NCBI GenBank assembly: GCA_031414775.1
Contig: JANOQI010000012.1
Span: 1-49,879 of the forward strand
DNA: 49,879 bases
Direction of reading: 5' to 3'
DNA from: Synechococcales cyanobacterium VAR_4_metabat_354
GTDB taxonomy: Bacteria > Cyanobacteriota > Cyanobacteriia > Cyanobacteriales > Chamaesiphonaceae
The notes beneath the pieces were generated by a model. It did no database searches and was not told the origin of the DNA. It saw nothing but the letters and a program-made list of their open reading frames with translations. The position numbers were made by a program, and so were the translations under genes. Positions 1-49,879 of this stretch are shown here, piece after piece (the first letter of the stretch is position 1; each line of letters begins with the position of its first letter).

Positions 1-1
1 T

Positions 2-235
2 AAGCGCAATTGCAATACCTCTCGTATGGGTAGTTGTTTTGAGCGTCTAGAGGCACCCTTGACAGTCGCCTTTAATAGCGGTGATGGCTATCGAGCTGGA
101 GTTATTAAGAATCTCTGTGGCTTTAGCCCTGAGAGTGTCAAAATTCCAATTTCAAAAAGTACAAGGGAGCCAGGCTGCCGAAGTGAGCATATCACGGAGA
201 AAAAAGGAACTAAGCTAATGGAGAACCAACTTTAG
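2..235 (+). CDS. 3' end of an unidentified protein (frame open from the window edge)
   Basis: Frame +2 has no stop from position 2 to TAG at 235 and is followed by a convergent hairpin at 340-371; no recognisable motif. Confidence 0.35.
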   Translation, partial: KRNCNTSRMGSCFERLEAPLTVAFNSGDGYRAGVIKNLCGFSPESVKIPISKSTREPGCRSEHITEKKGTKLMENQL

Positions 236-339
236 TGAATAATTAAGGGCGATTATGAAATTCTATGGGCTTTGAATACCTGCTTGCACAATTACAATTG
301 TCCCGATCGATCACCCACACTAGTATTGCAAATATCGAG

Positions 340-371
340 AGTTGTTGCTAGAAATGATTCGAGCAACAACT
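340..371. terminator. Hairpin between convergent genes, likely terminator
   Basis: AGTTGTTGCT-N12-AGCAACAACT, a perfect 10-bp stem just past the decarboxylase stop. Confidence 0.55.
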
Positions 372-389
372 GGCGAAACTGCTACTGAA

Positions 390-1835
390 CTATCGATCGA
401 CTACTCTTAAGCTCTCTAACTCAGGATCGGCATTGCCAACTATCTCTCCACCACTACTCAAAATATTTTGTAGATAATCGATCGCTTCCCTCGTTACCAA
501 TTCCCCCGGTACTAGCATCGGAATTCCGGGGGGATAGGGACAAATCAATTCAGCGCAGATTCGACCAACAGCAGTATCGATCGGCACTGTCACCTGTCGC
601 GCAAAAAACGCCTCGCGGGGAGTCAAAATGGGCGTGCTCAAAACCGCAATTTGCTCACATACTGGTAGATTCAATCGTGTCGCACGGCGATGATGCTTGG
701 CTAGGTTCTGGAATCCAGCAACTAGCATCTCAATGTCCCATTCCTGATTACCAATACTAATAATGAAAGTGAGATGGCGCAAAACTGGCATTTCAGCTAC
801 CACTTGATATTGCTGGCACAATATTTCATCCGCCTGATAACCAGTCAAATTGAAGTCCGTTACCGTCACGGTCAAACGAGTAGGGTCGAAGTAACGACAG
901 CCAGCACTCGGCTGCGAAAAATCGAGGGGAAAGAGGTCTGGAATATTACTTAACTCTGATCGAGCTTTATCAGCTAAGGCCAGAGTTCGATCGAGTAATT
1001 CCTTGCCGTGGGTGGCCATCTGCGCCGTGGCACTGTCTAACGAAGCCATTAATAAATAATTCGGACTACTAGACTGCACCAATTGCAAAGAACGATTTAG
1101 TCGATCGAGATCAATGCGATCGCCTTTGACATGCAACATCGCGGCTTGGGTCATCGCCCCTAAGAGTTTGTGGGTAGACTGCACCACCAAATCTGCGCCC
1201 AAAGATAGTGCGGATGGGGGCAGATCGGGATGAAAACCAAAATGAGCACCGTGAGCCTCATCTACTAACAACGGAATCTGAAACTGATGCACAACTGCGG
1301 CAATACCCGCAATATCACCGCTGACTCCATAGTAAGTTGGTGACACAATCAACACCGCACTAATTGCCGGATGAAGTTGCAAAGCTAGTTCAACAGTCTG
1401 GGGCGTAACACTATGAGCAATATCCAGCGCTGGGATATACTCCGGCTGCATGTAGATCGGCACTGCTCCACTATGAATCAAGCCCGCAATCACCGACTTG
1501 TGAATATTACGGGGCAGTAGAATTCGATCGCCAGGGCCACAAGTAGCTAGAATTCCGGCGATCACGCCAGCAGTGGAACCGTTTACTAAAAAATGGGTGT
1601 GGTCAGCACCGAAGGTTTGCGCTGCTAAGTTTTGAGCGGCGGCGATCGGACCACTGGGATTGGCTAAATTATCTAATCCGGGCAATTCGGCCAAATCACC
1701 CTTGAGACCGCCAGTCTGCCATAGTTCTTGAAACTCTACACCCATGCCACGCCCATGTTTATGGCCAGGAGTATAAAAAGGTGCATGATTGTGGGCGATC
1801 CAGCTTTGCAGAGCTTGAATGAGCGGAGTAGGCAT
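390..1835 (-). CDS. PLP-dependent Orn/Lys/Arg decarboxylase (aminotransferase class I/II fold)
   Basis: Motifs FYTPGHKHG, LVNGST, PRNIHKS, LVDEAHGAH, QSTHK (PLP lysine), SSSPNY and C-terminal PYPPGIP. Confidence 0.92.
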   Translation of the reverse strand: MPTPLIQALQSWIAHNHAPFYTPGHKHGRGMGVEFQELWQTGGLKGDLAELPGLDNLANPSGPIAAAQNLAAQTFGADHTHFLVNGSTAGVIAGILATCGPGDRILLPRNIHKSVIAGLIHSGAVPIYMQPEYIPALDIAHSVTPQTVELALQLHPAISAVLIVSPTYYGVSGDIAGIAAVVHQFQIPLLVDEAHGAHFGFHPDLPPSALSLGADLVVQSTHKLLGAMTQAAMLHVKGDRIDLDRLNRSLQLVQSSSPNYLLMASLDSATAQMATHGKELLDRTLALADKARSELSNIPDLFPLDFSQPSAGCRYFDPTRLTVTVTDFNLTGYQADEILCQQYQVVAEMPVLRHLTFIISIGNQEWDIEMLVAGFQNLAKHHRRATRLNLPVCEQIAVLSTPILTPREAFFARQVTVPIDTAVGRICAELICPYPPGIPMLVPGELVTREAIDYLQNILSSGGEIVGNADPELESLRVVDR

Positions 1836-1909
1836 AAATTTAGAGTAGGCAGAGGCGGCGAAGAAATCGTATCGTGATCACGAAAAATTTATAGATTCCA
1901 ATAAAGTTA

Positions 1910-1938
1910 ATCCCTCAACCTTTATAAAGTTGAGGGAT
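1910..1938 (-). terminator. Hairpin downstream of nrdJ
   Basis: ATCCCTCAAC-N9-GTTGAGGGAT perfect stem 14 nt past the nrdJ stop. Confidence 0.6.
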
Positions 1939-1952
1939 GGTATTAACTAAAA

Positions 1953-4241
1953 TTATTTAGTCTCGGGCAGTAAACATTTGTCGGAGTCACAACCCGCTGG
2001 ACCGGCTTCATCGATCGCACCCAAATCGTATTGGCTCAGTGCTTCGGCAAAGTCAGCAGTCTTGCGCCGATCTATCACTTCATTCATTAATTGATTGTAA
2101 GTGGCCCAGTCGATCGGCTCAAAGGGCAAGCGTGGGAAAGTTTGCAGGTCATCAAACCGCGCCAGCAACGCCGCTGAGATATAGCCCTCATCATCTCGAA
2201 TCGCTTCAAAGATTTTGGTACCTAGGGCATTAATTTCTCCTTCGCGCAGTTCGATCGTGGCGCTAGTATTGTGACGCACATAGTGTTTTTGTACTTGCAT
2301 ACAAAAATCTAGTTGAGCCAAGGCACTGAATTTGCTGATATCGATCGTATCCGCACCAGGGATATCTGCCCAAGATACTGCTACTGGAATCTCAATCAGC
2401 CACTCGGTACAGCGTGGATCAAATGGATCACCCAGTAAATTACCGTTTTCGTCCTTATCAGATTGAGACGGAATTGCATTGTAGCCATAGTCCATGCAGG
2501 CCAGAGCTACAGGGTCATCCTTCCGAAAAGTGATCCGGCGAATAAAGCGCTGGGCTTTGGGGGGATGCCAACCAGGCGAAGCGCCAGTTAACAGCGACTT
2601 AGTTCCACTGGGCTGCACGGTGGTACAACGGTTAGGGCGTTTGATACCATGCTTATCGCAATATTCCCACACCGCTTGATGTACAATTTCTGACCAGCGG
2701 ATTAGGTATTCCTGTTCTTTGGCTTTGAATCTTTGACCTTGCTCGGTTTCTAACCGACCCTCTGCCCACCATTCCAGCCATTCGGCACCAAAAGCATGGA
2801 CAAAAAAGTCAAACAGACCAGTAAAGGAAACCCCAACGATCGGATCTTGCAAACGGCTGTATTGATAGCGCGGTTCAGCAAATTGATGATTCAGTAAGGC
2901 TGCTACGGATAGCGCCCCGGCTTTAAAAGCATCAGCTTGTTCTTCTAGGTTGTGAGGATCAAGTTGATTTAAATGAACTTCAGAAAGATTGCAATGAAAA
3001 TCTGCTCCGATGATTTCTCCGCAAGGATTCAAACCTACTCTGGATAGACGATGCAGCAGTTCTTCTTCATCTAAATTCGGATGATTTTCTTGCAGCCAAG
3101 ATTTAGCTTTTCCCTCTCCATAAGCCTGCAAAAATTTAGTTTTGAGTTCTGGAGTAGCAAGCAAATCAGCATTAGACCGAGCTACCGCTTCCCCTGCCCA
3201 TTGAATCGCTCCTTCACCGGAATAGTATTGCTTCCGAACCGCCTCAATACATTCTTCCACCGTCGGCTTTCGGTGGAATACTCGGGTATGGTTGGCCATC
3301 CGCAGCGCATCGCGTTCGGGGTCAATTCGCCAGTTGCCATGCTCATCTTGCTGCCAGAGATTATCTTTGGCTGTCGCCCCTAACTGGTCGCTAGAATCGA
3401 ATTGACGCATACCAGCACTACGTCTAATATTTCCTGCTACGATAGTAACAGCTGCGGCATCAATTAGTAAACAGCATTCCACCGAATTCAACTGCCGACC
3501 ATGAGCTTTATTCAGAATGTTGACACAACGTTCATAAAGTTCGGGTAGCTTCACTGGGTTGGCCACACCGCCAAAACCTTTGAGTTGCTCGCCAGCTGGC
3601 CGCACATCAGATAAGTCAACAGCAATACTGACTTCGCTAGTAAATTGTGGATCGTTGCTGAGTTCTAGAACAGATTGGTAAGATTTCACCCACCCTTGAC
3701 GACTATCCCCAACTCGAATGGTGGCTTGATTGCCAACTATTTCCACTATTGTTTCTTGCCGCCGATCGCTAGCTGCGGTGGTACCAATCTCGCTGACGAT
3801 CGATATATTTAACAGATTGCGGATCGCGGGTAATTGTTCAATCAGATGTGGTTCCAAGACTGCGCCCGTGCCGCAGCCCATCATCGCTAAATCCATCATT
3901 AAGCCAAAGGCTGACCAGTCGATCGCATTAGTACTGGTACAGTTATAGGCTCCCGAAAAGTTGGCGGGGTTTTCTAGCCATTCGCTGCCACCGACCCACA
4001 GCCACCGTCCGGATGGCATGGCTTTAGCCTGTCGCTGCATTCGATCGATCACATCAGCTTCATCAGCATCTAGTTTGCCCAATTTGATTAAGCCCCGCAA
4101 GGTACGGGTACAAACCTGTTGCCAACTTTCTCTCCCAGTGCCAGTAAAGCGGCTGTAGGTACGGAAGAAAACGGGGTAGGCCGCCGGGGCTGATGCGGGG
4201 AAATCCTGTTTGTGCTGAGTGCGGTCAAGCTCACTAACCAT
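1953..4241 (-). CDS. nrdJ: Adenosylcobalamin-dependent (class II) ribonucleoside-triphosphate reductase
   Basis: VFFRTYSR, PSGRWLW, YNC, NPCGEI (thiyl Cys), CNLSEV, TTVQPSGTKSLL and C-terminal CDSDKC; likely start MVSEL at 4241. No intein seen. Confidence 0.95.
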   Translation of the reverse strand: MVSELDRTQHKQDFPASAPAAYPVFFRTYSRFTGTGRESWQQVCTRTLRGLIKLGKLDADEADVIDRMQRQAKAMPSGRWLWVGGSEWLENPANFSGAYNCTSTNAIDWSAFGLMMDLAMMGCGTGAVLEPHLIEQLPAIRNLLNISIVSEIGTTAASDRRQETIVEIVGNQATIRVGDSRQGWVKSYQSVLELSNDPQFTSEVSIAVDLSDVRPAGEQLKGFGGVANPVKLPELYERCVNILNKAHGRQLNSVECCLLIDAAAVTIVAGNIRRSAGMRQFDSSDQLGATAKDNLWQQDEHGNWRIDPERDALRMANHTRVFHRKPTVEECIEAVRKQYYSGEGAIQWAGEAVARSNADLLATPELKTKFLQAYGEGKAKSWLQENHPNLDEEELLHRLSRVGLNPCGEIIGADFHCNLSEVHLNQLDPHNLEEQADAFKAGALSVAALLNHQFAEPRYQYSRLQDPIVGVSFTGLFDFFVHAFGAEWLEWWAEGRLETEQGQRFKAKEQEYLIRWSEIVHQAVWEYCDKHGIKRPNRCTTVQPSGTKSLLTGASPGWHPPKAQRFIRRITFRKDDPVALACMDYGYNAIPSQSDKDENGNLLGDPFDPRCTEWLIEIPVAVSWADIPGADTIDISKFSALAQLDFCMQVQKHYVRHNTSATIELREGEINALGTKIFEAIRDDEGYISAALLARFDDLQTFPRLPFEPIDWATYNQLMNEVIDRRKTADFAEALSQYDLGAIDEAGPAGCDSDKCLLPETK

Positions 4242-4388
4242 ATATGGATTTAATCTGTAGAGAATAATTAAGCCTAGAGCCATATAAGCTCAATGGCTTA
4301 GAGATCATAGAGCATGAATAAATGGTGATCAATAATGGTGATCAATGGTTAATTGTCAATGAGCAAATATTGTCAAAAACTGTTTTAT

Positions 4389-4433
4389 ACGCTACAGATA
4401 GTAGACATAGCTTATAAGTACCCCTAGATATGT
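4389..4433. promoter_or_regulatory. Candidate tandem NrdR boxes upstream of nrdJ
   Basis: acgCTAcAgaTAGtag (4389-4404) and a weaker cCTAgATaTgt 32 bp away resemble the NrdR consensus acaCwAtATaTwGtg; palindrome CCATATATGG (4238-4247) overlaps the nrdJ start. Confidence 0.4.
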
Positions 4434-5002
4434 CCTTGCCTCCTTGGCGATCGCCTCTTAGTCGTGCCCTCCATCGCAATCGGAGCTTACCTAATTCTCG
4501 CTATGTCCAGCTAGCTACTATTAACGCTCAGCAACGCCCCTGCAATCGTACTATCGTCTTTCGAGGATTTTGCGAGCCAAATAGTCAATTACAATTTGTC
4601 ACCGATGTTCGATCGAGCAAAGTTGCCCAAATCGCTCAAAATCCCTGGGCCGAAGCCTGTTGGTACTTTAGTAAAACCAGAGAGCAGTTTCGGATTACTG
4701 GTCAGTTACAACTCATCACCGAAAGTAGCCCGGATTTACAACCAGTCCGCCGACAAGCTTGGCATAACTTGTCTAACAGTGGTCGGGAGCAGTTTGCTTG
4801 GCCATTACCCGCCGCTCCCCGGGAGCAAGATGCGCAAGCTTTTGAAGTAGCTGCCCTAGATTCAGACCAGCCTTTGGCTAATTTCGGCCTGCTTTTATTA
4901 AATCCGATCGCTGTTGACCACCTAGAGCTGCGTGGTACTCCCCAAAATCGTTGGCAATATCTGTGGGAAGGCCAATGGTCAATGACTGCTGTCAACCCAT
5001 AA
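4430..5002 (+). CDS. Pyridoxamine 5'-phosphate oxidase-like FMN-binding protein (Npun_F5749 type)
   Basis: YVQLAT, PCNRTIVFRGF, TDVRSSK, WYFSKTREQFRI, VDHLEL; typical cyanobacterial PPOX-type flavoprotein. Confidence 0.85.
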   Translation: MSLPPWRSPLSRALHRNRSLPNSRYVQLATINAQQRPCNRTIVFRGFCEPNSQLQFVTDVRSSKVAQIAQNPWAEACWYFSKTREQFRITGQLQLITESSPDLQPVRRQAWHNLSNSGREQFAWPLPAAPREQDAQAFEVAALDSDQPLANFGLLLLNPIAVDHLELRGTPQNRWQYLWEGQWSMTAVNP

Positions 5003-5035
5003 TAAATGCCCACCTCGGTCAAGGTGAGCATTTAT
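5002..5035. terminator. Bidirectional intrinsic terminator
   Basis: ATAAATGC-c-CACCT/AGGTG-a-GCATTTAT stem between convergent genes. Confidence 0.65.
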
Positions 5036-5062
5036 GCAGTGATGGTGCCATCCAGCTCAGTT

Positions 5063-5632
5063 CTAATTATGGGACTGGTCAGCTAGTTGATCCAAAGCAT
5101 ATTTGGTAGCCAGCATCATTAACTTGGCCTGTTCCATTTCCGATAACTCTTGCCAGTCTACTGAGCGCACCAAATTGTTGACGTTCTCAGCAGCGAGATC
5201 GCAACGCATCGCATAACTGTAAGGGCGAGCCAATACTAGTAAGTCTGCTTCTTCCCAGCGGGGTAACAGCTCCTGTACACAGCTCACCAGCTGATTAGCA
5301 GCAATCGCTCTTTGGCTAGCAACTTGTTGTACGGTAACGGCGATTTTTTCCAGCCATTCCTGCGGAATTCGAGCAGTGAAATGCTGGCGTAACTGTCCAA
5401 CTAGATCGATCGAAGCATCTGGCCAACAGCTATGGAGTTGGGTAAAAAAAGCGGTAGCAGACTTCTGGACATCTATTTCTGACCAATCATCTAGATTGAA
5501 CTGCTCTTCTTGGCGTTGGTAATATTCTTCGGCTTCAGGATCAGCCGGATTCCAAGGATAGAGCTGATCTGGAGTGAGCAGATTGTATGTTAGTTCTGCT
5601 TCTGGTGATAATTGCGAAAAAGATTTAGACAT
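5063..5632 (-). CDS. Conserved cyanobacterial hypothetical protein
   Basis: 189-aa ORF with an AGG-containing RBS region, YPWNP motif and helical acidic composition; lies downstream of the CHAT-FHA gene. Confidence 0.75.
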   Translation of the reverse strand: MSKSFSQLSPEAELTYNLLTPDQLYPWNPADPEAEEYYQRQEEQFNLDDWSEIDVQKSATAFFTQLHSCWPDASIDLVGQLRQHFTARIPQEWLEKIAVTVQQVASQRAIAANQLVSCVQELLPRWEEADLLVLARPYSYAMRCDLAAENVNNLVRSVDWQELSEMEQAKLMMLATKYALDQLADQSHN

Positions 5633-5874
5633 AGCCTCGTTCCTTAGAAACTTAATTCCTTGCCAGCTAACCAGCAGATCCTGATGAAAGAAATCTCTAA
5701 AATTGGTTGCTGGTATTAACTACATGCGTGCTTCAGAAAATTCCGTAAACTTAGAAAAAATTTTTGGAACCCACCATCAATCAGCTGCGTCACCCGAATT
5801 CTGTGTATCATACCATCTACTTTCTGAGCAATAATGTATTACAAAGTAAAATTTGGATAATACTTTATGTCTGG

Positions 5875-7464
5875 TCATTTTTGAGTAGAAAACTCTAGAA
5901 TTTGACCTTGATCGCTGCCAAATTTTAAGTTCATCCCTGTTTCTAAGCGCAGTTCTTGATGATGAATTTTTTGCCAGCCTTGGCTGGTTTGCACTAATGT
6001 TCCAAAGCGCGAGAAATCTCGCAAAAAGTAACTAGATGCTTCGTCAGCGCTGCTATTACGATAGATAATTTCGGCATGTTTTTGAGAAACCGATGGTTCT
6101 GGAATAATTAAGTCATTTTCGATCGATCGACCGATTCGCATCAAACCACCTTGGATTGGAAAGTTTTGGGTGGCGGTCACTATAGAACGCAAGCAAGCTG
6201 GTGGTAAAGCATCGGGAAAAGAGGGCATTTCCGTAATTGCATCGGTTACTGGCTTGATTAGTTCCCCGTCAAACTCGGGATGCATATAAAGCACCGGCAG
6301 TGTCCAAGCGGGCTGATTGAACTGGTACAAGGTCAACAATTGCTTGCGGGCAGTAGCAACTGCTTTGTCGATCGGTAGACGTTGGGCTAAAGATTGAGTT
6401 AAAGCTTGGATGAAACTAATAGCTTCTTGATCGGCGATCGTATCCCGCATGGCCAGGATTGCTGGCACACCATGGTGTAGAAGTACTTCGGCCATGCTGC
6501 TGCGCGCCACCGACTGTTGCTGATATTGATAGGGCTGTGCTCCCCAACAAGAATTGAAAACGGCTAGCTTTACTTGGTTCCGTACCAGAATCTGGGCAAG
6601 TTCCGTGCCATTGAGCTTGGCCTCCGCACTCAGGGAGAGAATCCCGCCATCGGCTCCTGGGATGCCGTGGCCAGCATAAAAGAACAGATTGTAATTGCCA
6701 TGATCCAGCGCTGATACCAAAGAATTGAGGGTGGGCTGCACCAGCGTATCGACTTGACAGGCCGCTGGTGGCATTTGATCGGTAGGAATAAATCCACTGG
6801 GATAGGCATTGCGTAAAACTTGGGCAATAGCGGCGGCTTCTTCGGCTAGCGATAAGTTGTGTTGGTCAACTTCGTTACTACCTAGTACCAATAGAATCCG
6901 GATCGCCCGATCGTTTCGTTGAGGCGGCAGCCTGTCCACATCGCTAGTGGTGCGGCTAAAGAAAATTTCTTGGTTGAGAGAGACTGCCGGTTTGCCGGGC
7001 TGGGGCTGCATGATTTCCCAGGGAAAGGAGATCAAGTCTGGATCGCGGACTTCGATCCGCAACCGCAAGGGTCGCTTTTGACCGATCGCAATTCCTTGGC
7101 TGTGAGCCAAAGCGGTATCGATCGAACCATTAAACAGCCATTGCCACATGCTAATGCCCAAATGCTGCATCAACCGAGTACTGTAATTGGACGATTGAGT
7201 TATGCCCAGCAAAGGAGCCGGTGTCGAGACCTGGCTAGTCTGCACTGCCGGAAACCGGGGATATTGCACTTGGTTGGAGCTAGAACTAAACATTTCTTGC
7301 CAAGCGATCCAAGAACGCATTAGTTCATCATCCCAGTTACAGTCATGGTGAACATAACCACCTGGGTAAGGTGCTTTGATCACCCAGATTGCGTAGTTCT
7401 CCTGTTCGGCACTACGCAATCTGTCGATAGCTAAATTAAGGCAGGGATGCTCATCACGGGACAT
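5875..7464 (-). CDS. CHAT (caspase/HetF-like) domain protein with C-terminal FHA domain
   Basis: FPWEIM, YAGHG (His) and VFNSC (Cys) dyad; FHA motifs IGRS, VSQKHAEI, LRDFSRFGT. Likely start MSRDE at 7464. Confidence 0.88.
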   Translation of the reverse strand: MSRDEHPCLNLAIDRLRSAEQENYAIWVIKAPYPGGYVHHDCNWDDELMRSWIAWQEMFSSSSNQVQYPRFPAVQTSQVSTPAPLLGITQSSNYSTRLMQHLGISMWQWLFNGSIDTALAHSQGIAIGQKRPLRLRIEVRDPDLISFPWEIMQPQPGKPAVSLNQEIFFSRTTSDVDRLPPQRNDRAIRILLVLGSNEVDQHNLSLAEEAAAIAQVLRNAYPSGFIPTDQMPPAACQVDTLVQPTLNSLVSALDHGNYNLFFYAGHGIPGADGGILSLSAEAKLNGTELAQILVRNQVKLAVFNSCWGAQPYQYQQQSVARSSMAEVLLHHGVPAILAMRDTIADQEAISFIQALTQSLAQRLPIDKAVATARKQLLTLYQFNQPAWTLPVLYMHPEFDGELIKPVTDAITEMPSFPDALPPACLRSIVTATQNFPIQGGLMRIGRSIENDLIIPEPSVSQKHAEIIYRNSSADEASSYFLRDFSRFGTLVQTSQGWQKIHHQELRLETGMNLKFGSDQGQILEFSTQK

Positions 7465-7530
7465 TAATAACAGCCACAATTGTTTAACTTAATATATCTA
7501 TCCTATGACTAAATCAGCTGAAACACCTAG

Positions 7531-9258
<1,728 letters not shown>

Positions 9259-9263
9259 TTAAA

Positions 9264-9815
9264 CTAGGTTTGTTTAATCTCATCGAGTTTAGCCAAGACT
9301 TCTTTGCTATGGATGGCGGGATTGACACCAGTGAAAATGAATTTCAGTTCACCCTCCGGGGAAATTAGAAAGGTATGACGCATGGAAAAGACCCCGATCC
9401 AAGAGCCGTAGGCTTTGCTGACAGCGCCGCTAGTATCGGCCAGGAGCGGAAATTTGATCCCTTCAGAATCACAAAATTTGGCGTGGGTATCGATCGAATC
9501 GGCACTAACTCCAATAATTTGGGCATTACGCTGACTATATTCACTAATATCTTGCTGAAAACGACGCGCTTCGATCGTGCAACCAGAGGTGAAATCTTTA
9601 GGGTAAAAGTACAGTACTATCCACCGCCCGGAGTAATCAGTAAGCGAAACTTGACCATCTCCCGTATTGGTGGGCAGGGTAAATGCTGGCGCTGGTGCAT
9701 TGAGAGCTGGTAGCTTGCCACCTAACGCTAGGGCTGGTAAAGAAAAATTGAGCCAACTCCAAAAACTGAGACTGACTGCCAGGAGACTGGCAACAAAGCG
9801 ACGGCGAGACAACAT
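9264..9815 (-). CDS. bcp: Peroxiredoxin Q / BCP with N-terminal (Tat-like) signal peptide
   Basis: LYFYPKDFTSGCTIEA peroxidatic motif, GVSADS, FPLLAD; N-terminus SRRRFV plus hydrophobic stretch and ALA. Confidence 0.88.
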   Translation of the reverse strand: MLSRRRFVASLLAVSLSFWSWLNFSLPALALGGKLPALNAPAPAFTLPTNTGDGQVSLTDYSGRWIVLYFYPKDFTSGCTIEARRFQQDISEYSQRNAQIIGVSADSIDTHAKFCDSEGIKFPLLADTSGAVSKAYGSWIGVFSMRHTFLISPEGELKFIFTGVNPAIHSKEVLAKLDEIKQT

Positions 9816-10004
9816 GGCTGAATCAATTTAGTGAACTTTCGCTAAGTTAACACAAAAAATTGGCTGACTTCCGTACTAACGGGAAGCATTCTGTTTCCAA
9901 CAACGCACTAAATTTCTGATACAATTGGCTCAAATTGACCAGCAATGCCACAAGTAAAACCTAAAAAAATAGGTATGTGGCCTACTACAGTTACCCACTA
10001 GGCC

Positions 10005-11684
10005 ATGAGCTGCTGCCTTAATCCCACTTGTACGAAACCACAAAATCAGGCACAGAGCTTGGTTTGCTCTAATTGCGGTTCGCAGTTGCTCCTCAAGCAG
10101 CGTTATCGATCGCTAAAGCTATTAGATGTTGGTGGTATGAGTCGGGCGTTCCTGGCGATCGATGAAGACATTCCGGGTCGTCCAGTATGTGTGGTGAAGC
10201 AGTTTTTTCCATCGCCCCAGGTTGTTGATAATCCTAAGTCGTATGATAAGTCCCTAGAGCTGTTTCAGCGGGAAGCGATGCAGCTGGACAATCTCAGTCG
10301 GCAGTCGTCGCAAATCCCTAAGCTGTTGGCCTATCTAGAGCAAGACCAAAAATTTTACCTGGTTCAAGAATATATTGATGGTCAAAACTTATTTAAAGAT
10401 CTAGAGATCTATGGAGATTACAGCGAAGAGCATATTCGTCAACTTCTTCAGGAAATTTTACCAGTATTGCAGTTTGTGCATGACCAAAAGGTCATTCATC
10501 GTGATATCAAGCCAGAAAATATTATGCACCGCCAAAATGGCCAGCTGGTACTAATTGACTTTGGTATGTCTAAACAACTGACCGAGCAAGTAACTTCCCG
10601 GGGCACTACTGGTGGCACAATGGGCTACGCGCCGCCGGAGCAACTGCGGGCGGGGGTTGCCTATCCGGCGACCGATTTGTTTGCTTTGGGTGCAACCTGT
10701 GTGCATTTGTTGACCAATATCACCCCGGATAATCTCTATGATTTTCAACAGGATCGTTGGATTTGGCAAGATATCCTGGCAGAGGATCAGCGTAGCGTCA
10801 GTGTGAATTTGGCTGAAATCTTGAATAAAATGTTGCGATCGGACGTTAAAGATCGTTACCAATCTGCCCGCGAGATCCTCGTCGATTTAGCCGATCCTAT
10901 CTCTCCTTCACTACGTTCTGTTCGAGCCAAACAAGCCTGGCAGATGGCGATCGGATCACCAATTCTCATGTTGTTGATCGGGATGGCCATCTTTATTGAT
11001 CAAATTAAGTGTAACTTCGGGATCGAAACTTCTTTATGTCCGGTAGCTAAAGGACCGCAGCTAATTAACGGGGTATTATATTTTCCCTTTGAACCAGGTC
11101 TGGATAAAAACGGCAAGTCCGCCGAATTTAATATGGCAGTGCTGAGTCAAGAATATCGCTGGAAACCGGGTTCTTCGGATGCGGTGTATTTGGGTAATGC
11201 TGATCAAGCAATTCCTGTTCGGGATTTAAAAACAGTGATGGAAGCCAAGGGCATTGTCAAAATTATGGATAACCCCAACCAAATTATTGCGGTAGGGATG
11301 GCTTCTTGCGAAGGTCCCCAACTGTCTGAAGAACTGCGAGCATATGAGCGAGCCAAAACTGTCCAAACTGCTCTCGGTAAAACCATTTTTGCGGTCAACG
11401 ATTATCCACTACTCAATCTGGGTCAGTTTCGGCGGGATAGTTGTAGTCGGAATGCCAAGGATAATTCTTTTCAACGCACCATGATTTTAATGGGCATTCG
11501 CAAAGAATCGGCGGGGGTGCTTTTATCGGAAGCTCTACATGCTCGGTTGGCAAAAATCAGTAAAGACTTTAAGCTAGACGACTATTCTTTGGGCAGTAAA
11601 GAGAAATTTCAGCTGATTCCCGATAATACTCCTGTGGTCTCCCAGCCAGCCGTAACGCCTACTCCCCCACCTAAATCTAAATAA
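10005..11684 (+). CDS. Membrane Ser/Thr protein kinase with 4-Cys prefix and OmpA-like C-terminal domain
   Basis: CCLNPTC...CSNCG prefix, VVKQ, HRDIKPEN, IDFG, GYAPPEQ; TM helix ILMLLIGMAIFI; C-terminal VGMASCEG...RAYERAKTV. Confidence 0.9.
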   Translation: MSCCLNPTCTKPQNQAQSLVCSNCGSQLLLKQRYRSLKLLDVGGMSRAFLAIDEDIPGRPVCVVKQFFPSPQVVDNPKSYDKSLELFQREAMQLDNLSRQSSQIPKLLAYLEQDQKFYLVQEYIDGQNLFKDLEIYGDYSEEHIRQLLQEILPVLQFVHDQKVIHRDIKPENIMHRQNGQLVLIDFGMSKQLTEQVTSRGTTGGTMGYAPPEQLRAGVAYPATDLFALGATCVHLLTNITPDNLYDFQQDRWIWQDILAEDQRSVSVNLAEILNKMLRSDVKDRYQSAREILVDLADPISPSLRSVRAKQAWQMAIGSPILMLLIGMAIFIDQIKCNFGIETSLCPVAKGPQLINGVLYFPFEPGLDKNGKSAEFNMAVLSQEYRWKPGSSDAVYLGNADQAIPVRDLKTVMEAKGIVKIMDNPNQIIAVGMASCEGPQLSEELRAYERAKTVQTALGKTIFAVNDYPLLNLGQFRRDSCSRNAKDNSFQRTMILMGIRKESAGVLLSEALHARLAKISKDFKLDDYSLGSKEKFQLIPDNTPVVSQPAVTPTPPPKSK

Positions 11685-11705
11685 TTCGTTTCGTAACTTA
11701 AACCT

Positions 11706-12278
11706 ATGCAGGGATCAATTTCTGAGCTGATCATCACCGCCAATGCTGGTGGGGTAATTAGTTTTCCGACTGATACTGTGCCAGCTTTAGCGACTCAACC
11801 AGAGCAGGCTGGCCTAATCTATCAATTGAAGCAGCGCAGCTCGGCTAAACCATTGATTCTGATGGCTGCTCAGAGTAGCGATATTTGGGATTTTGTGCAG
11901 GGCAGTAGTCAGGAAATGACGACCTGGAAACAATTAGTCGGTAAATATTGGCCAGGTGCCCTCACCTTGGTATTGCCAGCTAGCGATCTGCTCCCAATCG
12001 CCATGAATCCCACTGGCGAAAAAACAATTGGAGTGCGAGTACCCAATTGTGACATTGCTCAGTTTATCTTGCGACAAACGGCACCTTTGGCCACTACCAG
12101 CGCTAATTTGACGAGTCAACCAGCTTTACTAACTATGATGGAGATCGATCGACAGTTCCCCACAGTTCAGACCCTCGCGATGGATTCCGAATTACCGTTG
12201 GCTGGTATTCCTTCCACTGTGATTAAGTGGACGAAGATGGGCTGGCAAGTGCTACGGCCAGGCAGTATTAGTCTCTAG
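11706..12278 (+). CDS. tsaC: L-threonylcarbamoyladenylate synthase (Sua5/YrdC/TsaC)
   Basis: FPTDTV, IYQLKQR, KPLIL, WPGALTLVL, IGVRVP, TTSAN. Confidence 0.9.
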   Translation: MQGSISELIITANAGGVISFPTDTVPALATQPEQAGLIYQLKQRSSAKPLILMAAQSSDIWDFVQGSSQEMTTWKQLVGKYWPGALTLVLPASDLLPIAMNPTGEKTIGVRVPNCDIAQFILRQTAPLATTSANLTSQPALLTMMEIDRQFPTVQTLAMDSELPLAGIPSTVIKWTKMGWQVLRPGSISL

Positions 12279-12388
12279 GCAGAAATTAATGTTAGGTGAG
12301 GAATTCCGCAGATATTTTTTTAGCAATCTAGATGTTTGCGTTATTGAAGCAGTTCATCTATCTTGGAGTTGGCATTCTTCTTTGGCAC

Positions 12389-13084
12389 ATGCATAAATCT
12401 GGCTTTACTCTGTTGGAATTGACCATTGCTCTATCCCTAACGGCGGTGGTTGTGACTCTGATTAGTGGTGGGTTAGTAACAGTGTTGCAATTCGACCAGC
12501 GATTCATGGCCATCCAGAAAAATCGCCGCGAGTTGCAACGAACTATGGATTTTATTGCGACCGAAATGCAGATGTCCGATCGATTAGAACCTTGCCCGGA
12601 AATTCACCCCCCGGTCTATGCTCCGGCGAGTGGTAGCCAACAACCACAACCGATTATGGTGTTGACGATGCCAGCTAGTAGCAATCTGACGCAGCCGATC
12701 GTCTATTATTTGGCCACTCCGCCAGCCCGCAGTGTGTGGGCTGGCCCACTGGCTCTCTATCGTTGGGGACCAACGCTCCAATTGAATGGTAACTATAGTG
12801 CTAAGGCGGGCGGCTCTGGCTACAGTTATTACAATGAAGTTGTTGTCGATCGAATCGTCTCGACCAGCAGTGTGGAGCCTTGTGGCGGTCTGTATTCTCA
12901 AGCTATTCCGCTCCGGTCGGCTCGCCGGGGCTTTACCATCTGTAGTGATCCTAGTGGTGGGGTGGCGAGGATATCACTCCAACGGCAAACTGAACAATCT
13001 CAGCAAACAATGGCTTTACAGACTGTAATTAGTAGTCGATCACAGTCCGTCACTGCCGCTGCTCTAAATTGTCCAGCCCGCTAA
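12389..13084 (+). CDS. Prepilin-type N-terminal cleavage/methylation domain protein (minor pilin, PilW/PulJ-like)
   Basis: MHKSG|FTLLEL class III signal followed by a hydrophobic helix; several Cys in the globular part. Confidence 0.8.
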   Translation: MHKSGFTLLELTIALSLTAVVVTLISGGLVTVLQFDQRFMAIQKNRRELQRTMDFIATEMQMSDRLEPCPEIHPPVYAPASGSQQPQPIMVLTMPASSNLTQPIVYYLATPPARSVWAGPLALYRWGPTLQLNGNYSAKAGGSGYSYYNEVVVDRIVSTSSVEPCGGLYSQAIPLRSARRGFTICSDPSGGVARISLQRQTEQSQQTMALQTVISSRSQSVTAAALNCPAR

Positions 13085-13117
13085 AATCCCTCTAGCATCA
13101 TTTTGCTAGAGGGATTT
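13084..13117. terminator. Bidirectional intrinsic terminator
   Basis: AAATCCCTCTAGCA-N6-TGCTAGAGGGATTT perfect 14-bp stem between the pilin gene and thiC. Confidence 0.8.
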
Positions 13118-13134
13118 ATTGTACAGGCCAGACC

Positions 13135-14517
<1,383 letters not shown>

Positions 14518-14535
14518 TCATTTTCCTTTATATAA

Positions 14536-14618
14536 ACAGCTTCCCTCCGCTGGCATTACCCAGTCTCAGGTGCAAGGGTATTTTCTCAGCCTAATTAAAA
14601 CGAGGCACCCCTAGCCAT
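14536..14618 (-). promoter_or_regulatory. TPP riboswitch
   Basis: Minus strand reads GCTAGGGGTGCC...GGCTGAGAAAATACCCTTGCACCTGAGACTGGGTAATGCCAGCGGAGGGAAGC, the canonical THI-box, immediately upstream of thiC. Confidence 0.95.
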
Positions 14619-14680
14619 GGGGTCAATTGTAACACTGACAGCTGATGGCGAGGGGCGCACCGGATGGAGTTGATAATTGT

Positions 14681-15358
14681 TTACTTTTGATAAGCGGGCT
14701 GCGGTTCAATCAAACCAGTTCTGTTGACGGGCCAGAACTTAAAAATGGCTTTGCCTACAATTTTATCCTTGGGGACAAATCCCCAAGCACGACCATCTAA
14801 GCTGTTGCTGCGATGGTCACCTAGCACCAAATATTCACCAGCTGGGACTTTTCCTTTCCAGTCCGGGCCTTTGGCATCCGGACTCCATCCTCCGGCATTG
14901 GGGTTTTTCTGTTGCAGCTTGGCATATATTTCAGTCATCTGGTCAGGATGGACTGCACTGGGATAATTCTCTTTTAAGGACTTGCCATTGATTGTCACTT
15001 GGTCATTGCGCACCTCTACTACATCCCCGGGTAAACCAATCACCCGTTTAATGAAGGCATCTTTGGCATTATATTTTTTCTTGAGAGTTTCGGTGGGGTC
15101 AAACACTACGATATCACCACGTTGCGGGTTAGAAACTCGGTAGCTGACCTTATCGACAATCAGTCGATCGTCTATTTGGAGAGTAGGCTCCATCGAACCA
15201 GATGGAATGTAGCGGGCTTCGGCCACAAAAGTACGCATTCCCAACGCTAGTAGCACGCTCAACCCAACGGTTTTTAGGGTTTCTACCACAAAGTTTTCAG
15301 CGGGAGGGGTTTTTGCTGACTTATGTTTGGGAGTAATTGGTCGTTGCTCTGTGGCCAT
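14681..15358 (-). CDS. lepB: Signal peptidase I
   Basis: IPSGSMEPTL (Ser), RGDIVVF, FIKRVIGLPGD (Lys), GDHRSNSLDGR; likely start MATEQ at 15358. Confidence 0.95.
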   Translation of the reverse strand: MATEQRPITPKHKSAKTPPAENFVVETLKTVGLSVLLALGMRTFVAEARYIPSGSMEPTLQIDDRLIVDKVSYRVSNPQRGDIVVFDPTETLKKKYNAKDAFIKRVIGLPGDVVEVRNDQVTINGKSLKENYPSAVHPDQMTEIYAKLQQKNPNAGGWSPDAKGPDWKGKVPAGEYLVLGDHRSNSLDGRAWGFVPKDKIVGKAIFKFWPVNRTGLIEPQPAYQK

Positions 15359-15480
15359 AGGTGATGTTTTAGATAATTGCGGTGGTAAATTAAAATTCGA
15401 GGCAATGCCTTCCAATTATAATCACTGGAGTTGCCCTAGAAATCGGATAATAGGCGGTATATCTCTACAATTTGAGCATT

Positions 15481-16794
15481 ATGACTAGCTCCTTGCTGAT
15501 TCGCCAGTCCCAAATCTTAATGCCTGATGGCAGTTTGATGGTGGGAGATGTTTTAGTTCAAGACCGGACAATTATGTTGGTTGATGAACATCTACAGTTT
15601 AGTGCTGACCAAGAGATAGACGGGCGAGGGTTGACTTTGTTGCCCGGTGTAATTGACCCTCAGGTACATTTTCGGGAACCAGGCTTAGAACATAAAGAAG
15701 ATTTATTTACAGCTAGTTGTGCCTGTGCCAAGGGCGGCGTTACTTCTTTTTTGGAAATGCCTAATACCAAACCGCTCACTATTAATCAAGCGGCCTTGGA
15801 TGATAAATTGCACCGGGCGGCCAGTAAGTGTTTAGTAAATTATGGCTTTTTTATCGGAGCCACCGCCCAGAATTCACCAGACTTAAACACCGCCCAGCCA
15901 GTTTGTGGCATCAAAATTTTCATGGGTTCACAACATGGTGATTTATTGATAGAAAGTCAAGAATATTTAGAGCCAATTTTTGCTAGTGGCGATCGACTGA
16001 TTGCGGTTCATGCTGAAGATCAGGCTCGGATTAATCAGCGTAAACAAGAATTTGCTGGCAGTACGAACCCGGCGATTCATTCGGTGATTCAGGATGATAT
16101 TGCGGCTTTGAACGCCACTAAATTGGCGGTGTCTCTATCAGAAAAATATCAAAGACGACTGCACATTTTGCATTTATCTACGGCAATCGAAGCAGAGTTT
16201 TTGCGCGAGCATAAGCCCACATGGGTGACAGCGGAGGTCACACCTCAGCATTTGCTCTTAAACACGGCGGACTACGATCGAATCGGTACTTTGGCGCAGA
16301 TGAACCCACCGTTACGCAGTGCTCATGACAATGAGGTGTTGTGGCAAGCTTTACTGGATGGCGTAATCGATTTCATTGCTACTGACCATGCCCCGCACAC
16401 TTTAGCCGAAAAAGCTAAAGGCTATCCGGCTGCGCCATCAGGGATGCCGGGGGTGGAAACTTCTTTGCCTCTGATGTTGACTCAGGCGATCTCTGGTAAA
16501 TGTACGGTGGCGCAGGTGGCTAATTGGATGTCTACGGCGGTGGCTAAGGCTTACGGCATTCCCAATAAAGGAGTAATTGCACCGGGCTATGATGCCGATT
16601 TGGTGTTGGTGGATCTAAACAATTATCGGCCAGTATTGCGATCGGAGTTGCAGACTAAGTGTGGCTGGAGTCCGTTTGAGGGCTGGGAACTTACTGGTCA
16701 TCCAGTGGTAACGATTGTCTTGGGGCAGGTGGTTTATGACCATGGTCAGTTAAATACAGCAGTGCGGGGCGAGGCTTTACGGTTCACTGCTTGA
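15481..16794 (+). CDS. pyrC: Dihydroorotase
   Basis: PGVIDPQVHFREPG, EMPNTKP, VHAED, EVTPQHL, MNPPLR, ATDHAPH. Confidence 0.93.
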   Translation: MTSSLLIRQSQILMPDGSLMVGDVLVQDRTIMLVDEHLQFSADQEIDGRGLTLLPGVIDPQVHFREPGLEHKEDLFTASCACAKGGVTSFLEMPNTKPLTINQAALDDKLHRAASKCLVNYGFFIGATAQNSPDLNTAQPVCGIKIFMGSQHGDLLIESQEYLEPIFASGDRLIAVHAEDQARINQRKQEFAGSTNPAIHSVIQDDIAALNATKLAVSLSEKYQRRLHILHLSTAIEAEFLREHKPTWVTAEVTPQHLLLNTADYDRIGTLAQMNPPLRSAHDNEVLWQALLDGVIDFIATDHAPHTLAEKAKGYPAAPSGMPGVETSLPLMLTQAISGKCTVAQVANWMSTAVAKAYGIPNKGVIAPGYDADLVLVDLNNYRPVLRSELQTKCGWSPFEGWELTGHPVVTIVLGQVVYDHGQLNTAVRGEALRFTA

Positions 16795-16816
16795 TCTGGC
16801 CTAATTTGTACATCGG

Positions 16817-17560
16817 TCAGCAAAAGATATTCTCAGCCTGATCAGAGTGACTAAGATGCCGGTTTACTCCGTAGGCGCGGTGTAGGTTTTCCGGAGTCAT
16901 GACATCTTGGGGCGTACCATCGGCGATCAATCTCTGATTCAGGAGCAGCATCCGATCGATCTGACTCACCGATTGACCCCAGTCATGACTACTCACCAGC
17001 AATATTTTACCGAGGGCTTTGAGTTCGGCGAAGATATCAAAAATGATGGTCTCGGTTTGGCTATCTACACCCGTAAATGGTTCATCGAGCAAAAATACAT
17101 CGGCTTGTTGAGCCAAAGAACGGGCTAAAAATACCCGCTGCTGTTGACCGCCGGATAATTCGCCAATTCGTCGATCGCGCAGATCCCACATTTCCACTCT
17201 TTCGAGAGCGGCTTGCACCAAAATTCGATCTTTTTTGGCAGGGCGACGTAGCCAGCCAATTTGGCGAGTACGAGCCATCATCACCACGCTTTGAACAGTA
17301 ATGGGAAAGTCCCAATCTACTTGGGATCGCTGCGGCAAGTAAGCAACTCGATCGAGTTGCCGACAGAGGGGACAGGTGCAATAGCTAACTAGCCCACTAG
17401 TGCTGGGGGTTAATCCCATCATTGCTTTTAGCATCGTGCTTTTGCCCGCGCCATTGGGTCCCATCACACCGACCAGTTCTCCGGGTTGCACTCGGAAGCT
17501 TACCTCATCGAGACCAGTGAACCCTGGGTAATTGACGGCTAATCGCTGGACTTCTAGCAT
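16817..17560 (-). CDS. Metal (Zn/Mn) ABC transporter ATP-binding subunit, ZnuC/MntA family
   Basis: GPNGAGKST, YLPQRSQVDWDFPITV, LSGGQQQRVFLAR, LLDEPF, SHD. Confidence 0.92.
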   Translation of the reverse strand: MLEVQRLAVNYPGFTGLDEVSFRVQPGELVGVMGPNGAGKSTMLKAMMGLTPSTSGLVSYCTCPLCRQLDRVAYLPQRSQVDWDFPITVQSVVMMARTRQIGWLRRPAKKDRILVQAALERVEMWDLRDRRIGELSGGQQQRVFLARSLAQQADVFLLDEPFTGVDSQTETIIFDIFAELKALGKILLVSSHDWGQSVSQIDRMLLLNQRLIADGTPQDVMTPENLHRAYGVNRHLSHSDQAENIFC

Positions 17561-17579
17561 CAGAGCAACATTAATGTAA

Positions 17580-17594
17580 TGAGAATCATTATCT
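17580..17594. promoter_or_regulatory. Zur (Fur-family) box
   Basis: TGAGAATCATTATCT matches the cyanobacterial Zur 7-1-7 palindrome TGATAATNATTATCA at all but two positions, 20 nt upstream of the metal ABC ATPase start. Confidence 0.7.
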
Positions 17595-17783
17595 CCTAAT
17601 ACATCAGAGAATTGACCAAATTATTTTTTTATTATTTACTAACCCACATCTTTCATTATATTACACTAGAGAACTACTTACTTTGGCTCTTGATTGTACA
17701 TGAATGCGCCTTCATGTTGTAGCAACCATTGTTTGCGTTCTAGCCCCCCAGTAAGTTGGGAGAAATTTGGGGATGACTCAAGC

Positions 17784-20700
17784 TCAAGATAAATAATCTT
17801 GTAATGCCTTCACCTCTAGAGGCTGTGATTGCAGCGATCTAATCGCTGCGGCTGTGGCCTTGGCTCCAGCCAAAGTAGTGACCATCGGCACCTTGTAAGT
17901 CAAAGCCGTGCGTCGAATCAACCGTCCATCTGCTTGGGCTTCCTCGCCGGAGGGTGTATTCACAATCAGCTGAATTTGCTTATTTTTGATCACGTCCGCC
18001 ACATTGGGTCTACCTTCATGCAGTTTTAAGACTAGCTCCACTTCTAAGCCATGAGCTTGCAGTACCTGGCGGGTGCCAGCTGTCGCAATAATCTTAAAAC
18101 CCAGATCGATCAGGTCTTTAGCGATCGACACCACATTCTCTTTATCTCGATCATTGGTAGAAATAAATACTTTGCCAGCGAGGGGTAAATGCTGACTGGC
18201 CGCTAATTCAGCCTTGGCATAGGCGCGACCAAAGTCCACATCAATGCCCATCACCTCACCAGTTGATCGCATCTCCGGTCCTAAGATGGTGTCGGTACCA
18301 GGGAATTTTTCAAAGGGCAGCACAGCTTCTTTGACGGCAATATGTTTGGGAATTACTTCGGCGGTGTAGTTCAAGTCTTGCAAGGTTTCGCCAGACATCA
18401 ACCGAGCGGCATAACCGGCTAGTGGTACTCCGGTGGCTTTGGCGACAAAGGGCACCGTCCGCGAGGCACGGGGATTAGCTTCCAATATGTAAACCTGATC
18501 GCCCTGAACGGCGAACTGAATATTCATTAGACCAATTACTTTCAAAGCCTTGGCTAACTGCACTGTCCAATCCCGAATGGTGGCCACGACTGGATCGGTC
18601 AGGGACATGTAGGGCAGTGCACAGGCTGAGTCACCGGAGTGAATCCCGGCCTGTTCGATATGCTCCATGATGCCGCCGATTACTACTGCGCCAGTGGCAT
18701 CGGCGATCGCATCCACATCTACTTCGATCGCATTCTCTAAGAACTGGTCAATCAAAATGGGGTGATCGGGTTCGATCTGGACGGCGTAGGTCATGTAGCG
18801 TTCTAACTCAGCATCGGAATAGACAATTTCCATTGCCCGACCGCCCAATACATAAGAAGGCCGCACCACCACTGGGTAGCCGATTCGATTCGCTACCACG
18901 AGGGCATCTTCAAAGCTTCTAGCCATGCCATTTTCTGGCTGTCTAATATTTAATTGTCGCAATACTTTGTCAAACTTTTCCCGATCTTCGGCCATATCGA
19001 TCGAGGCGGGTGAAGTCCCCCAGATCTTCGTGACTACTTCAGAGTGTTGCGTCAAATAATTCTGTAGTGGCACTGATAGCTTCAGCGGCGTTTGACCACC
19101 AAACTGCACGATAATTCCCTCTGGTTGTTCGGCCTCAATAATGTTCAGCACGTCCTCGCGGGTGAGCGGCTCAAAATACAATCTGTCGCTAGTATCGTAG
19201 TCAGTGGAAACTGTTTCCGGGTTGGAATTGACCATAATTGTTTCAAAGCCCTGGGCGCTGAGGGCATAGGAGGCATGACAACAGCAATAGTCAAACTCAA
19301 TCCCTTGACCAATGCGGTTGGGGCCACCCCCTAAGATCATTACCTTGCGGCGGCTGGAGGGGAAAATTTCGGTTTCCTCTTCGTAGGTCGAGTAGTAGTA
19401 GGGCGTGGTCGCCGCAAACTCGGCAGCGCAGGTATCTACTAATTTGTAAGCCGGTACCACATTTAATGACTTGCGATAGCTGCGCACTGTATCTTCGTCA
19501 GTGTGGGTGGCATAGGCAATCTGTCGATCGCTAAAACCCTGGCGTTTAACTTGCCACATTTGCTCGCGACTCAGCGTGTCACAACCTTGTGCCATTAGGA
19601 ATTTTTCGGTGGCGAGCAAATCTGCTAGTTTGTCTAAAAACCAGGGATCGATCGATGTTAATTCGTGGATTTCTTCGACAGTCAAACCCAGTAGCATGGC
19701 ATGGCGCAGGGTAAAAACTTGCTCCGGATTGGGAGTACGCAGTTGGGCTTTAACTTGTTCGACGGTGGGCAGTATTTCATCGCGATCGCAGCCCCAGCCA
19801 AAGTGACCGGTTTCCAGTGATCGCAAAGCTTTCTGGAAAGATTCTTGGAAGGTTCGGCCAATAGCCATTGCTTCACCCACCGACTTCATTTGGGTGGTGA
19901 GATTGGATTGGGAGCCAGGGAATTTTTCAAAGGCAAAGCGGGGAATCTTGGTAACAACGTAATCGATCGTTGGTTCAAAGGAAGCCGGTGTTTGCCGAGT
20001 AATGTCGTTGGGAATTTCATCCAGGGTGTAGCCTACGGCTAACTTAGCTGCTAATTTAGCGATCGGAAAGCCGGTGGCTTTAGAAGCCAAAGCCGAACTA
20101 CGGCTCACCCGGGGATTCATCTCAATCACGATGAAATCGCCATTGACGGGGTTCACGGCAAACTGAATATTGGAACCGCCGGTTTCCACCCCAATTTCCC
20201 GGATGATTTTAATGGAAGCATCGCGGAGTCTTTGATATTCTTTATCGGTTAGGGTTTGGGCGGGGGCGACGGTAATGGAGTCACCGGTATGTACGCCCAT
20301 CGGGTCAAAGTTCTCGATCGAACAAATAATTACCACGTTGTCGGCTAGATCGCGCATCACTTCTAGCTCGTACTCTTTCCAGCCCAGCAAAGACTTTTCA
20401 ATTAGGATCTGATCCATCGGGGAAGCATCGATCCCGGTTTGCGCCAGCACTTCAAATTCTTCTTGGTTGTAAGCAATCCCGCCCCCGGTGCCACCCATCG
20501 TAAAGGCTGGCCGGGTAATTAAAGGATAGCTACCGATCTGTAACGCTACTGCCTGAGCTTCTGCTAAGGTGCTGGCAATACCGGAAGGACAAACGGGTAC
20601 CCCAATTCTGGCCATGGCTTCCTTAAACAACAGCCGATCCTCGGCCATCTCGATCGCTGGTAGTTTCGCGCCAATCAATTCCACATTGTATTTTTCCAGC

Positions 20701-21020
20701 ACACCGCTTTTAGCCAGACTGACGGCTAGGTTCAGCGCTGTTTGACCGCCCATCGTTGGCAAAATGGCATCAGGGCGTTCCTGAGCGATCACCTTTTCCA
20801 CTAATTCGGGGGTGAGGGGTTCAATATAAGTCCGATCGGCTGTTTCTGGGTCAGTCATGATCGTGGCTGGATTGGAATTGACCAGAATCACCTGATAGCC
20901 TTCTTCGCGTAGGGCTTTACAGGCTTGGGTCCCAGAGTAATCAAACTCACATCCTTGACCAATTACGATCGGTCCAGAACCGAGAATCAAGATTTTTTGT
21001 AAGTCGGTGCGGCGGGGCAT
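17784..21020 (-). CDS. carB: Carbamoyl-phosphate synthase large subunit
   Basis: [20 protein letters not shown], duplicated ATP-grasp domains ([19 protein letters not shown]) and MGS-like C-terminus. Confidence 0.99.
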
Positions 21021-21148
21021 GGCTGGTTTCTACTGTGCTGAAATCCGCTTTATTCTAATTGCTTTTGGTTACATCAGTTGATTTTTAATCAAGTGGTATT
21101 TGCTGTCTAATTAATTGGATTGTATGAAAATGTTTAATCTTTCGACCT

Positions 21149-23211
<2,063 letters not shown>

Positions 23212-23365
23212 TAAAGATTCTCCGCTGGCCAGTCCAAATGAGTTCAGCTTAAACCAAACTGGTATTGAATGCTATTTGCCAGCACACTTTACCAAATCAT
23301 CTATAAAAATAGCCCGAGCAGTGGGCTGACGGGCGGGGCTAAAAATTCACGAAATTGTTAATGAA

Positions 23366-24073
23366 CTAATCTTGATTCTGATACCACCACCAAGTGGCCA
23401 TCGGGATGACAGTAGCTGCAATCAATAACACCACCACAATCAGCGTGAAACTACCCCGATTGGCCTCCGTCTCCTCCGCCGTCAGGTAAGTGCTTCCCAC
23501 CACTTCGGCTTCTTTAATTACTGGTGGACCAGGATCGGGTTCTCCCGATAAAACCGCCGATAGCCGATCGATCGCATCGCCAAACGACTGATTATACTTG
23601 TTGCCATTCCGTAGGGGCACTAGCATAGTTTCACTGGCAATACTGGTGGCAACCTCATCAGACAACACCTCTTTAAAAGCAGCGCCAGTTCTAATGCCGG
23701 TGGTGTTAGTGAGGTCATCTAAGAGCACTAATGCTTGATTAGCCTGTTGTTCAGGGGTGGGAAACCACTTTTTGAAAATTTTATCGGTGAAAGTTTGAGC
23801 ATTATCACCATAGTCAAAACGATGAATAGTAATAAAGCGCACTTCTTTTCCAGTAGATTTGGCCAGTTTTTCTAGGGAGCCACTGACTTTGGCTTTAGTT
23901 GCCACGCTTAAAACGCCAGCTTTATCAATCAACCAGGTCGGCACCCCAGGAGAAATAGTCGGAATTTCGTAGAGCGCGGTCGCCGCTGCTGGCAGCAACC
24001 ACAGTTGCCAAGTGGCCAAGATGACAGCGCAGGCTAGACCCAACTGGCGACAAATGGTAGAGAGTTGTTTCAT
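23366..24073 (-). CDS. psb32: Photosystem II repair protein Psb32 (TPM domain)
   Basis: Signal peptide, TPM domain (VRFITIHRFDYG, KKWFPTPE), GEPDPGPP and C-terminal TM ATVIPMATWWWY. Confidence 0.88.
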   Translation of the reverse strand: MKQLSTICRQLGLACAVILATWQLWLLPAAATALYEIPTISPGVPTWLIDKAGVLSVATKAKVSGSLEKLAKSTGKEVRFITIHRFDYGDNAQTFTDKIFKKWFPTPEQQANQALVLLDDLTNTTGIRTGAAFKEVLSDEVATSIASETMLVPLRNGNKYNQSFGDAIDRLSAVLSGEPDPGPPVIKEAEVVGSTYLTAEETEANRGSFTLIVVVLLIAATVIPMATWWWYQNQD

Positions 24074-24294
24074 AAAATATATTGGTCAGATTATAATAGA
24101 TTGATTAATATCTTTCATTAAAATACAACAGATCGATCGAGATGGCAGTTGTCATTTATTTTTACTGTATCAGCGGATAGCTCACTCGAAGAGAGTAATT
24201 CACCGTAAACGCCATCCTCCCAATAGACTTACGGCTCAGCAGAATGCTTTAATAAAGTCTGAAAATAAACTTTTAAACTTTAGGAGAAACTTTT

Positions 24295-24387
24295 ATGGGC
24301 GCAATTATATATGTTGTCTACTTAGGCGCAATGGTCGGCATTGCTTTGGCACTATTTCTTGGCCTCCGGGCTGCCAAAGTTATTTAA
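24295..24387 (+). CDS. petL: Cytochrome b6f complex subunit VI (PetL)
   Basis: Not in the ORF track. 30-aa MGAIIYVVYLGAMVGIALALFLGLRAAKVI with AGGAG RBS; single TM ending in the PetL signature LFLGLRAxKxI. Confidence 0.9.
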   Translation: MGAIIYVVYLGAMVGIALALFLGLRAAKVI

Positions 24388-24450
24388 GCTAAAACCACTT
24401 AAAACTAGCTTTGTGAAACGCTTTATCCACCTCTCTTGCTCGCACCCTTA

Positions 24451-25263
24451 ATGAAATCTTATCTTGCTGCCGCCGTTCAAATGACCAGCTCTCCCCATTT
24501 AGAGCAAAATCTCGCTCAGGCTGAAGAGCTGATTGATTTGGCAGTGCGGCAGGGGGCGGAGCTGGTTTCGTTGCCCGAAAATTTTGCCTTTCTTGGTCCC
24601 GAAGAAACCAAGATTGCCCAAGCTAATCAAATTGCCACTGCTACTGAAAAGTTTTTAAAGAGCACGGCCCAAAAATTTCAAATTACGCTGTTGGGTGGGG
24701 GATTCCCTGTCCCGATCGGCGATAGTAAGGTCTACAATACCGCTTTGCTAGTTGCCCCCGATGGCTCGGAACTATACCGCTACCAAAAAGTGCATTTATT
24801 TGACGTGAATGTGCCGGATGGTAATACCTATCAAGAATCACGCACAGTCATGGCTGGTGATAAGTTACCAGATGTATACAAGTCAGCAGATTTGGGGGGA
24901 CTGGGGATTTCGGTTTGTTATGATGTCCGGTTTCCCGAGCTATACCGCCATCTTTCACAACAGGGAGCTGAGGTGCTGTTTGTCCCCGCTGCTTTTACCG
25001 CCTACACCGGCAAAGACCACTGGCAAGTACTACTGCAAGCCCGCGCGATCGAGAACACTTGCTATATGATTGCCCCGGCGCAAACTGGTAATCATTATGG
25101 GCTGCGCTATACCCACGGCCATGCCATGATCATCGATCCGTGGGGGGTAGTGCTGGCCGATGCTGGCGAAGCGCCGGGTGTGGCTATTGCTGAGATTAAC
25201 CCAGCTCGGATCAAGCAAGTCCGGCGGCAAATGCCATCATTGCAGCATCGGGTATTTGGGTAA
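24451..25263 (+). CDS. Carbon-nitrogen hydrolase, Nit1-type (deaminated glutathione amidase)
   Basis: Glu-Lys-Cys triad (LPENF, YQKVHLFDV, SVCYDVRFPE), PAAFT..TGKDHW..LLQARAIEN. Confidence 0.9.
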   Translation: MKSYLAAAVQMTSSPHLEQNLAQAEELIDLAVRQGAELVSLPENFAFLGPEETKIAQANQIATATEKFLKSTAQKFQITLLGGGFPVPIGDSKVYNTALLVAPDGSELYRYQKVHLFDVNVPDGNTYQESRTVMAGDKLPDVYKSADLGGLGISVCYDVRFPELYRHLSQQGAEVLFVPAAFTAYTGKDHWQVLLQARAIENTCYMIAPAQTGNHYGLRYTHGHAMIIDPWGVVLADAGEAPGVAIAEINPARIKQVRRQMPSLQHRVFG

Positions 25264-25343
25264 AGCAAATTTAATTGGACATAATCAGACAGAATTAGCT
25301 ACAATCGGTTCATTGTATCTAGATTGATTTGAGGTGGTCAAAA

Positions 25344-26498
25344 TCAACCCAGTCTCGATCGATAGTCTTGATATTCAAATTTCCGCCACAATTCAAATTG
25401 ACCATTTTTATCAATCCGTCCGATCGAAGGATGAACTACGCCATTAAACATCGAAGTTTTTACCATGGTGTAATGCATCATGTCTTCAAAGATTAGTCGA
25501 TCGCCCACCACTAACTCTTGATCGAAGGCATAATCTCCTAAAAAGTCACCGGCCAGACAACTGGAGCCACCCATCCGATAAATGGTATCGCCTGCTTGGG
25601 GTTCCCGAGCACCTCGAATAACGGGCTTGTAAGGCATCTCTAGGCAATCCGGCATATGAGCTGTAAATGACACATCTAACATTACATTGATGAGATCGTC
25701 CGTGGGAATTAGATCTAATACTTTGCCAACCAAAAATCCGGTTTCCCAGGCAATAGCTGAACCCGGCTCCATCAGGAGTTGAATGTGGGGATGACGATCA
25801 TGGAAAGCATTGAGTAGATCGATCGCATGATCCACATCGTAACCTTGGCGGGTCATCAAGTGGCCACCCCCAAAATTCAGCCACTTTAGTTGTGGTAAAA
25901 ATCTGCCAAACAATAATTCGATATTGGCGATGGTTTTTTCTAAGGCGTAGGAATCGCTCTCACATAAATTGTGAGACAAAAATCCTTCAATGCCCGCTGG
26001 TAAAGTATCACCCAGCTGTTTAGCTGTTACTCCCAAGCGGCTACCGGGAGCACACGGATTATATAAAGCAGTTTTGACTGGGGAATACTCCGGATTAATC
26101 CTTAGTCCGGCGGAAGGCTTCGGGTGATGGGCGGCCACCTGCTGGCTATATTGTTGCCATTGAGTCACTGAATTGAAGGTCATGTGCGAGGCGCAGGCCA
26201 GAATTTCTGGTACATCTTCCGATCGATAGGCGGTGGAGTAAACATGCACCTCCGTACCAAATTCTTCGGCAGCGAGGCGGGCTTCCCACAGAGAGCTGGC
26301 GGAAGCTCCCTTGAGGATCTGGCGAATTTGCGGGAAGCTATGGAAGAGGGAAAAGCCTTTGAGGGCTAGCATTACCTTGATGGGTGCTGATTTTTGGACG
26401 CGATCGAAGATGGCCAGATTGCGATCGAGTAGTTGTTCTTCTAAGACAAAACAGGGCGATGGAATAGTTGCTAAAACTGCGTTGTGATTTTGGGACAT
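25344..26498 (-). CDS. nspC: Carboxy(nor)spermidine decarboxylase
   Basis: ALKGFS, ASSLWEARL, LRINPE, YNPCAPGSRLG, NFGGGH, EPGSA, HMPDCLEMPY, CLAGD, HYTMVK. Confidence 0.93.
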   Translation of the reverse strand: MSQNHNAVLATIPSPCFVLEEQLLDRNLAIFDRVQKSAPIKVMLALKGFSLFHSFPQIRQILKGASASSLWEARLAAEEFGTEVHVYSTAYRSEDVPEILACASHMTFNSVTQWQQYSQQVAAHHPKPSAGLRINPEYSPVKTALYNPCAPGSRLGVTAKQLGDTLPAGIEGFLSHNLCESDSYALEKTIANIELLFGRFLPQLKWLNFGGGHLMTRQGYDVDHAIDLLNAFHDRHPHIQLLMEPGSAIAWETGFLVGKVLDLIPTDDLINVMLDVSFTAHMPDCLEMPYKPVIRGAREPQAGDTIYRMGGSSCLAGDFLGDYAFDQELVVGDRLIFEDMMHYTMVKTSMFNGVVHPSIGRIDKNGQFELWRKFEYQDYRSRLG

Positions 26499-26704
26499 GT
26501 TTACTCAATTTAATTTGATTAATCGGGAGGTAATTCGCCCAGTCGCTGTTGATACAGCAGTTCGTAGGTGCATGAGGGACACTTTATATCCTGGATCTGT
26601 AATTGCCAGAGATGTCCAGATGGCTATCAGTAGTGATAAAGATCTGTTGGTTCTACATCTTTACAGAAATATTTCGTAACTGCTCAGAATTGTTCGGTGA
26701 TAGA

Positions 26705-27901
26705 TTACTTCTCGAATGGTGAAGCCCCATCTATTACCTCATGCCAAGGTAAACCCATGGAGCCGAGTAACTGCATAAACGGATCTGGATCGCATTCTTC
26801 CACATTAAACACCCCCGGCCTCTTCCAAGTACCATTCACTACCATAAGTGCCCCAATCACAGCTGGTACTCCCGTGGTATAGGAAATCCCCTGAGCATTT
26901 ACTTCCGCATAGGCTGCCGCGTGTTGACAATTATTGTAGACATAGTATTTCTTGGCCTTCCCATCTTTAATGCCTGTGATGTGACAGCCGATCGATGTTT
27001 GGCCAGTGTAATTAGTCGCCAGTGAAGACGGCTCTGGTAGCAAGGCTTTCAGAAACTGCAAGGGGACAATCTGTTGACCTTGGTATTCGATCGGATCAAT
27101 CCGGGTCATCCCAATATTTTCCAGCACCCGCAGATGGGTAATGTAGTTTTCCGAAAAAGTCATCCAAAACCGCGCTCGCTTCAGCGTCGGAATATTTTTG
27201 ACCAATGATTCTAGTTCCTCGTGGTAGAGCAAATAAGACTCTCGATCACCTATTTCTGGATAGGGAATTGGGCGATGAATTGAAAGAGCTGGAATCTCTA
27301 CCCACTGGCCATTTTCAAAATAGCGACCGGGTTGAGTAATTTCGCGAATATTGATTTCGGGATTAAAGTTAGTGGCAAAGGCTTTACCATGATTGCCATC
27401 ATTGCAATCGATAATATCTAGATAGTGAATTTCATCAAAATGGTGTTTCAGGGCGTAGGCACTAAATACCCCCGTTACCCCCGGATCGAAACCACAACCC
27501 AGAATTGCTGTTAACCCAGCAGCCTTAAATTTATCTTGATATGCCCACTGCCAACTATATTCAAACTTAGCCACATCCAGCGGCTCGTAGTTGGCCGTAT
27601 CTAGATAGTCCACACCCGTTTCTAGGCAGGCATCCATCAACGCTAGATCTTGATAGGGCAAAGCCACATTAATCAAAATATCCGGACGAAACTCTTTAAT
27701 TAGTTTGACGGTATTGGCCACCACATCCGCATTCAGGGCGGCAGTCTTCACTTTCGGTGAACCAATCTGAGTGGCAATTCGATCGCACTTATCCACGCTC
27801 CGACTGGCCAATAAAATATCAGTGAATTCGGCTTGGGCTGCACATTTATGTGCCACCACATTCCCCACGCCACCGGCTCCCACAATCATTACCCGTGCCA
27901 T
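26705..27901 (-). CDS. Saccharopine dehydrogenase family protein; carboxy(nor)spermidine / carboxyaminopropylagmatine dehydrogenase
   Basis: GAGGVG Rossmann motif, INVALPYQDL, YLDTANYE, GCGFDPG, FATNFNPEINIRE, YHEELESL; directly upstream of nspC; AGGAG RBS. Confidence 0.92.
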   Translation of the reverse strand: MARVMIVGAGGVGNVVAHKCAAQAEFTDILLASRSVDKCDRIATQIGSPKVKTAALNADVVANTVKLIKEFRPDILINVALPYQDLALMDACLETGVDYLDTANYEPLDVAKFEYSWQWAYQDKFKAAGLTAILGCGFDPGVTGVFSAYALKHHFDEIHYLDIIDCNDGNHGKAFATNFNPEINIREITQPGRYFENGQWVEIPALSIHRPIPYPEIGDRESYLLYHEELESLVKNIPTLKRARFWMTFSENYITHLRVLENIGMTRIDPIEYQGQQIVPLQFLKALLPEPSSLATNYTGQTSIGCHITGIKDGKAKKYYVYNNCQHAAAYAEVNAQGISYTTGVPAVIGALMVVNGTWKRPGVFNVEECDPDPFMQLLGSMGLPWHEVIDGASPFEK

Positions 27902-28298
27902 AACTATCTCCTGAAATAAAGGACTTTTCTACATTTGAAAGGTCAAGGCAGCGTTTATGCTGATACCCGACGATGCTTATTCTCAGTCTTCATACGATCG
28001 CCATGATATTATAGCAGTCTCTAAAAGCATGAGATGCATGAAATCTTTGTCTAGCAAAGCTTTCAGTCTTTCAGCTTGTTCCGTTCACTATTGTTTAAAG
28101 CGCTGAGTATGAAGATGGCATTTCGGCTGATTTCTTTAACTTCCCAGGCATTTTTATCAACAAAGAATTACATTTGAAATATGAAGAGCTTTTCACTCGT
28201 AAATGTGTGTCAATAGAAGCACATCTAAACATCATAAATATTCCGACATTGTTGCCTAAATATTTGTGATAAAAAATATCAGCCAAGGAGAAAATCAA

Positions 28299-28493
28299 GT
28301 GATAGAATCTCTCAATTTTTTGTACTATGTATATCCTTATCAATGGCAGGTCAATCCTGAAAGTCTACAGAAGTTTATTGATCAAGTAGATTATCTCTGT
28401 AGTCTGGAGAATAGGGAAGAAATTTCATCCCAAGAAGCATACAATCAAATCAAATTAGCCTTGACGGAACTTGAATTTAGTGAAAACAACTAA
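28299..28493 (+). CDS. Small cyanobacterial conserved-family protein (DUF7219-like), divergent
   Basis: GTG start 8 nt after AGGAG; FLY..YPY...LQKF..QVDYLCSLE...EISSQEAYNQIK resembles the FLYP..Y.G...LQEF.Q.V.YI..LE..GKIS..EAY..IK family. Confidence 0.55.
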   Translation: MIESLNFLYYVYPYQWQVNPESLQKFIDQVDYLCSLENREEISSQEAYNQIKLALTELEFSENN

Positions 28494-28649
28494 ACATCGA
28501 TCAACATCTTTTTCAACAAGAATGATATGAATTTGCAATTTAAACTTGAAATCGCCTGAATCCTTAAAATGTCCGAGAATCAATATCTTTTGGCATTTTA
28601 ATTAGAATCTTCGCATGAAAATTAAAAATGCCAGACTTGACAATCAACT

Positions 28650-29537
28650 TTACCCAGTTTCACCAATTAACCATACTCCTACTATCATTAAACCAACTAG
28701 TCCACATTTAATCGGTAGATTTCTACTAGTTTCACTATCAATTCTTCGTCGCAAAATAGCAATCAGTAAAGATATCCCAAAAGCAAATGCTGGTGTAGAA
28801 GCTTGTATGGCAGAAACTAAAACTGGAATTCCTAGTTTAACCGCTAATTGACCAGTGTAAAGAGCTGTCAAATTAATTAACTCAATTGCTATGAATATAG
28901 GTAAAGCTGTTTTAATTTTCGGTAAATCTTTGATTAATGTTAGTCTAACTTCTTTTATCACTAAGCTACCTAGCCCACTGATAATAATACCAGCGGTAAT
29001 AGCTAAAAATGCTCCAAAAAAATCAGTATGTTCGAAGATATATTTCTCAAGTAGTACTACTACTGTCTGAAGTCCAGCGGCAATTGACATTAAATAGAGA
29101 GTACCCCATCTACTAGTAAATCTATCGATCGAACATAATCCTACAGAAGTAAATACCAATATAATTATGCCAATACAATTGTTTATAGTAATTAAATATC
29201 CAAATAGCCAATAGCTAATAATAGGAAGTAATATAGGGGTGAGATTCCAATATGCTGCGACTGTACCAGAATCGCTACAATCTAAGGCACGAAAATAGAA
29301 TAATTGACTGAGCTGGATAATAGCTCCGGTCATTAAACAGATAAGTAAAATATTCAAATGTGGAATAACTACCGTCACATTTAAAATAGGAAATAGTAAG
29401 AAAATACCAACTGAAATACCGGAACTAGTAATTACACCTAACCACGGCTTACTAAAAATATTATCTACACAATGTTCGTCTAAAATATGAACTACAGCCC
29501 ATAATAAAGAGCTAAGTAAAGAGTATTGTATCCACAT
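28650..29537 (-). CDS. EamA/DMT family transporter
   Basis: About 10 hydrophobic helices in two repeats (FYFRAL...VAAYWNLTP; VSAIQASTPAF); AT-rich codon usage; start MWIQY (alternative 29567). Confidence 0.85.
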   Translation of the reverse strand: MWIQYSLLSSLLWAVVHILDEHCVDNIFSKPWLGVITSSGISVGIFLLFPILNVTVVIPHLNILLICLMTGAIIQLSQLFYFRALDCSDSGTVAAYWNLTPILLPIISYWLFGYLITINNCIGIIILVFTSVGLCSIDRFTSRWGTLYLMSIAAGLQTVVVLLEKYIFEHTDFFGAFLAITAGIIISGLGSLVIKEVRLTLIKDLPKIKTALPIFIAIELINLTALYTGQLAVKLGIPVLVSAIQASTPAFAFGISLLIAILRRRIDSETSRNLPIKCGLVGLMIVGVWLIGETG

Positions 29538-29915
29538 AACAGACCAACTAGAAAAGATAAAAGGCATCCAAAATTCGAGAATATCTAAATTCTCCTGAAA
29601 ATTCGAGATGTGGACAACCTTCTTTTAAGACCTAATTTCTAGATTGATTCCCACTCACTGCATTTAAAGATCAAGAATACAATAGCATGAAAACAATAAT
29701 ATTCTATATTCAAATTAAATATTGTATTTTATAGATATTTCTGATTAAATCTTATTCTTGACACTTTAAGATCTTTTGCTATTTCTATTGATTTTTATAG
29801 TCCTATTCATGGCTAAGATGATAATAATTTGAAGAAAATAATGCTAAATCTTATTTATGGATACCCTCCCACAAAAGGGAAAATATCCATATAAAGTTAA
29901 ATATGATCAAGATTC

Positions 29916-29996
29916 TGTAGATACATAATACTTTACGTTGCGTATCTACACTTTTTGCTCTACACTGTAAATACTGTAAAGCAAAATGTAAAGCAA
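29916..29996. promoter_or_regulatory. Repeat cluster, candidate operator of the RHH gene
   Basis: Inverted pair TGTAGATAC (29916-24) / GTATCTACA (29942-50), TCTACACT twice, TGTAAA three times (TGTAAAGCAAA twice), directly before the ATG. Confidence 0.5.
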
Positions 29997-30311
29997 ATGA
30001 AAAGAATAGCTGTCAATTTTAGGTTAGAAGCAGAGTTACTGGAACTACTCAAAACCACGGCTAAGAGCAAGGCCCTATCAAAAACTGCAATGCTGGAAGA
30101 GTGTTTGAAATCTGTCCTTTCCTCCCCTTCTGACACGGATGGATCGGAGGAAATTAATACAAAAGTAAGTAATAAGGCTAAAGATATTCAAACTCTTGTC
30201 GATGCAACTGTAGAGCAGAAAGTTAATACACATTTCCAGGAAATAGAAAAGGCAATTGCACAGCTCCAAAACGATCTGGCCAAGCTGCGACAATCATCAC
30301 CTTCAAAATAG
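29997..30311 (+). CDS. Ribbon-helix-helix (CopG-like) DNA-binding protein with C-terminal coiled coil
   Basis: MKRIAVNFRL beta strand, E-ELLELLK-TAK helix, LSKTAMLEECL helix; heptad-like C-terminus. Confidence 0.7.
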   Translation: MKRIAVNFRLEAELLELLKTTAKSKALSKTAMLEECLKSVLSSPSDTDGSEEINTKVSNKAKDIQTLVDATVEQKVNTHFQEIEKAIAQLQNDLAKLRQSSPSK

Positions 30312-30345
30312 CTATATTATACTAAATAATAAGGATATAGCTGAA

Positions 30346-30520
30346 CTCGACTTTATCCATTTTTCCAACTCGCTGAGGACAGTGGTTTCATCCTTTTGGA
30401 TGAAACCACCGACCATTTGAGTGCCTGCCATTGATGCTGATACCATTAAAAGTTACATGGGCATCATGCCATAGTGATAACTTCTGTCATTTACTTCTAT
30501 GGTAAATAGGTAAAGTCGAG
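30346..30520. other. ~175-nt structured element bounded by an inverted repeat (MITE or ncRNA)
   Basis: CTCGACTTTA (30346-55) / TAAAGTCGAG (30511-20), extendable imperfectly; internal perfect 12-bp hairpin 30382-30409; further imperfect hairpin 30450-30483. Confidence 0.55.
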
Positions 30521-30671
30521 CTTTAAAAATCAACCAGAAGTGTCAACTTGTTTTGAAATTAGCGTTATACCTTACTACTACAGTTCCCAAAAATCGAGAA
30601 TTTACTATTTTTCCGTCCTCAAGCTCTCCGAACATTGATAAAATTGGAAAAAATCAAAGAGAGAGAAGATC

Positions 30672-31415
30672 ATGGCTCCCCTGACCGCTCATCCTACCTT
30701 GGATATTCCAGCTCTAGATATTGAATTAGCTAAGCTGAGTCCCCGCAAAATTTTAGAAAAGGCTCTCAGCCAGTTTGACAACATTGCGATTTCTTTTAGC
30801 GGCGCTGAAGACGTTGTGCTGATTGACATGGCACACAAAATCAACAAAGACATTCAAGTATTTAGCTTAGATACTGGTCGCCTCCATCCGGAAACCTATC
30901 AATTTATCGATCGCGTTCGCAAGCATTATGGCATTACGATCGATGTAATGTATCCAGACAGCGCCAAGTTGGAAGAATTCGTCAGCGCTAAGGGTCTATT
31001 TAGCTTCTACGATGATGGCCATAAGGAATGCTGCGGTATTCGCAAGGTCGCGCCGTTGCGCCGGAAGTTATCGACGCTCCAGGCTTGGATTACTGGTCAG
31101 CGTAAAGATCAAAGTCCTTCTACTCGCGCTGAAGTACCGGTGGTGCAGTTTGATGGCGCTTTTTCTACGGAGACCAATCCTTTGGTGAAATTTAATCCGC
31201 TGGCTAACTGGAGTTCTGATGAGGTGTGGATGTATATTCGCGCTTACAAGGTTCCGTATAATCCTTTGCATGAGCGGGGTTTTGCCAGTATTGGTTGTGA
31301 ACCTTGCACGAAGGCCACGTTACCAAACCAGCATGAGCGGGAAGGTCGTTGGTGGTGGGAGGAGGCTACTCAGAAGGAGTGTGGTTTACATGCTGCTGAG
31401 GAAGCTGACAAATAA
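30672..31415 (+). CDS. cysH: Adenosine 5'-phosphosulfate (APS) reductase, [4Fe-4S] type
   Basis: [24 protein letters not shown] and SIGCEPCT (CC...CxxC), EREGRW, ECGLH. Confidence 0.93.
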
Positions 31416-31436
31416 TTAGGTTGCTTGGGTACAGAC

Positions 31437-31482
31437 GTTGGCTCAGCCTGTTGGTACAAGAAAACTAACGGCTGATCCCAAC
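31437..31482. terminator. Imperfect hairpin between convergent cysH and the permease gene
   Basis: GTTGG.TCAGCC.GTTGG...CTAAC.GGCTGA.CCCAAC. Confidence 0.45.
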
Positions 31483-31539
31483 TTATTACAGTTACCACCA
31501 GGATATTGTCTGGGGTGAGTCGATGGCAATGAAACTTGA

Positions 31540-32394
31540 TTAACCCATACCCTTGAAAAGTCCCTTTGGTTTGAATAAAAGGGTCAACACCATCGCTAGT
31601 AAGGCGATCGCTAACTTGTATTCAGAACCCACGATCGGCACCGCTACTTCTTGGGCAATCCCAATCACAAAGGCACCAGCGATCGCCCCGTAAGGATTGC
31701 CAATGCCTCCCAGAATAACCGCAGCAAACATGGGCAGAATCAAAAACCACCCCATATTAGGACGGACAGCGGTCAGACCATATAAACTACCGGCTAAGGC
31801 CGTGAGGACACCGGTAATAATCCATGTCCATAGCACTACTTGCTCGACATTAATACCAGTGACTTTAGCCAAATCTGGGTCATCAGCCACTGCCCGCATC
31901 GCTTTACCAATTTTGGTGTTTTGTAATAAAAAGTGTAGAGCCGCGATCGCTACTACCGACACCACCAGAATAATGATGCTGGAATACTTGACCCGTAGAC
32001 CGAACATATCGATCGCTTCGGCCACTGGTAAATTATAGCTTTGGTTATTACTACCCCAAAGAAAAATAATGCCATTCCGCAGGAATAGCGATAGTCCGAT
32101 CGAGATAATAATTACAGTCGTAGCCGAAGCCCGCTGGCGGCGCATCGGTTGCCAGAGCAATTTCTCGGAGAGCAACATCGCTCCGACGGTACCCACCATC
32201 CCCACAACCATCGATAGCCAGACATTGACCCCTAGCTGGTTAGTGACCCAAGTAAGGTAAGCCCCCAGCGTCATAAAGTCACCGTGGGCAAAGTTAGAAA
32301 GCTTTAAAATGCCATAGGTGAGGGTTAAACCCACCGCTGCCAATGCGATAATACTGCCCAAGGCAATGCCATTAACAATTAATTGTGGGTCCAT
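31540..32394 (-). CDS. natD: Branched-chain/neutral amino acid ABC transporter permease (LivH family)
   Basis: NGIALGSIIALAAVGLTLTYGIL..NFAHGD, TKIGKAMRAVAD, AAVILGGIG, PKGLF. Confidence 0.88.
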   Translation of the reverse strand: MDPQLIVNGIALGSIIALAAVGLTLTYGILKLSNFAHGDFMTLGAYLTWVTNQLGVNVWLSMVVGMVGTVGAMLLSEKLLWQPMRRQRASATTVIIISIGLSLFLRNGIIFLWGSNNQSYNLPVAEAIDMFGLRVKYSSIIILVVSVVAIAALHFLLQNTKIGKAMRAVADDPDLAKVTGINVEQVVLWTWIITGVLTALAGSLYGLTAVRPNMGWFLILPMFAAVILGGIGNPYGAIAGAFVIGIAQEVAVPIVGSEYKLAIALLAMVLTLLFKPKGLFKGMG

Positions 32395-32470
32395 GTGGGG
32401 TCAAGAATACAGTTTTAGTCTGAAGAAATTTAACCATAATTAGCCGCATTAAAAACAGATAATCGAGATA

Positions 32471-33559
32471 ATGAACAGAATTACCGTCGAAAGTAGAGCC
32501 GTTATTGTAGGTCTGGTGGGCAGTCATGGCTATGGATTGAGTCGGCCAGAGTCTGATCGAGATTATCGGGGCGTATTTGTAGCCCCCAAAAATTATTATC
32601 TGGGTCTGAGTACGATCGAACAAAAAGATCAGGGCTGGAATGAGCCGGGGATGCTGCCTTTTTTGGATGGCAACCAAGATACCGTAATTTATGAATTGCG
32701 TAAATACATGCAACTCTTGGCGGGTTCTAATCCTAATATCTTGGAGTTGCTGTGGCTGAAGGAATATCCTTTTCTGACCCCCGTTGGCGAGAAACTGATT
32801 CGGCACCGCCAAATGTTTTTAAGCAAAAAAGTGAAATACACTTTTTCGGGTTATGCCTTTGCCCAAATTAAAAAAATTGAATCCCATCGCAAATGGTTGC
32901 TCAATCCACCAACTAAAAAACCTGTCCCCGCCGATTTTGATTTTGACTTGGAAGAACCGCTAACTAAAGATGAAGTCAATGCTTTTTTAGAATATTTGTA
33001 CAGCCTCGTGCGCGGCAAAATTGAATATCTGGCTGAATCGCGAGAATTACACCAATTACTCACTGGTGATATCGACTTCAAGGGACTGCTCAAGCAATAT
33101 CCGCTGACAGCTGAATCGATTCTCTATAGTCAGACCTTGACCAATAGTCGGGGCGATTTTATTCGCCTGTTGCAACGCAGCCAAAAATATCGGGCCGCTT
33201 GCGTGGAATGGGCAGCTTATCAATCTTGGCAAAAAAATCGCAATCCACACCGGGCTGGGATGGAGCAAAAATCTGGATACGACCTCAAACATGCTATGCA
33301 CTGTATTCGGTTGCTGCGCTGTGGGGTGGAAATTTTACGCGATGGCCAGGTCTGGGTCGATCGACAAGAAGCGGGTGATGCCGAACAACTTCGATCGATC
33401 ATCAATGGTAATTATAGTTATGAGCAAATTACCCAGTTAGCCGATCAGTTAGTAGCCGAGATGGAGATTGCTTATGGCCAATCTACCTTGCCAGACAAAC
33501 CCGATTTGCAGTCGATCGATCAACTCTGCGTGGAGTTAGTTGAAGAGTTTGGTTGGTAG
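32471..33559 (+). CDS. DNA polymerase beta superfamily nucleotidyltransferase (RlaP/YcgL-like)
   Basis: GSHGYG...SDRDYRGVF (GS..DxD), YELRKY, NPNILELLW, FSGYA..Q, GYDLKHAMHCIRLL. Confidence 0.88.
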   Translation: MNRITVESRAVIVGLVGSHGYGLSRPESDRDYRGVFVAPKNYYLGLSTIEQKDQGWNEPGMLPFLDGNQDTVIYELRKYMQLLAGSNPNILELLWLKEYPFLTPVGEKLIRHRQMFLSKKVKYTFSGYAFAQIKKIESHRKWLLNPPTKKPVPADFDFDLEEPLTKDEVNAFLEYLYSLVRGKIEYLAESRELHQLLTGDIDFKGLLKQYPLTAESILYSQTLTNSRGDFIRLLQRSQKYRAACVEWAAYQSWQKNRNPHRAGMEQKSGYDLKHAMHCIRLLRCGVEILRDGQVWVDRQEAGDAEQLRSIINGNYSYEQITQLADQLVAEMEIAYGQSTLPDKPDLQSIDQLCVELVEEFGW

Positions 33560-33579
33560 TTGAATTAGTAGTTAACGAT

Positions 33580-33741
33580 CTAAATTCGATCGCGAGGCCT
33601 TTCAATATCGCAAATTACTCCTTGCACGACTAGACCGGCACAGAGTTGATCCACAGCCTCTTGACCATCGCGGGCTTGTTCGATCGATGCCAATAGAATA
33701 ATTTGGGATTGCCAAGAAATCTTCGTACCATTCTCACTCAC
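33580..33741 (-). pseudogene. Decayed receiver-domain fragment of a cyanobacterial CheA/PilL-type hybrid kinase
   Basis: One frame gives IEQARDGQEAVDQLCAGLVVQGVICDIERPR*; a second frame gives VRRFL just upstream. Together they match the recalled pattern VRRFLALTL..GY.VEQA.DGQEA...L..GL.VQAVICDIEMPR. Confidence 0.7.
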
Positions 33742-33808
33742 TCACTAAGTCCGTACGCTTCGATGCTGCTCTGAGTACAAAGTAAAATTTAAGAATGAAT
33801 TGCTTGGT

Positions 33809-35011
33809 TTAGCTGGTGACTAGTGCCAAGGTGCTTTGGGGGTCAAATAAATGAATTTTATCAGGAGTCAAAGATAACCAGACTTCTTGTCCGATCGATA
33901 GTTTTTGATCGGCTGATAATCTTACTTGTACTGGTAAATTCTGCTCGGCCAACCCTTGTAATTGCACAATGATAAATGTATCAGTGCCCAAGGCTTCGAT
34001 CAGCTGAATTCGACCGCAAAGATTTTGGGGCGCGGGTATTCCTAATGTGAAATGCTCTGGCCGAATCCCCAATAGCAGTGAGCTACTAGTATGATTTTTG
34101 ATCGCTGCATTCCATCGTTCATTTAGCGCTAGCCGAAAATCGTTGTTAGCAATCAGCGGCCATTGTATTTGCACTGGAATGAAATTCATGGGTGGTGAAC
34201 CAATGAACTGCGCCACAAAAGTATTCACTGGCTGATTATAAATTTCCAGGGGAGAGGCTACTTGCTGGATTTGACCTTGATGCATAACGGCGATGCGATC
34301 GCCCATGGTCATCGCTTCGGTTTGGTCGTGGGTCACATAGATAGTGGTTTTGCCCAGTTGACGCTGAAGTTGGACGATTTGGCTGCGGGTTTCGGCGCGC
34401 AGTTTGGCATCGAGGTTAGAGAGTGGTTCATCCATCAAAAAGACTTGGGCATTTCTGGCGATCGCCCGTCCTAATGCCACCCGTTGCTTTTGGCCGCCAG
34501 AAAGCTGCTTGGGTAAACGATTTAGTAGTCCTTCAATTTGGAGCATTTCAGCGACGGTTTTGACTTGCTGGCGAATGTCACGCTCTCGATCGGTTTCATA
34601 GCGGAGTTTGGGAGGCAGATTGCGAGTGGCTTCTACCAAAAAATTATCGAGGGCGCTGGTGGATTTTCTATTGGAATCTAGGTCTGGAGCACGGCGACGC
34701 AGGCCAAAGGCAATGTTGTCGTAAACGCGCATGTGGGGATAGAGAGCGTAGCTCTGGAAGACCATCGCGATATCGCGTTCTTTGGCGGGCAGATCATTGA
34801 CTAATCGATCGCCAATTTTAATATTGCCACCAGTAAGTTGTTCTAGACCAGCTACTAACCGCAAGAGAGTGCTTTTGCCACAGCCGGAGGGACCCACCAA
34901 CACCATGAACTCGCCATCTTCGATCGACAGATTGACCCTTTTAAGGACAGGAGTGGCATTGGCACCAACACTATAGGTCTTGTAAATGTTTTCTAGAGCA
35001 ACTTCGGCCAC
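33809..35011 (-). CDS. Sugar/polyol ABC transporter ATP-binding subunit (MalK/UgpC family)
   Basis: GPSGCGKST, MVFQSYALYPHM, LSGGQKQRVALGRA, MDEPLSNLDAKLR, GIRPE, TOBE tail. Confidence 0.93.
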   Translation of the reverse strand: MAEVALENIYKTYSVGANATPVLKRVNLSIEDGEFMVLVGPSGCGKSTLLRLVAGLEQLTGGNIKIGDRLVNDLPAKERDIAMVFQSYALYPHMRVYDNIAFGLRRRAPDLDSNRKSTSALDNFLVEATRNLPPKLRYETDRERDIRQQVKTVAEMLQIEGLLNRLPKQLSGGQKQRVALGRAIARNAQVFLMDEPLSNLDAKLRAETRSQIVQLQRQLGKTTIYVTHDQTEAMTMGDRIAVMHQGQIQQVASPLEIYNQPVNTFVAQFIGSPPMNFIPVQIQWPLIANNDFRLALNERWNAAIKNHTSSSLLLGIRPEHFTLGIPAPQNLCGRIQLIEALGTDTFIIVQLQGLAEQNLPVQVRLSADQKLSIGQEVWLSLTPDKIHLFDPQSTLALVTS

Positions 35012-35230
35012 AATAATTCAGGGGGAGTCCCCCCATCTTCACATGAAACAGTCAAGGTTTTCAATATTATTTGTATATCTAGACACATCTGTCTGCTGGA
35101 ACAACCCAGGAAGGGGCTTTAATAAAAGAACTTTAGTTCAAATGAATTAAATAAAATCAAGTTTATAGTGGTGAAAAAATAGTTTTGAAATAGGACGATT
35201 AAGTAAAGCTTGTCTGGCTCGATACCACAA

Positions 35231-35821
35231 TTAAAAGTAGCAGTTAACAATTAGACAATTGATGGGATTATCCCCTGGATTGTTAACTGTTAAAGCAGAT
35301 AAGATTTCATTCACGAGAATGTCTGGTGTGATTGGTTGATTTGAACTTTGCCAGAGTAAAGATTCGATCTTACCTTGTACTTGCTGATTTAGTTGCAGTG
35401 AATGGGGTGCTTTATCGGTTTTCCCAGAGTCGAAAAAAACGATCGACTGACATCGATCATTAATTATCCAAGTTTCTAAAGATTTTATACTTGTTTCTTG
35501 TTCGTAAAAATGAGAAATATCAGTAGGCTCAGAAGATACCTGATAATCCGAGACTGATGTTGATTCTTGATAACGTTCTAATACTGATTTAATATTGGTT
35601 TTACTAATGCTTTCCCCTAACAATTTAGAGAGAGATCTCCATAGTCGGCAAGCAACTTGCTTGATGTAGTCTAACTCGTAGGACACTTGGTCAGCAATCT
35701 TTTGATAGGTCTTGCCTTCCCAGATATGTAACACAACTATCGATTCTAAATCGTTAAGTTTTCTGTGCTGCTTTTGATCCAAAAGCCGATCGATTAATCT
35801 AACCGCCTGCTGTCCGTTCAT
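35231..35821 (-). CDS. HTH protein of the cyanobacterial NB-ARC/STAND N-terminal type fused to a degenerate, truncated NB-ARC segment
   Basis: LNDLE..VV...WEGKTYQKIA....YELDYIKQVA.RLWRSLS..LGE.ISKTN HTH; then DISHFYEQ...LETWIINDRCQSI, but the Walker A position reads DSGKTDKA; ends after ~196 aa. Likely start MNGQQ at 35821. Confidence 0.75.
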   Translation of the reverse strand: MNGQQAVRLIDRLLDQKQHRKLNDLESIVVLHIWEGKTYQKIADQVSYELDYIKQVACRLWRSLSKLLGESISKTNIKSVLERYQESTSVSDYQVSSEPTDISHFYEQETSIKSLETWIINDRCQSIVFFDSGKTDKAPHSLQLNQQVQGKIESLLWQSSNQPITPDILVNEILSALTVNNPGDNPINCLIVNCYF

Positions 35822-35871
35822 AAAGATGCGCCAATATTTAGTTAGGAAAACATTTTTAATTTCATATATCA

Positions 35872-35914
35872 TTAGCCAAGATTTTAGACATCTTGGCCAA
35901 CAAAAGCCAATATT
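35872..35914. promoter_or_regulatory. Palindromic operator-like site in the divergent promoter
   Basis: TTAGCCAAGAT-N7-ATCTTGGCCAA (10/11 inverted repeat); GCCAATATT at both 35830-38 and 35906-14. Confidence 0.55.
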
Positions 35915-36073
35915 GTATTTGTAATGTACAAACTATATCACCAGTATTTATGGATGCCCGTAATCTAATGTATAAAAGTTTACATATTACTAGACTAACA
36001 ACTCACTTTTTCTCACTGAAAATACGATGAGCTAGATGTAGGCTAAGTTTATGAATTCATATTGGTGCATCCA

Positions 36074-37414
36074 ATGAGTATCCTCAAATTAAACGATCTA
36101 GCTCTGCAATTAGTAGTTCTCGATTTTAGTGATGGACATGCTCCGATCGCTAACAATGGGGGGCCGACCAAAACCTCTCGTGCTTTAGCTATTATTCATC
36201 TGGCGGCTCATGATGCTTATGGCAAGGTGACAGGTAGCCTAGCTCCCCGGCTGGCCACCATCCCCACTCCTCCGGCAACTCTGGGGAATAGTGTAGCGGC
36301 CGGTTCTACGGCGTTACTGGGTGCCGGCATCCGGGCGGCAACAGTACTTTATCCTGATTTTGGAGGATTTATTGCCACTGAAGCGGCTAAGATTTCCAAC
36401 CCTAGTGATCTAGCATATAAGTATGGTGAACTGGTTGCTGATGCTTGGATTGCTGCGAGAGCAAATGATGGATCACAACTTCAACAAACCGATCGCAACT
36501 ATAATCCAGCACCTGGTAAACATCGCCCTGATCCTCTCGATCCTCAGCAACAAACGCTAGGTCGAAAGTGGGGTTCAGTGATACCTTTTGTGCTTTCTAG
36601 TGTTGTTTCTGATGCTCCTTTGCAGTCTCCACCAAGTTTGGATGGCTTAAATGATTCTCATTATCACGGTACTAATTATGCGAAATCTTTTAATGAGGTG
36701 CTCAAGGATGGTAGAAACGACATCATTAATCGAGATCCTAAAAAAGGTGTTATCGGTATTTTCTGGGGTTATGACGGAGCGAATAAGATTGGGGTGCCGC
36801 CACGTATTTATAACCAAGTTGTCCGTGCCATCGTTGGGTTTAAAGATTTCTCCCACAATCATCAAGTTCAAATTTTGACTGCCATTAATGTAGCGATGGC
36901 TGATGCCGGTATTGCGGCTTGGCATTGGAAGTATGCCTATGATGTTTGGCGGCCAGTTTTAGGAATCCGTGAAGCTGATCTGGGCTGGGGTCCGACTGGT
37001 GGGGGTGATAACAATAGTGGTACGCAGGGTGATCCTTTCTGGTTGCCATTGGGGGCACCTAATAGTAATTCGACCAAGCCTAATGGTACTCCAGGTTTTC
37101 CTGCTTATCCGTCAGGACATGCTACTTTTGGGTCGGCTTGTTTTAGAACGGTTGCTGGCATCTTGGGGAAAAAACCAGAAGATATTCATGTGGAGTTTGT
37201 TTCGGATGAATTCAATGGTGTAACTACTGATAATACTGGTGTTGTCCGTCCCCGGTACAAGGCAAAGTTTACGCTGGCGAAGGGGATCACAGATAATAAT
37301 GAGAGTCGGATTTGGCTGGGCGTACACTGGCGATTTGATGCGGAAGGTGGTGAGGTGGTTGGTAATGCTATAGCGGCGAAGGTTGTGGCCGCTTTTCCGT
37401 GCAAGCCTACTTAA
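36074..37414 (+). CDS. Vanadium-dependent haloperoxidase (chloroperoxidase-type)
   Basis: Vanadate-site motifs W.WK....WRP, PGFPAYPSGHATFG, SRIWLGVHWRFD; also RALAIIHLA.HDAY, FWGYDG.NKIGVPPRIYNQ, DPFWLPLGAP. Confidence 0.92.
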   Translation: MSILKLNDLALQLVVLDFSDGHAPIANNGGPTKTSRALAIIHLAAHDAYGKVTGSLAPRLATIPTPPATLGNSVAAGSTALLGAGIRAATVLYPDFGGFIATEAAKISNPSDLAYKYGELVADAWIAARANDGSQLQQTDRNYNPAPGKHRPDPLDPQQQTLGRKWGSVIPFVLSSVVSDAPLQSPPSLDGLNDSHYHGTNYAKSFNEVLKDGRNDIINRDPKKGVIGIFWGYDGANKIGVPPRIYNQVVRAIVGFKDFSHNHQVQILTAINVAMADAGIAAWHWKYAYDVWRPVLGIREADLGWGPTGGGDNNSGTQGDPFWLPLGAPNSNSTKPNGTPGFPAYPSGHATFGSACFRTVAGILGKKPEDIHVEFVSDEFNGVTTDNTGVVRPRYKAKFTLAKGITDNNESRIWLGVHWRFDAEGGEVVGNAIAAKVVAAFPCKPT

Positions 37415-37629
37415 TAGATTTATTTCTGGTTGTTCGATCGATACTAGTACAAAATATTGATCGGACAATTCTCGAAATTTCATCGCCTCAATATTTCAAT
37501 AAATAGAGAATTGATCTCTACCTTTTTTGAATTAATCAATGTAAAATGCAGTGTCAAAACACTTTTACGGAACTCGACGAAATCTTTACTTATTATCTTG
37601 CTAATGATAAATAGCTGAGGGGATATTTC

Positions 37630-37998
37630 ATGAAAAATTTTAGTAGTTACATGAAAACCATCTCTCACTCTGAATTGAGAGAAACATTGAAATCGATAGT
37701 TGCTATCATGATTGGAACTGGTTCTTGGATCCTCTTGGGATGGCTCATTTATGCACAGTTCAAAACAAGTCAGTCTTTTGCTTATCAACTGGCTGCAACT
37801 TCACCAGATAACAAAGAGCGCATTGTTCTCATCAAAGATGCAAATGAAACAGTTATCAAAACGTCTAGTTCACTATTTTCATTACTAATGTCAGTTGCAA
37901 CAGCTATTACTGGATACTTTTTCATAACTTCAGGTGTGAAAATTGATAAGAGGAATAAGCCTGATTCACCACAGCTGCCAAATTCTCTTGGGTCTTAA
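37630..37998 (+). CDS. Small 2-TM membrane protein
   Basis: GAGGGG RBS; hydrophobic segments IVAIMIGTGSWILLGWLIY and LFSLLMSVATAITGYFF. Confidence 0.7.
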   Translation: MKNFSSYMKTISHSELRETLKSIVAIMIGTGSWILLGWLIYAQFKTSQSFAYQLAATSPDNKERIVLIKDANETVIKTSSSLFSLLMSVATAITGYFFITSGVKIDKRNKPDSPQLPNSLGS

Positions 37999-38096
37999 CA
38001 TCTTCATTATGATCATCAAATAAATTATCAAAAGATTTTAAGTCTATAAGTAAAACTGTCATCATTAGTCAACCTTAATATCGGTTTAAATAAATC

Positions 38097-39044
38097 ATGG
38101 GAATAGATTATATCGTCTTTGTTCACGGAGTAAATAATAGAGTCGAAGAGGATTTTGAGCGGCAAGCCATGAGCACTTTTGCTAAAATCAAAGCTCATGT
38201 TGATCCGAATTCATCTAGAGTTCTCAAACCAGTTATATTGTTTTGGGGAAATGTAGCAGAAGAACCTATAAATTTACTTTTGGAAGGACTTGATGCTTCT
38301 TCTGCATGGCAACAATATTGGTTTAGAGAGTTTCGTACAACTCAGGTTATTAATTTTGTTGGAGATGCTGCACTCTATTTGAGTCGCAACGTCAGTGTAC
38401 AGATTATTAGTCAGATGATTGAACAATCCTTAAAACAAATGGATCTTAATTTAGATGATGTGAAAAACAAGTCACCACAAGATGGTGATCGTTTACATCT
38501 AGTTACCCATAGTTGGGGTACTGTCATCTTATTCGATATCATGTTTGCAGATCGGTGGGAAGATTCCAATCTCCCTCCAAATATTCTTGAGTTGGTTGAT
38601 AATATTCGCAGTATACTTTTTGGAATTGGTAAGCCAGCAATCAAAAATCTTGGTATTCCCATTGCCAGTATTCATACGATGGGATCACCTATCTCATTAT
38701 TCAATCTACTCAATGCCTCTGGTGCAAGGAGTTTTAACCTCACGCCCAAACTAAAAGATTTTTTGACTTCTTTGCACGCAATCACCGGTGCAGCGCTACC
38801 TTGGTATAACTATGCTCATCCAGGCGATCCAATTGCCTATCCATTAAAGGGTGTGATGGATCTATCACTAGATGAGGCTAAAAGTTTTGTCCAAGTCGAA
38901 GACATTATGATTCCGGTAAACTTTTTGGATCGAATTTTGGGTACAGGGACTCTCTCTATACTTAATGGTGGAAAAGCTCACAGTAGTTATTGGACTAATC
39001 AATCGGTAGCTAAAACTATTGCAGGAGTGATTAAGTCACACTGA
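38097..39044 (+). CDS. Alpha/beta-fold hydrolase (lipase/esterase-like)
   Basis: VFVHGV oxyanion strand, THSWG nucleophile elbow, TMGSP, HPGDPIAYPL (Asp), AHSSYW (His). Confidence 0.8.
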   Translation: MGIDYIVFVHGVNNRVEEDFERQAMSTFAKIKAHVDPNSSRVLKPVILFWGNVAEEPINLLLEGLDASSAWQQYWFREFRTTQVINFVGDAALYLSRNVSVQIISQMIEQSLKQMDLNLDDVKNKSPQDGDRLHLVTHSWGTVILFDIMFADRWEDSNLPPNILELVDNIRSILFGIGKPAIKNLGIPIASIHTMGSPISLFNLLNASGARSFNLTPKLKDFLTSLHAITGAALPWYNYAHPGDPIAYPLKGVMDLSLDEAKSFVQVEDIMIPVNFLDRILGTGTLSILNGGKAHSSYWTNQSVAKTIAGVIKSH

Positions 39045-39171
39045 AAAATGTGACAATTATTAGATTTAGTTTCTAAAGATGACCCTGCGCTGGAATACTG
39101 ATGGAAAACAAAAATATGTCGATCGATCACTTTCAGCTCCTTAACTAAATCGTGGCAAAAAGCATTTGCTT

Positions 39172-39217
39172 ATAGCAAAAAGCCAGGTAATAAATAGTTT
39201 ACCTGGTTCTTTGCTAT
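39172..39217. terminator. Long bidirectional hairpin terminator
   Basis: ATAGCAAA..GCCAGGTAA / TTACCTGGT..TTTGCTAT between convergent genes. Confidence 0.6.
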
Positions 39218-39259
39218 GACCAAATATTTCAACTAACAGTGATATCTCAGTAGCCGATG

Positions 39260-39448
39260 TTAATAAGCTAGAGTCTCTAAAGTTTCACGCAAATAAATCT
39301 GCACTAGAGCATCCAAGTCTTTAGATTCATTACCTAAGTCACTGCTACGCCAATACTGAAATCCAGGAGTGCTAGTGATTGCTTGGCGCAGACTGCCCCA
39401 GGTGGCAGAAGTATTGACGGCGGGAATGGAGGTTGGAATGTGATTCAT
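39260..39448 (-). CDS. Conserved small cyanobacterial hypothetical protein
   Basis: W.SL.QAI..TPGFQYW...LD.LV..YLRETLETLAY, a recurring cyanobacterial small-protein pattern. Confidence 0.8.
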   Translation of the reverse strand: MNHIPTSIPAVNTSATWGSLRQAITSTPGFQYWRSSDLGNESKDLDALVQIYLRETLETLAY

Positions 39449-39623
39449 GGTCTGATTACCAGAAGTTTGTGTGAGAACGATACTTTGGTTTCCATACTTT
39501 CAGTACCTCACCCCATCATATTACGTCTTCACTTATTTGGTTGTTAATTTGATAACTTTTTCCAGGATTACCAAGGGTTCTAGGTGATATTACCTACGGA
39601 ATTCATGCCAAATTCATGAATAT

Positions 39624-40226
39624 TCAATCCTCTTCCGCCCTTACCCCAGTGAAATATTCTGGTTCGTTACCGGGAATCCATTTGATATTGCAACCAATAC
39701 TAGGACGCTGATTAGTATCGACATTCTCTCCGGCTAGTACCAATTCAATAGCAGTGCGGAGATCTTTGCCCGTGACTGGTTTGCCATTAGAAGGCCGACT
39801 ATCATCTAATTGACCACGATAGGACAGTTGGAGGTTGCGATCGAACAAAAAGAAGTCGGGTGTGCAAGCCGCCGAATAAACCTTAGCGATCGATTGGTCA
39901 GCATCATAACAAACTGGGTAAGAGATTCCCGTTTCGGTGGCCATGGCTTTCAAACTGGCTGGCGCATCATCCGGATATTTCTCCGCATCATTAGAGCTAA
40001 TGGCCACAATTCCCAATTCTTGGCTTTGGTAGTCTTTACCCAGTAGTGCTAGTTCGGTTTGAATATGCTTCACAAATGGACAATGCACCGAAATAAACAT
40101 CACTAGTAGCCCCTTCTGATCAGCAAAGCTGGCGAGGGAAATGTTTTCCCCACTCACGACATCAGGCAAATTAAAATCTGGAGCAGCCACCCCTAAAGGC
40201 AACATTGTGGAAGCTGTACGAACCAT
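39624..40226 (-). CDS. Thioredoxin-fold AhpC/TSA family protein
   Basis: STMLPLG..APDF.LPD, MFISVHCPFV, AISSND...YPDD, AACTPDFFLF, YRGQLDDSRP, SIGCNIKW; start MVRTA at 40226. Confidence 0.88.
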   Translation of the reverse strand: MVRTASTMLPLGVAAPDFNLPDVVSGENISLASFADQKGLLVMFISVHCPFVKHIQTELALLGKDYQSQELGIVAISSNDAEKYPDDAPASLKAMATETGISYPVCYDADQSIAKVYSAACTPDFFLFDRNLQLSYRGQLDDSRPSNGKPVTGKDLRTAIELVLAGENVDTNQRPSIGCNIKWIPGNEPEYFTGVRAEED

Positions 40227-40548
40227 AGGACTTCTCTGAGCAACTAATGATGACACCTCAAACTTACATGGCTTTGGCTGTTTTGTTAAGGGAAAACTCT
40301 GGCCAGTTTTGATGATACGAAATTGTAATAATTTAGTTGCTTGGCCAGGGCATACTGCAAATCTTAATAAACAGGGTGGGATGCTAGCTGCCAACCCAGA
40401 CTTTGGGCAGCTTGACGAAACCTTTTGCACGCCGTATCGTAATCCACCGAAAAGGTTATAAGTTCGTTCATTGTCCCAAATTTACTCCTGATTTTTCTCA
40501 ATGTATCGCGAATACATATAGGATCGAGTCAGTTTTGGAATGCTTACG

Positions 40549-41625
40549 ATGTCCATCAAAAAAATATTGTCGATCGTCTTACTGGTTTTTATCCCCCTCT
40601 CGATCGCTGCTGAAACCCTCCACTGGGGAACCATGACAGTTTTTGTCACCTCGGCGCTGGCAATTGTGCCGATCGCTATTTGGCTTAGTACCGCCACCGA
40701 AGAAGTTGCGATCGTCACCGGCCCGGCGATCGGTGGTTTACTGAATGCCGTTTTTGGCAACGCCACCGAGTTAATCATTAGCCTGGTGGCGCTTAAGGCT
40801 GGGCTGATTGATATTGTTAAAGCCAGCATTACCGGCACTATTATTAGCAATTTGCTGTTGGCAATGGGGCTATCCATGTTTTTGGGCGGACTGCGCTACA
40901 AAGAACAAGAGTTTAAGCCGATTGTGGCTCGGGTAAATGGATCTTCCATGACTTTAGCCGTGATTGCGATTCTACTCCCCACCCTCGCTTCTTTTACTTC
41001 CAGCAAACCAGATTCAGTCAAAATCGAACAGCTATCTTTGACAGTAGCTGTAGTTTTAATTGTTGTTTATATTTTGACTCTGGTATTTTCGCTCAAAACT
41101 CACAGCTATCTATACGAAGTGAGCTTAGTTGAGCACGAAGAAGAAACCGCCGTTCATGGCAAACCCAACTTAGGACTATGGCTGGGTGTGCTTTTTGCTT
41201 CAACGATAGCCGTAGCCTACGAATCGGAAATTTTTGTGGGGGTGGTGGAGGAAGCTACCAAAGGTTTGGGCTTGACTCCTCTCTTTACGGGGGTAATTTT
41301 ATTGCCCCTAGTAGGTGGTGCCGCCGAATATGTCACTGCTGTGGGTGTGGCCATGAAAAACAACATGGATTTATCGGTATCGGTAGCCATGGGTTCTAGT
41401 TTGCTGGTGGCCTTGCTGATGGCTCCCATGTTGGTGTTGGTGGGATACTTTATTGGTCAGCCGATGGATCTGAACTTTAATTTGTTTGAGGTGGTGGCTG
41501 TCGCCGTGGCCGTGATTGTTGCCAACTTAATCAGTTTGGATGGTCGATCGGATTGGCTAGAAGGAGTATTACTGCTCGCTACTTACACAATTTTGGGTGC
41601 CGCTTTTTACTTTCACGTAGTTTAA
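40549..41625 (+). CDS. cax: Ca2+/H+ antiporter
   Basis: GGLLNAVFGNATELI and GGAAEY alpha repeats; DGRSDWLEG. Confidence 0.93.
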   Translation: MSIKKILSIVLLVFIPLSIAAETLHWGTMTVFVTSALAIVPIAIWLSTATEEVAIVTGPAIGGLLNAVFGNATELIISLVALKAGLIDIVKASITGTIISNLLLAMGLSMFLGGLRYKEQEFKPIVARVNGSSMTLAVIAILLPTLASFTSSKPDSVKIEQLSLTVAVVLIVVYILTLVFSLKTHSYLYEVSLVEHEEETAVHGKPNLGLWLGVLFASTIAVAYESEIFVGVVEEATKGLGLTPLFTGVILLPLVGGAAEYVTAVGVAMKNNMDLSVSVAMGSSLLVALLMAPMLVLVGYFIGQPMDLNFNLFEVVAVAVAVIVANLISLDGRSDWLEGVLLLATYTILGAAFYFHVV

Positions 41626-41675
41626 TATTTGTACTGATCCCAATTTATCCCAGCTATCTTTATGCTTTCAACCAA

Positions 41676-41708
41676 AGTGGGCAGTATCACAAAGGATACT
41701 ACCCGCTT
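41676..41708. terminator. Hairpin between convergent genes
   Basis: AAGTGGG.AGTATC-N6-GATACT.CCCGCTT. Confidence 0.5.
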
Positions 41709-41722
41709 TAGCCTTGTTGATG

Positions 41723-42127
41723 CTATCGATCTTGATTGTTATCTTGGTTATAAATGACGATCGGCTGTTGACCGGGTGCCAGCTTATAGCTGTTTTCCTG
41801 CATTAATTCTTGGGAGCGGTGCGTACCAAAAGACCGTTGGAAATCTGTATTACCCAGTTGTGCCCGTTGTTCAGCCTCTTTGATGACAGACTGTAATTGA
41901 TGCAACTTACTCTGATGCTCAAAATTGTACTTGGTTAAGGTCACTAGGGAAACAACACCCAAGACACTGAATGCCGAATAAATCACAATCTTGCCAACCA
42001 CCGATAGCAACTTCTGTTGCTGTACAACATTACTTTTTCTTTTTGCTCGGGGACGTGGCTGAAAACTAGTCACTGGAAGACGTTGTTTTAAGGGTTTTGT
42101 CTGTACAGGAGATGGTAAAGCGCTCAT
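41723..42127 (-). CDS. Bitopic coiled-coil membrane protein (slr1601-like, putative FtsL-like cell division protein)
   Basis: Basic Pro-rich N-terminus, one TM (KIVIYSAFSVLGVVSLV), coiled coil, then F.RSF...LMQE...P.Q..IV tail. Confidence 0.6.
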   Translation of the reverse strand: MSALPSPVQTKPLKQRLPVTSFQPRPRAKRKSNVVQQQKLLSVVGKIVIYSAFSVLGVVSLVTLTKYNFEHQSKLHQLQSVIKEAEQRAQLGNTDFQRSFGTHRSQELMQENSYKLAPGQQPIVIYNQDNNQDR

Positions 42128-42496
42128 ATGATTTAATGTGCCCAGGATAATCAATAGAATTTGAGGCTATGCAACAAAACAGGGCACTTTGCAGTTACCC
42201 TGATCAGATTAACATGTATTTCTCAATGCTACAAAAAGTATGACTTTTGTCATACTCTGGTCTAGTTATTTATAAAGTTCGGTAGATAGGCGTAAAGCTA
42301 AGATGCCAGGAATTAGCGCTACCGCTAAAGCAATATAAACTTGAGTATCAGTCATTAGTTAATTTTCCTCCATAAGTCATATACGGTTAATACTTCCATT
42401 ATTTCTACTGACTTTTGGCTTTCAGTAAGATTTTGTAATAACCTGCAACAGTTAAGTTAGACTCGGAGTAGCCAGAATTGTCCTTAATAATAGTTA

Positions 42497-43198
42497 ATGC
42501 TAGATCAAATTTTGCAGTCTCCCTGGCATGTGGGAGCTGAAGTCCCAGCCTTGCTGGTGGTTCTTGTGGCTTTAGAAGCTGTTCTCTCCGCCGATAATGC
42601 CATTGCCCTGGCGGCGATCGCCCAAGGTTTAAAGGATGAAAAACTCCGCAATCAAGCCCTGAATTTCGGACTAGTGGTAGCCTACATTCTGCGGATGGCT
42701 CTAATCCTCACCGCCACCTGGGTCAATCAATACTGGCAGTTTCAGCTACTGGGGGCAATCTATCTGCTGTGGTTAGTTTTTCAACACTTTAGCAGTCAAC
42801 TGTCTGAAGATGGATCTGAAGCTTTAGATAAAGCCGAATATACATCTCTTTGGCAAGTAATTCCGCTGATTGGGATCACTGATTTGGCCTTTTCACTAGA
42901 TAGTGTGACCACAGCCACTGCCATCTCTAACAATACTTGGTTAGTATTGGCCGGTGGTACGATCGGAGTCATTACTTTGCGTTTTATGGCTGGTTTATTT
43001 ATTCGGTGGTTGGATGAATATGTGAATTTAGAAAATGCTGGTTACGCTACTGTGGGTTTAGTTGGTCTGCGGTTGGCAACTAGGGCACTTCAACCGAGTC
43101 TGGTACCGCCAGAGTGGCTGATGGTAGTAGTAATTGGGTTGATTTTTGCTTGGGGTTTCTCGCAAAAAATGGTGGTGGAAGATGGTAAAGAAGGATGA
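42497..43198 (+). CDS. TerC family membrane protein
   Basis: LEAVLSADNAIALA, AYILR, DLAFSLDSV. Confidence 0.9.
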   Translation: MLDQILQSPWHVGAEVPALLVVLVALEAVLSADNAIALAAIAQGLKDEKLRNQALNFGLVVAYILRMALILTATWVNQYWQFQLLGAIYLLWLVFQHFSSQLSEDGSEALDKAEYTSLWQVIPLIGITDLAFSLDSVTTATAISNNTWLVLAGGTIGVITLRFMAGLFIRWLDEYVNLENAGYATVGLVGLRLATRALQPSLVPPEWLMVVVIGLIFAWGFSQKMVVEDGKEG

Positions 43199-43589
43199 AC
43201 CAGTCGATTTGCAAATCTCGGTTAAGGCTCTGGGCTTAGATTGCATTGAGCGACACATCATCATTTGTGCTGATGCTAGCAAACCAAAATGTATCGATCG
43301 AGCGGCTAGTTTGGCTTCTTGGGATTATCTGAAGCAAAGATTGCAGGAATTGGGGTTAGTTCAGCCGCAACCAGAGCATCCCAGTTGTATTTTCCGTACC
43401 AAAGCCAATTGCTTGCGGGTTTGTCAGCAGGGACCAATCATGGTTGTCTATCCGGATGGCGTTTGGTATCATTCGGCCAACCCAGAAGTGATTGAGCAAA
43501 TCATCCAGGATCACATTATCAATAATCAAGTTGTTTCGGCCTATGCTTTTGTTCAGCAGCCACTTTCAGCTCATCTTCATCAGGCATAA
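43182..43589 (+). CDS. Thioredoxin-like [2Fe-2S] ferredoxin
   Basis: RHIIIC...PKC, RTKANCLRVC.QGP.MVVYPDGVWY; overlaps the end of terC. Confidence 0.88.
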   Translation: MVKKDEPVDLQISVKALGLDCIERHIIICADASKPKCIDRAASLASWDYLKQRLQELGLVQPQPEHPSCIFRTKANCLRVCQQGPIMVVYPDGVWYHSANPEVIEQIIQDHIINNQVVSAYAFVQQPLSAHLHQA

Positions 43590-43732
43590 GTTGAGCAAAG
43601 TGTTCTAGGGCACTTAATAAACCGTACAATTGCCTAGTGGATTCATGCGTGATCGGGGTACCGTTTTCACCTCATGGTTTAAGCCTCCAACGATCATGCC
43701 AAACTTAGTTGATTTAAGATAGCCAAAAAATC

Positions 43733-44380
43733 ATGAAAGCATTTAACAGCAAAAATCAAAAGAAATTGTTGCTGGTCGATGATGATCCTAATCTAATTCT
43801 GTTAGTCAGAGACTACCTAGAGTTTCGTGGGTACGAAGTTGTCACCGCCGAAAACGGCCGAGAGGCGCTAGAGATTTTGGCGCGTGAACTACCCGATATG
43901 ATCATCTGCGATATCATGATGCCAGAAATGGATGGCTATGGGTTCGTAGAAGAACTGCGTAAACAGAATCAAGCCAGCTGGATCCCAGTTTTGTTTTTAT
44001 CGGCCAAGGGTCAAAGTCAGGATCGGATTAAGGGTCTGAATTTGGGAGCGGATGTCTATATGGTGAAGCCTTTTGAGCCAGAGGAATTAGTGGCTCAGGT
44101 GGAATCTTCGCTCAAGCAATCTGGTCGTTTGATTCAACATGGTGACACTGGTAATTTAAATGACACGATGATTCAGGTGAATCCTTCAGTCGAGCTGACT
44201 CCCACCGAAGTTAAGGTGGTGCAGCTAGTAGCTAAAGGATTGGCCAACAAAGATATTGCCCAACAAATGAGCCTAAGTCAAAGAACCGTCGAAAGCCACG
44301 TTTCCAATATGTTGGGCAAAACTGGTTTAAACAACCGCACGGAGTTGGCGCGGTGGGCGATCGAATGCCGGATGGCTTGA
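43733..44380 (+). CDS. NarL/FixJ-family response regulator (Rre1/Ycf29-like group)
   Basis: LLLVDDD, ICDIMMP.MDG, LSAK, KPF; LuxR HTH LTPTE...GLANKDIA...SQRTVESHVSN. Confidence 0.92.
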   Translation: MKAFNSKNQKKLLLVDDDPNLILLVRDYLEFRGYEVVTAENGREALEILARELPDMIICDIMMPEMDGYGFVEELRKQNQASWIPVLFLSAKGQSQDRIKGLNLGADVYMVKPFEPEELVAQVESSLKQSGRLIQHGDTGNLNDTMIQVNPSVELTPTEVKVVQLVAKGLANKDIAQQMSLSQRTVESHVSNMLGKTGLNNRTELARWAIECRMA

Positions 44381-44484
44381 TAGCACTTAGATGGAAATTA
44401 TTCCGCCAATTAGCCCTGCTCATTAACCTAATTGGTTAGCGATAATCGGAAGCAATATCTCTTTGCTGATTATCTGTGCCGATT

Positions 44485-45216
44485 ATGACCTACAGCCTGC
44501 GGATTACGGATATGCCAGTGGATGAAAGACCACGGGAAAGGCTGCTATCTCATGGGGCTAAACAACTCAGCACCGCCGAGCTAATTGCGATCTTATTAGG
44601 TACAGGACAAGGGCCGGGCAAACTGTCAGCAGTCGGGTTAGGAACTTATATTTTGGCTCAGCTAGGGCAGTCCCAACGCGACCCCCTCGAAAAACTGCGG
44701 GAAGTTACCCCTGCCGAGTTGACAATAATTTTGGGAGTTGGACCAGCCAAAGCGGCCACGATCTTGGCTGGCATTGAATTAGGCAAAAGAACCTTTCAGA
44801 TCAAGCCTGGCGAAAAAACAATTGTGGACAGCCCTGGTGCGGCGGCGGCGGCTTTAAGTCACGACCTCATGTGGATGACTCAAGAAAAATTTGCGGTGGT
44901 ATTGCTCGATGTCAAAAATCGGCTGCTGGGTACTCATATCATTACGATCGGCACCGCTACCGAGACCCTCGCGCCACCCCGTGAAATTTTTCGGGAAGTG
45001 CTACGCCAAGGAGCTACCAGAGTAATTGTGGCGCACAATCACCCCAGCGGCAGTCTCGACCCGAGTGCCGAAGATCTGAGTTTAACCAAACAGCTGTTAG
45101 CTGGTGCTGAATTATTGAACATTCCGCTCCTTGACCATCTTATTTTGGGTAATGGTGACTGGAGTAGCCTGCGCCAGACTACTGATCTGTGGCAGGCTTA
45201 TCCCCAAGCAGCCTAA
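44485..45216 (+). CDS. radC: RadC family JAB-domain protein
   Basis: [43 protein letters not shown]. Confidence 0.93.
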
Positions 45217-45218
45217 AG

Positions 45219-47240
45219 CTAAGTGCTACCTGGCGTAGTCAATACTCGATCAATCATATTTTCTGGCACCTCTTGCAGATGATGATCCGCCCAAGTGAAG
45301 CAGCCGACCCCCAGAGACAGGGATCGCAGCTCCACAATGAAATTATGCATTTCAGCTTGGGGCAGATAGGCATCGACTACATCCCAATCTAGCCAGCCCG
45401 CTTTGGCATCGTAGCCCAAGATTTGACCGCGATGGCCGCTGATGAGTTGCAAAACCTTGGAAGTGTATTCTTTGGGGACAGAGACTTGGATAGTCTCGAT
45501 CGGCTCCAACAAGATCGGCTGACATTTCTGCATTCCTTCAGTCATCGCCAATCGTGCCGCATTTTTGAAGGCTTGCTCCGAACTATCAACGGCGTGATAA
45601 GAGCCGTTAGTGAGCGTTACCGAGACATCTACGACCGGGAAGCCTAAAGGTCCATGGGCGAGATAGTCGCGCACGCCAGTTTCGACACCGGGAATATATT
45701 GCTTAGGCACGGCTCCACCGACAATCTTTTCTTGGAAGCTAAAGCCTGTTCCTCGTGGCAGGGGCTGAATATTCAGATAGACATCGCCAAACTGCCCATG
45801 ACCACCAGATTGGTGTTTGTAACGGCCATGGCTGTCGGCCAGAGGTTCCCGAATCGTTTCTTTGTAGGCGATTTGGGGCAAATGGGTTTGCATTGGCAGG
45901 TTATATTTGCGGTGCAATCGATCGAGCGTCACTTGCAAATGAATCTCGCCCTGACCCCAGAGAATCACTTCGTGGGTGTCACCATGCTGTTCCCAATAGA
46001 GTGCCGGATCTTCTTCACAGATTTTGCTCAAAGCGGCGCTGAGTTTCACTTCATCATTGCGTTTGCTAGGGACGATCGCTAGGGCATAAACCGGCGGCAG
46101 TGGTGCCGCTGTCGGCAACTCGTGGGTGACTGGCCGATTGCTGAGGGTGGTGCCAGTTGCTACTCCCTCCAACCGTCCCAAGGCCACAATTTCACCGGCC
46201 TGTGCCATTTGCAAGCTTTGACTTTGCTGACCCTGAAGCCGATAGATACCGCTAGTCCGAATGCCATTGAGTGTCATGCCATCGGTCAGCATTCCTTGCC
46301 ACACCCGAACCAACGACATTTTGCCACCTTGGAGGGTATAGAAAGTCTTGATCACCTGCGCCATTACGCCATCACCGAGTTTCAGCTCGCGGCGTTCGGC
46401 GGTGGCACTAGCATCGGGGGCTTCGCGCACTAGGGCTTGCAGTAGTGATAGCACGCCATAATCTTTGTCGGTCGCGCCCACACAAACGGGTACTACTAAG
46501 TCAGCACCCAATTCTAGGCGTAGATCTTTCATGATTTCGGCAGTACTGGGTTCAATCTCATCTAGTAGTTCTGCTAGTAGGTGGTCATCAAAGTTGGCCA
46601 GCTCTTCCAGCATTTCGGTGCGTGCTACCTTTTCTGAAACCTGTAAGTGAGCGGGGAAAGCAACTGGTTTGTTAGTACCAGACTGATAATGATAGGCTTG
46701 CTCGGTTACTAGATCGATGAAGCCCAATAGTTCTGCCCCTTGCTGGATCGGGTACTGGTGAGCAATCAGGGGGCGGCTAGAAACATGCTGCAAAGCGTGA
46801 AGCAAATCAATGAATTCGACGTTCGATCGATCCATTTTATTTATAAATACCAGGTGGGGAATTTCCCAATCGTCTAAAAATTTAAATAGGGGAGAGAGGG
46901 TCAGAACTCTCTCAATCACTGGCTCGCAGACTACTACAGCGATATCCACACCAGTGAGGGCATTATGGGTTTCTTGACTGAATTCGATCGAACCAGGGCA
47001 GTCGATAAAGGTAAACTGCACATCTTCGTAGGTGGCCGTAGCGGCGGTAATTTCGACACTCATCTGTCGATCGCGGGCTTCTGGAACGTGATCACCAACG
47101 GTGTTGCGGTCTTTGACTTGTCCTTTGCGCGAAATACGATGGGTAAGGGAGAGAATACTTTCGAGTAAGGTGGTTTTGCCGCTGAGGTAGGGGCCAACTA
47201 GGCCCACGTTACAGATACGGCCGCTTGCTGCTTTTTGCAT
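45219..47240 (-). CDS. Elongation factor G paralog (EF-G2/FusA2-like)
   Basis: GPYLSGKTT, DCPGS, NKMD, GEIHL, YKETI, HQSGGHGQFG, GSYHAVDSSE, LLEP; start MQKAA at 47240 with AGAGG RBS. Confidence 0.9.
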   Translation of the reverse strand: MQKAASGRICNVGLVGPYLSGKTTLLESILSLTHRISRKGQVKDRNTVGDHVPEARDRQMSVEITAATATYEDVQFTFIDCPGSIEFSQETHNALTGVDIAVVVCEPVIERVLTLSPLFKFLDDWEIPHLVFINKMDRSNVEFIDLLHALQHVSSRPLIAHQYPIQQGAELLGFIDLVTEQAYHYQSGTNKPVAFPAHLQVSEKVARTEMLEELANFDDHLLAELLDEIEPSTAEIMKDLRLELGADLVVPVCVGATDKDYGVLSLLQALVREAPDASATAERRELKLGDGVMAQVIKTFYTLQGGKMSLVRVWQGMLTDGMTLNGIRTSGIYRLQGQQSQSLQMAQAGEIVALGRLEGVATGTTLSNRPVTHELPTAAPLPPVYALAIVPSKRNDEVKLSAALSKICEEDPALYWEQHGDTHEVILWGQGEIHLQVTLDRLHRKYNLPMQTHLPQIAYKETIREPLADSHGRYKHQSGGHGQFGDVYLNIQPLPRGTGFSFQEKIVGGAVPKQYIPGVETGVRDYLAHGPLGFPVVDVSVTLTNGSYHAVDSSEQAFKNAARLAMTEGMQKCQPILLEPIETIQVSVPKEYTSKVLQLISGHRGQILGYDAKAGWLDWDVVDAYLPQAEMHNFIVELRSLSLGVGCFTWADHHLQEVPENMIDRVLTTPGST

Positions 47241-47538
47241 GACTGAACCTCTAGGAGGATGAGAAATGGATGAGCAGAAATCAGCGATTCCGAATGGTTG
47301 CCCAAGAGTCCTCGATGGAGGACTGTGGATACGCCCCAAATTTGGCCGGCGGGGGGCAAGGATTGGCTTTGCTTCACCAAAATCTGCGGATGTAGCGCTC
47401 TTCTGAAATATTTACTAATGGAGCACTACGGGCGAATATATTCTGTAATTTAATCTCGCTAATACTTTATGGTTCTTAGAGTAGGCTTGATTGTTACTGG
47501 TTCGATCGTATTTCTACAGAACTTAATATAGGGTTGAT

Positions 47539-48120
47539 TTAGGTGCCCACCTTTTTGGCTTTCTGCAACCAGCCCAAGATATTAGCAACCGTGAGCTGCA
47601 CAGACTGAGCAAACATTGGCACTGGCAAAACGGTACTCAGTTCATCAATCACATCCAGCTTTTGACTAATCCCAACTACCATCACTAATTTATCTTCTGG
47701 GTCAATCAACCAACCCATTTGGGTACCATGCACTAAGCAATGATTGATGTTTTTCAAGACTTTGGCTGGCCATTGCTCCGGTGAAAGGATCTCAATTGTC
47801 CAATCGGGGGCGATCACAAAAACGTTTTCAATTTCTCCCGCAGCATTAACAGACACTCTGAAGTTCTCAAACACAGATATGTCAGGAACGAGTGCTCGGC
47901 TACCAAAAGTACACTGCAATTCAGTAAAAGCAGTAGCAATACCTGGTCGCTCTAAGGTGATGTCTAATTCAGTTGATAATTTACACTGAATAATGCTGTG
48001 ATGACCTTGAAGCATAGGCTTTTGGCTAATCTTACCGTCAATATATTCGCTAGCTGGCTTAGTATCCGGTAACTTTAGAAATTCTTCTAGGGTAATCTGC
48101 TTAATTGAAGTCTGCACCAT
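47539..48120 (-). CDS. Uma2 family endonuclease
   Basis: ITLEEFL.LP.TKPASEYIDG, VPDISVF, PDWTIEILSP, GWLIDPE. Confidence 0.9.
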   Translation of the reverse strand: MVQTSIKQITLEEFLKLPDTKPASEYIDGKISQKPMLQGHHSIIQCKLSTELDITLERPGIATAFTELQCTFGSRALVPDISVFENFRVSVNAAGEIENVFVIAPDWTIEILSPEQWPAKVLKNINHCLVHGTQMGWLIDPEDKLVMVVGISQKLDVIDELSTVLPVPMFAQSVQLTVANILGWLQKAKKVGT

Positions 48121-48180
48121 AAGAGATCTTCTCCAAAAAGTCTTGCATTCATTATCAATCAGGTATTAGATTGCTGCTGT

Positions 48181-49152
48181 TTAAAATATCCTGTTAAGTG
48201 ATTTGCTAGGTAACTCAAATGGCATAATGTCATTAAATAAAGAAATATTTATAGCACCACACGAGCAATATTCTTTAATTGTGTTAGCAACAAATATTCC
48301 AAGGTTTACAGGAACTGCATTTCCTATCATTTGCTCCAAATTTGTTTTAGTTCCAGAAAATTTAAAGTTAGAAGGAAATGTTTGTATATAACTACGCTCA
48401 ATAGTCGTAAGTGGCCTAATCTTGGCAATATCAACATTATCAGGATCGCAAGTGTTAAGTTTGTATCCTTTTGGTACTGGTCGATTAACTCCGCGAATGG
48501 TGGGGCTAGGTTCATCGATAGTGAAAACCCCTCTTCTGTTATAGTTCCTAGGATGCCTATAGTATAGATCAACTCCAAGCTTATCACCCAAGTAATCTCG
48601 GATAGTCATTTGTTTTATTGAAAGATTTTTTTTAAAAATACCAGTTAATTGATTGTGTTTATCATTAAGATGTCCAATCAAAAAAAATCTCGTTCTTGAT
48701 TGAGGAACTCCACAAAAAGAGGCATCAAGAATTACTGAGCTAAGACCATAACCTGTCTGTGAAAATTGTTTTATAACATCTGAGAGAATCTGACTTTTTT
48801 TAATTTGTTCTACATTTTCCATGACAAACCAGCTTAGTTTGATTGTACAAACAATACTTGCAAAATGATAAGTTAGATCAGCTCTACCTAAGGTTACATC
48901 ACGTTTTCCAGCACTAGAAAAGTCCTGACATGGTGGGCCACCCATTATTAGATCTGGTTCATAAACTACTATTTTTTCAATAGCCTCTACTTCATTTTTC
49001 AGATCTTGCTTTAAGATTGGATGAGTAAAGTTTTCTTTATAAACATCGATTGATGGCTCCCAATTTTCAAATGCTGCAACCACATTAAAGCCAGCTTTCT
49101 CAAAACCTAGTGAAAGACCACCACATCCAGCAAACAGGTCAATACATCTCAT
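48181..49152 (-). CDS. DNA (cytosine-5) methyltransferase, HindV/HgiDI-like (likely GRCGYC)
   Basis: DLFAGCGG, GGPPCQDFS, MENV, PQSRTR, YYRHPR.Y.RR target region, QTFP, IGNAVP; ATGA overlap with the upstream endonuclease gene. Specificity is inferred from family resemblance. Confidence 0.92.
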   Translation of the reverse strand: MRCIDLFAGCGGLSLGFEKAGFNVVAAFENWEPSIDVYKENFTHPILKQDLKNEVEAIEKIVVYEPDLIMGGPPCQDFSSAGKRDVTLGRADLTYHFASIVCTIKLSWFVMENVEQIKKSQILSDVIKQFSQTGYGLSSVILDASFCGVPQSRTRFFLIGHLNDKHNQLTGIFKKNLSIKQMTIRDYLGDKLGVDLYYRHPRNYNRRGVFTIDEPSPTIRGVNRPVPKGYKLNTCDPDNVDIAKIRPLTTIERSYIQTFPSNFKFSGTKTNLEQMIGNAVPVNLGIFVANTIKEYCSCGAINISLFNDIMPFELPSKSLNRIF

Positions 49153-49708
49153 TCAAATAGACTCGGTGAATTGAACAGAATAGCATCAAATCTTCTTTCT
49201 GGGCTTAGTAAATGTTGTCCTCCTCCTAGGATAATTTCTTTTATTTCAGATTTTGTTACGGCTGGCTTTATTAGTCTGTCGCATAACATATACTTGTTTG
49301 TTATATTGCCAGCAGACGCAAAAGCCTTATCATTTTTCGTGTTATATGAAAGACCGTCAATTATTTTCTTATGATTGAATTTATTATGATCTTTTATATC
49401 ACTAAGCATTTTATACAGCCAAATAGCTGTCCTTGTTTGTCTAGTTATATTTGTTGAACCTGAGCTTCTATTGGCTATTTTTGCAATGAAATTGCTAAAT
49501 CCAGCATTACTCCATACAAACAGGTCTAGACAATTTTCAGCAAGTTCTGGAGATTTTCCTATTGTTTTCCAAATCGGTTGAAGTAGAAAGGCATATTGAT
49601 TATGTTCAACAGCAGCAGATATCTTTTCAATGGCATTCACAATTTCATTTATCTTTTTCAAAACAAGATTGGCATCAGACCAATCCTTTATTTTGATATC
49701 AGGTAGTA
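49149..49708 (-). pseudogene. 3' fragment of a HindVP-family type II restriction endonuclease, interrupted by an IS
   Basis: QPIWKT.GKSP.LAENCLD.FVWS, TKNDKAFA, ILGGGQ.LLSPERRFDA; family-like sequence begins only at ~PDIKIKDWSD and the upstream frame hits a stop at 49779-81. Confidence 0.75.
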
Positions 49709-49879
49709 AGTAGGTCATACAAGACAAAAAGAGTATGCATATTTCAATACTAATTGAGATAGATAATACTTCATGAGACTAATGAAAACTGTTCAACACG
49801 CATCTTGTTTTTCTGATTTCTTGACTCAATAGCAGCTATTACTCCTTCCCTTAACTCGCTTTCGTCTGCAAACATGCGA
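49709..49879 (-). mobile_element. Right end of an IS630-family element (continues beyond the window)
   Basis: Plus strand TA|AGTAGGTCATAC junction (TA target at 49707-08) exactly where endonuclease similarity stops; transposase-like tail inside. Confidence 0.65.
49771..49878 (-). CDS. IS630 family transposase, C-terminal end (partial)
   Basis: RMFADESELREGVIAAIESRNQKNKMRVEQFSLVS* resembles the recalled cyanobacterial IS630 C-terminus RMFEDEYDL...I...E.R.......ERF.F. Confidence 0.65.
   Translation of the reverse strand, partial: RMFADESELREGVIAAIESRNQKNKMRVEQFSLVS

Follow-up and report, generated by a model that had tools for sequence, protein, structure and literature searches.

The locus described here lies in a window of 49,879 nucleotides (the whole stretch of cyanobacterial DNA analysed) and raises the question of why a vanadium chloroperoxidase (VCPO), a two-transmembrane (2-TM) protein and an alpha/beta hydrolase stand opposite a helix-turn-helix (HTH) gene. 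An earlier note had proposed a dedicated four-gene module or, failing that, a chance mosaic. The locus instead exemplifies an arrangement found more widely in cyanobacteria, made up of an HTH protein derived from STAND ATPases akin to immune receptors, a conserved promoter box and interchangeable enzymes that oxidise or that degrade cell walls or membranes, and comparison of sequences makes it probable that it is one array of a MalT/AfsR-like STAND regulon run by a clade of HTH-NB-ARC-WD40 proteins.

Table 1. Features of the locus, with positions in the window
Feature	Position	Strand	Basis or remark
Truncated STAND regulator, 196 aa from ATG 35821 (ORF open to 35872)	35231..35821	-	Alignment, structure model, dN/dS
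Conserved upstream A/T element AAAAGTTTACATATTAC, possibly further half-sites	35974..35990	+	Conserved alignment columns
Direct-repeat box CTCAC-TTTTT-CTCAC, 10-bp period, predicted operator	36002..36016	+	Intergenic alignment, PWM
-35-like hexamer CTGAAA (family consensus CYGACA)	36016..36021	+	Overlaps last base of box
-10 element TAGGCT, 17 bp after -35 hexamer	36039..36044	+	Spacer statistics
Vanadium haloperoxidase, fungal chloroperoxidase type (VCPO)	36074..37414	+	PDB-chain match, residue alignment
2-TM protein, 122 aa, hydrophobic segments about 22-40 and 76-100	37630..37998	+	dN/dS 0.25-0.29
Alpha/beta hydrolase, DDHD/phospholipase-A1-like	38097..39044	+	dN/dS 0.23-0.26; alignment of 12
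Hairpin, 27-bp arms	39164..39225		Fold vs. shuffles; probable bidirectional terminator between array and convergent gene
Convergent gene, 62 aa	39260..39448	-	Beyond hairpin

All four open reading frames are real, each at its stated place and orientation, and all four genes are under purifying selection. The divergence of the HTH frame from three plus-strand frames, the first of them starting at 36062 or 36074, was as the earlier note had described it. GC contents in gene order were 0.36, 0.47, 0.36, and 0.385 vs. 0.45-0.52 for ten flanking genes; AT-richness relative to the flanks thus applied to three genes, and in the VCPO gene it was confined to third positions (GC3 0.36). The hairpin downstream is real (z -6.9, matched by none of 200 shuffles). 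It lies 35 nt from the convergent gene and is partly kept in the closest relative (G001), whose cargo differs, and it is therefore better described as a site-boundary terminator than as the closing element of a unit. The neighbours of the locus were genes for an ABC ATPase and a peroxiredoxin-like protein, with no MoxR or vWA gene adjacent. Integron-like cassettes were rejected, as no repeated boundary sequence was found within the window, and so was a phage origin, the hydrolase having no relatives in viral contigs and the HTH protein no match in phages. The same applied to a mobile origin: the 45 plasmid records matching the HTH protein did so at <60% identity (24-33% among the 25 listed).

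The window HTH protein aligned as a putative LuxR/NarL-like HTH (residues 8-85) followed by the degenerate start of an NB-ARC domain, in which the Walker A motif GxGGIGKT has become DSGKTDKA and the C-terminal end falls at the Walker B strand. The STAND derivation suggested before is borne out. The protein itself has no intact P-loop, helical domains or sensor, which places it outside the STAND/NB-ARC NTPases, and it gave no NB-ARC match in Pfam. Longer relatives keep the Walker A motif, the NB-ARC domain (E 3e-10 in L145 and 4e-9 in L103) and a C-terminal repeat sensor, with 12 WD40 stretches in L089; HTH-NB-ARC-WD40 matches were found in 59 of 61 genomes. Sensor-less truncations may have arisen several times, with lengths of about 153, 200, 300, 435, and 465-490 aa. 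A PDB search matched Apaf-1 via the WD40 repeats and a plant NLR chain (6j5t_G, E 2.6e-4) via the NB-ARC part.

The structure model of the window HTH (pLDDT about 90 over residues 1-80) was all-helical and wingless. Fold comparison gave RcsB (Z 7.7) and NarL (Z 7.5) along with VqmA, TraR, and GerE as top rows (Z 6.8-7.7, rmsd 1.9-2.6, 63-66 residues aligned); all Z values were below 8, and Foldseek with the same model returned no match at E ≤ 0.001 (all E > 0.4). The short HTH protein had 154 homologues of near length, and PF26355, a VMAP-associated family by name, was present in all 120 listed. The short form of about 200 aa is conserved, its end-point being common to orthologues. Over eight orthologues, some pairs of which were saturated, dN/dS was 0.06-0.22 for the HTH and 0.15-0.54 for the NB-ARC remnant, and the short forms made up a 12-row clade (SH-aLRT 100, from a tree built quickly and left unfinished). 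On the dN/dS values, the common end-point and the supported clade, a pseudogene remnant was rejected.

Alignment of nine intergenic regions uncovered the direct-repeat box, a sequence pattern present at the -35 of the target promoters. It is this non-palindromic element that is conserved, and not the operator-like palindrome that had been claimed without coordinates: no palindrome was conserved among the nine regions, and a candidate at 35880-35960 folded no better than shuffles (z -0.8). In the aligned sites, information content also peaks at 19-32 bp before the box core, and three perfect repeats occur in L148 and L156. Transcription is predicted to start near 36051. The window box scored 28.4 bits, and nowhere else in the window did a site exceed 8 bits. 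The 2-TM gene thus has no box of its own, and its control by this promoter would need read-through over 215 nt; the three plus-strand genes are presumably co-transcribed. With a PWM whose training set left out this genome (G000) and G001, G000 contained 12 sites ≥22 bits, whereas 10 controls with shuffled columns each gave 0-1. The exact pattern gave 81 matches in 61 genomes vs. 5 with the reversed pattern, and among 60 thinned sites, 45 had TAnnnT 17 or 18 bp after the -35-like hexamer (shuffled: mean 4.1, maximum 13, n = 1000). Phylum-wide, in 401 genomes, exact-pattern singletons outside genus g27 were near chance (49 matches vs. about 25 in the control).

The box was linked to the HTH clade. 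Among non-training exact sites, 22 of 51 lay ≤10 kb from a listed HTH match, where about 1 was expected. Genus g27, from another family, had a divergent HTH homologue at 8 of 12 box loci, and a blind metagenome scan found an HTH gene in the locus for 19 of 80 box matches (17 of 78 loci), divergent in all. When loci were chosen by protein only, as a prospective test, the box accompanied 7 of 7 [DE]Y[IVT]K[QKH] helices, a class set after data inspection, vs. 0 of 11 others; 2 further loci had no upstream DNA. Within the family, 29 genomes had a close HTH (E < 1e-22), and 24 of them carried the exact box, as against 0 of 7 without such an HTH. The helix class and the box largely characterise a single clade, so these counts are not independent. 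There were exceptions: the box was missing in 4 of 18 protein-ascertained members of the helix class, and four loci with other helices carried it (L148, L155, L239, and L159).

The box might instead be read by something else acting in trans, such as a group-2 sigma factor or an unlinked regulator, the HTH-STAND genes being mere neighbours or co-regulated members of variable islands. Orphan boxes are indeed common (no divergent HTH gene at 10 of 12 strong G000 sites), and in G004 and G035 boxes were present where no close HTH was found and a different STAND clade adjoins. Against this, the divergent linkage was fixed, in most cases at 75-270 bp, in at least four families and the box was also absent from all seven family genomes without the clade, so we consider such a factor quite improbable. 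The earlier claim that the HTH gene governs the genes facing it most likely holds.

In the mechanism that we favor, LuxR-like HTH proteins would bind the 10-bp direct repeat abutting the -35 of sigma70-type promoters and would most likely activate them, like MalT and AfsR. Full-length members would respond to a ligand at the WD40 sensor, which would release the NB-ARC switch, and the short window protein would most likely activate without a ligand, its activity depending on its own expression or on a partner. Repression through the same box, by which the short HTH would occlude the -35 or compete with full-length activators and keep toxic cargo off, would agree with the overlap of box and -35, with the consensus CYGACA, close enough to that of sigma70 for promoters to work unaided, with the lack of an oligomerising NTPase in the short form and with the full-length clade member found in G000 (contig C36) under the same box. 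The repeats, however, reach upstream of the -35 and spare the spacer and the -10, and upstream of the -35 is where class II activators usually bind. In addition, the best full-length HTH matches listed in G017 were weak (E at least 2e-20), so that a short form need not be accompanied by a close full-length protein, and repression seems unlikely.

The VCPO matched vanadium chloroperoxidase PDB chains (E 5e-39), the Curvularia-type enzyme being the best match. Residues K286, R293, F342, S347, G348, H349, R412, and H418 were unchanged in 16 sequences and align with the PDB enzyme; the Lys, Arg, Ser-Gly-His, Arg, and His are the vanadate ligands, all of which are kept. An active-site Phe separates chloro- from bromoperoxidases, and it is kept as F342, in an invariant PGFPAYPSGH. 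The active site is intact. This bacterial protein has 446 aa vs. 609 aa for the Curvularia-type enzyme and has no hydrophobic leader, unlike AQ-VHPOs, for which signal peptides are mostly reported in the available text of PMC11312541. No condensation or ketosynthase domains were found on the locus contig (they are present on C41, C62, and C16), and the absence of PKS/NRPS genes from the contig agrees with the location outside a natural-product cluster noted earlier. In the hydrolase, Ser139-Asp244-His295 was invariant in 12 aligned sequences, pointing to an intact active site. Its Pfam DDHD match (E 3e-5, 24.6 bits) was under the cut-off of 28.3, the PDB gave no informative match and ESM Atlas gave unnamed cyanobacterial clusters (0.97). 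The 2-TM protein matched no known family (ESM Atlas best 0.88, likewise without a family).

Of 60 relatives, a single one (G017) had all four genes in the same array, together with three additional genes. Near-identical copies of the full set are also covered by three contigs that abut one another in run X7, which belongs to a different study; no RNA data set was listed as a carrier. The HTH and VCPO genes recurred as a pair for 4 of 9 VCPO orthologues in the 60 relatives, and the 2-TM and hydrolase genes for 2 of 5 2-TM matches, adjacent in G017 and G030. A dedicated halogenation unit serving one pathway, either quorum quenching or abortive infection, would fit the G017 array, the X7 contigs and the adjacency of the last two genes. 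It is at odds with the rarity of the full set, with the G030 pair, which has no VCPO, with the hydrolase homologues (13 of 60 genomes), mostly without a nearby VCPO, and with the same site in G001, where the HTH gene, the VCPO gene and the flanks are common and the two downstream genes are replaced by other cargo. The dedicated module is therefore very improbable, and the separate pairs and the G001 replacement leave the suggested coupling, halogenate then hydrolyse, unsupported. A chance mosaic fares no better, as every cargo gene recurs elsewhere under the same promoter box. The anti-phage reading found no support for a known system in PADLOC (2023), with no match below E 0.001: the best was E 0.0028 (PDC-S02) for the HTH protein, with none for the other three proteins, and 16 further proteins matched only a WD40 repeat and a UvrD helicase. 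A contractile injection system as delivery route was also rejected (no phage-sheath match in G000; control positive in 3 of 14); the search for its tube matched nowhere and was uninformative.

Cargo behind the box varied and was mostly leaderless, comprising VCPO, lipoxygenase, peroxidases, lysozyme, amidases, lipases, and proteases; many boxes were orphans ahead of genes that do not look toxic, such as type I secretion operons and genes for small unknown proteins. Some VCPO orthologues were box-less (2 of 9 in relatives, plus four from Nostoc and one from Phormidesmis). Even congeners carried different cargo, and several near-complete relatives showed no sign of the system. At this locus the interchangeable cargo would consist of a hypohalite-producing VCPO, the 2-TM protein and a phospholipase-like hydrolase. 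It probably serves antagonism or lytic defence in biofilms. With the mechanism unchanged, the role might instead be developmental, namely controlled autolysis or opening of sheath or wall for cell release or filament fragmentation. Leaderless peptidoglycan hydrolases are recurrent cargo, and the available text of PMC9415839 presents necridia as an established form of regulated death among filamentous cyanobacteria; turnover between congeners and patchy presence would be more typical of conflict genes, and we hold a developmental role to be unlikely. A bolder version of the defensive role, offered tentatively as a doubtful possibility, is transcriptional NLR immunity: Apaf-1-like HTH-NB-ARC-WD40 receptors would sense invader or damage, oligomerise on the tandem 10-bp repeats and induce a swappable set of leaderless enzymes, lytic or oxidant-producing, that would kill the cell itself or, once it lyses, whatever attacks it, with truncations as constitutive or relay activators.

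Parts of this scheme have known counterparts. In MalT/LAL regulators a LuxR-type HTH binds asymmetric boxes next to the -35, and in MalT the HTH is C-terminal and the sensor TPR-like. The present family would resemble them as putative STAND activators whose predicted HTH fold is closest to the LuxR type, though at Z values below 8, and differs from MalT in its N-terminal HTH and WD40 sensor. The available text of PMC10936776 describes MalT as an inducer- and ATP-activated STAND regulator and, for AfsR of Streptomyces, tandem direct repeats overlapping the -35, inhibition by NOD/TPR and in vitro activation by truncations without NOD/TPR. AfsR shares the N-terminal DNA-binding domain on a STAND module, the repeats at the -35 and, probably, an antagonistic output. 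It has, however, an OmpR-type SARP domain instead of a putative LuxR-like tetrahelical HTH (the window protein had no Pfam match to OmpR-type winged HTH or BTAD), 11-bp repeats running into the spacer instead of 10-bp repeats upstream of the -35, a TPR instead of a WD40 sensor, and antibiotic clusters instead of enzyme cargo; the present family also has natural sensor-less forms. The closest Apaf-1 homologues are found in cyanobacteria, according to the available text of PMC13581612. Full-length members share with Apaf-1 and bacterial Apaf-1-like STAND proteins the effector-NB-ARC-WD40 layout of about 1200 aa, but at the N-terminus they carry what is predicted to be a DNA-binding HTH in place of a CARD or caspase, and the output would be transcription. 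PF26355 on the HTH recalls the vWA-MoxR-VMAP ternary conflict systems, whose MoxR and vWA genes are absent beside the locus; the available part of Kaur et al. (2020; PMC7159879) has HTH and AP-ATPase domains as effector modules there and describes no operator or regulon. Our literature search found no description of such a regulator-box-cargo arrangement, and the matches listed for the literal box motif were unrelated by title.

HTH-NB-ARC-WD40 genes are abundant in cyanobacteria and have so far been annotated by domain only; little is understood of these proteins, and transcription regulation would be a function for them that can be tested. Given a predicted operator, promoter and target list, a 60-bp probe and a protein of 90 residues suffice for such a test, and box-driven reporters would permit a ligand screen for an Apaf-1-like bacterial sensor. 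Within the regulon, one circuit would control lipoxygenases, peroxidases and a fungal-type chloroperoxidase from fresh water, and the location of bacterial VHPOs outside biosynthetic clusters would be explained.

The window is an entire contig of its source genome G000 (3.56 Mb, 99.96% complete), and the four ORFs of the earlier note were present where and as described: a truncated STAND HTH gene and, divergent from it, genes for a vanadium chloroperoxidase (VCPO), a 2-TM protein and an alpha/beta hydrolase. The AT-richness claimed for them held for three genes, the VCPO gene being AT-rich at third positions only, and the hairpin said to close the unit is real, although it marks the site boundary. 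The VCPO matched fungal vanadium chloroperoxidase structures (E 5e-39) and its vanadate ligands were all invariant across 16 sequences; Ser139, Asp244 and His295 of the hydrolase were kept in 12/12 sequences, and no family was found for the 2-TM protein. Named records with 68-71% identical VCPOs, as well as named HTH homologues, were from Chamaesiphon spp., so the genome probably belongs to Chamaesiphonaceae.

Among 60 relatives (numbered with G), VCPO orthologues (62-92%) occurred in nine, hydrolase matches in 13 and 2-TM matches in five, and HTH and VCPO genes were divergent neighbours in four of the nine relatives with a VCPO orthologue. The dedicated four-gene module proposed for this DNA was not supported, since all four genes shared one array in G017 alone and the cargo downstream of the VCPO differed in G001. 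The latter genome shares the flanks, the HTH (87%) and the VCPO (92%) of the window, but the VCPO is followed there by proteins of 159 and 128 aa and by a Tle1-like lipase. Short HTH genes headed an array of S8 protease, amidase, VanY, 2-TM and hydrolase genes in G030, an M28/endonuclease/M4/emfourin/ferritin-like array with VCPO last in G034, and a haem peroxidase in G031; full-length members of the clade headed lipoxygenase, lipase and hydrolase arrays. In X7, a sequencing run from another study, three abutting contigs covered all four genes at roughly 90-94% identity, so close strains keep the version of the window; the X7 difference at 35034-35061 is a further insertion point adjoining the array.

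The entire HTH protein of the window aligned to residues 1 to ~190 of HTH-NB-ARC-WD40 proteins some 1200 aa long, with Walker A lost and the Walker B strand as its end. Residues 8-85 gave a high-confidence structure model, resembling LuxR/NarL HTHs with middling scores (Z 6.8-7.7). The short form is maintained as a family: it had 154 near-length homologues at E<=1e-20 and a dN/dS well below 1, and its 12 rows grouped in one clade of a quick tree (the careful search being unfinished), in which other truncation lengths fell elsewhere.

No conserved palindrome, as the operator had been described, was found among aligned HTH-cargo intergenic regions. These had instead a common sequence, ACTTTTTCTYACYGAC, whose core was held by 31/34 regions; its repeat unit, TTTTTCTCAC, stood in three tandem copies in the fetched loci L148 and L156. 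A PWM built from 25 sites, G000 and G001 excluded, found 12 sites >=22 bits in G000 vs. 0-1 per shuffled control, with one such site in the window, at 36001. Among 88 distinct sites, TAnnnT followed CYGACN at 17 bp in 36 and at 18 bp in 36, any other spacing occurring <=5 times; with kin thinned, 45/60 sites had TAnnnT at 17-18 bp vs. a shuffled mean of 4.1. Judged from these patterns, the conserved element is a direct-repeat box abutting the -35 of a predicted sigma70-type promoter.

Features in the window, in other contigs of G000 (C36, C46, C62) and in fetched loci (L)
Location	Strand	Feature
Window 28000-30300		Further AT-rich stretch: EamA transporter and small CopG-like gene
Window 32471-33559	+	RlaP-family nucleotidyltransferase (E 4e-21), kept beside ABC ATPase in G001 and G007
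Window 35034-35061		1554 other letters in run X7, between ABC ATPase and HTH genes
Window 36002-36016		Box, predicted operator
Window 39260-39448	-	62-aa ORF convergent on hairpin; DNA strongly conserved in G001
Window 48184-49727		Further AT-rich stretch at contig end: apparent cytosine methyltransferase and 192-aa partner
C36:48122-53417; L097, L098, L100		Full-length clade member divergent from box-headed lipoxygenase-like gene (466-468 aa)
G007, lipoxygenase-like locus		Two tandem STAND genes, a box for each
C62:249379-256504		Second, more distant VCPO, then HAD-M28, M4-like, 407-aa and emfourin-like genes; two boxes, no adjoining HTH; cargo as in G034 array
C46:471, C62:268594; L170, L171		Box heading homeodomain-HTH, peptidase-containing ABC transporter and HlyD-like operons (G000, G007)
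L174:4060-10958 (G009)		Box heading HTH-like 299-aa gene and chaperone-usher pilus-like cluster (judged by eye)
L148, L155, L156, L239		268-279-aa proteins in which the HTH is joined to pentapeptide repeats and a further domain; triple-repeat boxes lie divergent from their genes, as does, for L148 and L155, a UvrD-like helicase scoring against PADLOC NERD+UvrD

Exact sites outside the training set lay <=10 kb from an HTH match in 22/51 cases (~1 expected), counted on the best 150 of 443 matches and with some sites sharing arrays with training sites. Outside the family of the window, 9/20 fetched box loci had a divergent HTH homologue (8/12 in g27, a genus of another cyanobacterial family), the cargo being lysozyme, C39 peptidase and LysM proteins. 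In metagenomes, where 80 of 110 stretches were listed and two duplicates removed, 17/78 box loci had the HTH, divergent every time; most of those without it appeared non-cyanobacterial or short. Of 20 loci picked by protein similarity alone, two lacking upstream DNA, the box accompanied the [DE]Y[IVT]K[QKH] helix in 7/7 and other helices in 0/11; over all protein-ascertained rows the figures were 14/18 (the 14 including four G000/G001 rows known beforehand) vs. 0/29. Family genomes carried an exact box in 24/29 with a close HTH vs. 0/7 without. As kin are not independent, these counts are clade associations and admit no valid P-value.

Boxes also preceded VCPO, hydrolase and 2-TM homologues without an adjoining HTH (G007, G034, G051, G006 and L129), as well as the second VCPO of G000, and recurred within arrays; this distribution points to a trans-acting regulon. 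Other results speak against it. The 2-TM gene of the window had no box upstream, the matching place being occupied by a full box in G017 and a degenerate one in G001. VCPO orthologues of G005, G036, four Nostoc and one Phormidesmis lacked the box. It was absent in four members of the helix class, present at four loci with other helices, and adjoined a different STAND clade in G004 and G035, so recognition of the box may be shared by two or more paralogues. In G000, what followed many boxes was no obvious weapon but a type I secretion operon or a small unknown gene; given those ahead of ABC transporter/HlyD-like operons, type I secretion may be part of the regulon.

According to PMC10936776, the NOD and TPR domains of AfsR are inhibitory, truncated forms act as activators in vitro on a box that overlaps the -35, and the NOD is reportedly necessary in vivo. 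By analogy, full-length HTH-NB-ARC-WD40 proteins would activate in response to a ligand, and the short protein independently of one. Sigma r4-NB-ARC fusions are noted in PMC11119718, reportedly without targets. No description of the operator or regulon was found in the papers searched; supplements of STAND surveys could list the proteins. By crude hydropathy, 19/22 cargo proteins lacked a strongly hydrophobic N-terminus, and a search of G000 turned up no sheath gene, making release by lysis or action within the cell plausible. Taken together, the computational evidence makes a STAND-HTH regulon with variable cargo a reasonably probable reading, and from cargo identity and turnover only we infer that this cargo would serve antagonism or lytic defence.
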